A DNA stretch of 64,000 bases from contig CAVGLH010000001.1 in the NCBI GenBank assembly GCA_963630065.1, positions 2,282 through 66,281 on the forward strand. Direction: 5' to 3'. Both the position numbers and the translations under genes were made by a program. Under the pieces are notes generated by a model, which saw only the letters and a list, made by a program, of their open reading frames with translations, had not been told where the DNA came from and made no database searches. The DNA comes from Bacteroides fragilis (GTDB taxonomy: Bacteria; Bacteroidota; Bacteroidia; Bacteroidales; Bacteroidaceae). Positions 1 to 64,000 of the stretch are shown here, one piece after another. The first letter of the stretch is position 1. Every line of letters begins with the position of its first letter.

Positions 1-533
1 TTGATGCGCTCTTTCAGGGGCTTGTCGGATGCTGAATAAAGGATGCTGTAAACCACCTCGTCGAGCAAGGCCTTTTGGTAGACATACCGGTTTTTGACTA
101 TCTCCTGGAGCGACTTCTGCGTCTCGCTGAGGGAGTTTCTGTCACTGCGGAGTATCATCGCCTTGGGCGTGTTGCCGGGGTTGGTGGCGATGGTCTTTAG
201 CTCGAACGAAGAATACATCGTGCCGTCCTTGCCCTGCACGGAGTACTGATGGCTGTGCTGCAAGGTGCCGTCGGGCTGTCCACTCCGAGTGCCCACCGAG
301 TCTTTGCGCTGGGCGTGGCGCTCGGTCTCGTTGACATCCTTTTCAAGATATCGCAACGTCTCATTCAGCTCCAAGTTTCTTGAAGCCTGGTATAGGGCTC
401 TGTTGACCGACTCGTCAAACTGTTCCTTTTTCATCTCCACCATTTCCTGGATGTAACCCACCTGCAGGAAGAGCAGCGCAAGGAACGAAAAGCCCATGAT
501 AATCGCTATGATCCAAATCGTTTTCTTTTTCAT
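1..533 (-). CDS. rprX: Membrane sensor histidine kinase, RprX-like; 5' part only, runs off the window edge
   Basis: Not in the ORF track because it is truncated. Minus-strand ATG at 533 reads MKKKTIWIIAIIMGFSFLALLFLQVGYIQEMVEMKKEQFDESVNRAL (basic N-terminus plus TM helix). A position downstream of fusA2 matches the Bacteroides fusA2-rprX-rprY order. The kinase domain is not visible. Confidence 0.7.
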   Translation of the reverse strand, partial: MKKKTIWIIAIIMGFSFLALLFLQVGYIQEMVEMKKEQFDESVNRALYQASRNLELNETLRYLEKDVNETERHAQRKDSVGTRSGQPDGTLQHSHQYSVQGKDGTMYSSFELKTIATNPGNTPKAMILRSDRNSLSETQKSLQEIVKNRYVYQKALLDEVVYSILYSASDKPLKERI

Positions 534-662
534 GGGGGCAAAGATATGAATTTTCTTAATCAGTTAACACAAAATCGTTAATTATTTACGCCACATTTGC
601 GAATATTAACCGTTACAAAACATTTTACTTCCGTATATGCAACTATACGCCACCTCGAAAAC

Positions 663-697
663 AAAAAAGGGAAGTATGCATTCACATGCACGCTCCC
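663..697 (-). terminator. Intrinsic terminator after fusA2
   Basis: Minus-strand hairpin GGGAGCGTGCAT-GTGA-ATGCATACTTCCC followed by a U tract (A run on +). Confidence 0.6.
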
Positions 698-773
698 CTG
701 GAAACTAATCAACATAAAATTTATATTCTAAAGAGAGATGTCTTTTTATAAAAGGGGAAGTCCCCTTGCCTCC

Positions 774-2936
774 CTAATCCGCATCCTTGGCCAGTTCGGC
801 CTCGTGCTCGGCTATCAACTTGCCTTGGATATCAGACGGTACAAGCTCGTAGCTGGCAAACTTGGTGGTGAACGAAGCCCGGCCTCCCGTCAAAGAGCTG
901 AGGGAGATGGAGTAGTTGGAGAGTTCCTTCAGAGGAATCTTGGCACTCAACTTCTGATAGCCAGCTTCTGCGTCCATGCCCATGATGAGGGCGCGGCGAC
1001 CCTGAAGGTCGCTCATCACGTCGCCCATATAGTCGGCGGGCACATAAACCTCCAGGTCATAGATAGGCTCCAGAATCTTAGGGCCGGCCAGCTTGAACGC
1101 ATCGCTGAAGGCATGGCGGGCGGCGAGCATGAAAGAAAGCTCGTTGCTGTCCACCGGATGCATCTTGCCATCATACACGATGACACGAACGTCGCGGGCA
1201 TAACTGCCCGTCAAGGGGCCGTGCTCCATACAATCCATCACACCCTTCAGGATGGCGGGCATGAAGCGTGCGTCGATAGCACCACCCACCACGGAATTGA
1301 GGAACACCAGCTTTCCACCCCATTCCAAGTCTACCTCCTCGCGGCTCTTGATGTTCATCTTGAACTCCTGGCCGTTGAATGTAAACGACGTCGGGTCGGG
1401 CATTCCCTCGGCGTATGGTTCCACAATGAGGTGCACCTCGCCAAACTGTCCGGCGCCACCGCTCTGCTTCTTGTGGCGGTAGTCGGCGCGTGCCTTCTTG
1501 GTGATAGTCTCGCGATAAGGGATGCGAGGCTCCTCAAAGGAAACGTTGAGCTTCTCGTTGTTCTCCAGTCTCCACTTCAAGGTACGCAAGTGGAACTCTC
1601 CCTGGCCTCTCACGATGACCTGGCGCAGCTCCTTGCTCTGCTCCACCACCCATGTAGGGTCTTCCTGGCGCATCTTGAGGAGGGCCGCCATCAGCTTCTC
1701 GGTGTCCTGTGCATTGGCGGCCTTGATGGCACGGGAATATTTCGGGTTAGGATACTTGATGAAGTCGAAGCGCCACTCGGCTCCCTTGCCGTTGAGCGTG
1801 TTGCCCGTCTTCACATCTTTCAGTTTCACGGTACATCCGATGTCGCCGGCGTTCAGTTGGTCCACAGCCACGCGGTTGGCTCCTGCGCAAGCATAAATCT
1901 GTCCGATGCGCTCCTTCGAGCCACGGTCGGCATTGGTGAGGTCGTCGCCGCTCTTCACCGATCCGCTCATCACCTTGAAGTAGCTCACCTCTCCGATGTG
2001 CGGTTCCACACCCGTCTTGAAGAAGTAGAGACTCTCCGGGCCGTTGGCATCAGGATTGATTTCCTCGCCACGGGTATTGTGGAGTTTGGGCATCTCGCTC
2101 ACGAAAGGCACCACGTTGCCAAGAAACTCCATCAGTCGGTGCACGCCCATCGACTTGCCGGCGCATACACAGAACACGGGGAAGATACTGCGGGTAACCA
2201 GTCCCTTACGGATTCCCTCGCGCATCTCGTCCTCTGTCAAGCTCTCGCTCTCGAAGAATTTCTCCATGAGTCCCTCGTCGTTCTCGGCGGCAGCCTCCAC
2301 AAGAGCCTTGTGCAGCTCCATGGCCTTGTCCATCTCCTCCTCGGGAATGTCCTCGATGATAGGAGCCCCCCCTTCTGGCTTCCAGGAATATTTTTTCATC
2401 AATAATACGTCTATGAGAGCATTGAAGCCAGAACCTGTCTCTATGGGGTATTGTATCTGGACGCACTTGGGGCCATAGATGTCCTTCATCGTAGCCACGA
2501 TGTTGTCGAAGTCGCACTTGTCGGAGTCGAGCTGGTTGATGAGGAAAATAACGGGCTTGCCCAACTTCTCGGTGTAGCGGAAGTTGTTCTGCGTGCCCAC
2601 CTCCGGGCCATACTGTCCGTTGATGAGAATCACTGCCTGGTCGGTGACGTTGAGCGAAGTGATGGCTCCACCCACGAAGTCGTCGCTGCCGGGGCAGTCG
2701 ATGATGTTAAGCTTCTTGTTGTTCCACTCCACATGGAAGACGGTGGGGAACACCGAGTAGCCATATTCCAATTCCACTGGGAAGTAGTCGCTCACCGTAT
2801 TTTTCGCTTCTACAGAGCCTCTACGCTTGATAACGCCTGCTTCGAACAACATACTTTCGGCAAGTGTAGTCTTGCCGCTACCCGCACTGCCCATCAAGGC
2901 AATGTTTTTGATTTCATTTGTCTGATATACTCTCAT
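774..2936 (-). CDS. fusA2: Elongation factor G paralog EF-G2
   Basis: EF-G architecture (GSAGSGKT, GQGEFHL, PYRETI, KKQSGGAGQFG, HPVDSNE, ILEPI) with degenerate GTPase motifs (DCPGSDDF, NQLD) and a domain IV insert. Start taken at MRVYQ (2936); 2945 is an alternative. Confidence 0.93.
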   Translation of the reverse strand: MRVYQTNEIKNIALMGSAGSGKTTLAESMLFEAGVIKRRGSVEAKNTVSDYFPVELEYGYSVFPTVFHVEWNNKKLNIIDCPGSDDFVGGAITSLNVTDQAVILINGQYGPEVGTQNNFRYTEKLGKPVIFLINQLDSDKCDFDNIVATMKDIYGPKCVQIQYPIETGSGFNALIDVLLMKKYSWKPEGGAPIIEDIPEEEMDKAMELHKALVEAAAENDEGLMEKFFESESLTEDEMREGIRKGLVTRSIFPVFCVCAGKSMGVHRLMEFLGNVVPFVSEMPKLHNTRGEEINPDANGPESLYFFKTGVEPHIGEVSYFKVMSGSVKSGDDLTNADRGSKERIGQIYACAGANRVAVDQLNAGDIGCTVKLKDVKTGNTLNGKGAEWRFDFIKYPNPKYSRAIKAANAQDTEKLMAALLKMRQEDPTWVVEQSKELRQVIVRGQGEFHLRTLKWRLENNEKLNVSFEEPRIPYRETITKKARADYRHKKQSGGAGQFGEVHLIVEPYAEGMPDPTSFTFNGQEFKMNIKSREEVDLEWGGKLVFLNSVVGGAIDARFMPAILKGVMDCMEHGPLTGSYARDVRVIVYDGKMHPVDSNELSFMLAARHAFSDAFKLAGPKILEPIYDLEVYVPADYMGDVMSDLQGRRALIMGMDAEAGYQKLSAKIPLKELSNYSISLSSLTGGRASFTTKFASYELVPSDIQGKLIAEHEAELAKDAD

Positions 2937-3214
2937 GACGCTCATAGATTTTAAAAGGTTCTACATAAATTGTCAGTTGTTTGTCTACAGCCCAACCGTC
3001 AGGTTTGCTGTTTCGACCTTAAAATTACGCATTTTTCTGCACATATCCAAACATTTTCCCAAAAAACTTGCTTTAAATTAAAGGATATTAATACTTTTAC
3101 ACCCCACCAAGTCCTTTTTTCCGCCATACACCTTATTATATATATAAAAGATATTTCGCCTTTCAAGATGTAATTAGCCACTTTTTTATTACCTTTGCAA
3201 AAAAATATTGAACC

Positions 3215-4372
3215 ATGGCAGGACTTTACATACATATCCCCTTTTGCGAGAGCCGCTGCATCTACTGCGGATTCTACAGCACCACATCCCTCAAACTGAG
3301 GGACGCTTACATCGACTCACTCTGCAAAGAGATGACGATGCGCCCCATCACCAGCGAAATAGAGACCATCTATCTCGGAGGAGGAACGCCCAGCCAACTT
3401 ACAGACGCCCAACTCATCCGACTGTTCGGCCACATCAAGGAATACTTATCAAATGAAAAACGAAGATGGAAGAGTGAAGAATCCAATAGCATCTTCGACG
3501 GAATGGAGATTACAATGGAATGCAACCCCGACGATGTGACGGAAAGTTTCTGTAAAACACTGGGGCGGCTGCCCGTCAACCGCATCAGCATGGGCGTACA
3601 GACCTTCAGCGACGCCCGCCTTCGCTTCCTCCACCGCCGCCACAACGCCAAGCAAGCATGGAAAGCTGTAGACCAGCTGAGGGCGGCAGGAATCCGAAAC
3701 ATCAGCATCGACCTTATGTTTGGTTTCCCAGGAGAAAGCCTTTCCGATTGGCAGGACGACCTTCGGAAAGCCACCGAAATGGGCGTGGAACATATATCGG
3801 CCTACAGCCTGATGTATGAGGAAGGCACCCCGCTCTTCCGACTCCTTGAACAAGGAAAGGTAAAGGAAACCGACGAGGAAACCAGCCGCAAAATGTACGA
3901 GATGCTGACGGCCACACTGACCAAGGCCGGCTACGAACACTACGAGATAAGCAACTTCGCACGCCCCGGCCGCAGGTCGAGCCACAACAGCAGCTACTGG
4001 CACGAGGTGCCCTACATCGGCATCGGCGCGGCAGCCCACTCCTACGACCTCGCAACGCGCAGCTGGAACACAGCCAACATCAACGAATACATCGAGACCA
4101 TCAGTCAGGGCAAGCGCCCCATGGAGCAGGAAACTCTCTCCCCCACCACCCGCTACAACGACCTCATCACCACCGCCCTGCGCACCAGCGATGGTATCGA
4201 GATAGACCACGTGGCAAGGGAGCTGGGCGAGGATTTCGCACGAAGGCTGACCGCCGAGGCGCAGCCGCATATTGCCCGCGGACTGATGAAGATAAAAGAC
4301 GGCCGCCTGTCGCTCACCCACGAGGGGCTCTTCATCTCCGACGCCGTGATGAGCGACTTCATGATTGTATGA
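3215..4372 (+). CDS. hemW: Radical SAM heme chaperone HemW (HemN-like)
   Basis: LYIHIPFCESRCIYC (CxxxCxxC), YLGGGTPS, YEISNF, HNxxYW, IGIGAAAHS; TAccTTTG element just upstream. Confidence 0.92.
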   Translation: MAGLYIHIPFCESRCIYCGFYSTTSLKLRDAYIDSLCKEMTMRPITSEIETIYLGGGTPSQLTDAQLIRLFGHIKEYLSNEKRRWKSEESNSIFDGMEITMECNPDDVTESFCKTLGRLPVNRISMGVQTFSDARLRFLHRRHNAKQAWKAVDQLRAAGIRNISIDLMFGFPGESLSDWQDDLRKATEMGVEHISAYSLMYEEGTPLFRLLEQGKVKETDEETSRKMYEMLTATLTKAGYEHYEISNFARPGRRSSHNSSYWHEVPYIGIGAAAHSYDLATRSWNTANINEYIETISQGKRPMEQETLSPTTRYNDLITTALRTSDGIEIDHVARELGEDFARRLTAEAQPHIARGLMKIKDGRLSLTHEGLFISDAVMSDFMIV

Positions 4373-4391
4373 AAACAACAAAGCCTTGGGA

Positions 4392-4754
4392 TTAATCCCA
4401 AGGCTCCATTCCATCCAGACCCTTCTCCAGGAATCTGTCATGGTAATACTTTTTGATTTGCAGCAAAATCTGCGTCGTCGACTTCCTGTGCTGCAAAACT
4501 GGTTTTACCATCTGCAACAATACAAAGACCAACACTACAACAAAAACGCTTATTCCCCAGGAGAGAATTTCACTCCTCAGTTTCAAGAAAGACTGCATCA
4601 GGATTCCCAAAGCCACCGGAACCACAAAACATACCCAGTCGAGCGGACTGTCGAGCCTAGTAGATTCCATGTACTCTTCACGAAGTTTTCTCGGAGCTTT
4701 CAAGATCAAACGCTTTTGATGCTTTTTCCAATACTCTTCAAATTCTTTTTCCAT
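4392..4754 (-). CDS. Small hypothetical membrane protein (2 TM)
   Basis: 120-aa ORF with two hydrophobic helices, an AT-rich initiation region and an upstream minus-strand TAccTTTG at about 4868-4875; convergent with hemW. Confidence 0.65.
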   Translation of the reverse strand: MEKEFEEYWKKHQKRLILKAPRKLREEYMESTRLDSPLDWVCFVVPVALGILMQSFLKLRSEILSWGISVFVVVLVFVLLQMVKPVLQHRKSTTQILLQIKKYYHDRFLEKGLDGMEPWD

Positions 4755-5112
4755 TCAATCTAAATTTATAACAAAACTACATCTATCTTTTACTTGATTA
4801 TATTTCTTCATTGTGGTATTCACGCAAATATTTCGGCACTCTGCATCTTTTTTATAAAAAATCACCGCAAAGGTACAACGAAACTTTCACATTGCCAAAT
4901 TTACCCCCCCCATAAATATAACTTTTAACATAATTAAGTACACAAATAAAATGAGAATTATTTTGCAGTTTTGGCTATTTAGTGTAACTTTGCACCCCGA
5001 AAAGGACATTTCCGAACAAAAATGGAAATGGAAGAAACAAACAGTCATCAATCGATGACGAATGGACACAAAAATAGCAACAATAGACACAAAAAAGACA
5101 ATAACAGAAAAA

Positions 5113-6048
5113 ATGCAGAATCAGTTTTCTCGTACCCAGCTCTTGATGGGCAAGCCCGCCATCAACACTTTGATGGGAAGTCGCGTGGCCGTGTTTGGTG
5201 TAGGCGGCGTGGGCGGTTATGTAGTAGAAGCCCTGGTGCGCAGCGGACTCGGCGAGATAGACCTCATCGACGACGACCGCGTGTGCCTCACCAACGTGAA
5301 CCGCCAAGTGATAGCCACCCTCAGCTCCGTGGGCAAGCACAAGGTGGACGTTTGCGAGGAGCGCATCCGCGACATCAACCGCCGCTGCATCGTACACAAA
5401 TACCAGATGTTCTATCTGCCCGAGTTTGCCGACGCCATCGACATCTCCAAATTCGACTATGTGGTTGACTGCATCGACACGGTGAAGGCGAAACTCGACC
5501 TCATCAAGCGTTGCCACGACCTGAAGGTGCCTATCATCTCCTGTATGGGAGCCGCCAACAAAATGGATCCAACGGCCTTCAAGGTGGTGGACATCAACAA
5601 GACCCAGATGGACCCTCTGGCCAAAGTGGTTCGCAAGAAACTGCGCAAGATGGGCATCAGAAAGCTAAAGGTGGTATACAGCGAAGAGGAACCGCTGCGC
5701 CCCATCGACGATCCGGACATCAGCTGCCGCTTCCACTGCATCTGCCCCAACAAGGATATGCGCAAGTGCACCGACCGCCGCGACATCCCTGCCAGCAACG
5801 CCTTCGTGCCAGCCGCCGCCGGACTGATTTGCGGCGGAGAAGTAATCAAAGACCTCATCCGCATCGCCGGCACATGGCGACTCACCCCAGAGATGATTGC
5901 CGAGAATCCCGAGGCAAAGGCTGCCGCAGAAAAAGCCGCAGAGAAAGCAGCCGCCCACCAGGAGAAATACAAGGCCATCGCCCTAGCCAAGAAAAACGGA
6001 ACCTGGGAGGACGACACCGTACGGATGAAACTTCCTGAGGGATTTTAG
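5113..6048 (+). CDS. tcdA: ThiF/E1-like tRNA threonylcarbamoyladenosine dehydratase
   Basis: FSRTQLL, VFGVGGVG, TNVNRQ, VVDCID, MGAANKMDP, DPLAKVVRKKL, VVYSEE. Start taken at MQNQF (5113); the track start 5062 is an alternative. Confidence 0.88.
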   Translation: MQNQFSRTQLLMGKPAINTLMGSRVAVFGVGGVGGYVVEALVRSGLGEIDLIDDDRVCLTNVNRQVIATLSSVGKHKVDVCEERIRDINRRCIVHKYQMFYLPEFADAIDISKFDYVVDCIDTVKAKLDLIKRCHDLKVPIISCMGAANKMDPTAFKVVDINKTQMDPLAKVVRKKLRKMGIRKLKVVYSEEEPLRPIDDPDISCRFHCICPNKDMRKCTDRRDIPASNAFVPAAAGLICGGEVIKDLIRIAGTWRLTPEMIAENPEAKAAAEKAAEKAAAHQEKYKAIALAKKNGTWEDDTVRMKLPEGF

Positions 6049-6109
6049 ATTAAAAAGATAAAGCCAAAATCCGCCAGAGATGAACATCAGTCTATCATCG
6101 TTGCATACG

Positions 6110-6148
6110 GTTTCAAGCGGAGAAACAGGGAGTTTCTCCGCTTGAAAC
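6110..6148. repeat. Perfect 17-bp inverted repeat (GTTTC-N7-GAAAC units)
   Basis: GTTTCAAGCGGAGAAAC-aggga-GTTTCTCCGCTTGAAAC. Confidence 0.85.
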
Positions 6149-6286
6149 TCCTGGTATCTCCCGATGCACTGTTCTGTGCGTCGGCATGCGTTGCGAGATA
6201 CCTCACGTTCCATTCCTCAATACATCAAATGCGAGACCCTGTGATGATGGATAAAAGCAGAATTCTAATCAAAAATTGCAAAAAAA

Positions 6287-6410
6287 GGTGACAGATAGGG
6301 CAAAAAGGTGACAGATAGGTGGCAGATAATGTTCACTATTCTTCATCTGCCACCTATTTAACATATTGAAAATAAGCATATTACGCCCTAATTGGTGACA
6401 GATGGCAGAT
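6287..6410. repeat. Cluster of GGTG(A/G)CAGAT repeats, direct and inverted
   Basis: Copies at 6287, 6307, 6318 and 6394, a partial copy at 6403, and an inverted copy at 6345-6354. Confidence 0.85.
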
Positions 6411-6503
6411 TTTTCAAGAAAAAACTCTCCTACGCATAACACTCTTCAACCATTTACCTTTCCACTTTGCACCGGTGACCATTGGTTCAAGGCGTGCTGG
6501 ATA

Positions 6504-6572
6504 ACACCCTAGCAGAAAGGGCAAAAGAATAATTCCCCTATATGTAAGGATTCTTTTGCCCCTTCAGGGTGT
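6504..6572. repeat. REP-like inverted repeat at the 3' end of citrate synthase
   Basis: ACACCCT...GAAAGGGCAAAAGAAT / ATTCTTTTGCCCCTTC-AGGGTGT. Confidence 0.7.
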
Positions 6573-6577
6573 AATAA

Positions 6578-7924
6578 TTATCGCTCGTCTATCGGCATAT
6601 AATCCAGCTCGCCGAGGATGTTCTTGTAGGCCGGACGGATGATGCGGCGGCCTTCGAAGTTGAGCTCCTCGATGCGGTGGGCTGTCCAGCCCACGATGCG
6701 GGCCATGGCGAAAATCGGGGTGTAGATCTCCTGCGGCAAACCTATCATCTCGTAGATGAAACCGCTGTAGAAGTCGAGGTTGGCACAGGCCGGCTTGCTG
6801 CCGCCACGGTGTTCCATCAGCATCTTGATGCCCTCCTGCTCTATCAGCTTCAGGAATTCGTACTCCTCTTCCCTACCCTTTTCCTTGGCCAGTTCGCCGG
6901 CCAACTTCTTCAGCTCCACGGCTCGCGGGTCGCTCAGGGTGTAGACAGCATGACCGATGCCGTAGATGAGCCCCGTCTTGTCGTAGGCCTCCTTGTTGAG
7001 CATGCGCTTCAGATAGACATCCAGCTCGTTGACGTTTTTCCAATCCTGTATGGCCTCCTTCAAGTGGTGGAACATGTTGATTACCTTGATGTTGGCACCG
7101 CCGTGCAACGGACCCTTCAGGCTGCCGATGCCTGCGGCGATGGAACTGTAGGTGTCGGTGCGCGACGACGAGGTGACGCGCACGGTGAAGGTGGAGTTGT
7201 TACCGCCGCCATGCTCTGCCTGGATGATGAGCAGCAGGTCGAGCATGCGGGCATCCAGCTCGGAATAGTTTTCGTGCTTCATCATATAGAGGAAGTTTTC
7301 GGCGATTCCGAGGTTCTCGCGCGGATGGCGAATATGGAGGCTCCTGCCCTGCACGGAGTGGCGGTAGATGTTGTACGCATAGGCGATGATGGTGGGAAAC
7401 TTGGCTATCAGCTCGATGCCCTGGCGCATCAGGTTGTCGCGGCTGATGTCGTCGGGGTTGGGGTCGAAGGTGTACATCTCCAGCACGCAGCGGGCCAGGA
7501 TGTTCATGATGTTGGAGCCTTCCAGCTCGATGATGTGCGTGATGGTGCGGTGGTCGAGCGGCATGTTGTCTACGAGCAGCTCGCGGAAGGCCTGCAGCTC
7601 TTCCTTGTCGGGCAACTGGCCGGAAAGCAGCAGGAATGCCACCTCCTCGAATCCGAATCGCTTCTCCTTGAGGAGCGGCGACACGAGGTCGTCGAGCTCG
7701 TAGCCGCGGTAGTAGAGCTTGCCGTCGGTCGGGGTCAGCTTGCCGTCGGCATCGCGCTTGTAGCCCACTACGTTACCTATGTTGGTAAGTCCGACCAGCA
7801 CGCCGGAGCCATCCTCGTTGCGCAGTCCGCGCTTCACATTGAACTTCTTGAATGCCTCCTTGTCTATCTTGCATGAGTTCTTTACCTCATCGCTCAGCTT
7901 GTATATCAAATATTCCTTGTTCAT
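6578..7924 (-). CDS. gltA: Citrate synthase (citrate/2-methylcitrate synthase family)
   Basis: GKLYYRGY, AEHGGGNNST, LKGPLHGGAN, GIGHAVY, DPRA, NLDFYSG, FAMARIVGWTAH; ATG at 7924. Confidence 0.93.
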   Translation of the reverse strand: MNKEYLIYKLSDEVKNSCKIDKEAFKKFNVKRGLRNEDGSGVLVGLTNIGNVVGYKRDADGKLTPTDGKLYYRGYELDDLVSPLLKEKRFGFEEVAFLLLSGQLPDKEELQAFRELLVDNMPLDHRTITHIIELEGSNIMNILARCVLEMYTFDPNPDDISRDNLMRQGIELIAKFPTIIAYAYNIYRHSVQGRSLHIRHPRENLGIAENFLYMMKHENYSELDARMLDLLLIIQAEHGGGNNSTFTVRVTSSSRTDTYSSIAAGIGSLKGPLHGGANIKVINMFHHLKEAIQDWKNVNELDVYLKRMLNKEAYDKTGLIYGIGHAVYTLSDPRAVELKKLAGELAKEKGREEEYEFLKLIEQEGIKMLMEHRGGSKPACANLDFYSGFIYEMIGLPQEIYTPIFAMARIVGWTAHRIEELNFEGRRIIRPAYKNILGELDYMPIDER

Positions 7925-8008
7925 TTCTTTCAATGTTAAGTGTTTAATGTTAAGTGACGATTAAAAAAAACTTGGTACAATTTGTTGATTTTTTGCAAAC
8001 TCCCGCTT

Positions 8009-8142
8009 GCCCCGAGTGTGGTAGAGCGAGGGGGCTGTACAATTCTCGCCCCGAGTGGTACAGCGAGGGCGCTGTACCTCCTACAGTTACCCATGCTGCT
8101 GGAGGAAGGCTGTTATAGGAGGTACGGCGCCCTCGCCGTACC
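8009..8142. repeat. GTAG-type REP doublet plus a degenerate third copy
   Basis: Minus-strand GTAGGAGGTACAGCGCCCTCGCTGTACC (8057-8084) and plus-strand ATAGGAGGTACGGCGCCCTCGCCGTACC (8115-8142); partial direct copy at 8009-8040. Confidence 0.8.
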
Positions 8143-8183
8143 AAGCAAAAGGCGAAGCGCCCTCCAGGCGAAAATGCACCAAC

Positions 8184-10442
8184 TTATTTTTTTGCCGCAA
8201 AATTCAAGGCGCTTCCTGCCTTAAACCATGCTATTTGCGTATCATTGTAGGTGTGCTCCACCTCGAAGCTGTCCTCAGAGCCGTCCTTGTGCTTCAAGGT
8301 GACGGTGAGATGGCTACCAGGGGTGAAGTCTTTCAGACCGGAGAGAGAGATGCGATCGTCTTCCTGCACCTTATTATAATCGTCCTTGTTGCAGAACGTG
8401 AGGGCGAGCATGCCCTGCTTCTTCAGATTGGTCTCGTGGATGCGGGCGAAGCTCTTGGAGAGTATCACCTTCACACCCAAGAATCGAGGCTCCATGGCCG
8501 CATGCTCGCGAGAAGAGCCCTCGCCGTAGTTGTCCTCGGCCACCACGATGCTGCTGATGCCCTTGGCCTTATAGTCTTTGGCGGCGGTGGATACCTCCAC
8601 ATACTCGCCCGTGAGCTGGTCTTTCACCTTGTTGCTCTCGCCGTTGAAGGCATTCACGGCACCCATCAGTAGGTTGTCGGAGATGTTCTGCAGGTGTCCG
8701 CGGAACTTCAGCCAGGGGCCGGCCATCGAGATGTGGTCGGTGGTACACTTGCCCTCGGTCTTGATGAGCAATGGCATGTCTGCGAGGTCGTTGCCGTCCC
8801 AGGGAGCGAACGGGGCCAGCTTCTGCAGGCGGTTGCTGTCGGGGGCGATAACCACCTCTACGCCAGCCAAATCCTCGCTTGGCGCGATAAATCCCTTGTC
8901 TTCTACGGCAAATCCCTTGGGCGGGAAGGTGTAGCCTGTAGGCGCATCGAGCTTCACGCTGTTGCCGTCCTTATCCAGCAAGGTGTCGGTGGCGGGGTTG
9001 AAGTCGAGGCGGCCGGCGATGGTGAGGGCTACGGTAAGCTCGGGGCTGCCGATGAAGGCGTATGTGTTGGGGTTGCCGTCGGCGCGGCGGCGGAAGTTTC
9101 TATTAAATGATGTGACGATGGCATTCTTGCGCGTGTTGTCGTCGGTGTGTCGCTTCCACTGTCCGATGCAAGGGCCGCAGGCGTTGGTCATAATCAGGGC
9201 ACCTATCTTCTTGAAGTCGTCGAGGATGCCGTCGCGCTCGGCCGTGTAGCGTATCTGCTCCGAACCGGGGTTGATGATGAGCTGTCCCTTCACCTTGATA
9301 CCCTTCTCGTAAGCCTGTCGGGCCACGCTGGCGGCACGGGCCAGGTCTTGGTAAGAGGAGTTGGTGCAACTGCCTACCAGTCCTACTTCTACCACCATCG
9401 GATAGTCGTTGGCAGGGCCTTTGGCCTTCATCTGCGAGATAGGCGTGGCGGCATCGGGAGTGAAGGGGCCGTTCAGGTGAGGCTCCACCTTGGAGAGGTC
9501 GATCTCCACAATCTGGTCGTAGAAGGCCGACGGATTGGCCATCACCTCGTCGTCGGCACGCAGTTCGGCAGCGTTCTGCTGGGCCAGCGAGGCTATCTCC
9601 TCGCGGCCCGTCTTGCGCAGGTATTCGCCGGCATTGCCGTCGAAGGGGAAGATGGAGCAGGTGGCTCCCAGCTCGGCACCCATATTGCAGATGGTCGCCT
9701 TACCAGTGGTAGAAATACTGTCTAGACCCACGCCGAAATATTCCAGAATGGCATTGGTACCACCTTTCACGGTAAGGCGGCCAAGAATTTCGAGTATCAC
9801 GTCTTTGGGGGTAGCCCATCCGGAGAGCTTGCCCGTGAGGTGCACGCCGATAAGGCGGGGCATCTTCAGCTCCCAAGGCTGGCCTGTGAGCACGTCGACT
9901 GCATCGGCACCGCCCACGCCCACAGCTACCATGCCGAGACCTCCGGCATTGGGCGTATGCGAGTCGGTACCCACCATCATGCCGCCCGGGAAGGCATAGT
10001 TCTCAAGCACCACCTGGTGGATGATGCCGGCTCCGGGTCCCCAGAAGCCGATGTGGTATTTCTGCGAGACAGACTTCAGGAAGTCGTACACCTCCTTGTT
10101 GGTCTTGCAGGCTTCGGGCAGGTCCTGTGTGGCCCCCACGTCGGCACGAATCAGGTGATCGCAATGTACTGACGCCGGCACGGCCACCTTGTCCTTGCCT
10201 GCGTTCATGAACTGCAAGAGAGCCATCTGTGCCGTAGCATCCTGCATGGCCACGCGGTTGGGTCGGAAGTCTACATACTCCACACCTCTTTTATATGGGC
10301 GCAACTCGGCAGGATTGAAAAGATGCGCAAAGAGCACCTTCTCAGCATAAGTGAGAGGTCGTTTCACTGTGGCCTTGGCCTGTTTCACACTTTCCGAATA
10401 CGAAGCATAAAAGCTTCTCAGCATTTCAATGTCCAGTATCAT
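8184..10442 (-). CDS. acnA: Aconitate hydratase (mitochondrial-type AcnA)
   Basis: [59 protein letters not shown] at 10442 (GTG at 10451 is an alternative). Confidence 0.95.
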
Positions 10443-10723
10443 CTTGTTCACTAATTATATTATTTAACCATATCCCCCGCATAGGCACCTGTTTTTTAAT
10501 CAATATACCTCTGCGAGTTATTTTGTTTGCAAATATACTACTTTTTCTGCAAATCGTAGCACATTCCCCAAGAAAATTATCATTTTGCCATCAAATTTCT
10601 TGATTCATGATAATTTTGCTGCATATTTATGCGATATATGAGTTGTTTACGTACACAAATGTCCTATTTCTCCCATATAGGTTAAAAAATGAAAAAAGCC
10701 ACTATTTGAAGCCAACAAACATA

Positions 10724-11584
10724 TCAATACACAAATATAGTTTTCCCTTCAAGTTTTTCGCAGAAAGCCTCGCCCAGCACGAAACCTTCCTCGTAGAGCC
10801 TCTCCAGCTTCACAGTATCCTTCTCCATGCGCCCCACTTCCAATGGGCGCTCGGGGCGGATGCAGGTTATCTTGCCCGCAGCCTCCAGGTCGTCCACAAG
10901 CTGAATCTGCTCGTTGTAAGCCCGGTGGCGGCGGCTGAGAGCCACCCTGAGACGCGGATAGTGCTTATATAAATAAGGTATGCGGCGATCCTTGCCCGTA
11001 TCGCGCCATCCCTTGTTGCGAGTCAAAACCACTACATTGTGGGCAAACCCCTTGTCGAAGGCGCGTTGCACTGGGATGCTGTCCACGATGCCGCCGTCGA
11101 GCATCGGGATGCCGTCCACATTCACAATCTTGCTCACATAAGGCAGACTGCTGGAGGCACGCACCACGTCGAGGGAACGCTGGCGGTCGGCAGTCTCCGT
11201 AAGATACATAGGCAAGCCCGTGAGGCAGTTGGTGGTCACCATCTCGAAGCGGTCAGCATACTTGAAGAAAGTGTCGAAATCGAACGGCAACAGTTGGTTG
11301 GGAAACTTGTCGTACAAGAGCTCCCGGTCGAAGATGCAGCCTTGCGTCACCAGATGCCGGAGGCCGATATACTGATAGCGGGCCAGATAGTCGATGTTGG
11401 AAATACGCGCCCTGCGAGGCTGTCGGCTCATATATGACATACCATTGCAAGCGCCAGCCGACACCGCCACCACATAAGGGAAAAACACCTCGTGCTTCAT
11501 GAAAGCATCGAGCACTCCGCTGGTGAACACGCCACGCATTCCGCCCCCCTCAAGCACCAATCCTGTATTCCTGTCCAATTTCAT
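10724..11584 (-). CDS. Patatin-like phospholipase family protein
   Basis: LEGGGMRG oxyanion motif, AVSAG nucleophile, ASSSLP, DGG; start at MKLDR (11584). Confidence 0.88.
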   Translation of the reverse strand: MKLDRNTGLVLEGGGMRGVFTSGVLDAFMKHEVFFPYVVAVSAGACNGMSYMSRQPRRARISNIDYLARYQYIGLRHLVTQGCIFDRELLYDKFPNQLLPFDFDTFFKYADRFEMVTTNCLTGLPMYLTETADRQRSLDVVRASSSLPYVSKIVNVDGIPMLDGGIVDSIPVQRAFDKGFAHNVVVLTRNKGWRDTGKDRRIPYLYKHYPRLRVALSRRHRAYNEQIQLVDDLEAAGKITCIRPERPLEVGRMEKDTVKLERLYEEGFVLGEAFCEKLEGKTIFVY

Positions 11585-11717
11585 ACCGTCTAAATATTCA
11601 ATATTACAAATATCATTTTGCTCATATATAAAGCAAAACTCTGACACATTTCAGCCGAAAAACAGCATTTTTGTATTAATTATATATAAATTCGAGACAA
11701 AACCCCAATTTTAATTG

Positions 11718-11756
11718 CAAAGTTAATACATTTTTGGGAAATAATTGCTAACTTTG
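11718..11756. promoter_or_regulatory. Back-to-back Bacteroidota -7 promoter elements for patatin and aminopeptidase P
   Basis: TAACTTTG on - at 11718-11725 and on + at 11749-11756. Confidence 0.6.
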
Positions 11757-11784
11757 CAGCAAAATAAAGTAAAATTCTAAAAAT

Positions 11785-13191
11785 ATGTTTAGCAAAGAAA
11801 CTTACATCAGTCGCCGCCAGGAGCTGAAGAAGCTCGTAAAGAGCGGTGTGATAATTCTTTTCGGCAACAACAACTCGCCCTGCAATTATCCCAGCAACGG
11901 ATACTACCCCTTCCGCCAAGACTCATCCTTCCTCTACTATTTCGGACAGCAGAGAGACGGACTTGTGGGCGTGATAGACATAGACAACGACATCGAGACG
12001 CTCGTGGGCGATGACATCGACCTCGTAGACATCATATGGTATGGCAGCGTAGACAGCGTGCACGACCTCGCCGAACAGGTGGGCGTCGGCAACTCGGCAC
12101 CTATGAAGACTCTGAAAACCATCTGCAACGATGCCATGGCCAAGAAGCGCAAGATACACTTCCTGCCCCCCTACCGCTACGACATCAAGCTGCAGGTGTT
12201 CGACCTGCTCGGCATCCACCCCAACCAGCAGAAGGAAGAGGCCAGCATGGACCTCATCAAGGCAGTGGTAAAGATGCGCTCTACCAAGACACCCGAGGAA
12301 ATCGAGGAGCTGGAGCGCGCCGCAGTAATCGGATACAAGATGCACACCACGGCCATGAAACTCGTAAAACCGGGAGTGACAGAGAAATATGTGGCCGGAC
12401 AGCTCACCGGCATCGCCGAATCATACGGGGCGATGGTAAGCTTCCCCACCATCTTCAGCCAGCACGGAGAAATCCAGCACGGCTACCCGTCCATGGCCCC
12501 GCTTGAGGCAGGCCGGCTCGCCCTCTGCGACGCAGGAGCCGAAACCATCAACAACTACTGCTCCGACAACACCCGCACCATGCCAGTGAGCGGCAAGTAC
12601 AGCCAGCGACAGCTCGAAATCTACTCTATCGTAGAGGCTTGCCACGACTATGCGCTCGGCGTAGCCAAGCCAGGCGTAAAATGGGCCGACGTACACTTCG
12701 GCGTCTGCCGTCTGCTCTTCGACCGCATGAAGGAACTGGGACTGGCCAAGGGCGACACCGAAGAGGCCGTGAAGGCCGGCGCACACGCCATGTTCCTGCC
12801 ACACGGACTGGGCCACATGATGGGTATGGACGTACACGACATGGAGAATCTCGACCAGATAAACGTAGGATTCGACGAGGAGACACGCCCCAACCTGGAG
12901 CAATTCGGCACCAACTGCCTGCGCATGGGCCGCCGCCTGCAGGAGGGCTTCGTGGTAACCGACGAACCAGGCATCTACTTCATCCCAGCCCTCATCGACG
13001 ACTGGAAGGCATCCGGCCACTGCGCCGAATTCCTCAACTTCGACAAGATCGAGACCTACAAAGACTTCGGAGGCATCCGCATCGAAGACGACGTGCTCAT
13101 CACCAAAGACGGGTGCCGATTCCTCGGCAAAGACCGCATCCCCTACCATCCAAAGGATGTGGAGGAATTTATGGCAGCCAACAGAGAGTAA
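11785..13191 (+). CDS. pepP: Xaa-Pro aminopeptidase (aminopeptidase P, M24B)
   Basis: FRQDSSFLY N-domain; metal ligands in CDAG, SDNTRT, HGLGH, DVHD, TDEPGIY, GGIRIEDD. Confidence 0.9.
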   Translation: MFSKETYISRRQELKKLVKSGVIILFGNNNSPCNYPSNGYYPFRQDSSFLYYFGQQRDGLVGVIDIDNDIETLVGDDIDLVDIIWYGSVDSVHDLAEQVGVGNSAPMKTLKTICNDAMAKKRKIHFLPPYRYDIKLQVFDLLGIHPNQQKEEASMDLIKAVVKMRSTKTPEEIEELERAAVIGYKMHTTAMKLVKPGVTEKYVAGQLTGIAESYGAMVSFPTIFSQHGEIQHGYPSMAPLEAGRLALCDAGAETINNYCSDNTRTMPVSGKYSQRQLEIYSIVEACHDYALGVAKPGVKWADVHFGVCRLLFDRMKELGLAKGDTEEAVKAGAHAMFLPHGLGHMMGMDVHDMENLDQINVGFDEETRPNLEQFGTNCLRMGRRLQEGFVVTDEPGIYFIPALIDDWKASGHCAEFLNFDKIETYKDFGGIRIEDDVLITKDGCRFLGKDRIPYHPKDVEEFMAANRE

Positions 13192-13225
13192 TATTCAACA
13201 TTATATTATAAAGAGAAAAGATTTC

Positions 13226-14437
13226 ATGAAGAAAGCAATGATTTTCGCCGCCATGATCGCCATGGCCGCAACAGGCGCAAACGCAAAGACAGCAGCCGAC
13301 TCTGCTGCCATCGCCAAGAACAAGCCCGTATTCACGGTAGTGAAAGAGAACCCCATCACCAGCATCAAGGACCAAAACCGCAGCGGCACGTGCTGGGCTT
13401 ACTCCACACTGAGCTACTTCGAGAGCGAAATCCTGAAGAAGACGGGCAAGACCTACGACCTCAGCGAGATGTTCGTGGCCAACAAGACCTACATGGACCG
13501 CGCCACCATGGCAGTGAGAATGCACGGCGACGTGAGCTTCTCGCAGGGCGGCAGCGCCTACGACGTGCTCTACGCCTTGCAGAACTACGGCATCGTGCCT
13601 GAAGACGCTATGCCCGCACCCGGCACACTGACCGGCGACTCATTGGCTAACTTCGGCGAATTCTTCAACGTGATGACCCCCTACGTGGAGGCCGTGGCAA
13701 AGAGCGATGCCAAGAAGATTTCCACCGCATGGAAGAGCGGCCTACAGGGCATCATCGACTCTTACATCGGCAAGACACCCGAAAAATTCACCTACCAGGG
13801 CAAGCAGTACACTCCACAGAGCTTCTGCCAGAGCCTCGGCCTGAACCTCGACGACTACGTTACCATCACCAGCTACACCCACCACCCCATGTGGAGCCAG
13901 TTTGCCGTAGAGGTACAGGACAACTGGCGCTGGCCTCTGAGCTACAACGTGCCAATGGACGACCTCTGCAAGATCATCGACAACGCCGTAAACAATGGCT
14001 ACACAGTGGCCTGGGGCGGCGACGTTACGGAAGACGGCTTCACCCGCAAGGGTCTCGGCATCGCATACGATGTAAAGAAGGTGCGCTCTATGTCGGGCAC
14101 CGATGCAGACCGCTGGTTCAAGCTCTCCAAAGACGAGAAGAAGGAGAAGTTTGACTCTCTCGGCGTAAACGCTCCCGAGGTAGTGCCCACACAGCAGATG
14201 CGCCAGGAGGCTTTCGACAACTGGGAGACTACCGACGACCACGGCATGCACATCTACGGTATCGCCAAAGACCAGAACGGCAAGGAATACTACATGGTAA
14301 AGAACTCATGGGGCGAGTATGGCGACTACAAGGGCACCTGGTACATGACCAAGGCCTTCGTAGCATACAAGACCATGGACTTCATGGTAAACAAGAACGC
14401 CATCCCCAAGGATATCCGCAAGAAGCTTGGAATCTAA
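13226..14437 (+). CDS. Secreted C1-family cysteine aminopeptidase (PepC/bleomycin hydrolase-like)
   Basis: Signal peptide MKKAMIFAAMIAMAATGANA; QNRSGTCW, DDHGM, KNSWG catalytic motifs. Confidence 0.9.
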   Translation: MKKAMIFAAMIAMAATGANAKTAADSAAIAKNKPVFTVVKENPITSIKDQNRSGTCWAYSTLSYFESEILKKTGKTYDLSEMFVANKTYMDRATMAVRMHGDVSFSQGGSAYDVLYALQNYGIVPEDAMPAPGTLTGDSLANFGEFFNVMTPYVEAVAKSDAKKISTAWKSGLQGIIDSYIGKTPEKFTYQGKQYTPQSFCQSLGLNLDDYVTITSYTHHPMWSQFAVEVQDNWRWPLSYNVPMDDLCKIIDNAVNNGYTVAWGGDVTEDGFTRKGLGIAYDVKKVRSMSGTDADRWFKLSKDEKKEKFDSLGVNAPEVVPTQQMRQEAFDNWETTDDHGMHIYGIAKDQNGKEYYMVKNSWGEYGDYKGTWYMTKAFVAYKTMDFMVNKNAIPKDIRKKLGI

Positions 14438-14456
14438 GGATACAGACAAGATAATC

Positions 14457-14492
14457 AAAAAAAGCAGCACCCCCCGGGTTTGCTGCTTTTTT
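14457..14492 (+). terminator. Intrinsic terminator after the peptidase pair
   Basis: AAAGCAGCA...TGCTGCTTTTTT. Confidence 0.75.
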
Positions 14493-14622
14493 GTTTGCCT
14501 TTTCAAGCATTTCAAAGGCCAAAGTCCCATTCTCTCTACATTTTTCGCTTTTTTATTGGAAAACATTTCGTATTGTGATAATATTTTCGTAACTTTGGGG
14601 GCAGAAATAAAAAATAATTAAA

Positions 14623-16350
14623 ATGCATTTTAAATGGAATTACGAACCCCCAACACCTGAACAGCAAAAAGCAGCGATAGAGCTAGGTGCCAAACTGAAC
14701 ATCAGCCCCATCCTCGCCCAACTGCTCATTAAGCGAGAGATTACCACGGAGTCGGCGGCCAAACGGTTTTTCCGACCACAGCTCTCTGACCTCATCAATC
14801 CATTCTTGATGAAGGATATGGACATTGCCGTGGACCGTCTCAACGATGCCATGGGCAGGAAGGAGCGCATCCTAGTCTACGGCGACTACGATGTGGACGG
14901 ATGTACCGCTGTGGCTTTGGTTTACAGGTTTTTGCAGCAATTCTACTCCAATATCGACTACTACATCCCAGACCGCTACGATGAGGGCTATGGAGTGAGC
15001 AAGAAAGGAATAGACTTTGCCCATGAAAGCGGTGTGAAGCTCATCATCATCCTCGACTGCGGCATCAAGGCAGTCAAGGAGATAGAATATGCAAAGAGCA
15101 TTGGCATCGACTTCATCATCTGCGACCATCACGTGCCCGATGACGTGATGCCACCCGCCGTGGCCATTCTCAACCCCAAGCGCCCCGACGACCCGTTCCC
15201 CTTCAAGCACCTCTGCGGATGCGGAGTAGGCTTCAAGTTCATGCAGGCCTTCGCCAAGAACAACGGTATACCCTTCTCACGTCTGATTCCCCTACTCGAC
15301 TTCTGCGCCGTAAGCATCGCTGCCGACATCGTGCCTGTCGTAGACGAGAACCGAATCCTCGCCTTCCATGGCTTGAAGCTGCTGAACACCAACCCCAGCA
15401 TCGGACTTAAGTCAATCATCGACATCTGCGGTCTCAACGGCCGGGAGATATCCATGAGCGACATCGTGTTCAAGATTGGTCCGAGAATCAATGCCTCGGG
15501 AAGAATGGAAAACGGCAAGCTGAGCGTAGACCTGTTGGTGGAGCGTGACTTTGGCATCGCCCTGCGCATGGCCAAGCACATCAATGAGTACAACGAGCAG
15601 CGCAAGGACATCGACAAACAGATGACCGAGGAAGCCAACCTCATCGTGTCGAGACTGGAGAGCATGAAGCACAACTCCAGCATCGTGCTCTATGACGAGG
15701 GATGGAAGAAGGGAGTGATTGGCATCGTGGCCTCACGACTCACGGAGATTTACTTCCGCCCCACCGTGGTGCTCACGCGCGACGGCGACATGGCAACAGG
15801 GTCGGCTAGAAGCGTGGCCGGATTCGACATCTACTCGGCCGTGAAGAGTTGCCGCGACCTGCTCTACAACTTCGGAGGCCACACCTACGCCTGCGGACTC
15901 ACCATGAAATGGGAAGACGTGAAAGAGTTCAGAGACCGCTTTCAGAAGTATGTGGAAGACCACATCGCCCCCGAGCAAACGGAGGCCTTGATCAACATCG
16001 ATGCCGCCATCGACTTCAAGGACATCACCAAGCATCTGCTGGCCGACCTGAAGCGTTTTTCTCCTTTCGGTCCCAAGAACCAGAAGCCTGTATTCTGCAC
16101 GCGCCAAGTGTACGACTACGGAACGAGCAAGGTGGTGGGCAGGGAACAAGAGCACATCAAACTGGAGCTGGTGGACTCCAAGTCGAGCAACGTGCTCAAC
16201 GGAATAGCCTTCGGGCAGAGCGCGGCCGCCCGCTACATCAAGAGCAAACGCAGTTTCGACATCGTTTACACCATCGAGGAGAATGTGTTCAAGAAAACAC
16301 AGGTACAACTACAGATCGAGGACATCAGGCCGAATGAAGACATCAGTTGA
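14623..16350 (+). CDS. recJ: ssDNA-specific exonuclease RecJ
   Basis: YGDYDVDG, PDRYDEGYG, LDCG, DHH, GPRINASGR, GSARS, FGGH. Confidence 0.95.
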   Translation: MHFKWNYEPPTPEQQKAAIELGAKLNISPILAQLLIKREITTESAAKRFFRPQLSDLINPFLMKDMDIAVDRLNDAMGRKERILVYGDYDVDGCTAVALVYRFLQQFYSNIDYYIPDRYDEGYGVSKKGIDFAHESGVKLIIILDCGIKAVKEIEYAKSIGIDFIICDHHVPDDVMPPAVAILNPKRPDDPFPFKHLCGCGVGFKFMQAFAKNNGIPFSRLIPLLDFCAVSIAADIVPVVDENRILAFHGLKLLNTNPSIGLKSIIDICGLNGREISMSDIVFKIGPRINASGRMENGKLSVDLLVERDFGIALRMAKHINEYNEQRKDIDKQMTEEANLIVSRLESMKHNSSIVLYDEGWKKGVIGIVASRLTEIYFRPTVVLTRDGDMATGSARSVAGFDIYSAVKSCRDLLYNFGGHTYACGLTMKWEDVKEFRDRFQKYVEDHIAPEQTEALINIDAAIDFKDITKHLLADLKRFSPFGPKNQKPVFCTRQVYDYGTSKVVGREQEHIKLELVDSKSSNVLNGIAFGQSAAARYIKSKRSFDIVYTIEENVFKKTQVQLQIEDIRPNEDIS

Positions 16351-16400
16351 CGGTCTGGTATAAGTAGCTAGATAATGGAAGTTGGAAAATTTGATTTTTT

Positions 16401-18287
16401 ATGGCTGACAAATTTCAAAAGATACTGCACACATACTGGGGGTATCCTGACTTTCGGGGTATACAGAGAGAAATCATCGAGAGCATTGCCAGCGGAAAAG
16501 ACACTCTCGGCCTCATGCCCACGGGCGGCGGAAAGTCTATCACTTTCCAAGTGCCGGCCTTGGCGCAAAAGGGAGTGTGCATCGTGGTGACTCCGCTCAT
16601 CGCCCTGATGAAAGACCAGGTGCAGCACCTCAAGAGGCGCGGCATCCTGGCCGAAGCCATCTACACCGGACTCAGCAGGAGCGAAATCATCAAGATACTG
16701 GAAAACTGCATTTTCGGCGAAATCAAGTTCCTCTACGTGTCGCCCGAACGCCTCTCCTCCGAGATTTTCCAAACCAAGCTCCGCCACATCCCCGTGAGCT
16801 TCATCACCGTGGACGAGGCCCACTGCATCAGCCAATGGGGCTACGACTTCCGTCCCTCCTACCTCGAAATCTCCAAGATAAGGGAGATGAAACCCGAGGC
16901 TCCCGTTCTGGCCCTCACTGCCACAGCCACCCCCAGCGTGGTGGACGACATCCAAGAAAAGCTTCACTTTGCACAGCCCAACGTGTTCAAGATGAGCTTC
17001 GCACGCAAAAACCTCGCCTACGTGGTGAGACCCGCCATTGACAAGGAGCGCGAGATGGTTCACATTCTGCAATGCACACAGGGTGCAGCCATCGTATACG
17101 TAAGGAGCCGCAGGCGATGCAAGGAGATGGCCGAGCTACTGAACCAGCAGGGAATCTCCGCCACCTTCTACCACGCCGGACTGGAACCCGACACCAAGGA
17201 CCAGCGACAGAAAGCCTGGCAGGCAGACGAGATAAGGGTGATGGTGGCCACAAATGCCTTTGGAATGGGAATAGACAAACCCGACGTGAGAGTGGTGGTC
17301 CACACCGACTGCCCCGATTCGGTGGAAGCCTACTTCCAGGAGGCTGGCAGGGCAGGACGCGACGGAGAGAAAGCCTACGCCGTGCTGCTCTACAACGAAC
17401 AGGACGAGACCAAGCTGAAAATGCGGATAGCGGAAAATTTTCCCGAGAAAGACTTCATCAAGGACGTATACGAACACTTGGCCTATTTCTTCCAAGTGGG
17501 CGTGGGGAGCGGAATGGGAAAAACATTCCTCTTCGATCTTGCCAAGTTTTGCTATACCTACAAGTATTTCCCCACTCGCGTGGACTCAGCCCTGCGCCTT
17601 CTGGAACGTTCGGGCTACATCCATTACGAGGAGAATCCCGACAGCAAGCCGCGCATCAAGTTTTGTCTCAACCGCAACGACCTCTACCTGCTAGAGAACA
17701 TCAGTGAGAAGGCAGAGACCGTGGTAGACACCCTACTACGCTGCTACGGCGGCCTGTTCACCGACTACGTCTACGTAGACGAGTCGCTTTTGGAGCGTGT
17801 CAGCAAACTTTCGAGGCAGCAAATCTATATGGTGCTGAAGAATCTGAGCGCACGCCACATCATCGACTTCATCCCACGAAGCAAAGACCCCTACATATCC
17901 TACACGCGACAGCGCGAGGACGGCTTCCGCATCATCATCCCACCCAGTGTATGGGAGGAGCGAAAGGAGCAGTTCGCCAAGCGGATAGAGAGTGTGATCA
18001 ATTATGCGAAAAACGACAGAGTATGCCGTTCACGTCAACTGCTGCTATACTTTGGGGAAGAAACGCAATCCAGGGACGATTGCGGGATATGCGACGTGTG
18101 CGCCGACAACGCCTCCCTGCGAAGAGAAGCCATGAAAGCCATCCTCCAGCTTCTGGAAGACGGGGAGAAACATACGCTGGAAGAAGTGGGCCGACTGAAA
18201 TTCGAACACTCTGTCATCATGGAAGCCATGGAGGATTTGGCCAAGGAAAACTACATATCCTGCGACAAAGACTATATTAGTAGGTGA
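16401..18287 (+). CDS. recQ: RecQ-family ATP-dependent DNA helicase
   Basis: MPTGGGKS, DEAHCISQWGYDFRP, TATA, ATNAFGMGIDK, QEAGRAGRDG, CR...CGICDVC zinc site; no clear HRDC domain. Confidence 0.92.
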   Translation: MADKFQKILHTYWGYPDFRGIQREIIESIASGKDTLGLMPTGGGKSITFQVPALAQKGVCIVVTPLIALMKDQVQHLKRRGILAEAIYTGLSRSEIIKILENCIFGEIKFLYVSPERLSSEIFQTKLRHIPVSFITVDEAHCISQWGYDFRPSYLEISKIREMKPEAPVLALTATATPSVVDDIQEKLHFAQPNVFKMSFARKNLAYVVRPAIDKEREMVHILQCTQGAAIVYVRSRRRCKEMAELLNQQGISATFYHAGLEPDTKDQRQKAWQADEIRVMVATNAFGMGIDKPDVRVVVHTDCPDSVEAYFQEAGRAGRDGEKAYAVLLYNEQDETKLKMRIAENFPEKDFIKDVYEHLAYFFQVGVGSGMGKTFLFDLAKFCYTYKYFPTRVDSALRLLERSGYIHYEENPDSKPRIKFCLNRNDLYLLENISEKAETVVDTLLRCYGGLFTDYVYVDESLLERVSKLSRQQIYMVLKNLSARHIIDFIPRSKDPYISYTRQREDGFRIIIPPSVWEERKEQFAKRIESVINYAKNDRVCRSRQLLLYFGEETQSRDDCGICDVCADNASLRREAMKAILQLLEDGEKHTLEEVGRLKFEHSVIMEAMEDLAKENYISCDKDYISR

Positions 18288-18341
18288 CGTGTCTCACGTC
18301 ACACATTTCTCCAGCATCCCTAGTCACATAAAAAAATCCAC

Positions 18342-18378
18342 AAAAAAGGGGGAACAACCGTTCACACGGCTATTCCCC
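18342..18378 (-). terminator. Intrinsic terminator after ilvC
   Basis: Minus-strand GGGGAATAGCCGT-GTGA-ACGGTTGTTCCCC followed by a U tract. Confidence 0.7.
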
Positions 18379-18404
18379 AACCAACATTATGTACGAGAAA
18401 AAAA

Positions 18405-19448
18405 TTAGTTATTCTCAGGACGGAGCTTGCGTACTGTAACGCCAGCCTGCCACATTTCCTTGTTGCGCATAGCCTCAAGCTCTGCATTCAACTTCTCACG
18501 ATAGTCAGGCTGAGAGTTCTTGTCGATAGAAATCTGAGCCTCGTTGCCAGTCTTTACAGAGTAGTAGAGCCACTCCATCACAGGCTTGATAGCCTCGCGG
18601 AAACGTGGAGCCCAGTCGAGAGCACCGCGCTGTGCTGTGGTAGAGCAGTTGGCATACATCCAATCCATACCCTTCTCGCCGAAGAGAGGGCCAAGGCTCT
18701 GGGTGAGTTCCTCAACAGTCTCATTGAAAGCCTCAGATGGAGAGTGACCGTTCTCGCGGAGCACGTCGTACTGTGCCTCCAGCAAGCCCTCGATGGCACC
18801 CATCAAGGAACCACGCTCACCAGTGAGGTCGGAAGTAGCCTCGCGCTGGAATGTAGTCTTGAACAAGTAGCCTGCACCGATACCGATACCAAAGGCTATA
18901 GTCTTCTCCTCTGCCTTGCCAGAAGCATCCTGATAAACGGCATAAGAGCAGTTCAAGCCACGACCCTCGCAGAACATGGTGCGGAGAGAAGTACCCGAGC
19001 CCTTAGGAGCCACCATGATAACGTCAATATCCTTAGGAGGAACCACGCCTGTGCGGTCGCTCCAGTTGATGGCGAAGCCATGAGAGTAGTACAATGACTT
19101 GCCTGGTGTGAGATACTGCTTGATTTTTGGCCAAACGGCAATCTGGCCGGCATCAGAAAGCAACATGCAGATGATGGTACCCTTCTCAGCAGCCTCTTCG
19201 ATAGAGAACAAAGTCTTGCCTGGTACCCATCCATCCTTGAGACACTTCTCGTAGGTCTTGCCCTCACGCTGGCCGACGATAACGTTAAATCCGTTGTCGC
19301 GGAGGTTGCAAGCCTGACCTGGGCCCTGGATACCATATCCAATCACTGCGATGGTCTCGTTTTTCAATACTTCACGTGCTTTCTCCAATGAAAATTCATG
19401 ACTGGTGACAACAGTTTCCATTACGCCACCGAAATTCATTTCTGCCAT
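18405..19448 (-). CDS. ilvC: Ketol-acid reductoisomerase
   Basis: IGYGIQG, NLRDNG, SHGF, VAPKGSG, SDLTGER, NCSTTAQRG; start at MAEMNF (19448). Confidence 0.95.
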   Translation of the reverse strand: MAEMNFGGVMETVVTSHEFSLEKAREVLKNETIAVIGYGIQGPGQACNLRDNGFNVIVGQREGKTYEKCLKDGWVPGKTLFSIEEAAEKGTIICMLLSDAGQIAVWPKIKQYLTPGKSLYYSHGFAINWSDRTGVVPPKDIDVIMVAPKGSGTSLRTMFCEGRGLNCSYAVYQDASGKAEEKTIAFGIGIGAGYLFKTTFQREATSDLTGERGSLMGAIEGLLEAQYDVLRENGHSPSEAFNETVEELTQSLGPLFGEKGMDWMYANCSTTAQRGALDWAPRFREAIKPVMEWLYYSVKTGNEAQISIDKNSQPDYREKLNAELEAMRNKEMWQAGVTVRKLRPENN

Positions 19449-19611
19449 AATTGATTTTAATTTTTTATTGTGCGGCTTGCCATTTGTGGAGCCGCGGGTT
19501 AAACTTGTCCATACGGATGCGAGCTGTATTCTTATCCAAAGAGAGCCTGTTTGATCCGCCCACGCCCTATCCAAGGGAGCGGCTTTGGGTTTTATTTTTT
19601 ATTTTCGGGTG

Positions 19612-19643
19612 CAAAGGTAATCAATTAATATGATACCGCCAAA
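19612..19643 (-). promoter_or_regulatory. Internal sigma-A promoter for ilvC
   Basis: Minus-strand TTTG-N20-TACCTTTG, the canonical Bacteroidota -33/-7 promoter. Confidence 0.8.
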
Positions 19644-19651
19644 TTTTTCTT

Positions 19652-20422
19652 TCAGTTTTTAACAAATTTAGCCTTACTTCTTACAACTTCTACCTCCTCA
19701 GGTGCATTTTCGCTCATTTTTGTTATTTTTATGCAATATTCATACTCGCCAGTCTGCTCCATGTAGAAGCGTAGTTGGTCGCCTTGGTGACTCTCGGCCA
19801 CGTAGGCAATCTCAAACCTTTGCAGGAAATGGGTCTTATGGAAATCCAGGTCGAAGAGGTCGAGGATGTGCTCGATGTACTTCACAGAGTTGATGTGGCC
19901 GTTCATGTCCACATCATTATAATAGGTGTCGATGCATCTTGCGAGCTTGGCTTCCGCCCCCATCCTCACCCTTGAGCTGGCGGCGATTGGGCATGGCTTC
20001 TCTGTCTCGATGTATTCCCGGATGAGTCCGTCGTGCACGGCAAAGATGTCGACGGGCTGTCGTGTTGCGGTGTCGATCATCGCCCAGACGCTCTTGCCGT
20101 AGCCATACACCTTCTCCCCCGCCCCGAAAATCTTGAAGTCGCGGGCGGTGAAATATTTCATGGCACTCTCGCACCAGGTCTCCACCATGAAACGGTCGTA
20201 CGACTTGGGCATCTCGGTCATCTCAATGGCCAGTCGGCTGAGAACCCACGTCTTGTGTCGGGGCATCAGATAGCCCATTCCGAATCCACGGTCATTGCTA
20301 TGGAAGTCGGCCGCATTCAACAGATGATTTCCCAAGTGCCCCATGAAGAGGCTGCTTGAGAAATCACAATGGAAGGGTTCTGCCAGAAACTCATAGCAGC
20401 CCACCTTGCTCAATATCTCCAT
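19652..20422 (-). CDS. Acyl-ACP thioesterase (FatA/B-like double hot-dog fold)
   Basis: WVLSRLAIEM, VETW, RDF, WAMID..TR, DVDMNGHINSVKY. Confidence 0.88.
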   Translation of the reverse strand: MEILSKVGCYEFLAEPFHCDFSSSLFMGHLGNHLLNAADFHSNDRGFGMGYLMPRHKTWVLSRLAIEMTEMPKSYDRFMVETWCESAMKYFTARDFKIFGAGEKVYGYGKSVWAMIDTATRQPVDIFAVHDGLIREYIETEKPCPIAASSRVRMGAEAKLARCIDTYYNDVDMNGHINSVKYIEHILDLFDLDFHKTHFLQRFEIAYVAESHQGDQLRFYMEQTGEYEYCIKITKMSENAPEEVEVVRSKAKFVKN

Positions 20423-20453
20423 ATTTCACTATTTAAATATTTCCATATTCGGA

Positions 20454-20999
20454 CTATTCCTCAGCGCACCTTCTCACGTAGTCGCAGATGGGATCGTCGA
20501 AGCTCCTGGTCACGGCGATTCTTCCGCTTCGGGTGTAGTGGAGCAGGCAACCGAAATCCTTGAGCTGCTTGAAGAGGTCTACGATGTCCTCGGTGAGGCC
20601 GGCCAGAAGCACGGTGCTGTAGGTGGGGTTCACCTCCATCATACGCGCGTCGTGCTTGCGGATGCTGCGCGACACCTCGGGGTTGTCCAACAGCACGGGG
20701 GTAGAAATCTTGAAGAGAGCCACCTCGTGGATGAAGATTTGGTCGTCGGTATAGTAGTCGCTCTTCACCACGTCTATCTTCTTCTCTATCGCCTTGTTGA
20801 TTTTCTCTATCTGCTCGGCATCGCTCCATACGGTGATGGTGTACTTGTGCACATTCTTCACGCTGCTGGCAGAGACGTTCAAGCTCTCAATGTTCACCTG
20901 CCTGCGAGTAAACACGGCGGTAATCTGGTTCAGAATACCGGCGATGTTCTCCGAATAGACAAGCAGTGTATATAATTTTTTATCGTTGTTGTTCTCCAT
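20454..20999 (-). CDS. ilvN: Acetolactate synthase small subunit
   Basis: ACT domain ENIAGILNQITAVFTRRQVNIESLNV; RSGRIAV; start at MENNN (20999). Confidence 0.92.
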   Translation of the reverse strand: MENNNDKKLYTLLVYSENIAGILNQITAVFTRRQVNIESLNVSASSVKNVHKYTITVWSDAEQIEKINKAIEKKIDVVKSDYYTDDQIFIHEVALFKISTPVLLDNPEVSRSIRKHDARMMEVNPTYSTVLLAGLTEDIVDLFKQLKDFGCLLHYTRSGRIAVTRSFDDPICDYVRRCAEE

Positions 21000-21050
21000 A
21001 ACCTTTTTAAAAAGATTTGAATTCTTCACTCTTCGTTCTTCACTCTTCAC

Positions 21051-22766
21051 TTAATAATTCAGCTCCAGCTGCATTTCCTCCACGCTCTTGCCTGGCAGGG
21101 TCATCGGCACGATATCCTCGTCTTCCTTGATGGCACACTCCAAGAGGTACGGACCCTTGGTGCCAACCATCTTCTCAACCTTTGCCTTGAGATCCTTGCG
21201 GTCGATGACCACGTCGTATGGGATGCCATAAGCCTTGGCTATCTCTGCGTAGTGTGGATTCATCATGTGGGTGAACGAGCGGCGTCCGCCGAACATGAGG
21301 TCCTGCCACTGGCGCACGTTGCCCAGGTAGTTGTTGTTCAGGAGAATCATCTTTACGGGAGCCTGCTGCTCCATGATGGTGCCCAGTTCCTGGATATTCA
21401 TCTGGAAGCCTCCGTCGCCGAAAAAGCAGCAAACGGTACGGTCGGGCGCGCCGAAGGTGGCACCTATGGCAGCGGGGAGGCCGAAGCCCATGGTGCCAAA
21501 GCCGCCGCTGGTGACGATACTAAGCTTCTTGGTGAACTTGAAGTAGCGGCTAGAGATCATCTGGTTCTGCCCCACATCGTTGACGAGCACTGCCTCGTTG
21601 TGGGTGGCCTCGGTCACCACGTTGGTCACCTCTCCCATCAGGAGCGGACCTTCCGTAGGGTGGATGTCCTTCTCTATCACTCTCTCCTGCTCCATCTGCT
21701 GATACTCGGCAAACGAGTCGCGCCACTGGCGATGCTCATTCTTGTTGAGCAGGCGGGTGATGGCGGGGAGGCTCTGCTTGCAGTCGCCGATGACGGCCAC
21801 GTCGGCCCTGATCACCTTGTTGATCTCCGACTTGTCGATGTCGAGGTGGATAATCTTGGCCTGCGCTGCGTATTTGGAAGGAATGCCGATGATACGGTCG
21901 CTGAACCGCATGCCGATGGCGATGAGCACGTCGCACTCCTGCGTCTTCATATTGGTGGCATAGGAGCCATGCATGCCGAGCATGCCCATGTTGAGCGGAT
22001 GGTTGCTGGCGAGGGCCGAGAGTCCGAGCAGGGTGCGGCCTGCGGGGATGTCCGCTCTCTCCAGGAATTCCATCAGCTCGTTGTTCGCACCGCCCAGCTC
22101 CACTCCGTGGCCCACGAGGGCGAAGGGCCTCTTGGCGTTGTTGATGAGTTCGGCGGCCTCGGCCACAGCCTTCGCGTCTATCTCGGGATAGGGCATGTAG
22201 GAGGGCACCTTCTCACACTTCACGGGTTCCCACTCACAAGTGCCGGTCTGTGCATTCTTGGCGAAGTCGAGCACCACGGGACCCGGGCGACCGCTGCGGG
22301 CGATGTAGAAGGCACGGCTCACGGCCCACGCCACGTCCTCTGGACGGCGTATCTGATAGGCCCACTTGGTGATAGGCTGTGTGACGCCCACGAGATCCAC
22401 CTCCTGGAAAGCGTCTGTGCCGAGGGCGGGCGTGCCCACCTGTCCAGCGATTACCACGATAGGCGTGGAGTCCATCATCGCATCGGCGATGCCAGTCAAT
22501 GTATTAGTAGCTCCAGGGCCGCTGGTGACGAGAGTGACGCCCACTTCGCCACTGACTCGGGCATATCCCTGCGCAGCGTGAGCAGCCGCCTGCTCGTGAC
22601 GTACCAAGATGTGGTCGAACATCTTCTTCTCTCCTCTCGTGTAACCATACAGTGAATCAAACACCGGCATGATACTACCGCCCGGGTAGCCGAAGATGGT
22701 CTTCACTCCTTCGGCCTTTAGGGAGCGCATCAACGCCTCGGCTCCTGTTATTACTTCTTTTGCCAT
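21051..22766 (-). CDS. ilvB: Acetolactate synthase large subunit
   Basis: FGYPGG, RHEQ, TSGPGATN, DAFQE, GMHG, GDGGFQMN (ThDP motif). Confidence 0.95.
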   Translation of the reverse strand: MAKEVITGAEALMRSLKAEGVKTIFGYPGGSIMPVFDSLYGYTRGEKKMFDHILVRHEQAAAHAAQGYARVSGEVGVTLVTSGPGATNTLTGIADAMMDSTPIVVIAGQVGTPALGTDAFQEVDLVGVTQPITKWAYQIRRPEDVAWAVSRAFYIARSGRPGPVVLDFAKNAQTGTCEWEPVKCEKVPSYMPYPEIDAKAVAEAAELINNAKRPFALVGHGVELGGANNELMEFLERADIPAGRTLLGLSALASNHPLNMGMLGMHGSYATNMKTQECDVLIAIGMRFSDRIIGIPSKYAAQAKIIHLDIDKSEINKVIRADVAVIGDCKQSLPAITRLLNKNEHRQWRDSFAEYQQMEQERVIEKDIHPTEGPLLMGEVTNVVTEATHNEAVLVNDVGQNQMISSRYFKFTKKLSIVTSGGFGTMGFGLPAAIGATFGAPDRTVCCFFGDGGFQMNIQELGTIMEQQAPVKMILLNNNYLGNVRQWQDLMFGGRRSFTHMMNPHYAEIAKAYGIPYDVVIDRKDLKAKVEKMVGTKGPYLLECAIKEDEDIVPMTLPGKSVEEMQLELNY

Positions 22767-22788
22767 TTATCTTATTGTTTAATTTTGG

Positions 22789-22915
22789 GGGAAGTTAAAG
22801 GGGAGTTAAGTGGAGTTACCACTCCCTTCGGTCGTTCGAGAAGTTAAAAGACAACAGTCTTTTTGCTAAAGCTTTTACACTCTTGGCATTTGTCCCTTAA
22901 CTTCTTTAACTTCCC
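22789..22915. repeat. Inverted-repeat element made of GRAGTTAA units
   Basis: GGGAAGTTAAAGGGGAGTTAAG...AGAAGTTAAAAGACAA versus TTGTCCCTTAACTTCTTTAACTTCCC. Confidence 0.7.
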
Positions 22916-22943
22916 TGTAAATTCTATTAAATTCCCAAACACA

Positions 22944-24746
22944 TTAGTCGATGATTCTCACTCCTCCCTTGTCAGCAGAACTTACACTCTGAGCGTATGC
23001 ACGCAATGCCTTGCTCACCTGGCGGTTGCGCTTCAGGGGCTGTTGTGGGCGAGCGGCAAGCTCCTCGTCGCTGAGCTTCACGCTGATGCTGCGGCTGGGA
23101 ATGTCGATAACGATGATGTCGCCATCCTTGATCTTGCCTATGTTGCCGCCTGCGGCAGCCTCGGGGCTGATGTGGCCGATGCTCAGGCCCGACGTTCCGC
23201 CGGAGAAGCGGCCGTCGGTGATAAGGGCACACTCCTTGCCCAGGTGACGGCTCTTGATATAAGAGGTTGGGTAGAGCATCTCCTGCATGCCGGGGCCTCC
23301 CTTGGGGCCTTCGTGGGTAATCACCACACAGTCGCCGGAGTTCACCTTGCCGCCGAGGATTCCCTCACAGGCATCCTCCTGGGAGTCGAAGCATACGGCC
23401 GGGCCCTCGAAGTGCCAAAGCTCGGGAGCCACGCCGGCAGTCTTCACCACGCAGCCGTTCTGTGCGATATTGCCGAAAAGCACAGCCAAGCCGCCATCCT
23501 TGGTATAGGCGTGCTCCAGACTGCGGATGCAACCATTCTCGCGGTCGGTGTCGAGGCTCTCCCACTGGGCGTCCTGACTGCCCATCTGTGTGGAGAACTT
23601 ACGTCCTGGCGCGCTGTGGTAGATACGGCTTGCCTCGGGGTCAACCTCCGAACCGGTGATGCAGTATTTCTTCAACTGCTCGCCCAAAGTCTTGCCATCC
23701 ACACGCTTGCAGTCCTTGCGAATGAGTCCGCCCTTGTCAAGCTCGTTCATGATACCCAGAATACCACCTGCACGGTTGCATTCCTGCACACTGTATTTCT
23801 GCGTGTTGGGTGACAACATGCAGAGACAAGGCACCTTGCGGCTCAACTGGTCGATGTCCTCCATCTTGAAGTCGGCACCGGCCTCCTGTGCCACGGCCAG
23901 CAGGTGGAGCACGGTGTTGGTGCTTCCGCCCATGGCGATGTCGAGGGTCATGGCGTTGAGGAAGGCGTCGCGCGTGGCGATGCTGCGTGGCAACACGCTC
24001 TCGTCGCCGTCCTCATAGTAGGCGTATGCGTTCTTCACCACCTGGCGCGCTGCATCCTTGAAGAGCTGCACGCGATTCTTGTGGGTAGCCAGGATGGTGC
24101 CGTTGCCGGGGAGGCTCAGTCCGATGGCCTCGGTGAGGGAGTTCATGGAGTTGGCGGTGAACATGCCCGAGCAGCTTCCGCAGCCTGGGCAGGCGCACTG
24201 CTCTATCTGCTTCATCTCCTCGTCGGATACGCTTGTGTCGGCACCCTTGATCATGGCCGTGATAAGGTCGGCGTTCTCGCCCTTCCACTTACCGGCCTCC
24301 ATAGGGCCACCGGAGCAGAATACGGTGGGGATGTTCAGGCGCATGGAGGCCATGAGCATGCCCGGGGTCACCTTGTCGCAGTTGGAGATGCAGATCATGG
24401 CATCGGCCTTGTGTGCGTTTACCATATACTCCACGGAGTCGGCGATGATGTCGCGGCTGGGCAGGGAGTAGAGCATTCCGTCGTGTCCCATGGCAATGCC
24501 GTCGTCCACGGCGATGGTGTTGAATTCGGCCGCATAGCAGCCCATCGCCTCGATTTCTTTCTTCACAATCTGCCCGATCTCGTGCAGATGTGTGTGGCCC
24601 GGAACAAACTGTGTAAAGCTATTTACGATGGCAATGATTGGCTTGCCAAACTGCTCGTGTTTCATACCTGCGGCTACCCACAATGCGCGGGCTCCAGCCA
24701 TTCTTCTGCCGTCTGTGCAGACGCTACTTCTCAATGGATGTTTCAT
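22944..24746 (-). CDS. ilvD: Dihydroxy-acid dehydratase
   Basis: [55 protein letters not shown]. Confidence 0.96.
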
Positions 24747-24925
24747 ATTGTTTTTATATATTTTCCGTTTTTTGACTGCAAAGTTACAGAGAATTTATCG
24801 AATAACCAACGATTTTCAGATAAACTTTCACCTATCAGCCTATTTTGTTAGAAAATTCAGCAAAAAACTTACGGATTATAACAAGCTGAGGCGAATTCAG
24901 TTACGTTTTTACCTCTATCCATAAT

Positions 24926-24958
24926 AAAACAAAAGCTCCCGGGCTATTTGCCCGGGAG
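24926..24958 (-). terminator. Intrinsic terminator after ompA
   Basis: CTCCCGGGC-N5-GCCCGGGAG followed by CTTTTGTTTT on the minus strand. Confidence 0.75.
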
Positions 24959-25041
24959 TGAATAACAATTTATCCCATGACAGACTAAATCTCACGATCT
25001 AGCCTATAGTAAAAAATATATTAAAAACTAAAAACCTATTC

Positions 25042-26187
25042 TTACTGTTCGTTGTTGTCGTTGAATGTTGCCACGCGGTTGAATTCCACCTGCTTAAAGA
25101 GCTTGTCCGTGGCACCCATACCAGTGGTGATGAGGCGGTCGGGACTGATTTTATATGTCTTCACGAGCACATCCTTTACGGCGTTGGCGCGGTTCTCGGA
25201 GAGCTTCTGGTTCACTTCCTTTGAACCCTCAGGAGAGGCGTAGCCCTTGATCTCCACCTTGGCATCGGGGTGATTCTTCATATACTGTGAAATCATCTCG
25301 ATGTTGGCCATCTGGCTGCGGTCAATGTTAGCCTTGCCTACGCGGAAAAGCACTGTAGGCTGAAGGTTGGTGGCTGTAGGAGCCTTTGCCTCTACCTTGG
25401 GGGCCTTCTTGCACTCGTCGAGGGCACTCTGAAGGTCCTGAATCTGCTGATCCTTAGCTGCGAGCTGTGCATCCTTGCTATTGATGTCGTTGCGCAGGTT
25501 GTTGATCTGTGTGTTCAGACCGTCAATCTCCTCCTGGTCGCGTGGGGTCACGATGGTGAAGTTATGGGATCCGTTGCTGCCCTTGAACTTATAGTTCACA
25601 CCGAGCTTCACCTGGAAGGCCGACTTGTTCACGTTGAACTTGACGCCATCGCAAGCATACTGGTTGTCGTGGAGGAACCAGTTCATGGATGGCTCCAGAT
25701 AAATCTGCCATGCCTTGCTGCTACCGAGGTTGAAGGCGAAGTCTATACCTGCGTTGGCCACGAAGGCCTTGATGTTTTTACCATGGAGGTTGAACGAGCG
25801 GTAGCCGCCGAAACCTGCCAATGGAATCACCTCGAATGTGCGAGGCTCGCCCTTGTAGCCACAGAAGAGGTTGGTAGCGTTGATGGTGCCGAGGAACTTG
25901 GCACTAGCACCGCGAACCACTGTCTTGTGGGTGTAGGGAAGTTGCTTGTTGGCTGCATAGAGATCAGCCTCCAAGGCTGCTCCCCAAACAGGAGTGAACC
26001 ACTTGCCGAGGCGCACGCCCACCGATGGGTTCACATTCTTGAGCCAAGAGCACTGTGTGGTCTTTACTGCACCACCCACGTTCAGACCGAGATACCAATT
26101 GTCAAAGAACTTGCTTTCCTGCGTTGTCTGTGCGGAGGCTGAAACCGCCATCGCTGCGGCAGCCAACATCATAGTTAATTTTTTCAT
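25042..26187 (-). CDS. OmpA family outer-membrane protein
   Basis: Signal peptide, beta-barrel-like N-domain, coiled-coil linker, OmpA C-domain (GYASPEG, NQKLSENRA, NRV). Confidence 0.9.
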   Translation of the reverse strand: MKKLTMMLAAAAMAVSASAQTTQESKFFDNWYLGLNVGGAVKTTQCSWLKNVNPSVGVRLGKWFTPVWGAALEADLYAANKQLPYTHKTVVRGASAKFLGTINATNLFCGYKGEPRTFEVIPLAGFGGYRSFNLHGKNIKAFVANAGIDFAFNLGSSKAWQIYLEPSMNWFLHDNQYACDGVKFNVNKSAFQVKLGVNYKFKGSNGSHNFTIVTPRDQEEIDGLNTQINNLRNDINSKDAQLAAKDQQIQDLQSALDECKKAPKVEAKAPTATNLQPTVLFRVGKANIDRSQMANIEMISQYMKNHPDAKVEIKGYASPEGSKEVNQKLSENRANAVKDVLVKTYKISPDRLITTGMGATDKLFKQVEFNRVATFNDNNEQ

Positions 26188-26345
26188 TTTCTCTCTAATC
26201 TCTTTTATTTATACTTGATTAAAAACGGTTGCAAAATAACGAAAAATAAACTAATCCGCCAAATTTTTCTCACATTATTTCACGTTTTATGCCATAAAAA
26301 TAGCGTTTTCGGACATTTTCGTATCCATAAAACGCTTTTTTTTCA

Positions 26346-28940
26346 TTATAATTCAAACACCTGGGCACTTCGGCCGGCCACTTCCAGCTGCTTCTCGCCC
26401 ATTCCAGAAACTTGGAGGCGGAGGGTGCGAGGCAGTGCGTTTACCACCTTGAGCCAAGTCTTGCCCGTCTTGGAATCCTTCACCACGCTGGTGCCCACAT
26501 ATCGCTTCAGCTGGACGGGCAGGTCGAGGGCGGAGGAGATGTAGGTGTCGCCGGCATGCTGGCCAAACATGCGCTGCATCTTGTAGCTCTCGCTCGCACG
26601 CACATTATTGTTATTAAAGTAAATCATGTCGGGTTGCCAGTTGCTGTAGCCGTCCTTGCTTAGGAGCGGTGCGTAGGAAGTCATCTCCACCACGTCGCCG
26701 TTGCGCTCCACGCTGCAGAGGTGCAGGCCCTCGGCCAAGGCATTGTCCACGGGGTCCTTGCCGCGAGAGGCATATTCGCCCAGATACACCTTCGGGGCCT
26801 TGCGGTCGTACTGGTCGTAGTAGTCCTGGTGGTTGACAAACCATCCCGGCTGCTCGTAGTAGTGCTCGTCCACGGCATCAATCCAGCGGCTGTTTTCCTT
26901 GGCTATCTTCCAGCCCTCTATATAATCGCTCGACGGATAGTGGAAGGGGCCTACCGTGCCCACCACCTCTATCTCAGGATGCTTCTCCTTCAGGGCCTTG
27001 CAAATCATGAGATAGCGCTGCTCGAAATCGGTGGAGATAAGGTCTTCGTTGCCGATGCCCACCATCTTCAACCCGAAGGGAACGGGATGGCCTGCATCAG
27101 CTCTCATCTTGGCCCACTTGCTGGTGGCGGGGTCGCCGTTGGCCCACTCCACAAGGTCGAGCACATCCTGCACATACTGCGGCATCTGGCTCATGGGAAT
27201 ACCACCCTGCTGTCCGGCCACGCCATTCTTGTCGGGCCATGAGTTCTGGCAGGGCACTCCGGCGGCTAGCACGGGCAGCGGCTCAGCACCCATGTCCTCA
27301 CACCACTGGAAATATTCGTAGAATCCCAGCTGGCGGGTCTGGTGGTAGTTCCAGATATTGTAGGCGGGCTTGCGGTCTTTCTGCGGGCCCACGCTCTCCT
27401 TCCAGTGATAGATATTATCGATTCCCTGGCCATGGAGCATGCAGCCTCCAGGGAATCGCACGAAGCGCGGTTTCAAGTCGGCGATGGCCTCGGCCAGGTC
27501 TTTCCTGAGTCCATGGCTCTTATAGGTGTCCTGCGGTTTGAGGCTCACGAGGTCGATAGCCATACGGTCGTCGCCTTTGGGCAGAATGGCGAAGCGGAAG
27601 TCCTTGCCCAGGCGGCCTTCGTCGGCAGTGGCCTCATTGGAAAGCTGGCCCTTGTACTTGTCGGTGACCACGAGCTGCGCCTTGTACTCGGCCCACTCCG
27701 TGCCCGCCACCTTCACCTTGGCCTCGGCCAGGCGCTCTCCCTGACCATCAACGAGGGCCACAGTGAGTTGTTTCTTCTTGCCGTCGATGCAGCGGGCGTG
27801 GAAACTCACGTCGTAGACACTGGGCTGATGCTTGCCCTGCTTGCCATCAACAGCCTCCCCACGATTCACGGGGATACCCTCCCAACCTATATTATAAATA
27901 GGCGAAGAGGTGATGACGGCGTAGTGGGGATTGTTCTGGCTTACGCCGTCCTGGGTGCTGATTACCTCCTGCCCCACTCCCGTCCAGGCCGTGGTGGCAT
28001 TCCACTGCCGCTTACGGTCCTCGCGATTGTATTCGAAGTCGCCGTTCTGCAGCAGTTCGGCGCAGAGTCCGCCGTCGGCCGCACGGCTGATATCCTCGAA
28101 GAATACGCCGATGAGCTTGTCGCTGATGCGGTGGCTCTTGGCGGGATTGATGGCGAGGCGTGCCTCCACGTTGCCTTGGCCCTCGAAGCCCAGTGCCTTC
28201 AGATCGGCATCGTTCTTGGGCATGGGGCGCAAGTTCTCGCGGTTTTCCTCGTCTAGGGCGGCGAACCAAGAGCGGATGTAGTGGAGGTGGATAGCGGGCA
28301 CCTCAAAGCTGCATCCCTGGTGGGTCTTGCCGTCGACGGTGGCCGTGTCGCGCTGCCAAAGTATCTCGTCAGCCGAGGCCTCGATGGAATCTTCCCGGAA
28401 CGTGCGGAATTCCTTGTCGGCCTGCACGTACCGCTTGCCCTTCTCCGTCTTCAAGTAGATGTCGAAGCGTCCGTCGTCCATCTGGTAGGCGGCCACGTCG
28501 GTAATGCCCTTCTCGCGCACGATAGGATAGTCCTGGGGGCGCCAGGTGACGAGATCTTCGGAATAGGCCACGGCAAACTGGGGCGACCGTTTGTTGACTG
28601 TCCAGAGAGCTCTCCACGTGCCGTCGTTGGCCTTCACCACGAAGGGGTTGTACATTTTCTTGTCCGCCCCCCATGGGCCGAAGTCGCTGGCGCAGAGTTG
28701 TCCCACGTCCTTCCACCGCTCATTGTCGGTGAGATAGGCCAGGTGGAGTCCCTTGTCGGGGGCTGGCGAATAGATGAACACTTGACAGGTGGAGTCCTTG
28801 CCCGTGACGGTATAGGCGGGCATGCCGGCCTCATTGGGCAGCTGCGCCTGCTTGTTGTTTTTGCCTGCGGCATAGGCGGTCTGCGTAGCAGCGGCCATGA
28901 TGAGTGCCGAGGCGAACAAGAGTTTAGTTTGTTCCTTCAT
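26346..28940 (-). CDS. Secreted GH51 alpha-L-arabinofuranosidase with an N-terminal beta-propeller-like domain
   Basis: Signal peptide; GVFFEDI..AADGGL, RFPGGC, GFYEY, GIGNE, VDEHYY, YLGEYA, ERNGDVV, SYAPL; start at MKEQT (28940). Confidence 0.9.
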   Translation of the reverse strand: MKEQTKLLFASALIMAAATQTAYAAGKNNKQAQLPNEAGMPAYTVTGKDSTCQVFIYSPAPDKGLHLAYLTDNERWKDVGQLCASDFGPWGADKKMYNPFVVKANDGTWRALWTVNKRSPQFAVAYSEDLVTWRPQDYPIVREKGITDVAAYQMDDGRFDIYLKTEKGKRYVQADKEFRTFREDSIEASADEILWQRDTATVDGKTHQGCSFEVPAIHLHYIRSWFAALDEENRENLRPMPKNDADLKALGFEGQGNVEARLAINPAKSHRISDKLIGVFFEDISRAADGGLCAELLQNGDFEYNREDRKRQWNATTAWTGVGQEVISTQDGVSQNNPHYAVITSSPIYNIGWEGIPVNRGEAVDGKQGKHQPSVYDVSFHARCIDGKKKQLTVALVDGQGERLAEAKVKVAGTEWAEYKAQLVVTDKYKGQLSNEATADEGRLGKDFRFAILPKGDDRMAIDLVSLKPQDTYKSHGLRKDLAEAIADLKPRFVRFPGGCMLHGQGIDNIYHWKESVGPQKDRKPAYNIWNYHQTRQLGFYEYFQWCEDMGAEPLPVLAAGVPCQNSWPDKNGVAGQQGGIPMSQMPQYVQDVLDLVEWANGDPATSKWAKMRADAGHPVPFGLKMVGIGNEDLISTDFEQRYLMICKALKEKHPEIEVVGTVGPFHYPSSDYIEGWKIAKENSRWIDAVDEHYYEQPGWFVNHQDYYDQYDRKAPKVYLGEYASRGKDPVDNALAEGLHLCSVERNGDVVEMTSYAPLLSKDGYSNWQPDMIYFNNNNVRASESYKMQRMFGQHAGDTYISSALDLPVQLKRYVGTSVVKDSKTGKTWLKVVNALPRTLRLQVSGMGEKQLEVAGRSAQVFEL

Positions 28941-29054
28941 TTTGCCTGTTTGCTTTTTTAGGTTGTGAAAGAGGGCAAGATGCAATCACTGCGTCCCGCC
29001 CCCGCTAATTAGAGAGTTAATAAATCAAGTACGTATATTTTTATATTGACTTCC

Positions 29055-29933
29055 TCACTTGTAATACTCTTTCTTTCCGGCGGCCAGGGTGTTCTTCATC
29101 AGCGAGCAGATGGTCATCGGACCAACACCTCCCGGCACGGGGGTGATGAAGGAGCATTTCTCGGCCACCTCGCTGAACTTGACATCGCCGTTGAGCCGGA
29201 ATCCGCTCTTCCTCGTGGCGTCGGGCACTCGGGTGGTACCCACGTCGATGACCACGGCCCCAGGCTTCACCATATCGGCCGTCACGAAGTCGGGCTTGCC
29301 GATGGCTGCAATGATGATGTCAGCCTCCTGACATTCCTTCTTCAGGTCGTGCGAGTGGGAGTGGCACACGGTGACTGTGGCATCGCCATACTGCTTCTGC
29401 ATCATGAGCTGGGCCATGGGCTTGCCCACGATGTTACTGCGTCCCAGCACTACGCATTTCTTGCCCGAGGTCTCGATGCCGTAGTGCTGCAGCAGGGTGA
29501 GGATGCCGAGCGGCGTGGCCGATATGAAGCAGGGCATTCCGAGAGCCATTCTGCCCACATTGACGGGATGGAATCCGTCTACGTCCTTGCGGTAGTCGAT
29601 GGCCATGGTCACCTTCTGCTCGTCGATGTGCTTGGGCAGGGGCAGCTGCACGATGAATCCGTCCACGTCCTGATCCTTGTTGAGCCGGTCTACGCAGGCC
29701 AGAAGTTCCTCCTCGGTCACGTCGTCCTCATATCGGATGAGTGTAGACTTGAATCCGCATTTCTCACAAGCCAGCACCTTGTTCTTCACATAGGTCTCGC
29801 TTCCTCCGTCGTGGCCCACGAGCACTGCCACCAGATGGGGTCTCTTGCCGCCCTGGGCGATGATTTGCCCCACCTCCTGGGCTATCTGTTCCTTGATGGC
29901 GGCCGCAGTCGCCTTTCCGTCGATAAGAGTCAT
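29055..29933 (-). CDS. folD: Methylenetetrahydrofolate dehydrogenase/cyclohydrolase
   Basis: [43 protein letters not shown]. Confidence 0.96.
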
Positions 29934-29994
29934 TTATTCAATGTTAAATGTTAAATGTTAAGTTATAAGAGCATACGAATTCTTCACTCTTCAC

Positions 29995-31338
29995 TTACAT
30001 CTTGGGCATTCCGGGCATTCCCTTCATGCGCGCCATCATGCTGGCCATCTTGTTGCCAGTCATCATCTGCATCATCTTGCGCGTCTGGTCAAACTGCTTG
30101 ATGAGCTTGTTCACCTCCTGAATGTTGGTGCCCGATCCCTTGGCGATGCGCTGGCGGCGCGAGGTGTTGAGGATGGCGGGGTTGGTGCGCTCCTTGGGTG
30201 TCATACTCTGGATGATGGCCTCGATACCCTTGAAGGCATCCTCGGGGATGTCTACGTCGCGGATGGCTTTGCCCACGCCTGGAATCATCGCAGCCAAGTC
30301 CTTGATATTGCCCATCTTCTTGATTTGCTGTATCTGGGCATAGAAATCGTTGAAGTCAAACTGGTTCTTGCGAATCTTCTTCTCCAACTTCTTGGCCTCC
30401 TCCAGATCAAACTGCTCCTGCGCACGCTCTACGAGCGACACTACGTCACCCATGCCGAGGATACGGTCGGCCATACGGGCGGGGTGGAACACATCGATGG
30501 CCTCCATCTTCTCGCCCGTACCGATAAACTTGATGGGCTTCGTCACCACCGTGCGGATGCTGAGGGCTGCTCCGCCTCGGGTATCGCCGTCGAGCTTGGT
30601 CAGAACAACGCCGTTGAAGTCGAGACGGTCGTTGAACTCCTTGGCAGTGTTTACAGCGTCCTGTCCAGTCATGGAGTCTACCACGAAGAGGGTCTCATCG
30701 GGGTGCAAGTGATTCTTCAGGTTGCTAATCTCCTGCATCATCTGCTCGTCCACGGCCAGTCGGCCTGCAGTGTCTACAATCACCACGTCGTTGCCCTGGG
30801 TCTTAGCCTGCTGGATGGCGTGGTCGGCAATCTGGCACACGTCCTTGCTGTCGGACTCGCTATACACGGGAACTCCCACCTGCTCTCCCACCACATGGAG
30901 CTGCTGGATGGCTGCCGGGCGGTATACGTCGCAAGCCACAAGCAGCGGTTTCTTGCCCCTCTTGGTCTTGAGCATATTGGCGAGCTTGCCGCTGAAGGTT
31001 GTCTTACCCGAACCTTGCAATCCGCTCATGAGGATGATGGCAGGGTGCCCTTCCAGTTTGATGGGTGCCTCTTCGCCTCCCATCAGCTCGGCCAGCTCGT
31101 CGTGTACGAGCTTCACCATCATCTGCCCTGGCTTCACGGCCGTGAGCACGTTCATGCCGAGTGCCTTCTCCTTCACCTTGTTGGTAAATTCCTTGGCCAC
31201 CTTGTAGTTTACGTCGGCATCGAGGAGTGCGCGGCGCACATCCTTCATGGTCTCGGCCACGTTGATTTCGGTTATCTTACCTTCTCCCTTCAGTATCTTG
31301 AAGGATCGTTCCAGTCTGTCACTTAAATTTTCAAACAT
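29995..31338 (-). CDS. ffh: Signal recognition particle protein Ffh
   Basis: GLQGSGKTT, DTAGR, TKLDGD, RILGMGD, Met-rich M domain. Confidence 0.97.
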   Translation of the reverse strand: MFENLSDRLERSFKILKGEGKITEINVAETMKDVRRALLDADVNYKVAKEFTNKVKEKALGMNVLTAVKPGQMMVKLVHDELAELMGGEEAPIKLEGHPAIILMSGLQGSGKTTFSGKLANMLKTKRGKKPLLVACDVYRPAAIQQLHVVGEQVGVPVYSESDSKDVCQIADHAIQQAKTQGNDVVIVDTAGRLAVDEQMMQEISNLKNHLHPDETLFVVDSMTGQDAVNTAKEFNDRLDFNGVVLTKLDGDTRGGAALSIRTVVTKPIKFIGTGEKMEAIDVFHPARMADRILGMGDVVSLVERAQEQFDLEEAKKLEKKIRKNQFDFNDFYAQIQQIKKMGNIKDLAAMIPGVGKAIRDVDIPEDAFKGIEAIIQSMTPKERTNPAILNTSRRQRIAKGSGTNIQEVNKLIKQFDQTRKMMQMMTGNKMASMMARMKGMPGMPKM

Positions 31339-31487
31339 GTTCTATTTTTCTTCGTTTTTGTTTTATGGGCACAAAGTTACGATTTTTTTTCGGAAAAACA
31401 AGCAAGTTTGTGTGTTTTTTTTGTTTAAGGGTACTTCTATAAATTAATAAACGTGTTGCTGTAGACGTAGAATGTAGCGAAAAAATA

Positions 31488-31568
31488 AAGCCGCCTTCAT
31501 TGGGCATCGAAACCGCCTTCATTGGACATCGAAACCGCCTTCATTGGACATCGAAGCCACTTGCATTT
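31488..31568. repeat. 22-bp tandem repeat (3 full copies plus a partial)
   Basis: AA(G/A)CCGCCTTCATTGG(G/A)CATCG at 31488, 31510 and 31532; degenerate copy from 31554. Confidence 0.9.
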
Positions 31569-31676
31569 TTTGCATAGTAGAACATCCTGCGTCTACGCAT
31601 TTAACGGAAGAACCTAAACTTTACACCCTACCAAATTATTCCAACTATTTTTTTTTTGGGGGGGGGGGACTGTTAC

Positions 31677-34262
31677 TTAAAAGTCTACGACCGTGATTCC
31701 CGCTCCGCCAAACTGCACGTGCTCGTCGGCATAGTGCGTCACGTTGGGCACGCTGCTCAGGTATTGCCTAATGAGCTGCCTCAGAATACCATTGCCCTTG
31801 CCGTGGAGGATGCGTACGCGGGGCATGCCCACCAAGATGGCGTCATCGATGAAATACTGAACTGCGTTCAGTGCCTCGTCCCCCCTCATACCTCGCACGT
31901 CCAGATCTTGGTGGAAGTTGGTCTTGTGAGCATCAATGGTCTTGCGCGTTTCCTGACTGATGCCATAGGCGGCCAGTTTTTCCTTGCGCACCTCCGTCTT
32001 ATCGTTAGCGGCAGTGGATTCCGCAGCCAGTTCCAGTCGGTTCAGCCGCATCTTCGTGCGCATGCCACCGAATACGGCTGTGGCCATGTCGCCCGTGATA
32101 CTCTCAATACGTCCCGTAGATGTCAGTCCCTTGATACATACAGTGTCGCCAGCCCTCAGCTCCCGCTTCGTATTCTCGGCTTGAGCCTTGTTGGTGGCCC
32201 CGCGCAGGGCAGCGGCCGCCTTCTCTTGGTTCTCCTTCTTCTCAGCCTGTCGTTTGGCATGTCGCTCCTTGCGCTGCTGTATCTGCGCTATCTTGCGGGC
32301 TATCTTATCGTCGGCTTCCTTTGTGTCAATGTCCTGCACCTCCTGCTTGAAGTCATCCAGCTCCTGTCGGATGCGGCGGGTCTCCTCCTTCTCGGCCTGG
32401 CTTTCGCGTATTTCCCGGATGGCGTTTTCTATCTTTCGGTTGCTCTCTTTCAGCAGCTCGGTTGCCTCCTCCTTGGCCTTTTGCAGGATAGCTTTACGGC
32501 TACGCTCGATGTCCTCGATGTCGCTCTCATACTTGGAGATGGCCTTTTCCATATCCTTCTCTCGCTGGTGGATGTTCTGTCGCTTGTTCTCCCAGTATCG
32601 CTTGTCGCGCACGATGTCCTGTAGGTACTTGTCGCTCTGGATGTATTCCGAGCCCACGATGTCGCTCGCCTCCTTGATCACCTCCTCTGGCAATCCTATC
32701 TTGCGGGCTATCTCGATGGCGAAGGAGGAACCGGGGCGGCCGATGGCCAACTGGAAGAGGGCCTTCATTTCGTGGCGGTCGTAGAGCATGGCACCATTGA
32801 CCACTCCCTCGTGGCTGTCGGCGAAATGTTTCAAGTTTTGGTAGTGGGTGGTGATCACGCCGTAGGAACCCTGCTTACAGAATTTGTCGAGCACGGCCTC
32901 AGCGATGGCCCCGCCGATGCCCGGTTCTGTTCCCGTGCCAAACTCGTCGATGAGGATGATGGTGCCGCTGCTGGCCTGCTTCATCATGTTCTTCATGTTC
33001 AGCAGGTGGCTGGAGTAGGTGCTCAGGTCGTTCTCCAAGCTCTGTTCGTCGCCGATATCTATCATGATGTCCTTGAACACGCCCGTCTTCGACCTTTCGC
33101 TCACGGGGATGCTCAGTCCGCACTGCAGCATGTATTGCAGCAGTCCCACAGTCTTCAGGCATACCGACTTGCCGCCGGCGTTGGGTCCAGAGATGATGAG
33201 GATACGTTTCTCTGGTGTCAGAGTGATGTCCAGCGGCACCACTTTTTCCTGCTTCTTCTCAAGCGAGAGTTGCAGCAGGGGGTGCACGGCGTGGATCCAA
33301 TCCAGGCAGGGACGGTCTTCCACCTCGGGCTCGATGGCCTTTAGCATATCGGCCAGTTTGTATTTGGCCTGCACCAGGTCGACAAGAGCCATAAAGTGGT
33401 AGCTCTCCAGCATTTCCTTGCCGTAGGGTCGTATTTTATTGGTCAGTTCGGTGAGTATGCGTATTATCTCCTTCCTTTCCTCTCCCTCCAACTCTCGCAC
33501 TCGGTTATTGGCCTCCACCACCTCGGTGGGTTCCACGAACACGGTCTTTCCCGTGGCGCTCTCGTCATGCACGATGCCTCGGATTTTCTTCTTCAGGGTG
33601 GGTATCACGGGAATCACGAGTCGTCCGTCTCTCAGCGTGGGCGTCACGTCTTTCTCCACCACACCCTCGGCCTGGGCCGCACGCAGTATATTATATAAGG
33701 TACGCGAGATGCTTCCCTCGGTCTTGGCCAGTTCCCGGCGTATCTGTAGCAGTTCGGGGGATGCGTTGTCGCGTATCTTGCCATATTTGTCCAGTATCTG
33801 GTCGATGCGCTGTATCAGTTGGGGGAAGGTCACCACGTCCTGGGCCAGTCGGTGCAGGGCGGGGTAAGGGTATTTCTTCTCCCTTCTCCATCCGTCCTCC
33901 TGTTCGGCATGTGCTTCGTCCTCATCACTGCGGTTAAGGATGCGTGCCATGCCGTCGATGGTGGCGAGCGAGCGTCTAAGGTCGAAAAGCTCGTCCTCCT
34001 CCAGATGCGTGTTTTCCACCCGGATGCGCAGGATGCTCTCCCGCACGTCGTAGAAGTATTGCAGGGGGAAGTCTTCCACCTCCTCCATGAGCTTTCTGAA
34101 CTCGCCCACTTGTTGGAGCCGTTCGTTCACCTCCTCTGCCTCTATTGAGAAAGCCATCTTGTCCACCTGTTCCTTTCCCAGCGTGGAGATGCATCTTTCC
34201 CTCAACATTTTTCGGATTTCGTTGAATCCCGTCTTGCTTTCAAAATTGTCTGGATAAATCAT
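31677..34262 (-). CDS. mutS2: Endonuclease MutS2 (with Smr domain)
   Basis: GIVHDESATG, SGPNAGGKS, DIGDEQS, DEFGTGT, TTHY, GRPGSS; Smr motif LDVRG...ILHGKGNG...GGAG. Confidence 0.95.
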   Translation of the reverse strand: MIYPDNFESKTGFNEIRKMLRERCISTLGKEQVDKMAFSIEAEEVNERLQQVGEFRKLMEEVEDFPLQYFYDVRESILRIRVENTHLEEDELFDLRRSLATIDGMARILNRSDEDEAHAEQEDGWRREKKYPYPALHRLAQDVVTFPQLIQRIDQILDKYGKIRDNASPELLQIRRELAKTEGSISRTLYNILRAAQAEGVVEKDVTPTLRDGRLVIPVIPTLKKKIRGIVHDESATGKTVFVEPTEVVEANNRVRELEGEERKEIIRILTELTNKIRPYGKEMLESYHFMALVDLVQAKYKLADMLKAIEPEVEDRPCLDWIHAVHPLLQLSLEKKQEKVVPLDITLTPEKRILIISGPNAGGKSVCLKTVGLLQYMLQCGLSIPVSERSKTGVFKDIMIDIGDEQSLENDLSTYSSHLLNMKNMMKQASSGTIILIDEFGTGTEPGIGGAIAEAVLDKFCKQGSYGVITTHYQNLKHFADSHEGVVNGAMLYDRHEMKALFQLAIGRPGSSFAIEIARKIGLPEEVIKEASDIVGSEYIQSDKYLQDIVRDKRYWENKRQNIHQREKDMEKAISKYESDIEDIERSRKAILQKAKEEATELLKESNRKIENAIREIRESQAEKEETRRIRQELDDFKQEVQDIDTKEADDKIARKIAQIQQRKERHAKRQAEKKENQEKAAAALRGATNKAQAENTKRELRAGDTVCIKGLTSTGRIESITGDMATAVFGGMRTKMRLNRLELAAESTAANDKTEVRKEKLAAYGISQETRKTIDAHKTNFHQDLDVRGMRGDEALNAVQYFIDDAILVGMPRVRILHGKGNGILRQLIRQYLSSVPNVTHYADEHVQFGGAGITVVDF

Positions 34263-34267
34263 GGGTG

Positions 34268-34299
34268 CAAAGTTACATCATTTTTGTGTAACTGCCAAA
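34268..34299 (-). promoter_or_regulatory. mutS2 promoter, probably giving a leaderless mRNA
   Basis: Minus-strand TTTG-N20-TAACTTTG ending 5 nt before the ATG. Confidence 0.75.
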
Positions 34300-34693
34300 C
34301 TTCGGACGATAAAACTCGACTTATCTACCTTGCTTTTGCTGCATATCTGCCATCGTTGCATACAGTTTCTCAGTTTGGAAATACATATTCCACGCCACCT
34401 TGCCGCACACTTGGGGTTGATTTTCAATCCGATATTTTGCATATTTTCTACTTTTTAGTATGCATTAATATGTATAAGCGTGGATTGACAACATCATCTA
34501 TTTTTGGAACGTGACGCGAATGTGCTAAAAATATCCGTATATCACTGAAAATTATGCCTTTGTATATTCTTTTACCTTTGCAACTGGAGTACCTTTGCAA
34601 ATGAATTGTGAGAAAACGTCAGCTGTGAAAGTTGATAGCTGCTCTGTCGCCAAGCAGCAAAGCCCTTTCAACTATCAGCTATAAACCAAAAAG

Positions 34694-35425
34694 TCACTCA
34701 TCCTTCTTCTTGAACACGTCAGGTTTCTGCTGGTCGTCCTGTTTCGAGTCCATGAAAATTTCGCCCACCGTCAAGGCTGTGCCGAGAGCTCCGGCTGCTA
34801 TTTTCCCAAGAGAGACAGGCTTCGGTTTCTTGGCCTCCATCGAGTCCTGTGCCTCCAGGCTCAGCTCATAGTCTGTCTTCTCGCCGTAGACCTTCCCGGT
34901 GGCCTTCTCGTAGGCGGCCACGATGGGGTCTTTGCGGTCCATCTCGCGAAAGATTTTCTTGGCCTCCTTCAGGTGCTTGCGGTCGCGGCGGCCCTGCTTG
35001 TCCATCCATCCAAAGGCGTTGAAGCCGATGCCACCAGGCGAAGTGGGGATAGAGTTGACCTTGTCTTGTATGTTCTGCTCCATCTGCCGCACATGCTCCT
35101 GGTCCTTGCCCCACACTGTGACCTCGCCTATCTGGTGGGCCTCGGGCAGGAGAAAGACGGTGTCGGGCAACTGCTCCAGATAAATGGTGGCTTTCACGAA
35201 GCCAGGCTTGCTGACCGTGGCCGAGTCGAAGGAGTAGCGCATATTGAAATAGCCCCGGTAGTCGGTGCGCGCCCAGTGGTTGGTGTTGGTGTGGACGAGG
35301 GCCTCGCGGATGGGCACGTGATTCTCGGCCGAGGCGATGACACAGGTCTTTTGGGCTAGAGCCTGCGCGGCGGCCGCGCACATGATGGTCATTGCCAATA
35401 ATATCTTCTTCATCGTAGCTTTCAT
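34694..35425 (-). CDS. Secreted hypothetical protein with a carboxypeptidase-regulatory-like N-terminal domain
   Basis: Signal peptide (ALA-Q); TDYRGYF...SKPGF...IGEVTV pattern typical of this Bacteroidota domain; upstream TATCTTTG. Confidence 0.7.
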   Translation of the reverse strand: MKATMKKILLAMTIMCAAAAQALAQKTCVIASAENHVPIREALVHTNTNHWARTDYRGYFNMRYSFDSATVSKPGFVKATIYLEQLPDTVFLLPEAHQIGEVTVWGKDQEHVRQMEQNIQDKVNSIPTSPGGIGFNAFGWMDKQGRRDRKHLKEAKKIFREMDRKDPIVAAYEKATGKVYGEKTDYELSLEAQDSMEAKKPKPVSLGKIAAGALGTALTVGEIFMDSKQDDQQKPDVFKKKDE

Positions 35426-35453
35426 TTTTTGCTACAAAGATAAGCAAAAAAAC

Positions 35454-35493
35454 AATATCTCCCAAGCCCCGCAACAAGTTTTTGGGAGATATT
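35454..35493 (-). terminator. Hairpin after the oxidoreductase gene
   Basis: AATATCTCCCAA...TTGGGAGATATT followed by a U tract on the minus strand. Confidence 0.55.
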
Positions 35494-35538
35494 AATGCGA
35501 TTTAAAGATGGTTAAGGAATCGTGCCGTTAATTACAGA

Positions 35539-36951
35539 TTACAAATTGTTCCGGCTGTTCTCGATTCTCTTGGCCTCCTCCAGCAGTTTGATGGCATCGA
35601 CATACTGGGCGATGCCCTGCGCCACCTCCTTGGCGGCCTTCATGGCTAAGACCACAGTCTGCGGACGATGCACCACATCGCCGCCGGCGAACACACCGCG
35701 GCGGGTGGTCATGCCGAAGGGACGCTCTACTACCTTGACATATCCCTTCTCGTCCACCTCGATGCCCCCGGTGGTGGAGACGATGCGGTTGGCCGGGCGG
35801 GATCCGATGGCCAGGTAGATGCGGTCGAACTTTTCTACCCGCTCGCCCCCGGGCGTATGGAGCAGGCAGCTTCCCAAGCGACCGTTCTTGCCGCGGCGGA
35901 ATTCCTCCACGGTGGTCTGCCACTCAAACTTCACTCCCTCCTTCACGGCATCCTCATACTCGCTCCGGATGGCAGGCATCTCCTCTTGCGTCTTGCGGTA
36001 GAGCACGGTTACATCGGCCCCCAGTCGGATGGCTGTACGGGCCGCATCCATGGCCACGTTGCCGCCACCTATCACACCCACCTTCTCACCGTCTTTAAGG
36101 GGCACCATGTCACGCGTCAGTGCGCCCTCGTTGTAGGCGTTCACGTTGTGTAAGAAGTAGGTACTCTGGCTCACACCGTGGAGCTTGCTGCCAGGGGTGG
36201 AGTCCATGTTCTGAGGCACGCCGGTGCCGGTGCCCATGAAGATGGCGTCGTAGCCAGCCTGGAAGAGGCTGTCGATAGTGACGTTGTTCTCGCCCACCAT
36301 GCATCCTGTGACGAACTGCACTCCGAGGGCCTCTATCTTGCTCACCTCGTCGCGCACCACGGTCTTAGGCAGCCTATACTCAGGAATGCCATACATCAGC
36401 ACGCCGCCCGGCTCGTTCTGCCCCTCGAAGATGGTCACGTTGAAACCCTGCCGGGCCAGGTCGCCGGCCACGGTAAGTCCTGCGGGGCCCGATCCGATGA
36501 CAGCCACTCGGCCACGGGTCTTCTGTGGTAGTCGCTCGCGCGAGAGGCGCATCTTGGTGTCAAAGTCGGCTACAAACTGCTCTAGCTTTCCTATCTGCAC
36601 GGGCTTTCCCTTCTTGCCCAGCACGCAGTGGCCCTGACACTGCTTCTCGTGGGGGCACACTCGGCCGCAGATGGCGGGCAAGTTGCTCTTGGCGTTGATG
36701 ATGCTCATGGCGGCTCCCATGTTGCCCATGGAGAGCTCGTGCACGAAGTCTGGAATGTCGTTCTCGATGGGGCATCCCTTCCTGCACTGCGGCACCTTGC
36801 AGTGCAGGCATCGCTTGGCCTCCTCAATGGCCTCGTGGGTGGAGAATCCTTCGTTTACCACCTGGAAACCATTGGGCTGCTCGGTCGGCTGCTGGTTGTC
36901 ACACTGCTGCTGGTTGTCGATATCTTTCTGTTCTGTCTGTTCGCTTGTCAT
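35539..36951 (-). CDS. GltD/SudA/NfnB-like NAD(P)-dependent Fe-S flavoprotein
   Basis: EAKRCLHC..PQC..GCP, CGRVCP..QC..HC, IGSGPAG, YGIPEYRLPK, GGGNVAMD, FAGGD. Confidence 0.88.
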   Translation of the reverse strand: MTSEQTEQKDIDNQQQCDNQQPTEQPNGFQVVNEGFSTHEAIEEAKRCLHCKVPQCRKGCPIENDIPDFVHELSMGNMGAAMSIINAKSNLPAICGRVCPHEKQCQGHCVLGKKGKPVQIGKLEQFVADFDTKMRLSRERLPQKTRGRVAVIGSGPAGLTVAGDLARQGFNVTIFEGQNEPGGVLMYGIPEYRLPKTVVRDEVSKIEALGVQFVTGCMVGENNVTIDSLFQAGYDAIFMGTGTGVPQNMDSTPGSKLHGVSQSTYFLHNVNAYNEGALTRDMVPLKDGEKVGVIGGGNVAMDAARTAIRLGADVTVLYRKTQEEMPAIRSEYEDAVKEGVKFEWQTTVEEFRRGKNGRLGSCLLHTPGGERVEKFDRIYLAIGSRPANRIVSTTGGIEVDEKGYVKVVERPFGMTTRRGVFAGGDVVHRPQTVVLAMKAAKEVAQGIAQYVDAIKLLEEAKRIENSRNNL

Positions 36952-37088
36952 GATGATTCCTTTTATTATCGTTTTTTACTTTTTTCGTAGTTTGCAGCTG
37001 CAAAGTTACTAATAATATTCCAAACACGGCCTCTTTGCCCCCAAAAACATCACGAAAACGTTGCACATTTCAAATAATAGACTTATTT

Positions 37089-37676
37089 TTACACCAAATA
37101 CATGATAGAACGATAAAGCTGCATCAACAGAACATAGAACAAGAAGAGAGGCGACAAAAGTCGGAAGCCGCTGTTCATCGCCACATAAATGTCTGTGACA
37201 CTGCGGAACCGCTCGCTCATCCAGCCATAGCTCGCTCCCATCAATATGAGCACAAGGCATACGTAGGGCACCAAGCTGCGAGTGAAACTGCTGGGCATCA
37301 ATCCCCCCAACACGTTCAGCAATATGGCATGGGGAACAACGGTAAGGGCCAGCATCAACAGAACAGCCATAAGAAACTCCACCAGAATGAGACGCAACGC
37401 TGTGCGCTGTCGGTATTCCGAACTGTCATAGCGCAGAACACCGCACTGTCTCACCATTCCGGCGGCAAAACTCGCCAGCACAATCCACACCAGCCAGGGC
37501 GTGGCCAGCATGTCCGTGAAATTGCCACAAAACCAACGGATTCCCTCGGCATTGGTCAGCGAGCGCGTGAATACATCGGGCATCGCAGCCATCAACACCC
37601 ACGAAGCCAGCACCACCAGCACCTGGGCCACAGCCAGTCCAAGAGCCAGACAAGCCAAAACTTTCTGTATTCTCAT
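37089..37676 (-). CDS. Miniature AbgT-like membrane protein (about 5 TM)
   Basis: RSLTNAEGIRWF resembles the AbgT N-terminal motif; 195 aa, hydrophobic; start at MRIQK (37676). Confidence 0.65.
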   Translation of the reverse strand: MRIQKVLACLALGLAVAQVLVVLASWVLMAAMPDVFTRSLTNAEGIRWFCGNFTDMLATPWLVWIVLASFAAGMVRQCGVLRYDSSEYRQRTALRLILVEFLMAVLLMLALTVVPHAILLNVLGGLMPSSFTRSLVPYVCLVLILMGASYGWMSERFRSVTDIYVAMNSGFRLLSPLFLFYVLLMQLYRSIMYLV

Positions 37677-37690
37677 GCTAAAAACTATCC

Positions 37691-38416
37691 TTATTCCGCA
37701 TCCGCCTGCAAGTTGTCGATATCGAGGATGCGCAGCTCGCACGCCCTCACCACGAGGCGGGTGGCATTCACTCCCACCCCGTTGTTGCCGTCGGGGAAAA
37801 GCTTCTGCACAAGCTCGGCCTGGCGCTTCTCCAAGCTCTTTACGCCGAAGGGCATGCCGCGAAGATTAGTAATCTGCTCTTTCGTATAGCCCAGGGCCAG
37901 ATGGCGCAGAAAACGCTCGTCGTATTCGTCAATCTCATAGTTGACCAAGGCCTCCTGTCGCATCAACTGCACGTTGACGCTGTGCTTGAACCGCTCCACG
38001 ATCTTTTGTAGGATGGGTTGATTGAACACCAGTTTCTTTCCGCCCATGCAGCTGGCCACGTCGCCGCGGGTCAAGAGTTCGCCGCTCTTCAGAATGATGC
38101 CGTCACAACCGGCGTCGAGCACATCTACCCAAAGTTTCTCGTTCAGAATCTCGCCCGTGAAGATGAGCACCTTCAAGGCCGGATATTGCTCCTTAGTCTG
38201 CCGGCAGATTTCCACGCCCACGGTGGTGGAGCCGCCCAGCCCCAGATCGAGCAGTACAAGGTCGGGCATCTGCTGCTTGATGAGCCGCCAATAGGACATC
38301 TCATTTTCGGCCGTTCCGATAATCTCGGCCTCGGGAATGTCGGTCTTGAAAATACCCTCCGTTCCCTTGAGTTCCAAGGGTACGTCTTCTACTATTATCA
38401 CCTTAAACTTTTCCAT
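37691..38416 (-). CDS. Response regulator, REC plus LuxR-like HTH (DUF5932-type)
   Basis: IIVED, LLDLGL, IFTG, ILKS REC motifs; C-terminal FLRHLALGYTKEQI...KSLEK; start at 38416 or 38446. Confidence 0.85.
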   Translation of the reverse strand: MEKFKVIIVEDVPLELKGTEGIFKTDIPEAEIIGTAENEMSYWRLIKQQMPDLVLLDLGLGGSTTVGVEICRQTKEQYPALKVLIFTGEILNEKLWVDVLDAGCDGIILKSGELLTRGDVASCMGGKKLVFNQPILQKIVERFKHSVNVQLMRQEALVNYEIDEYDERFLRHLALGYTKEQITNLRGMPFGVKSLEKRQAELVQKLFPDGNNGVGVNATRLVVRACELRILDIDNLQADAE

Positions 38417-38438
38417 TTTTTCCTTATCTCGTTTTGTT

Positions 38439-41400
38439 TTATTCATTTTTGCGTTTTTCCCCCGGCACCATCGCCTCTATCCTCAGACATCCACCCTCAC
38501 CCCTCGCAGCCTGGATACCGCAGCCGCGCAGATTGGTCATCTCGCCCATCTCCCTCACTATCTGCCGACAGAGCAGGTAGCGCAGGTCGCTGGTGAGCGG
38601 CGTAAATAGCTGAGCATGCAGCGAGGCATCGTAGTTCACGTCCCTCTGCTCCACATAGAGCTGGGCATAGCGCGAGTCCAGGCATCCGCTCGTTCCCAGC
38701 ACGGCGTTGCGCGAGTCGCCCTTCATTAGCTCGCCGAGCCAATGAAAGAGGAACTCGTCATACTTCACGTTTCCCTCCACCTGCTCCATCGCCTGGGCAC
38801 TGAGCATGGCATAGAGCGACTTATAATAGTCAACCAGCTCGGAGAGCGAGTCCACGTCGGTGGGGTTGCCGTCCACGAGCTGCCGGATGCGCGAGGGATA
38901 GTACATCGTCTCATGCTTGAGCGTGGAGAGGCAGTTGTCCAGCACCGAGTTGGAGATGTGCAGCTTGTCGTTCTCATACTCGGCCCTGTGCAGCTCGTCC
39001 TCCGCCAACTCCAGGTTCAGCTCCTCGCTGACCGCATCATTCACGCTCTGCCTCCTGGCCTTCTCCACCACGGAGAAGCGATAATTGAGCACATGGCGAT
39101 AGTAAAACAGATAGTAGGCAAGGGGCAGCTGTAACAGCAGCAACACGAGCAGTATCACGGCTACCGTCTTCGAGTTTTTCGACGACTGCATAGTGCGCAC
39201 GTAGTCGTCGAGCGTGCGGTCGGCACTGCGTTCTCGGAAGAGCTGGGTATACACCTTGTTGTTACTCTCATAGAGCGTCCACCTGTGCAGGGCCAGGGCC
39301 GCCACGGCACTCTCATTGCGCAGGTCGAGGATCACGTCATAGCTGGTGGGCAGCCCGTCATGAAACCACTTAATCTCGGCGGCCTCGCCCACCTGCGGAT
39401 TCCTCACCATCAGGTATTTGCCATCCGGATGACGCGACAGGTAATATTGGTTGAGATAGTGACGCGCCGAGTCGGCGAAGGAGAGTGTGCGCTCGTAGGT
39501 GGCATTGATGTTGCTGAAATAAGCACTGTCGGCGAAGGCATCGGCCCGGTCCAGAAGGGGCGATGCGGCTGCTTTCTCCCCGTCATGACGATGCTGCACG
39601 CCAGAGGCCTTGTTGGCCCAGCCACTCATGGGCACCAGGAAGAGCACAAGGCCAAGAAGTAAAGTCCCCACCACCTTGCGCCGCAAGCCGCAGGGCAGGC
39701 GGAAGGAAAAATTCGTGCCACGTCCCTCCTCGCTCTCGGCCCTTATCTGGCACACTGCGAAGAGGCTGCTCATCTTTTTGTATTTCTCGATGATGCCCTT
39801 GCAGTTGAGGAGTCCAAAGCCATGCCCTCCCGTATAGGTGCGGTCGAAGACATGGGACAGTTCCTCCTCGCTCATTCCTGCCCCTGTGTCGGAGATGGTT
39901 ATTTCCACATATCCCCCTTTCCCGACGGTCTCAACGGCCTGTGCACCCACCGACACCCGGCCTCCCGAGGGGGTAAACTTGCGGGCGTTGTCGGCCATGG
40001 TATTGATCATGAATAGCGTGAGAGTGCGATCGGCCTTCACCCATGCGTCTGTGGGCTCCACGTCCAGACTGATGCCCTTCATCTGGAAGCTCATCTTGCC
40101 CTTGGCCACGATGTCGAAGAGCAGCTGCAGCGGGAAACTCTCGATGCGGAGGCTCAGGCTACCCTGGCGCATCTGTATCCACTGGGTGAGCACCTCGTTG
40201 TATTGGTTAATCTTGGCGGCCAGCTCAGAGATATACTGGTAGCGCTCCCTTCTCACTGTCTCGCTCTCCCCGCCCTCGCGCAGGCGGTTCACCTCCAGTA
40301 TCATGCGGTCGATGAAGGGCGTGATGCTATTCACGAGCGACACCTTGGCCCGCTGCTCCAGATTGCGTTTCTTGCCCTGCTCTATGTGCTGGTTGGTCAC
40401 GGCTAGCTGCTCCAGCACCTCCTCCTTCTTCTCCCTCAACTCATTGATTTTCCTCTCGTTGTCCCGTTTCCATTCCCTCAGTGGGGAGAGCAGGTCATCG
40501 ATGGTTTTCTTCTTCAGATTCTTGCGCTTCATGCGGTCGAACACCAAGAGGAGCCCCAGCAGCAGCACAATCATCCCCACCACAGCCGTAATCATCCAGT
40601 TGAGCTGGGCGGCGTTGGTTTCCAGCAGGGCCGCCCGGGCCTCCAACTGGCGGTCTTGGCGCGACATTTCCTGCAGGTCGAGATAAATGTTGCGATTGTA
40701 GTCACTCTTGGGCTTGTCGTCTACGGCGGAATATACGAGGCTCAGCCGCTCCCGGATGGAAGCCACGAGGTCGGGGGCCTGGCAGATGGCCGAGTTGTCG
40801 TCGAGGGCATGGTTAAGGCATTCAGCCGCAGAGGCGTAATCGCCTATCACCCAAAAACATTCGGCCAGTGTGCGGTAAGCACCGGCCGTCTGGTAAACGT
40901 CGCCATAGGAGGAAAAAAGGTTGAGAGCCCTCTGCGCCAGGTTGCCGGCCAGCAAATGCTGAGGCATCTGCTCAGTGTTGAGATATTGGAAAGCAGGCAA
41001 GTTGTTTTTCACCAGAAAATCGCTCACTTCCCCTTTCTGGAGGTGCTCGCTGATGGCCTGCAAGGCGTTGGCCTGCCAGTAGGGATAGGGGTTCTTGGAA
41101 TTGCTGGCCAGCATATAGCATTCAATCAGGCGGTCGAACTCCAGCTGGTTGATTTCATTGACGCTCCCGTTGACATAGGCTCCACCGGAGCCGAAGTTGT
41201 AAAGATAGTTGAGATACTGGGCCGTGTCTTGCTCCAGCTCGTCGGCATCCAAGTGGCCGAGGGCCTGCTGCATGGGTGCATCGAGACCCACGTAATAAAA
41301 ATAAGTGGCATCTACGATGTCAAATTCCGACTTGGCGTAGACGGCTCGGTGCTGCTCCCTAGGAGGCAGGGTACTGGCCTCCTCGCCTATCCTGCGCAGT

Positions 41401-41810
41401 CGCTGCTTTGCCTTCTCGCGATAAGAATAAAAGTCTTTGTTGTGGGCCTCTCGCTGGCAGAGGCGCATACTCTGCACGTCGGCGATGAGGATTTCTATCT
41501 GGTGGTCGCTCACCTCGCCCACCTTCTCCAACCATTGCTTGGCCTTGTTATAGTCCATCTTGGCCATAGCCACAAAGGCCAAGTTGTTGCAGGCCTCGGC
41601 ATAGCCTGCGGGATAGTCGTCGGCAAGTCTCAAGGCTTTATAGGCCAGCAGCTTGGTGGAGTCTAGGTTACGGTAATGATAGGCATAGGAAAGAGCGTTC
41701 AGCCTATCCACCTCGCCCTTATGCGAGGGCGAACAAGCCGAAAAACAAGAAGCCGCCATCGCCACCGAGGCGATGGCGGCAAAGATTCTATCAAAATAAA
41801 TCTTGATCAA
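38439..41810 (-). CDS. Large tandem sensor histidine kinase-like protein (DUF5112/DUF5113-type)
   Basis: N-terminal signal with FSAC; TPR-like helices; TM; HATPase boxes (DNARKFT, DTGAGM, GHGFGL, GRGTNF); two more hydrophobic segments; KHE His box near the C-terminus; TTG start uncertain. Confidence 0.85.
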   Translation of the reverse strand: MIKIYFDRIFAAIASVAMAASCFSACSPSHKGEVDRLNALSYAYHYRNLDSTKLLAYKALRLADDYPAGYAEACNNLAFVAMAKMDYNKAKQWLEKVGEVSDHQIEILIADVQSMRLCQREAHNKDFYSYREKAKQRLRRIGEEASTLPPREQHRAVYAKSEFDIVDATYFYYVGLDAPMQQALGHLDADELEQDTAQYLNYLYNFGSGGAYVNGSVNEINQLEFDRLIECYMLASNSKNPYPYWQANALQAISEHLQKGEVSDFLVKNNLPAFQYLNTEQMPQHLLAGNLAQRALNLFSSYGDVYQTAGAYRTLAECFWVIGDYASAAECLNHALDDNSAICQAPDLVASIRERLSLVYSAVDDKPKSDYNRNIYLDLQEMSRQDRQLEARAALLETNAAQLNWMITAVVGMIVLLLGLLLVFDRMKRKNLKKKTIDDLLSPLREWKRDNERKINELREKKEEVLEQLAVTNQHIEQGKKRNLEQRAKVSLVNSITPFIDRMILEVNRLREGGESETVRRERYQYISELAAKINQYNEVLTQWIQMRQGSLSLRIESFPLQLLFDIVAKGKMSFQMKGISLDVEPTDAWVKADRTLTLFMINTMADNARKFTPSGGRVSVGAQAVETVGKGGYVEITISDTGAGMSEEELSHVFDRTYTGGHGFGLLNCKGIIEKYKKMSSLFAVCQIRAESEEGRGTNFSFRLPCGLRRKVVGTLLLGLVLFLVPMSGWANKASGVQHRHDGEKAAASPLLDRADAFADSAYFSNINATYERTLSFADSARHYLNQYYLSRHPDGKYLMVRNPQVGEAAEIKWFHDGLPTSYDVILDLRNESAVAALALHRWTLYESNNKVYTQLFRERSADRTLDDYVRTMQSSKNSKTVAVILLVLLLLQLPLAYYLFYYRHVLNYRFSVVEKARRQSVNDAVSEELNLELAEDELHRAEYENDKLHISNSVLDNCLSTLKHETMYYPSRIRQLVDGNPTDVDSLSELVDYYKSLYAMLSAQAMEQVEGNVKYDEFLFHWLGELMKGDSRNAVLGTSGCLDSRYAQLYVEQRDVNYDASLHAQLFTPLTSDLRYLLCRQIVREMGEMTNLRGCGIQAARGEGGCLRIEAMVPGEKRKNE

Positions 41811-41828
41811 GAATTGCCAACCGAAAAT

Positions 41829-42500
41829 TTATCCGCGGGCCTTGGCGATATAGCCGAGAGCCTCCTGGCACTTTGCGGTGATTGCAGCCCAATCCTGAGC
41901 GGCCACGGTATCCTTGGGGAAGAGCTTGGAACCCATGCCCACGCAGAGCACGCCAGCCTTGATCCAAGGAGTGAGGTTCTCCTCTGTAGGCTCCACGGCA
42001 CCCGTCACCATGATGTTGCTCCAGCGCAGAGGAGCCATCACATTCTTGACAAACGAAGGACCGCCCACATTGCCTGCGGGGAACACCTTTGTAACGTCGC
42101 AGCCAGCGGCCTGGGCGTTGTTGATTTCCGTCACCGAACCACAACCTGGCGAATAAGGCACCAAGCGACGGTTGCAGACGGGAGCAATCTCGGGGTTGAA
42201 GTTAGGACCAACGATGAAGTTGGCGCCCAACTGGAGATACAAGGCAGCCGTGCCTGCGTCAATGACTGTACCAGCTCCAAGAATCAACTCGGGGCACTCC
42301 TTGTCGGCCCACTTCACCAACTCACCGAAAATTTCGTGGGCGAAATCGCCACGATTGGTGAACTCGAACACGCGAACTCCACCCTCGTAGCAAGCCTTGA
42401 TTACGTTTTTACAAACCTCTACGTCCTTATTGAAGAACACAGGTACCATACCAGTCTCTTTCATGGCTGCCATCACCTGCATTTTGCTAAACTTTGCCAT
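41829..42500 (-). CDS. eda: KHG/KDPG aldolase
   Basis: EFTNRG, GAGTV, FIVGP, PGC..VTE, KVFPA, TGAV, GMGS. Confidence 0.93.
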   Translation of the reverse strand: MAKFSKMQVMAAMKETGMVPVFFNKDVEVCKNVIKACYEGGVRVFEFTNRGDFAHEIFGELVKWADKECPELILGAGTVIDAGTAALYLQLGANFIVGPNFNPEIAPVCNRRLVPYSPGCGSVTEINNAQAAGCDVTKVFPAGNVGGPSFVKNVMAPLRWSNIMVTGAVEPTEENLTPWIKAGVLCVGMGSKLFPKDTVAAQDWAAITAKCQEALGYIAKARG

Positions 42501-42535
42501 TATTTTTATGTTTTATGTATAATGTAAATGTTTGA

Positions 42536-43558
42536 TTATCGCTGTACGCGGCCATTTGCGTTGCCACCGGCCAGGCTCTCCACCTCGTCTACGGAAACCA
42601 GGTTGAAATCGCCAGGGATAGTGTGCTTCAAGGCAGATGCAGCCACGGCAAACTCAAGAGCCTCGCCCTGAGTCTCCTTGGTCAAGAGACCGTGGATCAA
42701 ACCGCCAGAGAAAGAGTCGCCACCGCCCACGCGGTCGATGATGGGATTGATGTCGTAGTGCTTGCTCTGATAGAACTCCTTGCCATCATAGATAAGAGCC
42801 TTCCAACCGTTGTGAGTGGCCGAGAGTGATTCGCGGAGAGTGGAAACCACATACTTAAAGCCAAACTCCTTCATCATGCCCTGGAAGATACCATAGTAGC
42901 CCTCTGCATCTGTCTTGCCGCCCTCTACGTCGGCATCTGGCTTGAAGCCCAGACAGAGCTGCGCATCCTCCTCATTGCCGATGCATACGTCTACATACTG
43001 CATCAAGGGGCGCATCACGGAGATAGCCTTTTCCGATGTCCACAGCTTCTTGCGGAAGTTGAGATCTACCGACACCGTCACGCCATGACGCTTGGCAGCC
43101 TCGCAAGCCAACTTGGTAAGCTCTGCGGCCTTGTCACTGATGGCCGGGGTGATGCCGCTCCAGTGGAACCACTGTGCGCCCTCCATAATCTTGTCGAAGT
43201 CGAAATCAGATGGGTCGGCCTCTGCGATAGCGCTGTGGGCGCGGTCGTAAATCACCTTGGAAGGACGCATCGAAGCACCAGTCTCTGCATAATAGAGACC
43301 CACACGGTCACCACCACGGGCCACAAAGTCTGTATTCACGCCATAACGACGGAGACCGTTCACGGCAATCTGTCCAATCTCATGCTTTGGCAACTTTGAC
43401 ACAAAGTAAGCCTCATGCCCATAGTTGGCCAAGCTCACAGCCACGTTGGCCTCGCCACCGCCAGGGATGATGCGAAGTGACTCACTCTGAATGAAACGGT
43501 CGTTGCCCTCGGGTGACAAACGAAGCATAATCTCGCCTAATGTTACTACTTTAGCCAT
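42536..43558 (-). CDS. kdgK: 2-keto-3-deoxygluconate kinase (PfkB family)
   Basis: GEIMLRL, GGGEANVA, YDRAHSA, SGITPA, DLNFRKKLW, DRVGGGDSF; adjacent to eda. Confidence 0.92.
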   Translation of the reverse strand: MAKVVTLGEIMLRLSPEGNDRFIQSESLRIIPGGGEANVAVSLANYGHEAYFVSKLPKHEIGQIAVNGLRRYGVNTDFVARGGDRVGLYYAETGASMRPSKVIYDRAHSAIAEADPSDFDFDKIMEGAQWFHWSGITPAISDKAAELTKLACEAAKRHGVTVSVDLNFRKKLWTSEKAISVMRPLMQYVDVCIGNEEDAQLCLGFKPDADVEGGKTDAEGYYGIFQGMMKEFGFKYVVSTLRESLSATHNGWKALIYDGKEFYQSKHYDINPIIDRVGGGDSFSGGLIHGLLTKETQGEALEFAVAASALKHTIPGDFNLVSVDEVESLAGGNANGRVQR

Positions 43559-43696
43559 TGTTTGATAGTTTTAATTTATTGTTTTTATTTTGTTTGTTTA
43601 TAGTCGGAATCTATATTCGAGGGCAAAAATAACCATAATTTCTCGAATAAAGAAATAAAATCATATTTTTTTTTGTTTTTCGTGCAAAAAAATGGC

Positions 43697-43799
43697 TGTG
43701 CATTCGCACAATTCATTTTTTTGTTGTATTTTTGTGCCGAAATTAAGGTTTGTGGCCGAACACAACCAACCTTCTTAATACTAATTGGGTCGACGCACA
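43697..43799. promoter_or_regulatory. Three candidate LacI-family operators (TGTG-N6-CACA)
   Basis: TGTGCATTCGCACA 43697-43710, TGTGGCCGAACACA 43751-43764 and TGGGTCGACGCACA 43786-43799, around the TATTTTTG -7 element at 43727-43734. Confidence 0.6.
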
Positions 43800-43866
43800 G
43801 CGAGAACGAGACAAACCGACATTAATAAAAGGTTCGCGCGAAGCAAAGACCAACAGACAAGGAACT

Positions 43867-44931
43867 ATGGCCGAAAAAATCAGAATTAAGGATATCGCCG
43901 AGAGAGCCGGTGTATCGGTAGGCACAGTGGACAGAGTGCTCCACGACCGCCCCAACGTGTCGAAGCCGGCACGCGATAAGGTGGAGAAAGCCCTCAAAGA
44001 GATGAACTATCAGCCCAACATGTATGCCAGTGCCCTGGCATACAACAAATCGTATACCTTCTACATGCTTATCCCCAAGCACGAATCGGAGGCTTACTGG
44101 GAAGAGATTGAGGAGGGGGCGAAGAAATGCGAGGAGACCCGCCGCGACTTTCACATCGACGTGGGAATCACCTTTTTCGAGCGAAGCAACGAGGAGTCGT
44201 TTCGCAAGGCCGGGCTCGACATCCTGGCACAAGAGCCGGAAGGCGTCATCGTGGTTCCGTCGTCGTTGGAGGTGACGCGCGAGTTCACGGAAGCACTCCA
44301 CAAGAGAAGCATCCCCTTCATCCTCCTCGACTCCTACATGCCCGACCTGCGCCCCCTGTCCTTCTTCGGCCAGGATTCGTTCTGCTCGGGATTCTTTGCC
44401 GCCAAAATACTCATGATGATAGCGGCGAAAGAGACGGAGATCATGCTGATGAGACAGACCAAAGACGGAAGAGTGGTGAGCAAGCAGCAGGACAATCGAG
44501 AGGTGGGCTTCCGCCACTACATGCACGACCACTTCCCCAGCGTGAAGATCTTCGACCTCGACCTGCCGCTAAACGGGTCGCGCGCCGAATATGCCAAGAT
44601 GCTGGAGAAATACTTCGCCGACCACCCCGACACCCACCACTGCATCACCCTCACGTCGAAGGCCCACATCGTGGGCGACTTCCTGCTGAAGGCCAACCGC
44701 CGCGACGTGCAGATCATGGGCTATGACATGGTGGAGAAGAACGCCCGCTGCCTCAGGGAGGGCAGCATCTCCTTCCTCATCGCCCAGCATGCCTACATGC
44801 AGGGCTACTCGTGCGTGGAAACTCTCTTCCGGGCTATCGTGCTCAAAAAGAAGGTGACTCCGGTGAACTACATGCCCATCGAACTGCTCATGAAGGAGAA
44901 CGTGGACTTCTACAGAAGGACACAGTTGTAA
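43867..44931 (+). CDS. LacI-family regulator of the hexuronate/KDG genes (KdgR-like)
   Basis: IKDIAERAGVSVGTVDRVL HTH, YQPN..A..L hinge, sugar-binding domain; divergent from kdgK and upstream of uxaA; start at 43867. Confidence 0.9.
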   Translation: MAEKIRIKDIAERAGVSVGTVDRVLHDRPNVSKPARDKVEKALKEMNYQPNMYASALAYNKSYTFYMLIPKHESEAYWEEIEEGAKKCEETRRDFHIDVGITFFERSNEESFRKAGLDILAQEPEGVIVVPSSLEVTREFTEALHKRSIPFILLDSYMPDLRPLSFFGQDSFCSGFFAAKILMMIAAKETEIMLMRQTKDGRVVSKQQDNREVGFRHYMHDHFPSVKIFDLDLPLNGSRAEYAKMLEKYFADHPDTHHCITLTSKAHIVGDFLLKANRRDVQIMGYDMVEKNARCLREGSISFLIAQHAYMQGYSCVETLFRAIVLKKKVTPVNYMPIELLMKENVDFYRRTQL

Positions 44932-44969
44932 ATCGAGTATTATACATAAACTATAAAAACTATCTACAG

Positions 44970-46466
44970 ATGAAACTATCAAGCTTTATCAAAATCAACC
45001 CTGCCGACTCGGTAGTGGTTTGTCTGCGCCCCATGAAGAAGGGCGAGACCATTGAGGTGGATGGCAAGACCATCACCCTGCTGCAGGACACCCCTGCCGG
45101 ACACAAGGTGCTCATCGACGATGCACCCGAGGGAAAGGACATCATCAAGTATGGCTACCCTATCGGACACGCAAAAGCAGACCTGAAGGCAGGCGAATGG
45201 GTGAACGAGAACAACCTCAAGACCAACCTGGCCGGAACCTTGGAATACACCTACAACCCCGTGGGCGAGCAGCTGAGCATCGCCCAGGAGAATCGCTCGT
45301 TCAAGGGCTACGTGCGCAAGAACGGCGAGGTGGGCGTGAGAAACGAAATATGGGTGGTTCCCACCGTGGGCTGCGTGAACGGCGTGGCCGAGAAACTGGT
45401 GGAACTCCTGAAGAAGGAGACCGGATGCGAGGGCGTAGACGCCATCCATGCCTGGCACCACAACTTCGGTTGCTCCCAGCTCTCGGGCGACCACGAGAAC
45501 ACACGCAAGGTGTTGCGCGACATCTGCCTCCACCCCAACGCAGGTGCCGTATTGGTGCTCTCGCTGGGCTGTGAGAACAACCAGCCCGACGCCTTCATGG
45601 AAATGCTGGGCGACTATGACAATGACCGCATCAAGCTGCTCGTGACGCAAAAGGTGGAGGGTGACGAAGTAGAGGAGGGAATGAAAATCCTGCGCGACCT
45701 TTACCAAACTGCCAAGGCCGACAAGCGAGAGGATGTGCCGGTAAGCAAACTGCGCGTAGGCTTGAAATGCGGCGGATCAGACGGATTCAGCGGCATCACG
45801 GCCAACCCATTAGTGGGCGAGTTCAGCGACTGGCTGGTGGCCCAGGGCGGCACGAGCATCCTTACCGAGGTGCCGGAGATGTTTGGCGCGGAGACCATCT
45901 TGATGAACCGCTGCGAGAACAAGGAACTGTTCGACAAGACCGTACACCTCATCAATGACTTCAAGGAATACTTCCTCAGCCACGGCGAGCCTGTGGGTGA
46001 AAACCCATCACCGGGCAACAAGGCCGGCGGCATCTCTACCCTGGAGGACAAGGCACTGGGCTGCACCCAGAAATGCGGTCGCGCCCCTGTGAGCGGTGTA
46101 CTGCAATACGGCGACCGATTGGCGACCAACGGTTTGAACCTCCTCTCCGCCCCGGGCAACGACCTCGTGGCAGCCACAGCGTTGGCCTCGGCCGGATGCC
46201 AGCTCGTGCTCTTCACCACAGGCCGAGGCACCCCATTCGGCACCTTCGTGCCCACGATGAAAATTTCCACCAACAGCAATCTGGCCAAGAACAAGCCCAA
46301 CTGGATCGACTTCAACGCAGGCGAGCTGGTGGAAGGCACGGAGATGAAAGACCTCGTGAGCAAGTTTATCGACAAGATCATAGCCGTAGCAAGCGGCGAG
46401 GAAGCCCGCAACGAGTACAACGGCTATCGCGAAATCTCCATCTTCAAGAACGGAGTGACGCTTTAA
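44970..46466 (+). CDS. uxaA: Altronate dehydratase
   Basis: SAF domain (PAGHK, IIKYG.PIG), HNFGCSQ, SLGCENN, KCGGSD, ENPSPGNKAGG, FTTGRG; start at 44970. Confidence 0.93.
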   Translation: MKLSSFIKINPADSVVVCLRPMKKGETIEVDGKTITLLQDTPAGHKVLIDDAPEGKDIIKYGYPIGHAKADLKAGEWVNENNLKTNLAGTLEYTYNPVGEQLSIAQENRSFKGYVRKNGEVGVRNEIWVVPTVGCVNGVAEKLVELLKKETGCEGVDAIHAWHHNFGCSQLSGDHENTRKVLRDICLHPNAGAVLVLSLGCENNQPDAFMEMLGDYDNDRIKLLVTQKVEGDEVEEGMKILRDLYQTAKADKREDVPVSKLRVGLKCGGSDGFSGITANPLVGEFSDWLVAQGGTSILTEVPEMFGAETILMNRCENKELFDKTVHLINDFKEYFLSHGEPVGENPSPGNKAGGISTLEDKALGCTQKCGRAPVSGVLQYGDRLATNGLNLLSAPGNDLVAATALASAGCQLVLFTTGRGTPFGTFVPTMKISTNSNLAKNKPNWIDFNAGELVEGTEMKDLVSKFIDKIIAVASGEEARNEYNGYREISIFKNGVTL

Positions 46467-46482
46467 TATATAATTTACAAAT

Positions 46483-46534
46483 GTATAATGTTTAATGAAT
46501 TGTTGATGTTCCAACTAATCATTAAACATTATAC
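46483..46534. repeat. Perfect 16-bp inverted repeat built from heptamer-like units
   Basis: GTATAATGTTTAATGA / TCATTAAACATTATAC between uxaA and the NhaC gene. Confidence 0.75.
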
Positions 46535-46559
46535 GCTAATCATTTGACACCCAACATTC

Positions 46560-47864
46560 ATGAAAAAAGGACTGCTGGCGCTCTCGCCATTGATTTTACT
46601 GATAGGAATGATTGCCCTCTTCACCTGCTATTCGGCCGATGAGAGCCATAAGGACACCAACCTGTCGCTCACCGTGGCCTTCATGGTGTCGAGTATCTAC
46701 GCCGTGGCCATATCCGGCGGCATGCCCGTGAAGAAGCGCATCGACACCTACAGCCGGGGTGCGGGAGCCAGCAACCTGATGCTCATGCTGTGGATATACG
46801 TGCTGGCCGGCGCATTCGCAGCCTCGGCAAAGGCGATGGGGGCCGTAGACGCCACTGTCAACTTCGCTCTGAGCGTATTGCCGGCCAATATGATATTGCC
46901 GGGGCTCTTCCTGGCCGCCTGCTTTATCTCCCTCTCGATAGGCACCAGCGTAGGCACCATCGTGGCCCTCGTACCCATTGCGGCAGGCCTGGCCAACTCC
47001 GTCGGCGCCAACCTGGCCCTCACCGTGGCCATCATCGTGGGAGGAGCCTATTTCGGCGACAACCTCTCGTTCATCTCCGACACCACCGTGGTGGCCACCC
47101 AAACGCAGGGATGCAGCATGAGCGACAAGTTTAGGGTCAACGCCCTCATCGTGGTGCCGGCCGCCGTGCTGATACTCATCGTCTATGCCGCCCTGGGCGC
47201 GGGCACCAAGGCTCCAGCCCACATCGAGGAGGTGGCCTATGCCAAGGTGCTCCCCTACCTCGTAGTTTTGGTCACCGCCATCGCCGGCATGAACGTGATG
47301 GCCGTACTCACCCTGGGCACCCTACTCTGCGGAGCCATCGGCATCATCGGACACTGCATGGGGCTGCCCGGCACCTACGACCTCTTCGGATGGTTCTCGG
47401 CCATGGGCAGCGGAGTCATCGACATGGGCGAGCTCATCATCATCGCCATGATGGCCGGAGGCATGCTGGAAATCATACGCGAGAACGGAGGCATCGACTT
47501 CGTGATCAGCAAGATAACAGCCCACGTGGGTAGCAAGCGCGGAGCCGAACTGGCCATAGCCGCCCTGGTATCGATGGTGAACATCTGCACCGCCAACAAC
47601 ACGGTGGCCATCCTCACCGTGGGCAACATCACCAAGAACATCGGCGACAAATATGGCGTTGACAAGCGCAAGGCAGCCAGCATCCTCGACACCTTCTCGT
47701 GCACCGTGCAGGGCCTCATTCCCTATGGCGTGCAGATGCTCCTGGCCGCGGGTCTGTCGGGCTTGAGCCCTATAGCCATTATGCCCTACCTCTACTATCC
47801 GGCGGCCATCGGCGTGGCAGCCTTGCTGGCCATCCTCTTCCGATACCCCAAGAGGTTCAGCTAA
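46560..47864 (+). CDS. NhaC-family transporter
   Basis: Multi-TM; GTSVGT, GAYFGDNLSFISDTT, ANNT, QGLIPYG. Confidence 0.85.
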   Translation: MKKGLLALSPLILLIGMIALFTCYSADESHKDTNLSLTVAFMVSSIYAVAISGGMPVKKRIDTYSRGAGASNLMLMLWIYVLAGAFAASAKAMGAVDATVNFALSVLPANMILPGLFLAACFISLSIGTSVGTIVALVPIAAGLANSVGANLALTVAIIVGGAYFGDNLSFISDTTVVATQTQGCSMSDKFRVNALIVVPAAVLILIVYAALGAGTKAPAHIEEVAYAKVLPYLVVLVTAIAGMNVMAVLTLGTLLCGAIGIIGHCMGLPGTYDLFGWFSAMGSGVIDMGELIIIAMMAGGMLEIIRENGGIDFVISKITAHVGSKRGAELAIAALVSMVNICTANNTVAILTVGNITKNIGDKYGVDKRKAASILDTFSCTVQGLIPYGVQMLLAAGLSGLSPIAIMPYLYYPAAIGVAALLAILFRYPKRFS

Positions 47865-47906
47865 AAAACAAGTATTAGATTCTTACATACCAAAACAGAG
47901 AAAACG

Positions 47907-48602
47907 ATGGACTTTTTACAAAGAAATCTTTTCACGAAACTGCGCTCCGAAAACTTCGGCAGCGAGGAGGAGATGGAGCCGATGACCACCTTCAAAAAAA
48001 AGAAGATAGCCCAGATGATGAAGAATCTGAACGACATACCTGCCGGGGAAGCAAGCATGAGCAACGGATTCCTCAACCGGCGTCTCGTCAAGATACAGGA
48101 AGACGAGCGACACGCCATCGACACATCCACAGAGACGCTCGACCTGCTGCGCATCATCGTGGCAAACATCAACGCCATGCTCTCGGGCGGTGTGAACCTG
48201 AGCGGCATCATCCGACTGGGCAACTACCTGCGCACCAAAGGCCAGAAAGTGGACTTCGTGAAGCTGGAGAAATGGATAGACAAGCTGCGCATACAACGCA
48301 TTTCACAGTTGGAAGGAAGCATCCTCATCACCTTCTTCGACTTCGAGAAAGACGAGATACCCTTCGTAAAGCACGTGGAGCCAGGAGCCTACAAGCTCAC
48401 CCTGCGTTCGCTCTACTACAACATCAAGGACCAGCAGCAGATACAGTTCGCACAGACACAGAGCGGCTTCGTACACGTAACGGGAGGCACAATGCGCAAG
48501 AACTTGAGTCGCAGCATGAGATATCTGCAATACGCTCCCATCGAGACCATCAGCCATTTCCTGAACAATGTATTTAGGTCGCTATCTGAGATTGAAGAGT
48601 AA
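47907..48602 (+). CDS. Hypothetical protein
   Basis: 231-aa ORF with typical codon usage, co-oriented with its neighbours; no catalytic motif recognised. Confidence 0.7.
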   Translation: MDFLQRNLFTKLRSENFGSEEEMEPMTTFKKKKIAQMMKNLNDIPAGEASMSNGFLNRRLVKIQEDERHAIDTSTETLDLLRIIVANINAMLSGGVNLSGIIRLGNYLRTKGQKVDFVKLEKWIDKLRIQRISQLEGSILITFFDFEKDEIPFVKHVEPGAYKLTLRSLYYNIKDQQQIQFAQTQSGFVHVTGGTMRKNLSRSMRYLQYAPIETISHFLNNVFRSLSEIEE

Positions 48603-48665
48603 AATATATATAAAAATATATAGCCAACCGTACGAATATCAAGCGATTTTCGTACCTTTGCAGTT

Positions 48666-49352
48666 ATGAAAAAAAATATTGTCAGCATCATCACAACCAT
48701 ACTGTCACTTGGAGTGCATGCACAAGTGCAATGCGAGGACACCTGCCGCCACGTACACGGCATAGACCTGAGCCACTATCAGGGCAACGTGTTCTGGGAA
48801 ACAGTGGGCGACAACTCCAAGATGGCCTACGTGTACCTGAAGGCCACAGAAGGCGGAAACAACGTAGACAGCAAATACAAGCAAAACATAGATCTGGCTC
48901 ATCGCTACGGGCTGAAAGTGGGTTCGTACCACTTCTACCGCGCTCGCATACCGCAAGAACTGCAGCTACAGAACTTCATGGCGCAATGCCGCCCCGAAGA
49001 CCAAGACTTGCTGCCGATGATAGACGTGGAGACCAAGAGCGGAATGGCCACCGAGGAGTTTTGCGACTCCCTGACCAAGTTTCTCCACCTCGTGGAGAAG
49101 GCCTACAAGCAAAAGCCCCTCATCTATACGGGAGCCAACTTCTACGACCACTACCTCGTGGGCAAGATAGACAGCTACAAGCTCATGATAGCCCAATACA
49201 CCAAGCGAGAGCCCGTGCTCAGCGACGGCAGAGACTTCGAGATGTGGCAGTATACGGGCAAGGGAAGGCTCAACGGTGTAAACGGATATGTAGACAAGAG
49301 CCGCTTCATGGGAAGGCACAAGCTGAGGGAAATCAGATTCCGCCACAGGTAA
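48666..49352 (+). CDS. GH25 lysozyme/muramidase
   Basis: Signal peptide; GIDLSHYQG, KATEG, GSYHFY, DVE catalytic motif, WQYT, VD. Confidence 0.92.
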   Translation: MKKNIVSIITTILSLGVHAQVQCEDTCRHVHGIDLSHYQGNVFWETVGDNSKMAYVYLKATEGGNNVDSKYKQNIDLAHRYGLKVGSYHFYRARIPQELQLQNFMAQCRPEDQDLLPMIDVETKSGMATEEFCDSLTKFLHLVEKAYKQKPLIYTGANFYDHYLVGKIDSYKLMIAQYTKREPVLSDGRDFEMWQYTGKGRLNGVNGYVDKSRFMGRHKLREIRFRHR

Positions 49353-49409
49353 CGCCCACCCCCGCATCATAACATTATAACACTAAACATTTAACACTAC
49401 AAAAGAATT

Positions 49410-50621
49410 ATGGCAATTATAAAGTGTCCAGAATGCGGACATCAAATCAGTGACAAAGCACCGACCTGCCCCAGTTGCGGTATAGAGATTGCAGGCAAGG
49501 TAACACAGTGCCCACATTGTGGCGAAATCTATTTCAACAACCTTGAGATGTGTCCAAACTGCCACGAACTGAACCCTTCGCTCACACGCATAGTCCAACA
49601 ACCCCAACAGCAGTCAGCGGCGCAACCTCAAGTGCCCCGACAGATGCCACAGCCCGTGCCGGAACAAGTGCCCACGATTCCCGCCACGCCTCCCCTAGGC
49701 CCACATGGAGGCGGCACGGCTGGCCAAAAAATACCGGGCGAGAAAAAGAAGAGCAACCGCGGCGTGCTGATTGTCTCCCTCGTTTTCGCCGTGATCGTGT
49801 GCGGCATTATGTATTATTTCTATGATAACGCCAACAAGAACAAGGAGAAGGAAGCCTATGAGTATGCTATGCAGAGCAGCGACCCCATGGTGTTGCAGAG
49901 CTACCTCGACACCTACAAGGATGCAGAAGAGGCCCACCGCGACTCCATCATGGCACATCTCGACAAGCTGAAGCTGATAGACCAAGACTGGACCAACGCC
50001 GTGGTGAGCGGTTCGAAAGAAGCCTTGGAGACCTATCTGCAGAAATATCCCAACAGCCCCCACAAGCAAGAGGCATGCAGCAAGATAGACTCCATCGACT
50101 GGAATGTGGCCAAGGCCGCTGACAATGTGGATGCCTACCAGACCTACCTCGATGCCCATGCAGACGGTGCACACATAGAGGAGGCCGAGAATGCGATGAA
50201 GAAGGCCAAGGGACGCGACCTGCAGCCCGAGGAGAAAAGCATGCTGACCAGTCTCTTCCGCCAGTTCTTCCAGAGCATCAACTCCCGCGACGGCGATGGT
50301 CTGTCGGCCACCTGCGAAGAAATCCTCTCCTCGCTTCTGGGCAAGAACTCAGCCACCAAGGCCGACGTGGTGACCTTCATGAACAAGCTCTACAAGGACG
50401 ACGTGGCCAACATGAACTGGCGCATCAACAACGACTATCAGATCAAGAAGCGCGAGATAGGCGACGGCGACTATGAATACCAGGTGCAGTTCACCGCCGT
50501 GCAGGCCACCGACCTCACCGACGGCACCCAGAGGGAAACCCAGTTCAAGATAAGTGCTATCGTATCGCCCGACGGAAAAATATCTTCCTTCAACATGTCG
50601 AAGGTGAACACAGAGGAATAA
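49410..50621 (+). CDS. Zinc-ribbon membrane protein
   Basis: Four CxxC pairs, P/Q-rich linker, one TM, helical repeats (YLQKYPNSPH), C-terminal alpha/beta domain. Confidence 0.8.
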   Translation: MAIIKCPECGHQISDKAPTCPSCGIEIAGKVTQCPHCGEIYFNNLEMCPNCHELNPSLTRIVQQPQQQSAAQPQVPRQMPQPVPEQVPTIPATPPLGPHGGGTAGQKIPGEKKKSNRGVLIVSLVFAVIVCGIMYYFYDNANKNKEKEAYEYAMQSSDPMVLQSYLDTYKDAEEAHRDSIMAHLDKLKLIDQDWTNAVVSGSKEALETYLQKYPNSPHKQEACSKIDSIDWNVAKAADNVDAYQTYLDAHADGAHIEEAENAMKKAKGRDLQPEEKSMLTSLFRQFFQSINSRDGDGLSATCEEILSSLLGKNSATKADVVTFMNKLYKDDVANMNWRINNDYQIKKREIGDGDYEYQVQFTAVQATDLTDGTQRETQFKISAIVSPDGKISSFNMSKVNTEE

Positions 50622-50663
50622 TCTCGCACACATACATAAACATGCAGCAAGGGGGGATTATAG

Positions 50664-50705
50664 AAAAAAACTCCGATGGAAAAATCAAATTCCATCGGAG
50701 CTTTC
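50664..50705. terminator. Bidirectional terminator between convergent genes
   Basis: A7-CTCCGATGGAA-N8-TTCCATCGGAG-CTTT. Confidence 0.8.
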
Positions 50706-50724
50706 TGTTTATTGCCCATTGCCA

Positions 50725-51489
50725 TCAGGCATCCTTCATCTGTCGGAGCAGTTCCTTCTGCCGGTCGTTCAAGCCCGTAGGCAACTTCACATTGTAGGTG
50801 ATAATCAAGTCGCCAAACGTACCATCGCCTCTGTCATAGCCCTTGCCACGAACACGTACCTTGGTTCCGTTCTGCGTCTCTGGTTTAATCTTCAACTTAA
50901 TCTTTGAGCCATTGCTCAACTTGATGATACCCTCGCCACCGAGCAAAGCCGTATACATATCAATGTTCACATTCATATCCATCTCGCCATTGCTATGACG
51001 GGCATCTTGACCGCAACCACCGCCACAGCCACCAGTACCAAAGCCTGAGCCAGCTCCCGCATTGCCACCGAAACCACCGAAGCCACCAAAGCCAGTACCA
51101 CCCTGCGAGGCGCGTGAACGACCGCCACCGAAGAGATTCTCAAAGAAGCTGGAAAAGCCTCCGCCTCCTCTACCAAACTGGCTGAAGTCGAATCCCTCGA
51201 AAGGATTGCCGCCCGCAGCACCGCCAAATCCGCCGGAACCGCCAGCGCCACCGAAGCCGCCAACATTCTTCCACTGCTCGCCATACTGGTCGTACTTGGC
51301 GCGCTTATCCGGATCCGAAATCACCTCATACGCCTCGTTCAGCGCCTGGAATTTAGCCTTCGCCTTAGGGTCGTTGGGGTGCAAGTCGGGATGAAACTGC
51401 TTTGCACGTTTACGATATGCAGCCCTGACATCCTTCTGCGGGATGTTCTTGTCTACACCGAGAATCTTGTAATAATCAACAAATGCCAT
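50725..51489 (-). CDS. J-domain protein (CbpA/class B DnaJ-like, shortened)
   Basis: DYYKILG, HPD, G/F-rich region, C-terminal RVRGKG...GDL. Confidence 0.9.
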   Translation of the reverse strand: MAFVDYYKILGVDKNIPQKDVRAAYRKRAKQFHPDLHPNDPKAKAKFQALNEAYEVISDPDKRAKYDQYGEQWKNVGGFGGAGGSGGFGGAAGGNPFEGFDFSQFGRGGGGFSSFFENLFGGGRSRASQGGTGFGGFGGFGGNAGAGSGFGTGGCGGGCGQDARHSNGEMDMNVNIDMYTALLGGEGIIKLSNGSKIKLKIKPETQNGTKVRVRGKGYDRGDGTFGDLIITYNVKLPTGLNDRQKELLRQMKDA

Positions 51490-51635
51490 ATTATAAAACC
51501 TCCTATTTTTATGTTTTTAGCAAGTTTCCAACAAAAAGTATGCCTATTTCACTTCTTTTTTGTAATTTTGCAGAGAAATTCGGCGGCAGCCCCCATGAAG
51601 GCAACCCCTAACATATTAACAAATCATGATTTAAA

Positions 51636-53399
51636 ATGAAACAATTAATGGCAGCGCTCCTCGTGGCGCTTACTTTCAACTCACAAGCTATGGCACAACA
51701 ACGTACCGTAAAACTCAGAGTGATTGAGACCAGCGACGTGCATGGTTCCTTCTTCCCCTACGATTTCATCACACGCAAGCCCAAGTCGGGCACGCTGGCA
51801 CGCGTATCGTCGTATGTAAAGGACCTGCGCAAGACCTACAAAGACAACCTCATCCTTCTGGAGAACGGAGACATTCTGCAGGGGCAACCTACCTGCTACT
51901 ATTATAATTATGTGAACACCCAAGCACGCAACGTGGCTGCCGACGTGGTGAACTACATGAAATATGACGCCGAAGCGTTCGGCAACCATGATGTGGAGAC
52001 CGGCCATGCCGTATACGACAAGTGGATCAAGGAACTGGACTGCCCAGTGCTGGGTGCAAACATCATCAATACCAAGACCGGCGAACCCTACGTGAAGCCA
52101 TACATCATCCTCAACCGTGAGGGCGTGAAAGTGGCGGTACTCGGCATGCTCACCCCAGCCATCCCCAACTGGTTGACAGAGAACTTGTGGAGCGGCATGC
52201 GATTTGAGAACATGGTGACCTGCGCACAGAAATGGGTGAAATATCTTCAGGAAAACGAGAAACCCGACGTAATCATCGGTCTCTTCCATAGCGGAAAAGA
52301 AGGCGGTATCTCCACACCAGAATACGACGAGGACGCCTCGCTCAAGGTAGCCCAGCAGGTGCCAGGCTTCGACATGGTACTCTTCGGGCACGACCACACC
52401 CGCTGCAACGAGACCGTGACCAACATCGACGGCAAGCCAGTGCTCTGCCTCGATCCGGCCAACAATGCCAACAGTGTGGCCGACGCAGAAATCACTCTCA
52501 TCCTCGACAAGAAGAAGGTGAACGGAAAGAAGCAATACGTGGTAACTGACAAGAAAGTGACCGGCAAGGTGGCTAATGTGACAGAATGTCCTATAGACGA
52601 AGACTTCATGAAGACTTTCGAAACTCAAATAGGCGAAGTAAACAAGTTCGTGAACGAACAGATAGGCACCTTCAAGAACACTATCTACAGCCGTGACGGC
52701 TTCTTTGGCAGCTCTGCCTTCAACGATTTCATCCTCAACCTGGAGCTACAGATTACCAAGGCCGACATAGCCTTCAACGCCCCATTGCAGTTCAACTCCG
52801 TCATCGAGGCAGGTCCTATCCATGTTTCAGACATGTTTAATCTCTACAAGTACGAGAACGGTCTCTACGTGATGCGACTCACGGGCGAGGAGATACGCAA
52901 ACATCTGGAAATGAGCTACGACCTATGGGTGAACACGATGAAGAGCCCAGACGACCACCTGCTCCTACTCGACAACCAGACATGGGGCGACCAGCAACGA
53001 CTGGGATTCAAGAATTTCTCGTTCAACTTCGACAGTGCTGCCGGCATCGACTACGAGGTAGACGTGACAAAGCCCAACGGCGAGAAGGTGAAGATATTGA
53101 GAATGAGCAACGGACAGTCCTTCGACGAGAAGAAATGGTATACCGTAGCCGTGAACAGCTACCGTGGCAATGGTGGCGGCGAACTGCTCACCAAGGGTGC
53201 CGGCATCCCTAAAGACAGTCTGGAAAGCCGCATCATCTATCGCAGTCCGCTAGACCAGCGTCATTACCTGATGGAGGAAATCAAGAAGATGGGCACCGTA
53301 GATGCCAAGGCCAACAACAACTGGAAATTCGTGCCAGAGGCATGGGTGAAGCCAGCTGCAAAGCGCGACTTCGAATTATTGTTCGGAAACAATAAATAA
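51636..53399 (+). CDS. cpdB: Secreted 2',3'-cyclic nucleotide phosphodiesterase / 5'-nucleotidase
   Basis: Signal peptide; TSDVHG, GDILQG, GNHD, HSG, GHDH, LYKYEN, NSYRGNGGG. Confidence 0.85.
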   Translation: MKQLMAALLVALTFNSQAMAQQRTVKLRVIETSDVHGSFFPYDFITRKPKSGTLARVSSYVKDLRKTYKDNLILLENGDILQGQPTCYYYNYVNTQARNVAADVVNYMKYDAEAFGNHDVETGHAVYDKWIKELDCPVLGANIINTKTGEPYVKPYIILNREGVKVAVLGMLTPAIPNWLTENLWSGMRFENMVTCAQKWVKYLQENEKPDVIIGLFHSGKEGGISTPEYDEDASLKVAQQVPGFDMVLFGHDHTRCNETVTNIDGKPVLCLDPANNANSVADAEITLILDKKKVNGKKQYVVTDKKVTGKVANVTECPIDEDFMKTFETQIGEVNKFVNEQIGTFKNTIYSRDGFFGSSAFNDFILNLELQITKADIAFNAPLQFNSVIEAGPIHVSDMFNLYKYENGLYVMRLTGEEIRKHLEMSYDLWVNTMKSPDDHLLLLDNQTWGDQQRLGFKNFSFNFDSAAGIDYEVDVTKPNGEKVKILRMSNGQSFDEKKWYTVAVNSYRGNGGGELLTKGAGIPKDSLESRIIYRSPLDQRHYLMEEIKKMGTVDAKANNNWKFVPEAWVKPAAKRDFELLFGNNK

Positions 53400-53438
53400 C
53401 GCACGTCAAAACGCAAGCAATAAAAACACAACATCAAA

Positions 53439-54212
53439 ATGAAATATTGGTTTATATTTTGCAAGACCGACCTCTTGCTTGAGAAGAAAGAAGACGGAAC
53501 CTATACGATTCCATGCAGCGAGGAGAGCCCTATCGAGACCAAACCTTGGACTCACATCCTTAACATCACCCCTATGGAAGACGGCACCGAGGTGAAGACT
53601 TTCACCATCCCCGAGCCAGTGACTGGCAATCCACGCTACGAGATGTGCGGATTGCGCCCAAGCTTCTACAAGCTATCCCCCGAACTCTACCAGAAAGCTG
53701 GCAAATGCCAGGAACTGAACTACTGGGACATGAACACCCAGTATTGCGGCGTATGTGGCGCTCCGACCAAGATGGCCACCGACATCAGCAAGAAATGCAC
53801 GGAATGTGGCAAACAGGTATGGCCTTCGCTCGCCACTGCCATCATTGTGCTCATCAAGAAAGATGACCAGGTGCTGCTCGTTCACGCCCGCAACTTCAAG
53901 GGAAATTTCGACAGTCTCGTGGCTGGATTCGTAGAGACCGGCGAGAGTCTGGAAGAGGCAGTACATCGCGAAGTGATGGAAGAGACAGGACTAACCATCA
54001 AGAACTTGAAATACTTTGGTTCCCAGCCATGGCCTTATCCTAGCGGCCTGATGGTAGGGTATTCTGCCGAATATGTAGATGGAGAAATCCACCTGCAGAA
54101 AGAAGAGCTATCCCGAGGCAAATGGTTTACCAAGGAGAACCTGCCGATATTGCCCGAAAAACTCTCCATCGCCCGCAAACTCATCGACGCCTGGCTGGAG
54201 GATAGGCTCTAA
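53439..54212 (+). CDS. nudC: NAD(H) pyrophosphatase NudC
   Basis: CGVCG/CTECG zinc site, Nudix box GFVETGESLEEAVHREVMEETG, SQPWPYP. Confidence 0.93.
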   Translation: MKYWFIFCKTDLLLEKKEDGTYTIPCSEESPIETKPWTHILNITPMEDGTEVKTFTIPEPVTGNPRYEMCGLRPSFYKLSPELYQKAGKCQELNYWDMNTQYCGVCGAPTKMATDISKKCTECGKQVWPSLATAIIVLIKKDDQVLLVHARNFKGNFDSLVAGFVETGESLEEAVHREVMEETGLTIKNLKYFGSQPWPYPSGLMVGYSAEYVDGEIHLQKEELSRGKWFTKENLPILPEKLSIARKLIDAWLEDRL

Positions 54213-54304
54213 AAGAAACCAGGCATATACTTACGAGCCATCAGGTAATACCTGTAAGTCATCAGGCATATAAGCGAAAAACAAAACTATATTATAAATA
54301 AGGA

Positions 54305-55492
54305 ATGAGTAACGAGAACAAAGAGAAACTGTGGAATGGCAATTACATCAAGGTGATGACCACCAACTTTCTGCTGTATTTTGCCTTCTACTTGCTCACC
54401 CCTCTCCTGCCACTTTATCTGAGTGAGACGTTTGGAACCACAAAAGACGTGATAGGCATCGTGCTGAGCGGATATACCGTAGCAGCCCTTGTCATCCGCC
54501 CCTTCAGCGGATATGTAGTCGACGGATTCTCGCGCAAGAAGGTGCTCATGACGTGCCTTTGCCTCTTTGCCATCTTCTTTGCCGGCTATATAGCAGCCAG
54601 CACCATCCTGATGTTTGCCATCTGCCGCACCCTGCACGGAGGCCCCTTCGGAGCCGTGACGGTGGCCAACAGCACTTGCGCCATCGACGTTTTGCCAGCC
54701 AGCCGCCGCAATGAGGGCATCGGACTCTACGGACTGAGCAACAACTTCGCCATGGCTATTGCACCATCCATCGGCATCTACCTTCACAATATGGTAGGTA
54801 GCTACATGGTTTTGTTTTGGTTGGCTTTCGTAGTGGCCATCGCCTCGGTAATCATCGCCGGGACAGTAAAGTTGCCGGAGAAGGAAATCGTGAAGAACAA
54901 GGAGAAGATTTCGCTCGACCGTTTCTTCCTTACCCGGGCATGGTTGCTCGCCATCAACATCGCCATGTTTGGCTTCTGCTGGGGCGTACTGAGCAACTAT
55001 CTCGCCATCTACAGCAAGGAAGACCTCGGCATCACTGGCGGCACGGGCACCTATTTCGCCCTACTTTCCATGGGACTTTTCCTCTCCCGACTGCAAGGGC
55101 GCAAGGCTCTGAGCCAAGGTAAACTAACCCAGAATGCAGCCGAGGGAATGTTGCTCTCGCTCGTTGGATTCATCATCTTTGTGGCCATCAAGCACCCGAT
55201 AGCCTATTACCTCTCGGCTTGCTTCATCGGACTGGGCAACGGACATCTCTACCCAGCCTTTCTCAACATGTTCATCAATGTGGCGCGCCACGACCAACGG
55301 GGCACTGCCAACAGCAGCATCCTTACGGGTTGGGACCTCGGCTTCGGCATCGGATGTCTACTGGGAGGTGTGGTGGCACAACACTTCGGCTACAGTGGCA
55401 CTTTCTGGATGGTGGCGATAGAAAACGCTGCCGGCGTGCTTCTCTTCTTCATGGCTTCACGCAAGTTTTTCGAGACAAGGAGAAGAGAGTGA
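54305..55492 (+). CDS. MFS transporter
   Basis: About 12 TM; motif A-like GYVVDGFSRK; RRNEGIG. Confidence 0.9.
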   Translation: MSNENKEKLWNGNYIKVMTTNFLLYFAFYLLTPLLPLYLSETFGTTKDVIGIVLSGYTVAALVIRPFSGYVVDGFSRKKVLMTCLCLFAIFFAGYIAASTILMFAICRTLHGGPFGAVTVANSTCAIDVLPASRRNEGIGLYGLSNNFAMAIAPSIGIYLHNMVGSYMVLFWLAFVVAIASVIIAGTVKLPEKEIVKNKEKISLDRFFLTRAWLLAINIAMFGFCWGVLSNYLAIYSKEDLGITGGTGTYFALLSMGLFLSRLQGRKALSQGKLTQNAAEGMLLSLVGFIIFVAIKHPIAYYLSACFIGLGNGHLYPAFLNMFINVARHDQRGTANSSILTGWDLGFGIGCLLGGVVAQHFGYSGTFWMVAIENAAGVLLFFMASRKFFETRRRE

Positions 55493-55540
55493 GACAAAAA
55501 TATATGGACAAAAACGCACCAAAAAGGAGCTGGTTACAAC

Positions 55541-55590
55541 AAAAGGCACTCTACCGCGGATGAGAAATCCATCGGAAGAGTGCCTTTTTG
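55541..55590. terminator. Bidirectional terminator between MFS and DUF3127
   Basis: AAAAGGCACTCT...AGAGTGCCTTTT. Confidence 0.75.
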
Positions 55591-55610
55591 TATTTTATTG
55601 ACAATTTCGA

Positions 55611-56066
55611 TTAGAATGGGAGATCGTCTGTGCTACCGCCTTCGGCTGCAGGAGCTGCTGGCTGAGCTGGAGGGAACGGAGCTGTTGCACCACCAGCAGG
55701 AGCGGCTGGCTGAGCAGGAGCTGCAGCTGGAGCGGCACCCATTGGAGGGAATGGAGCACCAGGCTGCATGCCCCCCATAGCACCTGCTACGGCATTAGGG
55801 TCTACACGCTGAATATTCCAAGCACGCACACTGTTGAACCAACGACCCTGGTATTCGTGAGCATCCAAATCGAAGGAAACCAAGAGTTCCTCCCCACTTT
55901 GGATATTGAACTGTGCCAGGCGATCGGCGCCAAACACGTCAAAACACAATTTCTTAGGATACTGCTCGTGAGTCTCGATGACGAACGACTGAGCCTTCCA
56001 CTCTCCTCTTGCAGAGACACCGCTTCTTTCAGGCAAAACGGCGATAACCTTTCCTTGTAATTCCAT
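55611..56066 (-). CDS. DUF3127-family protein, SSB-like
   Basis: MELQGKVI...QYPKK...EYQGRWFN..AW; P/A/Q/G-rich linker; C-terminal DDLPF; start at 56066. Confidence 0.85.
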   Translation of the reverse strand: MELQGKVIAVLPERSGVSARGEWKAQSFVIETHEQYPKKLCFDVFGADRLAQFNIQSGEELLVSFDLDAHEYQGRWFNSVRAWNIQRVDPNAVAGAMGGMQPGAPFPPMGAAPAAAPAQPAAPAGGATAPFPPAQPAAPAAEGGSTDDLPF

Positions 56067-56208
56067 AATTTTATAGCAAATATTCTTTTTGACTGCGAAA
56101 TTACAAAAAATACTCCGAAATTTAAAACTTTTCTCCAATTATTTTTGTCGGTCACCAATATTTTTTGTATTTTTGTACTCATAATTCATATATTAAATAT
56201 AAATACTC

Positions 56209-57336
56209 ATGAGATTTACAGTATCAAGTTCGGCATTGAGCAGCAAGCTCAACATGCTCGCAAAGGTTATCGGAAGCAAAAATTCGTTACCCGTCCTCGA
56301 CTGCTTCCTGTTTCAGATAGCCAACGGTGAGATGACCATCGTTGCCAGCGACAACGACAACGTCATCAAGAGTTCCATCGCCCTGACGGAAAACGATGGC
56401 GATGGAGAATTCTGCGTGCCCAACCGCGTAATCCTCGACGCCCTGAAGGAACTACCAGAGCAACCGCTCAGCTTCGAGGTGGACCACGACACATACGCCA
56501 TCCGAATTGCCTACCAGAACGGCCTCTACAACTTCACTGGGCTGAATGCCGAAGAGTATCCTCGCCCCCAAGGCATCGACGACGATGCCTGCACCACTGT
56601 GACCCTACCTACGGAACTACTCATCGACAACATCTCACGCTCGCTCTTCGCTTCGGCCAATGACGAGCTGCGCCCCGTGATGAACGGCATATACTTCGAC
56701 CTGAAACCCGACGCACTCACCGTAGTGGCCAGCGACGGCCACAAACTGGTGCGCTCCAGAAACTTCAGCATCAAGAGCGAGATGCCTGCCGCCTTCAACC
56801 TGCCCAAGAAGCCAGCATCACTGCTGAAAAACATCCTGAGCAAAGACGGAGACGATGCCATCATCAAGTTTGACAACAAAAGTGCTGAAATCGCGTTTAC
56901 GGACGGCCTGCTGAAATGCCGCCTCATCGACGGCCGCTACCCCAACTACAACTCCGTGATTCCCACCAACAACCCCAACCAGGCAACCGTAGACCGCAAA
57001 GCCCTGCTGAGCGCACTGCGCCGCGTAATGCCGTTTGCCAGCGAGAGCAGCCAGTTGATACGCCTCCATATCGAGATAGGCCTCTTCGAGATTTCATCTG
57101 AAGACATCGACTTCGCCACATCCGCCAAGGAACAACTCCCCTGCGAATACACAGGAACCCCCGTAAGCATCGGGTTCAAGGGCAGCAGCCTAATGGAAAC
57201 CCTGAGTAACCTCTCCTGCGACAGCATCGTAATCCACCTGGCCGACCCCAGCCGAGCCGGCATCATCGTGCCAGCCGAGCCGACGGAAAACGAAGACATC
57301 CTGATGCTCATCATGCCTATGCTCCTCAACGACTAA
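56209..57336 (+). CDS. dnaN: DNA polymerase III beta clamp
   Basis: DELRPVMNGI, VASDGHKL, LIDGRYPNY, LIMPM. Confidence 0.96.
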   Translation: MRFTVSSSALSSKLNMLAKVIGSKNSLPVLDCFLFQIANGEMTIVASDNDNVIKSSIALTENDGDGEFCVPNRVILDALKELPEQPLSFEVDHDTYAIRIAYQNGLYNFTGLNAEEYPRPQGIDDDACTTVTLPTELLIDNISRSLFASANDELRPVMNGIYFDLKPDALTVVASDGHKLVRSRNFSIKSEMPAAFNLPKKPASLLKNILSKDGDDAIIKFDNKSAEIAFTDGLLKCRLIDGRYPNYNSVIPTNNPNQATVDRKALLSALRRVMPFASESSQLIRLHIEIGLFEISSEDIDFATSAKEQLPCEYTGTPVSIGFKGSSLMETLSNLSCDSIVIHLADPSRAGIIVPAEPTENEDILMLIMPMLLND

Positions 57337-57393
57337 GAGGGACATGGGCGAAGACAACAAGAAACTGACAACAAAAGACAATAAAAAGATAAA

Positions 57394-58257
57394 ATGAAAC
57401 TCAATCTCACCAAACCATTAATCGTGTTTGACCTGGAGACAACAGGACTCGACATGGTCAAATCACGCATCATACAAATCTCATACATCAAGGTGATGCC
57501 AGACGGCAAGGAAACACGCAAGAATCTCTTTGTAAACCCCGGTCATCCCATACCAGCCGAGGTAGTAGCCCTGACAGGCATATCGGACGAGGACGTGAAA
57601 GACGCCCCCACCTTCAAGCAGCTGGCTGCCACGCTGGAAAAGGAATTCACGGGCTGTGACTTCGCGGGCTACAACTCCAACCATTTTGACGTGCCCATGC
57701 TGGCCGAGGAATTCCTCCGCGCCGGCATCGACTTCGACTTCTCCAAGTGCCGCCTCATCGACGCACAAACCATCTTCATGAAGATGGAGCGCCGCAATCT
57801 GGCCGCCGCCTACAAGTTCTACTGCGGAAGGAAGATGGAGGAAGACTTCCAGGCCCACCGCGCCGACCAAGACACCGAGGCCACCTACCGCGTGCTTATG
57901 GGCGAGCTGGACAAGTACGCCCCCGGCATGCAAGAGGAGCCCGACCGCGTGCTCAACAACAACATGGACGAGCTGGCCGAATTCTCCAAACAGAATGCCA
58001 ACGTAGACTTCGCCGGACGCATCATCTGGCAGGAGGTAAAGGACGCACAGGGCAACGTTGTAAAGGACGCCCAAGGCACCCCCTTGAAGCACGAGGTGTT
58101 CAACTTCGGCAAGTACAAAGGTATGGCCGTGGCGGAAATCCTACAGAAAGACCCTGGCTACTTCACCTGGGTGCTGGGCAGCGAATTCACCAACAACACC
58201 AAGCAAGTGCTCACACGCATCCGTCTGCGCGAGTTCAACAAACGAATGGGTAAATAA
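57394..58257 (+). CDS. DEDDh 3'-5' exonuclease (Pol III epsilon-like)
   Basis: FDLETTG, YNSNHFD, HRADQD; C-terminal FNFGKYKG; follows dnaN. Confidence 0.88.
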   Translation: MKLNLTKPLIVFDLETTGLDMVKSRIIQISYIKVMPDGKETRKNLFVNPGHPIPAEVVALTGISDEDVKDAPTFKQLAATLEKEFTGCDFAGYNSNHFDVPMLAEEFLRAGIDFDFSKCRLIDAQTIFMKMERRNLAAAYKFYCGRKMEEDFQAHRADQDTEATYRVLMGELDKYAPGMQEEPDRVLNNNMDELAEFSKQNANVDFAGRIIWQEVKDAQGNVVKDAQGTPLKHEVFNFGKYKGMAVAEILQKDPGYFTWVLGSEFTNNTKQVLTRIRLREFNKRMGK

Positions 58258-58264
58258 GCAGAAA

Positions 58265-59470
58265 ATGTTAAAGGGAAAGAAAATCGTACTGGGCATCACG
58301 GGCTCCATCGCTGCCTACAAGTCGTGCCTCGTCATCCGCGGCCTCATCAAGCGAGGTGCCGAGGTACAAGTGGTCATCACGCCGGCAGGCAAGGAGTTCA
58401 TCACTCCCATCACCCTCTCGGCGCTCACCCACAAGCCCGTGGTGAGCGAGTTTTTCTCGCAGAGAGACGGCACATGGAACTCCCATGTGGACCTGGGCCT
58501 GTGGGCCGATGCCATGGTTATCGCCCCCTGCACCGCCTCAACCCTGGGAAAGATGGCCCATGGCATCGCCGACAACATGCTCATCACCACCTATCTGTCG
58601 ATGAAGGCCCCCGTCTTCATCGCCCCGGCCATGGATCTGGACATGTACAGACACCCCTCCACCCAAGCCAACCTGAAGACCCTTCAGGAATATGGCAACC
58701 ATATCATCGAGCCGGAGTCGGGATTCCTGGCCAGCGGACTGGAAGGAAAGGGACGGATGGAAGAGCCAGAGGTTATCGTGGATTACCTGGACAGATATTT
58801 CGAGAGCATGGAGACCAAGAGCCCCATCGACCTGAAAGGCAAGAAAGTGATGATTACGGCCGGACCCACCTATGAGAAGATAGACCCCGTGAGGTTCATC
58901 GGCAACTACTCCTCGGGCAAGATGGGATTCGCACTGGCAGAGGAATGCCTGGAGCGAGGAGCCGAGGTAACTCTAATAGCGGGTCCCGTGGCACTGAGCT
59001 GCAGCCCCGCCATCCGGCGCATCGACGTGGAGAGCTGTGAGGAGATGTATCAGGCCGCTACACAAGCTTTCGCCGACAGCGACGCAGCCATCCTCTGCGC
59101 CGCCGTGGCCGATTTCCGCCCCAAGCACACCGCCAACAAAAAAATCAAGCGTGAGAAAGACGACCTGGAGCTGACACTCGTGCCAACGCACGACATCGCC
59201 GCAGCCCTGGGACAGATAAAGCAAGAGTACCAGCGAATCGTGGCCTTCGCTCTGGAAACCAACGACGAAGAGGCCAACGCACAGAAGAAGCGGAAGAAGA
59301 AGAACGCCGACTTCATCGTGCTCAACTCCACCCGCATACCAGGCACTACGTTCCGCACGGACGACAATCAAATCACCATCATATCGGAAGAGGGCAAGAA
59401 AGAGTATGAGAAGAAACCGAAGACAGAAGTGGCTCGCGATATCATTGACGAGCTGGCTCATAGGCTTTAG
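58265..59470 (+). CDS. coaBC: Phosphopantothenoylcysteine decarboxylase/ligase
   Basis: GITGSIAAYK, APAM, TAGPT.E.IDPVRFIGNYSSGKMG, AAVAD, FALET. Confidence 0.95.
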   Translation: MLKGKKIVLGITGSIAAYKSCLVIRGLIKRGAEVQVVITPAGKEFITPITLSALTHKPVVSEFFSQRDGTWNSHVDLGLWADAMVIAPCTASTLGKMAHGIADNMLITTYLSMKAPVFIAPAMDLDMYRHPSTQANLKTLQEYGNHIIEPESGFLASGLEGKGRMEEPEVIVDYLDRYFESMETKSPIDLKGKKVMITAGPTYEKIDPVRFIGNYSSGKMGFALAEECLERGAEVTLIAGPVALSCSPAIRRIDVESCEEMYQAATQAFADSDAAILCAAVADFRPKHTANKKIKREKDDLELTLVPTHDIAAALGQIKQEYQRIVAFALETNDEEANAQKKRKKKNADFIVLNSTRIPGTTFRTDDNQITIISEEGKKEYEKKPKTEVARDIIDELAHRL

Positions 59471-60335
59471 CACCACGACAGCCACGGCACAGGAGCTGCA
59501 GGCCAAGATTACCATCAACCATGCCCAAATACAGGGCACGGAAAATGGCGTATTTGACAACCTGCAGCAAACGCTAGAGCAATTCGTGAACAACAAGCAA
59601 TGGACCCCGCTGCAATTCAAGAAAAACGAGCGCATCCCATGCAATTTCAACATCACCGTAACCAAGTATGACAAGGCGAGCAACCTGTTCACCTGCAAGG
59701 CACTCATACAGGCCAACCGCCCTATATACAACTCGGCCTACACATCCACATTATATAATAATGTGGACAATGACTTCGCATTCCAGTTTGCCGAGTACGA
59801 CCAAATAGAGTTCAACGAGGAACAAGTGGACAACCAACTCACTGCACTCTTCGCCTACTATGCCTATCTCATCATCGGACTCGACCTCGACAGCTTCTCC
59901 CCCATGGGCGGCGAAGACGTGCTGCAGCAGTGCATGACCCTAGCCAACAACACACAGAACATGGAGTTCGCCGGATGGAAAGCCTTCGGCGACACCCGCA
60001 ATCGCTATGCCATCATCTCTGACTACACCGACGGAGCCATGGCTCCCTTCCGCCAGCTACAGTACGACTACTACCGCAAAGGCCTAGACGAGATGGCCAA
60101 CAACGCGGAGCGAGGCCGCACAGAAATATCCACCGCCCTGGAGGAAGACCTGAAGAAGGCAAAGGAGAATAGACCCCTGAGCCTACTGCCGCAGATATGG
60201 ACCGACTACAAGAAAGACGAGCTGAGCAACATCTACCGGGGGCACGGCACCCAGAAAGAGAAAGAGAAGGTATACAGCATACTCAGCTCCATCAACCCCT
60301 CGCAAAACAGCTATTGGGACAAGATAAAGGAATAA
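59406..60335 (+). CDS. DUF4835-family secreted protein (PorD-like)
   Basis: ATA-QELQAKI signal cleavage site; RPIYNS, AYYAYLIIGLD.DSFS; usual position between coaBC and recN; start uncertain. Confidence 0.75.
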   Translation: MRRNRRQKWLAISLTSWLIGFSTTTATAQELQAKITINHAQIQGTENGVFDNLQQTLEQFVNNKQWTPLQFKKNERIPCNFNITVTKYDKASNLFTCKALIQANRPIYNSAYTSTLYNNVDNDFAFQFAEYDQIEFNEEQVDNQLTALFAYYAYLIIGLDLDSFSPMGGEDVLQQCMTLANNTQNMEFAGWKAFGDTRNRYAIISDYTDGAMAPFRQLQYDYYRKGLDEMANNAERGRTEISTALEEDLKKAKENRPLSLLPQIWTDYKKDELSNIYRGHGTQKEKEKVYSILSSINPSQNSYWDKIKE

Positions 60336-60347
60336 ACTAAACACATC

Positions 60348-62015
60348 ATGCTCAAGCAATTATACATCAAGAACTTCACACTCATCGACGAGCTGAACAT
60401 CCGTCTCTACCCCGGATTCTCCGTCATCACCGGAGAGACTGGGGCCGGAAAGAGCATCATCCTGGGAGCTATCGGACTGCTGCTGGGCAACCGCGCCGAC
60501 ACAAAATCCATCAAGGCAGGAAGGGACAGATGCGTGATAGAAGCCCACTTCGACCTCTCCAAGTACAACATGCAGGCCTTCTTCGACAACTATGACATCG
60601 ACTACGACGGCCCCGACACCATCATCCGGCGAGAACTGACCGCTGCCGGCAAGAGCCGCGCCTTCATCAACGACACCCCCGTGCCGCTGACCCGGATGAG
60701 GGAACTGGGAGAGCAGCTCGTAGATATCCACTCGCAGCACCAAAACCTGCTACTGCAGAAGGAGGATTTCCAGCTGAACGTGGTGGATATCATCGCACAA
60801 GACGACCAACAGCTCCGAGACTACCAAGCCGACTACCAGGCCTACCGCAAGACGAAGCTACAACTGGACGACTTGAAGGCCGAGATAGCCAAGAACAGGG
60901 AAAACGAGGAATTCCTGCGGTTCCAGCAAAAGGAGCTGGACGATGCCCAGCTGCAAGAAGGCGAGCTGGAGCAGCTGGAGCAAGAATCACAGACGCTGAG
61001 CCACTCAGAAGACATCAAGACCGCCCTATACGAAGCTGACAACGCCCTGTCGGGAGACGAGGACAGCATTCTCGACAAGCTGAAGACGGCCACCACCCAC
61101 CTGGAAGACATCAAGGACGTATATCCCAGCATGGCCGAAATAACCGACCGCATGAACAGCAGCTACATCGAGCTGAAAGACATCGCACAGGAGATAAGCG
61201 TCAGTGCAGACAGCGTAGACTTCGACCCCGGTCGACTCGACGCCATCAACACCCGCCTGGACCATCTCTACACCCTGCAGCAGAAATTCCACGTGGAGAG
61301 CATCGAGGAACTCATGGCTGTGAGAGACAACATCAGCCGCCAGCTGGAGCACATCGACAACGGCGACGAAGACATCGAGGAGATGGAGAGGAAGGTGGCG
61401 GAACTGCTGGCCAAGGCTGAGAAGACGGCCGCCCTGCTCACAAACCTGCGAACCAAGTCGGCCAAACAAGTGGAGACAGAGATGAAGAAACGCCTCGTGC
61501 CGCTGGGCATCCCCAATGTGCGCTTCGAAATATCATTCTCCGACAAACCACTGAGTGCCAACGGAAAAGACAAAGTGAGTTTTCTCTTCAGCGCCAACAA
61601 GAGCACCCCGCTCCAGCCCGTGAGCCAAGTAGCCTCGGGCGGCGAGATAGCCCGAGTGATGCTCTCGCTGAAAGCCATGATTAGCGGAGCTGTAAAATTG
61701 CCCACCATCATCTTCGACGAAATAGACACGGGAGTGAGCGGAAAGATTGCGGAGAAAATGGCGGAAATCATGGCGGAGATGGGCAATCTGGAACGACAGG
61801 TCATCTCCATCACCCACCTGCCCCAGATAGCCTCCATGGGCAGCCACCACTACAAGGTGCTGAAAGAGGAGACCGAACAGGGCACCATCTCGCACATGAA
61901 AGAACTCGCCCCACAAGAACGCATCGGGGAGATAGCCCAGATGCTGAGCGGAAGCGACGTCACAGAGGCCGCTCTGGCCAACGCCAAGGCCCTGCTGGAG
62001 AAAAGCAAACAATGA
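60348..62015 (+). CDS. recN: DNA repair protein RecN
   Basis: TGETGAGKS, DIHSQH, ASGGE, FDEIDTGVSG, ITHLPQIA. Confidence 0.96.
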   Translation: MLKQLYIKNFTLIDELNIRLYPGFSVITGETGAGKSIILGAIGLLLGNRADTKSIKAGRDRCVIEAHFDLSKYNMQAFFDNYDIDYDGPDTIIRRELTAAGKSRAFINDTPVPLTRMRELGEQLVDIHSQHQNLLLQKEDFQLNVVDIIAQDDQQLRDYQADYQAYRKTKLQLDDLKAEIAKNRENEEFLRFQQKELDDAQLQEGELEQLEQESQTLSHSEDIKTALYEADNALSGDEDSILDKLKTATTHLEDIKDVYPSMAEITDRMNSSYIELKDIAQEISVSADSVDFDPGRLDAINTRLDHLYTLQQKFHVESIEELMAVRDNISRQLEHIDNGDEDIEEMERKVAELLAKAEKTAALLTNLRTKSAKQVETEMKKRLVPLGIPNVRFEISFSDKPLSANGKDKVSFLFSANKSTPLQPVSQVASGGEIARVMLSLKAMISGAVKLPTIIFDEIDTGVSGKIAEKMAEIMAEMGNLERQVISITHLPQIASMGSHHYKVLKEETEQGTISHMKELAPQERIGEIAQMLSGSDVTEAALANAKALLEKSKQ

Positions 62016-62044
62016 TACTACATTTTTTAGAAAGACAGATGATT

Positions 62045-63691
62045 ATGAAAAAAACATATATCCTCATGATGGGGCTGATGCTCGCTGCGTCGCCCCTCCA
62101 CGCCCAGCCAGGAGCCGTACTGAAACTGGCCAAGAGCGTGTTCACACTGACTACATTCAATAAGAACGGAGACATCATTGCCTCCACGCAGGGCGTGTTC
62201 ATCGACAATAAGGGCACGGCCATCAGCACCTTCAAACCATTCATCGGAGCCACCAAGGCAAGCATCGTAGACGCCTCAGGCAAGTCGATGGAAGTAGATG
62301 CCATCCTGGGAGCCGACGAACTTTACGACGTGGCCAAGTTTAGGATACAAGGCTCGACCATAGCCGCCCCCATCGCCCAGAAAGAATCCACGGCCGGAGA
62401 GAACGTATGGCTCGTGCCCTACTCCATCAAGAAACCTAGCTATCAGCAGGAGGCCATCAAGAACGTGGAGAAATTCAACACCTCCTACAACTACTACATC
62501 TTCAACGGCACCGCTGCCGAGAACGCCGTAGGCTGTCCATTCGCCAACAAAAGCGGACAGGTGATAGGCTTGATGCACAACAATGGTCAGGTGACCGCCA
62601 TCGATGCCAACTTCGCCAAGCAGCTGAAAGTGAACGGCCTCGCCGCCCTTGACGCAGCCCTCAAGGAAACCGGCATCCGCACTGCCCTGCCCGACACCGA
62701 GCAAGATGCCATCACGATGATGACCCTGAAGAAGGGCCAGTGCACCACAGAGGAATACATAAAGTATGCCGACGAGTACATTGACAAATTCCCCACCTCG
62801 CCGTTCGGCTACAAGGTGAAAGCCGACTACTTCACCGACAAGGGAGAATATGACACCGCTGCCAAGCTGATGGAGGAAAGCATCAAGAAGTCGACCGCTA
62901 AGGACGAAGCCCACAGCAACTACGCCGACCTCATCTATCAAAAGATAGCCTACAAGGGCGACTCCACCTACACGGCATGGACTCTCGATAAGGCCATCGA
63001 CGAGACACAGAAGGCCTACGCCATCAAGCCACAGCCCATCTACAAGCATCAAGAAGCCCAAATCAACTACCTGAAGGGCGACTTCCAGAAGGCCTACGAC
63101 ATGTTCATCGACCTCTTGAAGACCCCTCTCAACAGTGGGGAGCTTTACTACGAGGCTGCCCAGGCCAAGACCCATCTCAAGGCTCCAGACAAGGAGATAG
63201 AGGTTTTGCTGGATAGTGCCGTGAACGCCGGTAACCGAACGAACACCAGTGCCAACTACTACCTAGCCCGCGCCCAATTCCTCGCCGAGAAGAGCGAATA
63301 CCGTCGTGCCCTCCAGGACTACAATATGTACGACTCCATCGCCCGCCCCGTGGCTCCCTCTTTCTACTACGTGCGCTACCAGTGCGAACTGAAGTTGCGC
63401 ATGTGGCAGCAAGCCCTCGTAGACATTGCCCGCGCCTGCTACCTGGCTCCCCAGCAGCCCACCTACTTTGCCGAGTGGGCTAGCCTCGACCTCCGCGTGA
63501 AGCGTTTTGACGAAGGTATCAAGGCAGCCTTGCGCTGCATAGAGCTTGCTCCCGAGTATGCCGACGGATACCTGCTCTTGGGCTTGCTTCAAAAGGAGAA
63601 CAACATGAAGTCGGAGGCTCTGAAAAATCTGGAAAAGGCAAAGGAGCTAGGCGACACGAGAGCAGAAGAGTACATAAAAAAGTTGAAATAA
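62045..63691 (+). CDS. Secreted trypsin-like-domain plus TPR protein
   Basis: Signal peptide; QGVFID, DVAK, GCP...GQVIG trypsin-like pattern; C-terminal TPR helices; start could be 62012, 62039 or 62045. Confidence 0.78.
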   Translation: MKKTYILMMGLMLAASPLHAQPGAVLKLAKSVFTLTTFNKNGDIIASTQGVFIDNKGTAISTFKPFIGATKASIVDASGKSMEVDAILGADELYDVAKFRIQGSTIAAPIAQKESTAGENVWLVPYSIKKPSYQQEAIKNVEKFNTSYNYYIFNGTAAENAVGCPFANKSGQVIGLMHNNGQVTAIDANFAKQLKVNGLAALDAALKETGIRTALPDTEQDAITMMTLKKGQCTTEEYIKYADEYIDKFPTSPFGYKVKADYFTDKGEYDTAAKLMEESIKKSTAKDEAHSNYADLIYQKIAYKGDSTYTAWTLDKAIDETQKAYAIKPQPIYKHQEAQINYLKGDFQKAYDMFIDLLKTPLNSGELYYEAAQAKTHLKAPDKEIEVLLDSAVNAGNRTNTSANYYLARAQFLAEKSEYRRALQDYNMYDSIARPVAPSFYYVRYQCELKLRMWQQALVDIARACYLAPQQPTYFAEWASLDLRVKRFDEGIKAALRCIELAPEYADGYLLLGLLQKENNMKSEALKNLEKAKELGDTRAEEYIKKLK

Positions 63692-63710
63692 TCAAAAAGA
63701 TGGAAAAACA

Positions 63711-63742
63711 TTTGGTCATTCCAAATATTTTCTGTACCTTTG
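63711..63742 (+). promoter_or_regulatory. tRNA promoter
   Basis: TTTG-N20-TACCTTTG. Confidence 0.8.
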
Positions 63743-63765
63743 CATCCACAAACTAAAAAGAGGAT

Positions 63766-63840
63766 GGTTCCGTAGCTCAGTTGGATTAGAGCAACAGCCT
63801 TCTAAGCTGTGGGTCTTGGGTTCGAACCCCAACGGAATCA
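63766..63840 (+). tRNA. tRNA-Arg (anticodon TCT)
   Basis: Acceptor stem GGTTCCG/CGGAATC, D arm GCTC/GAGC, anticodon arm ACAGC-CTTCTAA-GCTGT, T loop TTCGAAC; CCA not encoded. Confidence 0.96.
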
Positions 63841-64000
63841 CTACAAAGTGGAAAAATCTACAAATCGAAACGAAATTTATCTAATAGAAAGACGGATATA
63901 ACCTCCTTAAAATAAGGAAGTTATATCCGTTTTTCTTGTTTGAAAGTTGAGAAAATAGGGATTGATGGCCTACGAAAACCAGTCGTAAACCAGTTTACGG

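Follow-up and report, generated by a model that had tools for sequence, protein, structure and literature searches.

The open reading frame at 38439..41810 of the window (the whole 64,000-nucleotide stretch of Bacteroides fragilis DNA that was analysed; all features described here lie on its minus strand) is, judged from its sequence, a duplicated sensor kinase of two tandem modules, and module 1 and module 2 likely pair into one working enzyme. Conservation and modelling make it highly probable that the chemistry is split between them, with the ATPase in module 1 and the acceptor, His966, in module 2; the fuller proposition, that the chemistry is split and signal peptidase also cleaves at the joint between the modules, stands only somewhat above even odds. 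The chain is probably made as a polyprotein and then cleaved, and the reading preferred here (probability roughly 0.55) is of a receptor polyprotein from which the cell's own signal peptidase, I or II and freely switching from lineage to lineage, would cut out two half-kinases, these forming a 1:1 heterodimer with a single ATP site, a single His and a single sensor.

Architecture of the Two Modules

The 1123-amino-acid frame opens with a TTG start codon and has the domain order DUF5112-HATPase-DUF5113, with HATPase_c (PF02518) at aa 601-707 (E 4e-19) and no HisKA match anywhere in the frame by Pfam. An assembly chimera or strain-specific fusion is ruled out by the one-ORF form of 120/120 loci, the frame being single and uninterrupted in 80 of 80 loci retrieved by a module 2 query as well as in 40 of 40 from other genera. 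A split two-gene form was found in none of these 120; of the short database proteins, the 120 of 505 that were listed are mostly scattered fragments, with a few starting at the joint, and a rare split form may exist elsewhere. In one locus, L057, the frame is broken near the N-terminus, not between the modules. The motifs listed in the initial annotation are all present in the sequence.

Module 1 begins with a lipoprotein signal (41733..41810; lipobox FSAC) whose Cys26 is a cysteine in 190 of the 201 homologs having a residue there. Next comes periplasmic sensor 1 (aa 27-403, 40602..41732), a TPR-type alpha-solenoid of about 377 aa predicted by AF2 with a pLDDT of 95.7, in a structure prediction that covered two parts of the protein, folded separately; by structure comparison it aligns with TPR solenoids (best Z 26.3, rmsd 3.5, 327 aligned). 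In an Atlas search, all clusters scoring above 0.9 belonged to the family itself. TM1 (40539..40601), correctly read as WMITAVVGMIVLLLGLLLVF, is a true membrane helix (median 17 hydrophobic residues, KD19 2.96). Below it, alignment with single-module relatives and column counts place a DHp-like hairpin without a phospho-acceptor (40167..40403), where RAKVSLVNSITPFIDRMI indeed lacks a His: the equivalent residue is Asn494 (40329-40331), followed by Ser495, so that the His plus Asp/Glu of class I kinases is absent ahead of the active domain. That catalytic ATP-binding domain (39690..40145) is the complete HATPase recognised earlier from DNARKFT, DTGAG, GHGFGL and GRGTNF, as Pfam confirms, and has all the N, G1 and G2 boxes of class I kinases (Asn608; D641-G643-G645; G664 and G666). 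Across 228 homologs of less than 70% identity, N608, D641, G643, G645, G666 and G698 are kept in 228/228 and G664 in 227/228.

Module 2 presents the complementary picture. Its periplasmic part (39168..39563, within DUF5113, which spans aa 752-905) was taken for a second extracytoplasmic sensor, and is instead a stub of about 138 aa against the 377 of sensor 1, homologous just to the membrane-near third of the latter (hhalign probability 95.5, E 1.5e-8); the suggested integration of two signals is consequently unsupported. TM3 (39102..39167), in the same comparison as TM1, is likewise a true membrane helix. Beneath it lies DHp hairpin 2 (38775..39008), helical in the AF2 model, in which STLKHETMYYP carries His966 (codon 38913-38915) followed by Glu967, the acidic neighbour expected of a class I DHp His. 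Far from being poorly conserved, His966 is found in 224 of 225 homologs and is the sole near-invariant His of the protein. The usual DHp motif has Pro at +5 or Thr/Asn at +4 from the His; given that the H-E-T-M-Y-Y-P context has neither, phosphatase activity is unaccounted for. The catalytic domain that follows (38463..38765), containing YLLCRQIVRE, is vestigial as the initial annotation had it: the GHKL fold is kept, with matches to kinase CA folds (e.g., MprB, Z 10.0, rmsd 2.2, 98 aligned) and to domain 1 (hhalign probability 97.6), and the N, G1 and G2 boxes are gone, DxGxG appearing in 3/223 homologs. A GxGL count of 80/223 most likely records the RGCGI stretch and was set aside. A module 2 profile search against solved sequences gave only matches of E at least 0.036, and no match emerged when only the two DHp hairpins were compared by profile (probability 0.5).

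Duplication, Neighbourhood and Distribution

Single-module DUF5112 kinases of about 700 aa occur in other Bacteroidales (L164, P0348, P0431-P0467). They share with this frame the lipoprotein signal, TPR sensor, TM and family motifs, and adjoin a DUF5932-type regulator as well, but they are not duplicated, and a single module contains both the His and the ATP boxes; in 26/26, His-Asp, N box, DxGxG and G2 occur together. Module 1 retains the ITPF and ATP boxes of these relatives, and module 2 their CLS..H[DE] and II..HD..RGC.I. Because the single-module relatives carry both halves, the functions appear to have been divided after duplication; duplication followed by complementary loss is the history to which the sequences point, intact single and divided forms both surviving. 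In a quick tree, a branch separates each of the three groups, modules 1, modules 2 and singles, from the others (SH-aLRT 99), although module 1 is placed closer to the outgroup and module 2 farther from it (support 87, long branches), and the tree is therefore by itself no proof of a duplicated single form.

The cognate response regulator, receiver plus DUF5932 (37691..38446; Asp67 at 38246-38248), overlaps the kinase stop and is directly downstream of the kinase in 117/118 loci (78/78 and 39/40); its Asp67, the intact acceptor expected beside a class I kinase, is kept in 130/130. A neighbour survey identified a shortened AbgT-family membrane protein (37089..37742) as the conserved third gene. 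RNAalifold found no consensus for a 5' hairpin in the signal-peptide codons, whose pairs were instead assessed by named-pair counting. The ORF family was matched in 203 of 250 Bacteroidaceae genomes and in 0/298 genomes of other families of the order at E 1e-20; module 2 was not found in 22 of 32 hand-picked family genomes, mostly chosen for lacking a first match. Of the Bacteroides, Phocaeicola and Prevotella relatives that were sampled, most have the system, B. thetaiotaomicron among them.

Probable Pairing of the Modules

The initial annotation had proposed a built-in heterodimer in which the ATPase of module 1 phosphorylates the His of module 2, and this proposal passed all the tests run, drawing support from covariation, complex prediction and the single-module relatives with both halves. 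Direct coupling placed 18 of the top 30 pairs between the two hairpins, against 0/30 with module 2 permuted; the pairs 476-943, 483-954, 486-958, 493-1004, 494-1008, 507-993 and 532-976 trace a four-helix bundle, on diagonals drawn after the complex prediction and the first covariation result had been seen, and the pair 568-964 joins domain 1 to the His helix. The periplasmic parts covaried weakly. Complex modelling, which took the module 1/module 2 pair only and used an alignment that overlaps the covariation set, scored 0.67 (best control 0.02), the mark applied being reached by 116/157 solved and 2/215 mismatched pairs; contact agreement between runs was at least 96% and partner pLDDT at least 82. 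Resemblance to kinase dimers of solved structure may account for this pass. Hairpins 1 and 2 are predicted to form one four-helix bundle, and nothing placed the HATPase and the KHE segment on opposite sides of the membrane.

The Internal Joint

The second hydrophobic segment (39615..39683), previously taken for a membrane helix, scores instead like an N-terminal signal peptide: it has the basic n-region (RRK), short hydrophobic core and type-I site or lipobox of a Sec signal, here ending P-M-S-G-W-A with a predicted type-I cut after Ala732. When 227 joints were compared with 355 N-terminal signals and 419 internal TMs of their own genomes, control sets drawn from crude six-frame ORFs, the hydrophobic residues numbered 9, 9 and 13, respectively, and the frequencies were 0.75, 0.78 and 0.39 for a cleavage motif, 0.22, 0.37 and 0.02 for A|Q, and 0.18, 0.34 and 0.07 for a lipobox. 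Gln at +1 is described for Bacteroidetes signal cleavage in the available part of the source (PMC5837995). A lipobox occurs in 32/155 joints versus 12±3 after shuffling and A|Q in 30/155 versus 13±3, and the loose [AVS]xA motif shows no excess (83 versus 79±5); K/R stands at Pro+5 in 80% of the 155. The lipobox requires 32 changes on the tree in a segment only 16% identical, and the joint alternates from lineage to lineage, being now of the lipoprotein and now of the type-I form.

The resemblance of the joint to a signal peptide that can be cleaved makes the permanent single chain of the initial annotation doubtful. An arrangement in which the chemistry is split and the chain stays whole, the joint serving as the uncleaved signal-anchor of a single-chain pseudo-heterodimer, is the best-surviving alternative and appears possible though distinctly less probable. 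The uncharged run of the joint, at 18 residues, is enough to span the membrane, the topology works without cleavage, and 46/227 joints lack a recognisable cut site under the rules used here. Weighing against it, cleavage motifs are as frequent in the joint as in real signals, and its type changes from lineage to lineage. Further, domain 1 ends a median of 6 residues before the joint and His966 lies 63 residues below TM3 (median 111), so that an uncleaved anchor would strain the reach of domain 1 to His966, as estimated from helix rise, not coordinates.

In the preferred polyprotein reading, Sec would export sensor 1 until TM1 stops transfer, the joint would re-start export of the stub until TM3 stops it in turn, and both kinase halves would thereby stay cytoplasmic. 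Signal peptidase I would cut after the joint, or Lgt and signal peptidase II would act where the joint has a lipobox, yielding two subunits in a 1:1 ratio, with catalytic domain 1 no longer held to the membrane by a 6-residue tether. With ligand bound to the sole full TPR sensor, domain 1 would phosphorylate His966 in trans, and the phosphate would pass to Asp67 of the regulator, which would then control transcription.

Relation to Known Systems

Both cytoplasmic halves share the fold of class I sensor histidine kinases such as CpxA, WalK and HK853, and the receiver is adjacent as in those systems; class I dimers contain two His and two ATP sites, whereas here there would be one of each, with asymmetry built in. 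Module 2 resembles ChpT and Spo0B, which have a His-bearing DHp plus a dead catalytic fold, and module 1 resembles the pseudokinase DivL, which has a His-less DHp plus catalytic fold and is the best solved sequence match to it (E 1.3e-9). ChpT/Spo0B and DivL are separate homodimeric proteins acting in relays, ChpT/Spo0B being soluble, whereas this protein is membrane-bound (after TM3) and fused, with its modules paired together. These likenesses, and the presence of hybrid kinases in the genome, are what would favour a module 2 loaded by the receiver of another kinase, as a ChpT/Spo0B-like phosphotransferase, beside a DivL-like module 1 that binds nucleotide as a non-catalytic regulator. The combination is improbable in light of the invariance of every ATP box in domain 1, the 568-964 coupling that puts domain 1 at the His helix, the linkage of a partner kinase in 0/120 loci and the ordinary kinases that the single-module relatives represent beside the same regulator type.

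Less probable still is a module 1 that works as an ordinary homodimeric kinase through another residue, with module 2 as a RetS/GacS-like accessory or inhibitor. Position 494 is His in 15/228 homologs (with adjacent Asp in 3), 505 in 68/227 and 475 in 101/226, but no phospho-accepting His is conserved in module 1, this copy has Asn494 and Leu505, and the tree requires 9 changes for His494; His966-Glu967 is near-invariant. Additional production of module 2 from a start codon inside the frame, immediately preceding the joint, to which a TTG at Leu709 ahead of a complete signal-like stretch in this copy and a few short database proteins beginning there (P0545, P0548) might point, is very improbable given that no start codon is kept in 125 distinct segments (the column often reading ATT, ATC, ATA or GTA) and that most of the 120 listed short matches begin at scattered, fragment-like positions.

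Split chemistry itself is not without precedent, contrary to the initial annotation, which knew of no described mechanism. In the available part of its description, the kinase-like heterodimer FasB/FasC of group A Streptococcus has one subunit supplying the kinase domain and FasC giving the essential His, H246; the kinase domain of the His-bearer is dispensable and one sensor suffices (PMC12675982). As far as that account extends, the likeness is that ATPase and His come from different subunits, which here is indicated by conservation only. FasB/FasC differs in having two genes, six-TM sensors and a ComE-like regulator rather than one ORF, single TMs and a DUF5932 regulator; candidate histidines remain in FasB and a HATPase can still be recognised in FasC, whereas domain 2 here is fully eroded; and the TPR sensor on the ATPase half and the signal-peptide joint set the present system further apart.

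The joint has its closest parallels outside signalling. Viral glycoprotein precursors and Bradyrhizobium FbcH, polyproteins that signal peptidase cuts, each encode two subunits of one complex in one ORF with an internal signal, but are not signalling proteins, and we know of no polyprotein joint alternating between type-I and lipoprotein forms. The literature search turned up no description of the system (it did not use the B. thetaiotaomicron locus tag, so tag-only listings would be missed), the three DUFs of the system drew one passing mention in the literature searched, and a bacterial signalling polyprotein was not found in print. What appears to be new, then, is a signal-peptide-like joint whose form, lipoprotein or type-I, switches from lineage to lineage, split chemistry having its two-gene precedent.

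Implications

On the established view, histidine kinase homodimers work asymmetrically, which is difficult to study when the two protomers are identical. An asymmetry that is hard-wired would make cis versus trans phosphorylation and one-site activity testable by single mutations. Cleavage at the joint, if it occurs, would make the protein a bacterial signalling polyprotein, and mature proteins lying behind internal signals would then be escaping gene annotation. More broadly, the reading, if true, would represent a new route to a two-part receptor from one gene.

Complementary halves in one open reading frame

The open reading frame at 38439-41810 (minus strand, 1123 aa) encodes a tandem two-module kinase in which every element itemised in the initial annotation is present. 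Pfam places DUF5112 at residues 34-299, a TPR at 284-337, HATPase_c at 601-707 and DUF5113 at 752-905, with no HisKA match anywhere in the 1123 residues, and the closest named relatives come from Segatella and Prevotella. Among homologs reduced from 416 to 228 at less than 70% identity, the catalytic fold of module 1 (domain 1) keeps Asn608, Asp641, Gly643, Gly645, Gly666 and Gly698 in 228/228 and Gly664 in 227. The His-equivalent of module 1 is Asn494, a column that is His in 15/228 and His-Asp in 3, with the His scattered (9 changes on the tree). Three sequences, L141, P0264 and P0269, have His-Asp at this position plus His966 and are possible two-His variants.

The expectation of an invariant KHE His in module 2 was borne out: leaving aside 3 rows gapped at this column, His966 is His in 224 of 225, in a set for which some loci were fetched using a pattern that includes His966 and the protein homologs without it. 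The one deviating row is probably frameshifted. Every other His column is far less conserved, the runner-up, 951, being His in 161/222. Module 2 is modelled by AlphaFold as a helical hairpin and an alpha/beta domain (pLDDT 89), and the latter resembles the catalytic domains of kinases, among them MprB (Z 10.0, rmsd 2.2, 98 aligned) and CpxA (E 2.6e-5). Its tails hold DxGxG in 3/223 and an N-box-like motif in 1/223 of a set chosen for KHE.

Bacteroides-type homologs (L118-L157) reach 1400-1525 aa through extra cytoplasmic inserts below the membrane helices TM1 and TM3, whose lengths are correlated (r 0.77). The window's lineage has lost both inserts and the first helix of domain 2, the catalytic fold of module 2; loss of a GAF-like insert (labelled by resemblance) below the two helices was unequal.

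Sensor 1 is a TPR solenoid in the predicted structure (pLDDT 95.7), and its best fold matches, APPBP2 (Z 26.3), MalT domain III (Z 23.7) and Rap and NprR (Z 18-19), name no ligand. The earlier suggestion of two sensors for two signals fared poorly: because the second periplasmic part is short (median 138 aa vs 377) and homologous only to the stalk, one input is likelier than two.

Predicted pairing of the modules

That the two modules act as a pair was supported by complex prediction, in which the cytoplasmic parts of both modules, modelled with ATP and Mg, reached 0.67 and the best control 0.02, on a scale whose mark was reached by 116/157 solved and 2/215 mismatched pairs. Runs agreed in at least 96% of contacts with partner pLDDT of at least 82, although the score may owe to likeness with solved kinase dimers. 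Mean-field covariation (411 rows, 246 effective) placed 7 of the 10 strongest inter-module pairs, and 13 of the 20 strongest, in the predicted interface, against 14% expected, from an alignment that overlaps that of the complex prediction and is therefore not independent. When only the DHp hairpins were analysed, 18 of the 30 strongest pairs linked the two modules, compared with 0/30 after permutation. These pairs fall on diagonals defined post hoc, both parallel (476-943, 483-954, 486-958) and antiparallel (493-1004, 494-1008, 507-993, 532-976). Hairpin 1 also couples to domain 2 (484-1080, 486-1089), and the His helix to domain 1 (568-964).

Joint between the modules

The joint follows the last Pro of domain 1: G-hydrophobic-x-R/K leads into a hydrophobic core, which is short, and the small residues behind it close with AxA, A|Q or a lipobox Cys. 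With 9 hydrophobic residues in the core and a cleavage motif in 75% of the 227 homologs compared, the joint resembles N-terminal signal-like stretches of the window's genome (9 and 78%; n=355, picked regardless of motif) and differs from internal membrane helices (13 and 39%; n=419), TM1 (17 and 33%) and TM3 (15 and 20%). A|Q, which PMC5837995 describes as characteristic of type-I substrates in Bacteroidetes, occurs in 22% of joints, 37% of N-terminal signals and 2% of internal helices. In the 155/228 rows parsed, lipobox and A|Q exceed shuffled expectation and loose AxA does not. The lipobox form, of whose calls part (~7%) are chance, requires 32 changes on a 223-row tree and random pairs of joints are 16% identical, so that the signal character is maintained rather than inherited.

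Were the joint an uncut anchor, it would, on a helix-rise estimate, keep domain 1 far from His966: domain 1 lies a median of 6 residues from the joint core, and His966 lies 63 residues below TM3 in the window copy (median 111 in the family). In the ER system, according to PMC2120157, cleaved signals differ from anchors in having short hydrophobic cores. The homologous joint segments compared share no conserved start codon. Two short database proteins, P0545 and P0548, start at the joint, each with the whole signal-like stretch, and are either fragments or rare split genes.

Distribution and gene neighbourhood

A kinase match at E 1e-15 occurs in 203/250 other Bacteroidaceae genomes (of two weak ones inspected, one is a lone sensor and one a catalytic-domain match only), and none at E 1e-20 in genomes from other families of Bacteroidales (0/298). 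DUF5113 and DUF5932 models were both positive in B. thetaiotaomicron, one of 14 controls. A single frame holds both modules in 80/80 loci fetched with module 2 and 40/40 picked across genera. Locus L183 carries a sensor-only frame of 415 aa, and no module 2 or regulator turned up in its genome (G617).

In the window the kinase stop is overlapped by a receiver-DUF5932 gene, followed by a conserved short AbgT-family gene (37089-37742, minus strand). Where there was room, the regulator lies directly downstream in 78/78 module-2 and 39/40 cross-genus loci, and the AbgT-like gene also follows in 74/74 and 37/40. The sole rearranged pair (L182/L188, G624:C13) has the regulator about 3.5 kb away on the opposite strand. 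Regulator residues Glu20, Asp21, Asp67, Thr97 and Lys120 are kept in 130/130. The AbgT-family transporter is full length (484-506 aa) in 8/37 family-wide loci, for example L118:1190-2707 and L120:1199-2650, and a conserved short form of 190-250 aa in the remainder.

Upstream, a 12-bp hairpin with U-tract (41752-41780, minus strand, z -4.9) sits within the codons of the kinase signal peptide, about 50 nt past the eda stop. It occurs in 48/67 Prevotella-type loci with eda directly upstream, 1/26 without and 0/47 in other genera, with two-sided changes at 13/13 pairs in 36 loci selected for carrying it. It is probably the kdgK-eda terminator, in which case kinase expression would need read-through. 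The cluster at 41829-46466 contains a KDPG aldolase (Pfam) and what we take, by resemblance, to be kdgK, a LacI-type regulator and uxaA; since it adjoins the kinase mainly in Prevotella-type genomes, it is probably not the kinase regulon.

Origin and proposed mechanism

Profile comparison finds the modules homologous in sensor stalk and membrane helix (probability 95.5) and in catalytic domain (97.6). Following up a weak DUF5932 match in another family uncovered a single-module kinase of 710 aa (L164:10733-12862) with an atypical RHD-x-[STN]-P H box, beside a similar regulator (L164:9897-10772). This kinase belongs to a family of ~700-aa proteins, and 416 proteins match it at E 1e-15; His-Asp, N box, DxGxG and G2 occur together in 26/26 aligned from the 120 matches listed, and full forms in 2/401 genomes of the order. 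To judge from these motifs, the single form passed ITPF after the His and the ATP boxes to module 1, and CLS..H[DE] and the C-terminal II..HD..RGC.I to module 2, which matches the singles at probability 99.3. A quick 83-row tree sets module 1, module 2 and singles each to one side of a branch (SH-aLRT 99) and leaves their branching order ambiguous. Another family also has a 927-aa kinase (L180:148-2928) with the same sensor and an ordinary SHE H box.

In the literature on DUF5112, DUF5113 and DUF5932, setting aside papers or supplements that give the gene by locus tag, a single passing mention of DUF5112 was found and no description of this kinase system. The two-gene split kinase FasB/FasC, as presented in the cited portion of PMC12675982, is a precedent, and the kinase here probably works alike but is one frame with another sensor and another regulator and is not a member. 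Sensor 1 would be exported until transfer stops at TM1, and export would restart from the joint and stop at TM3; the chain would then be cleaved into two subunits forming a heterodimer. Ligand binding to the TPR sensor would lead to phosphorylation of His966 in trans, transfer of phosphate to regulator Asp67 and a transcriptional output, perhaps with the AbgT-family gene among its targets. The tandem kinase is a real, conserved and new form of split kinase, and probably a polyprotein.
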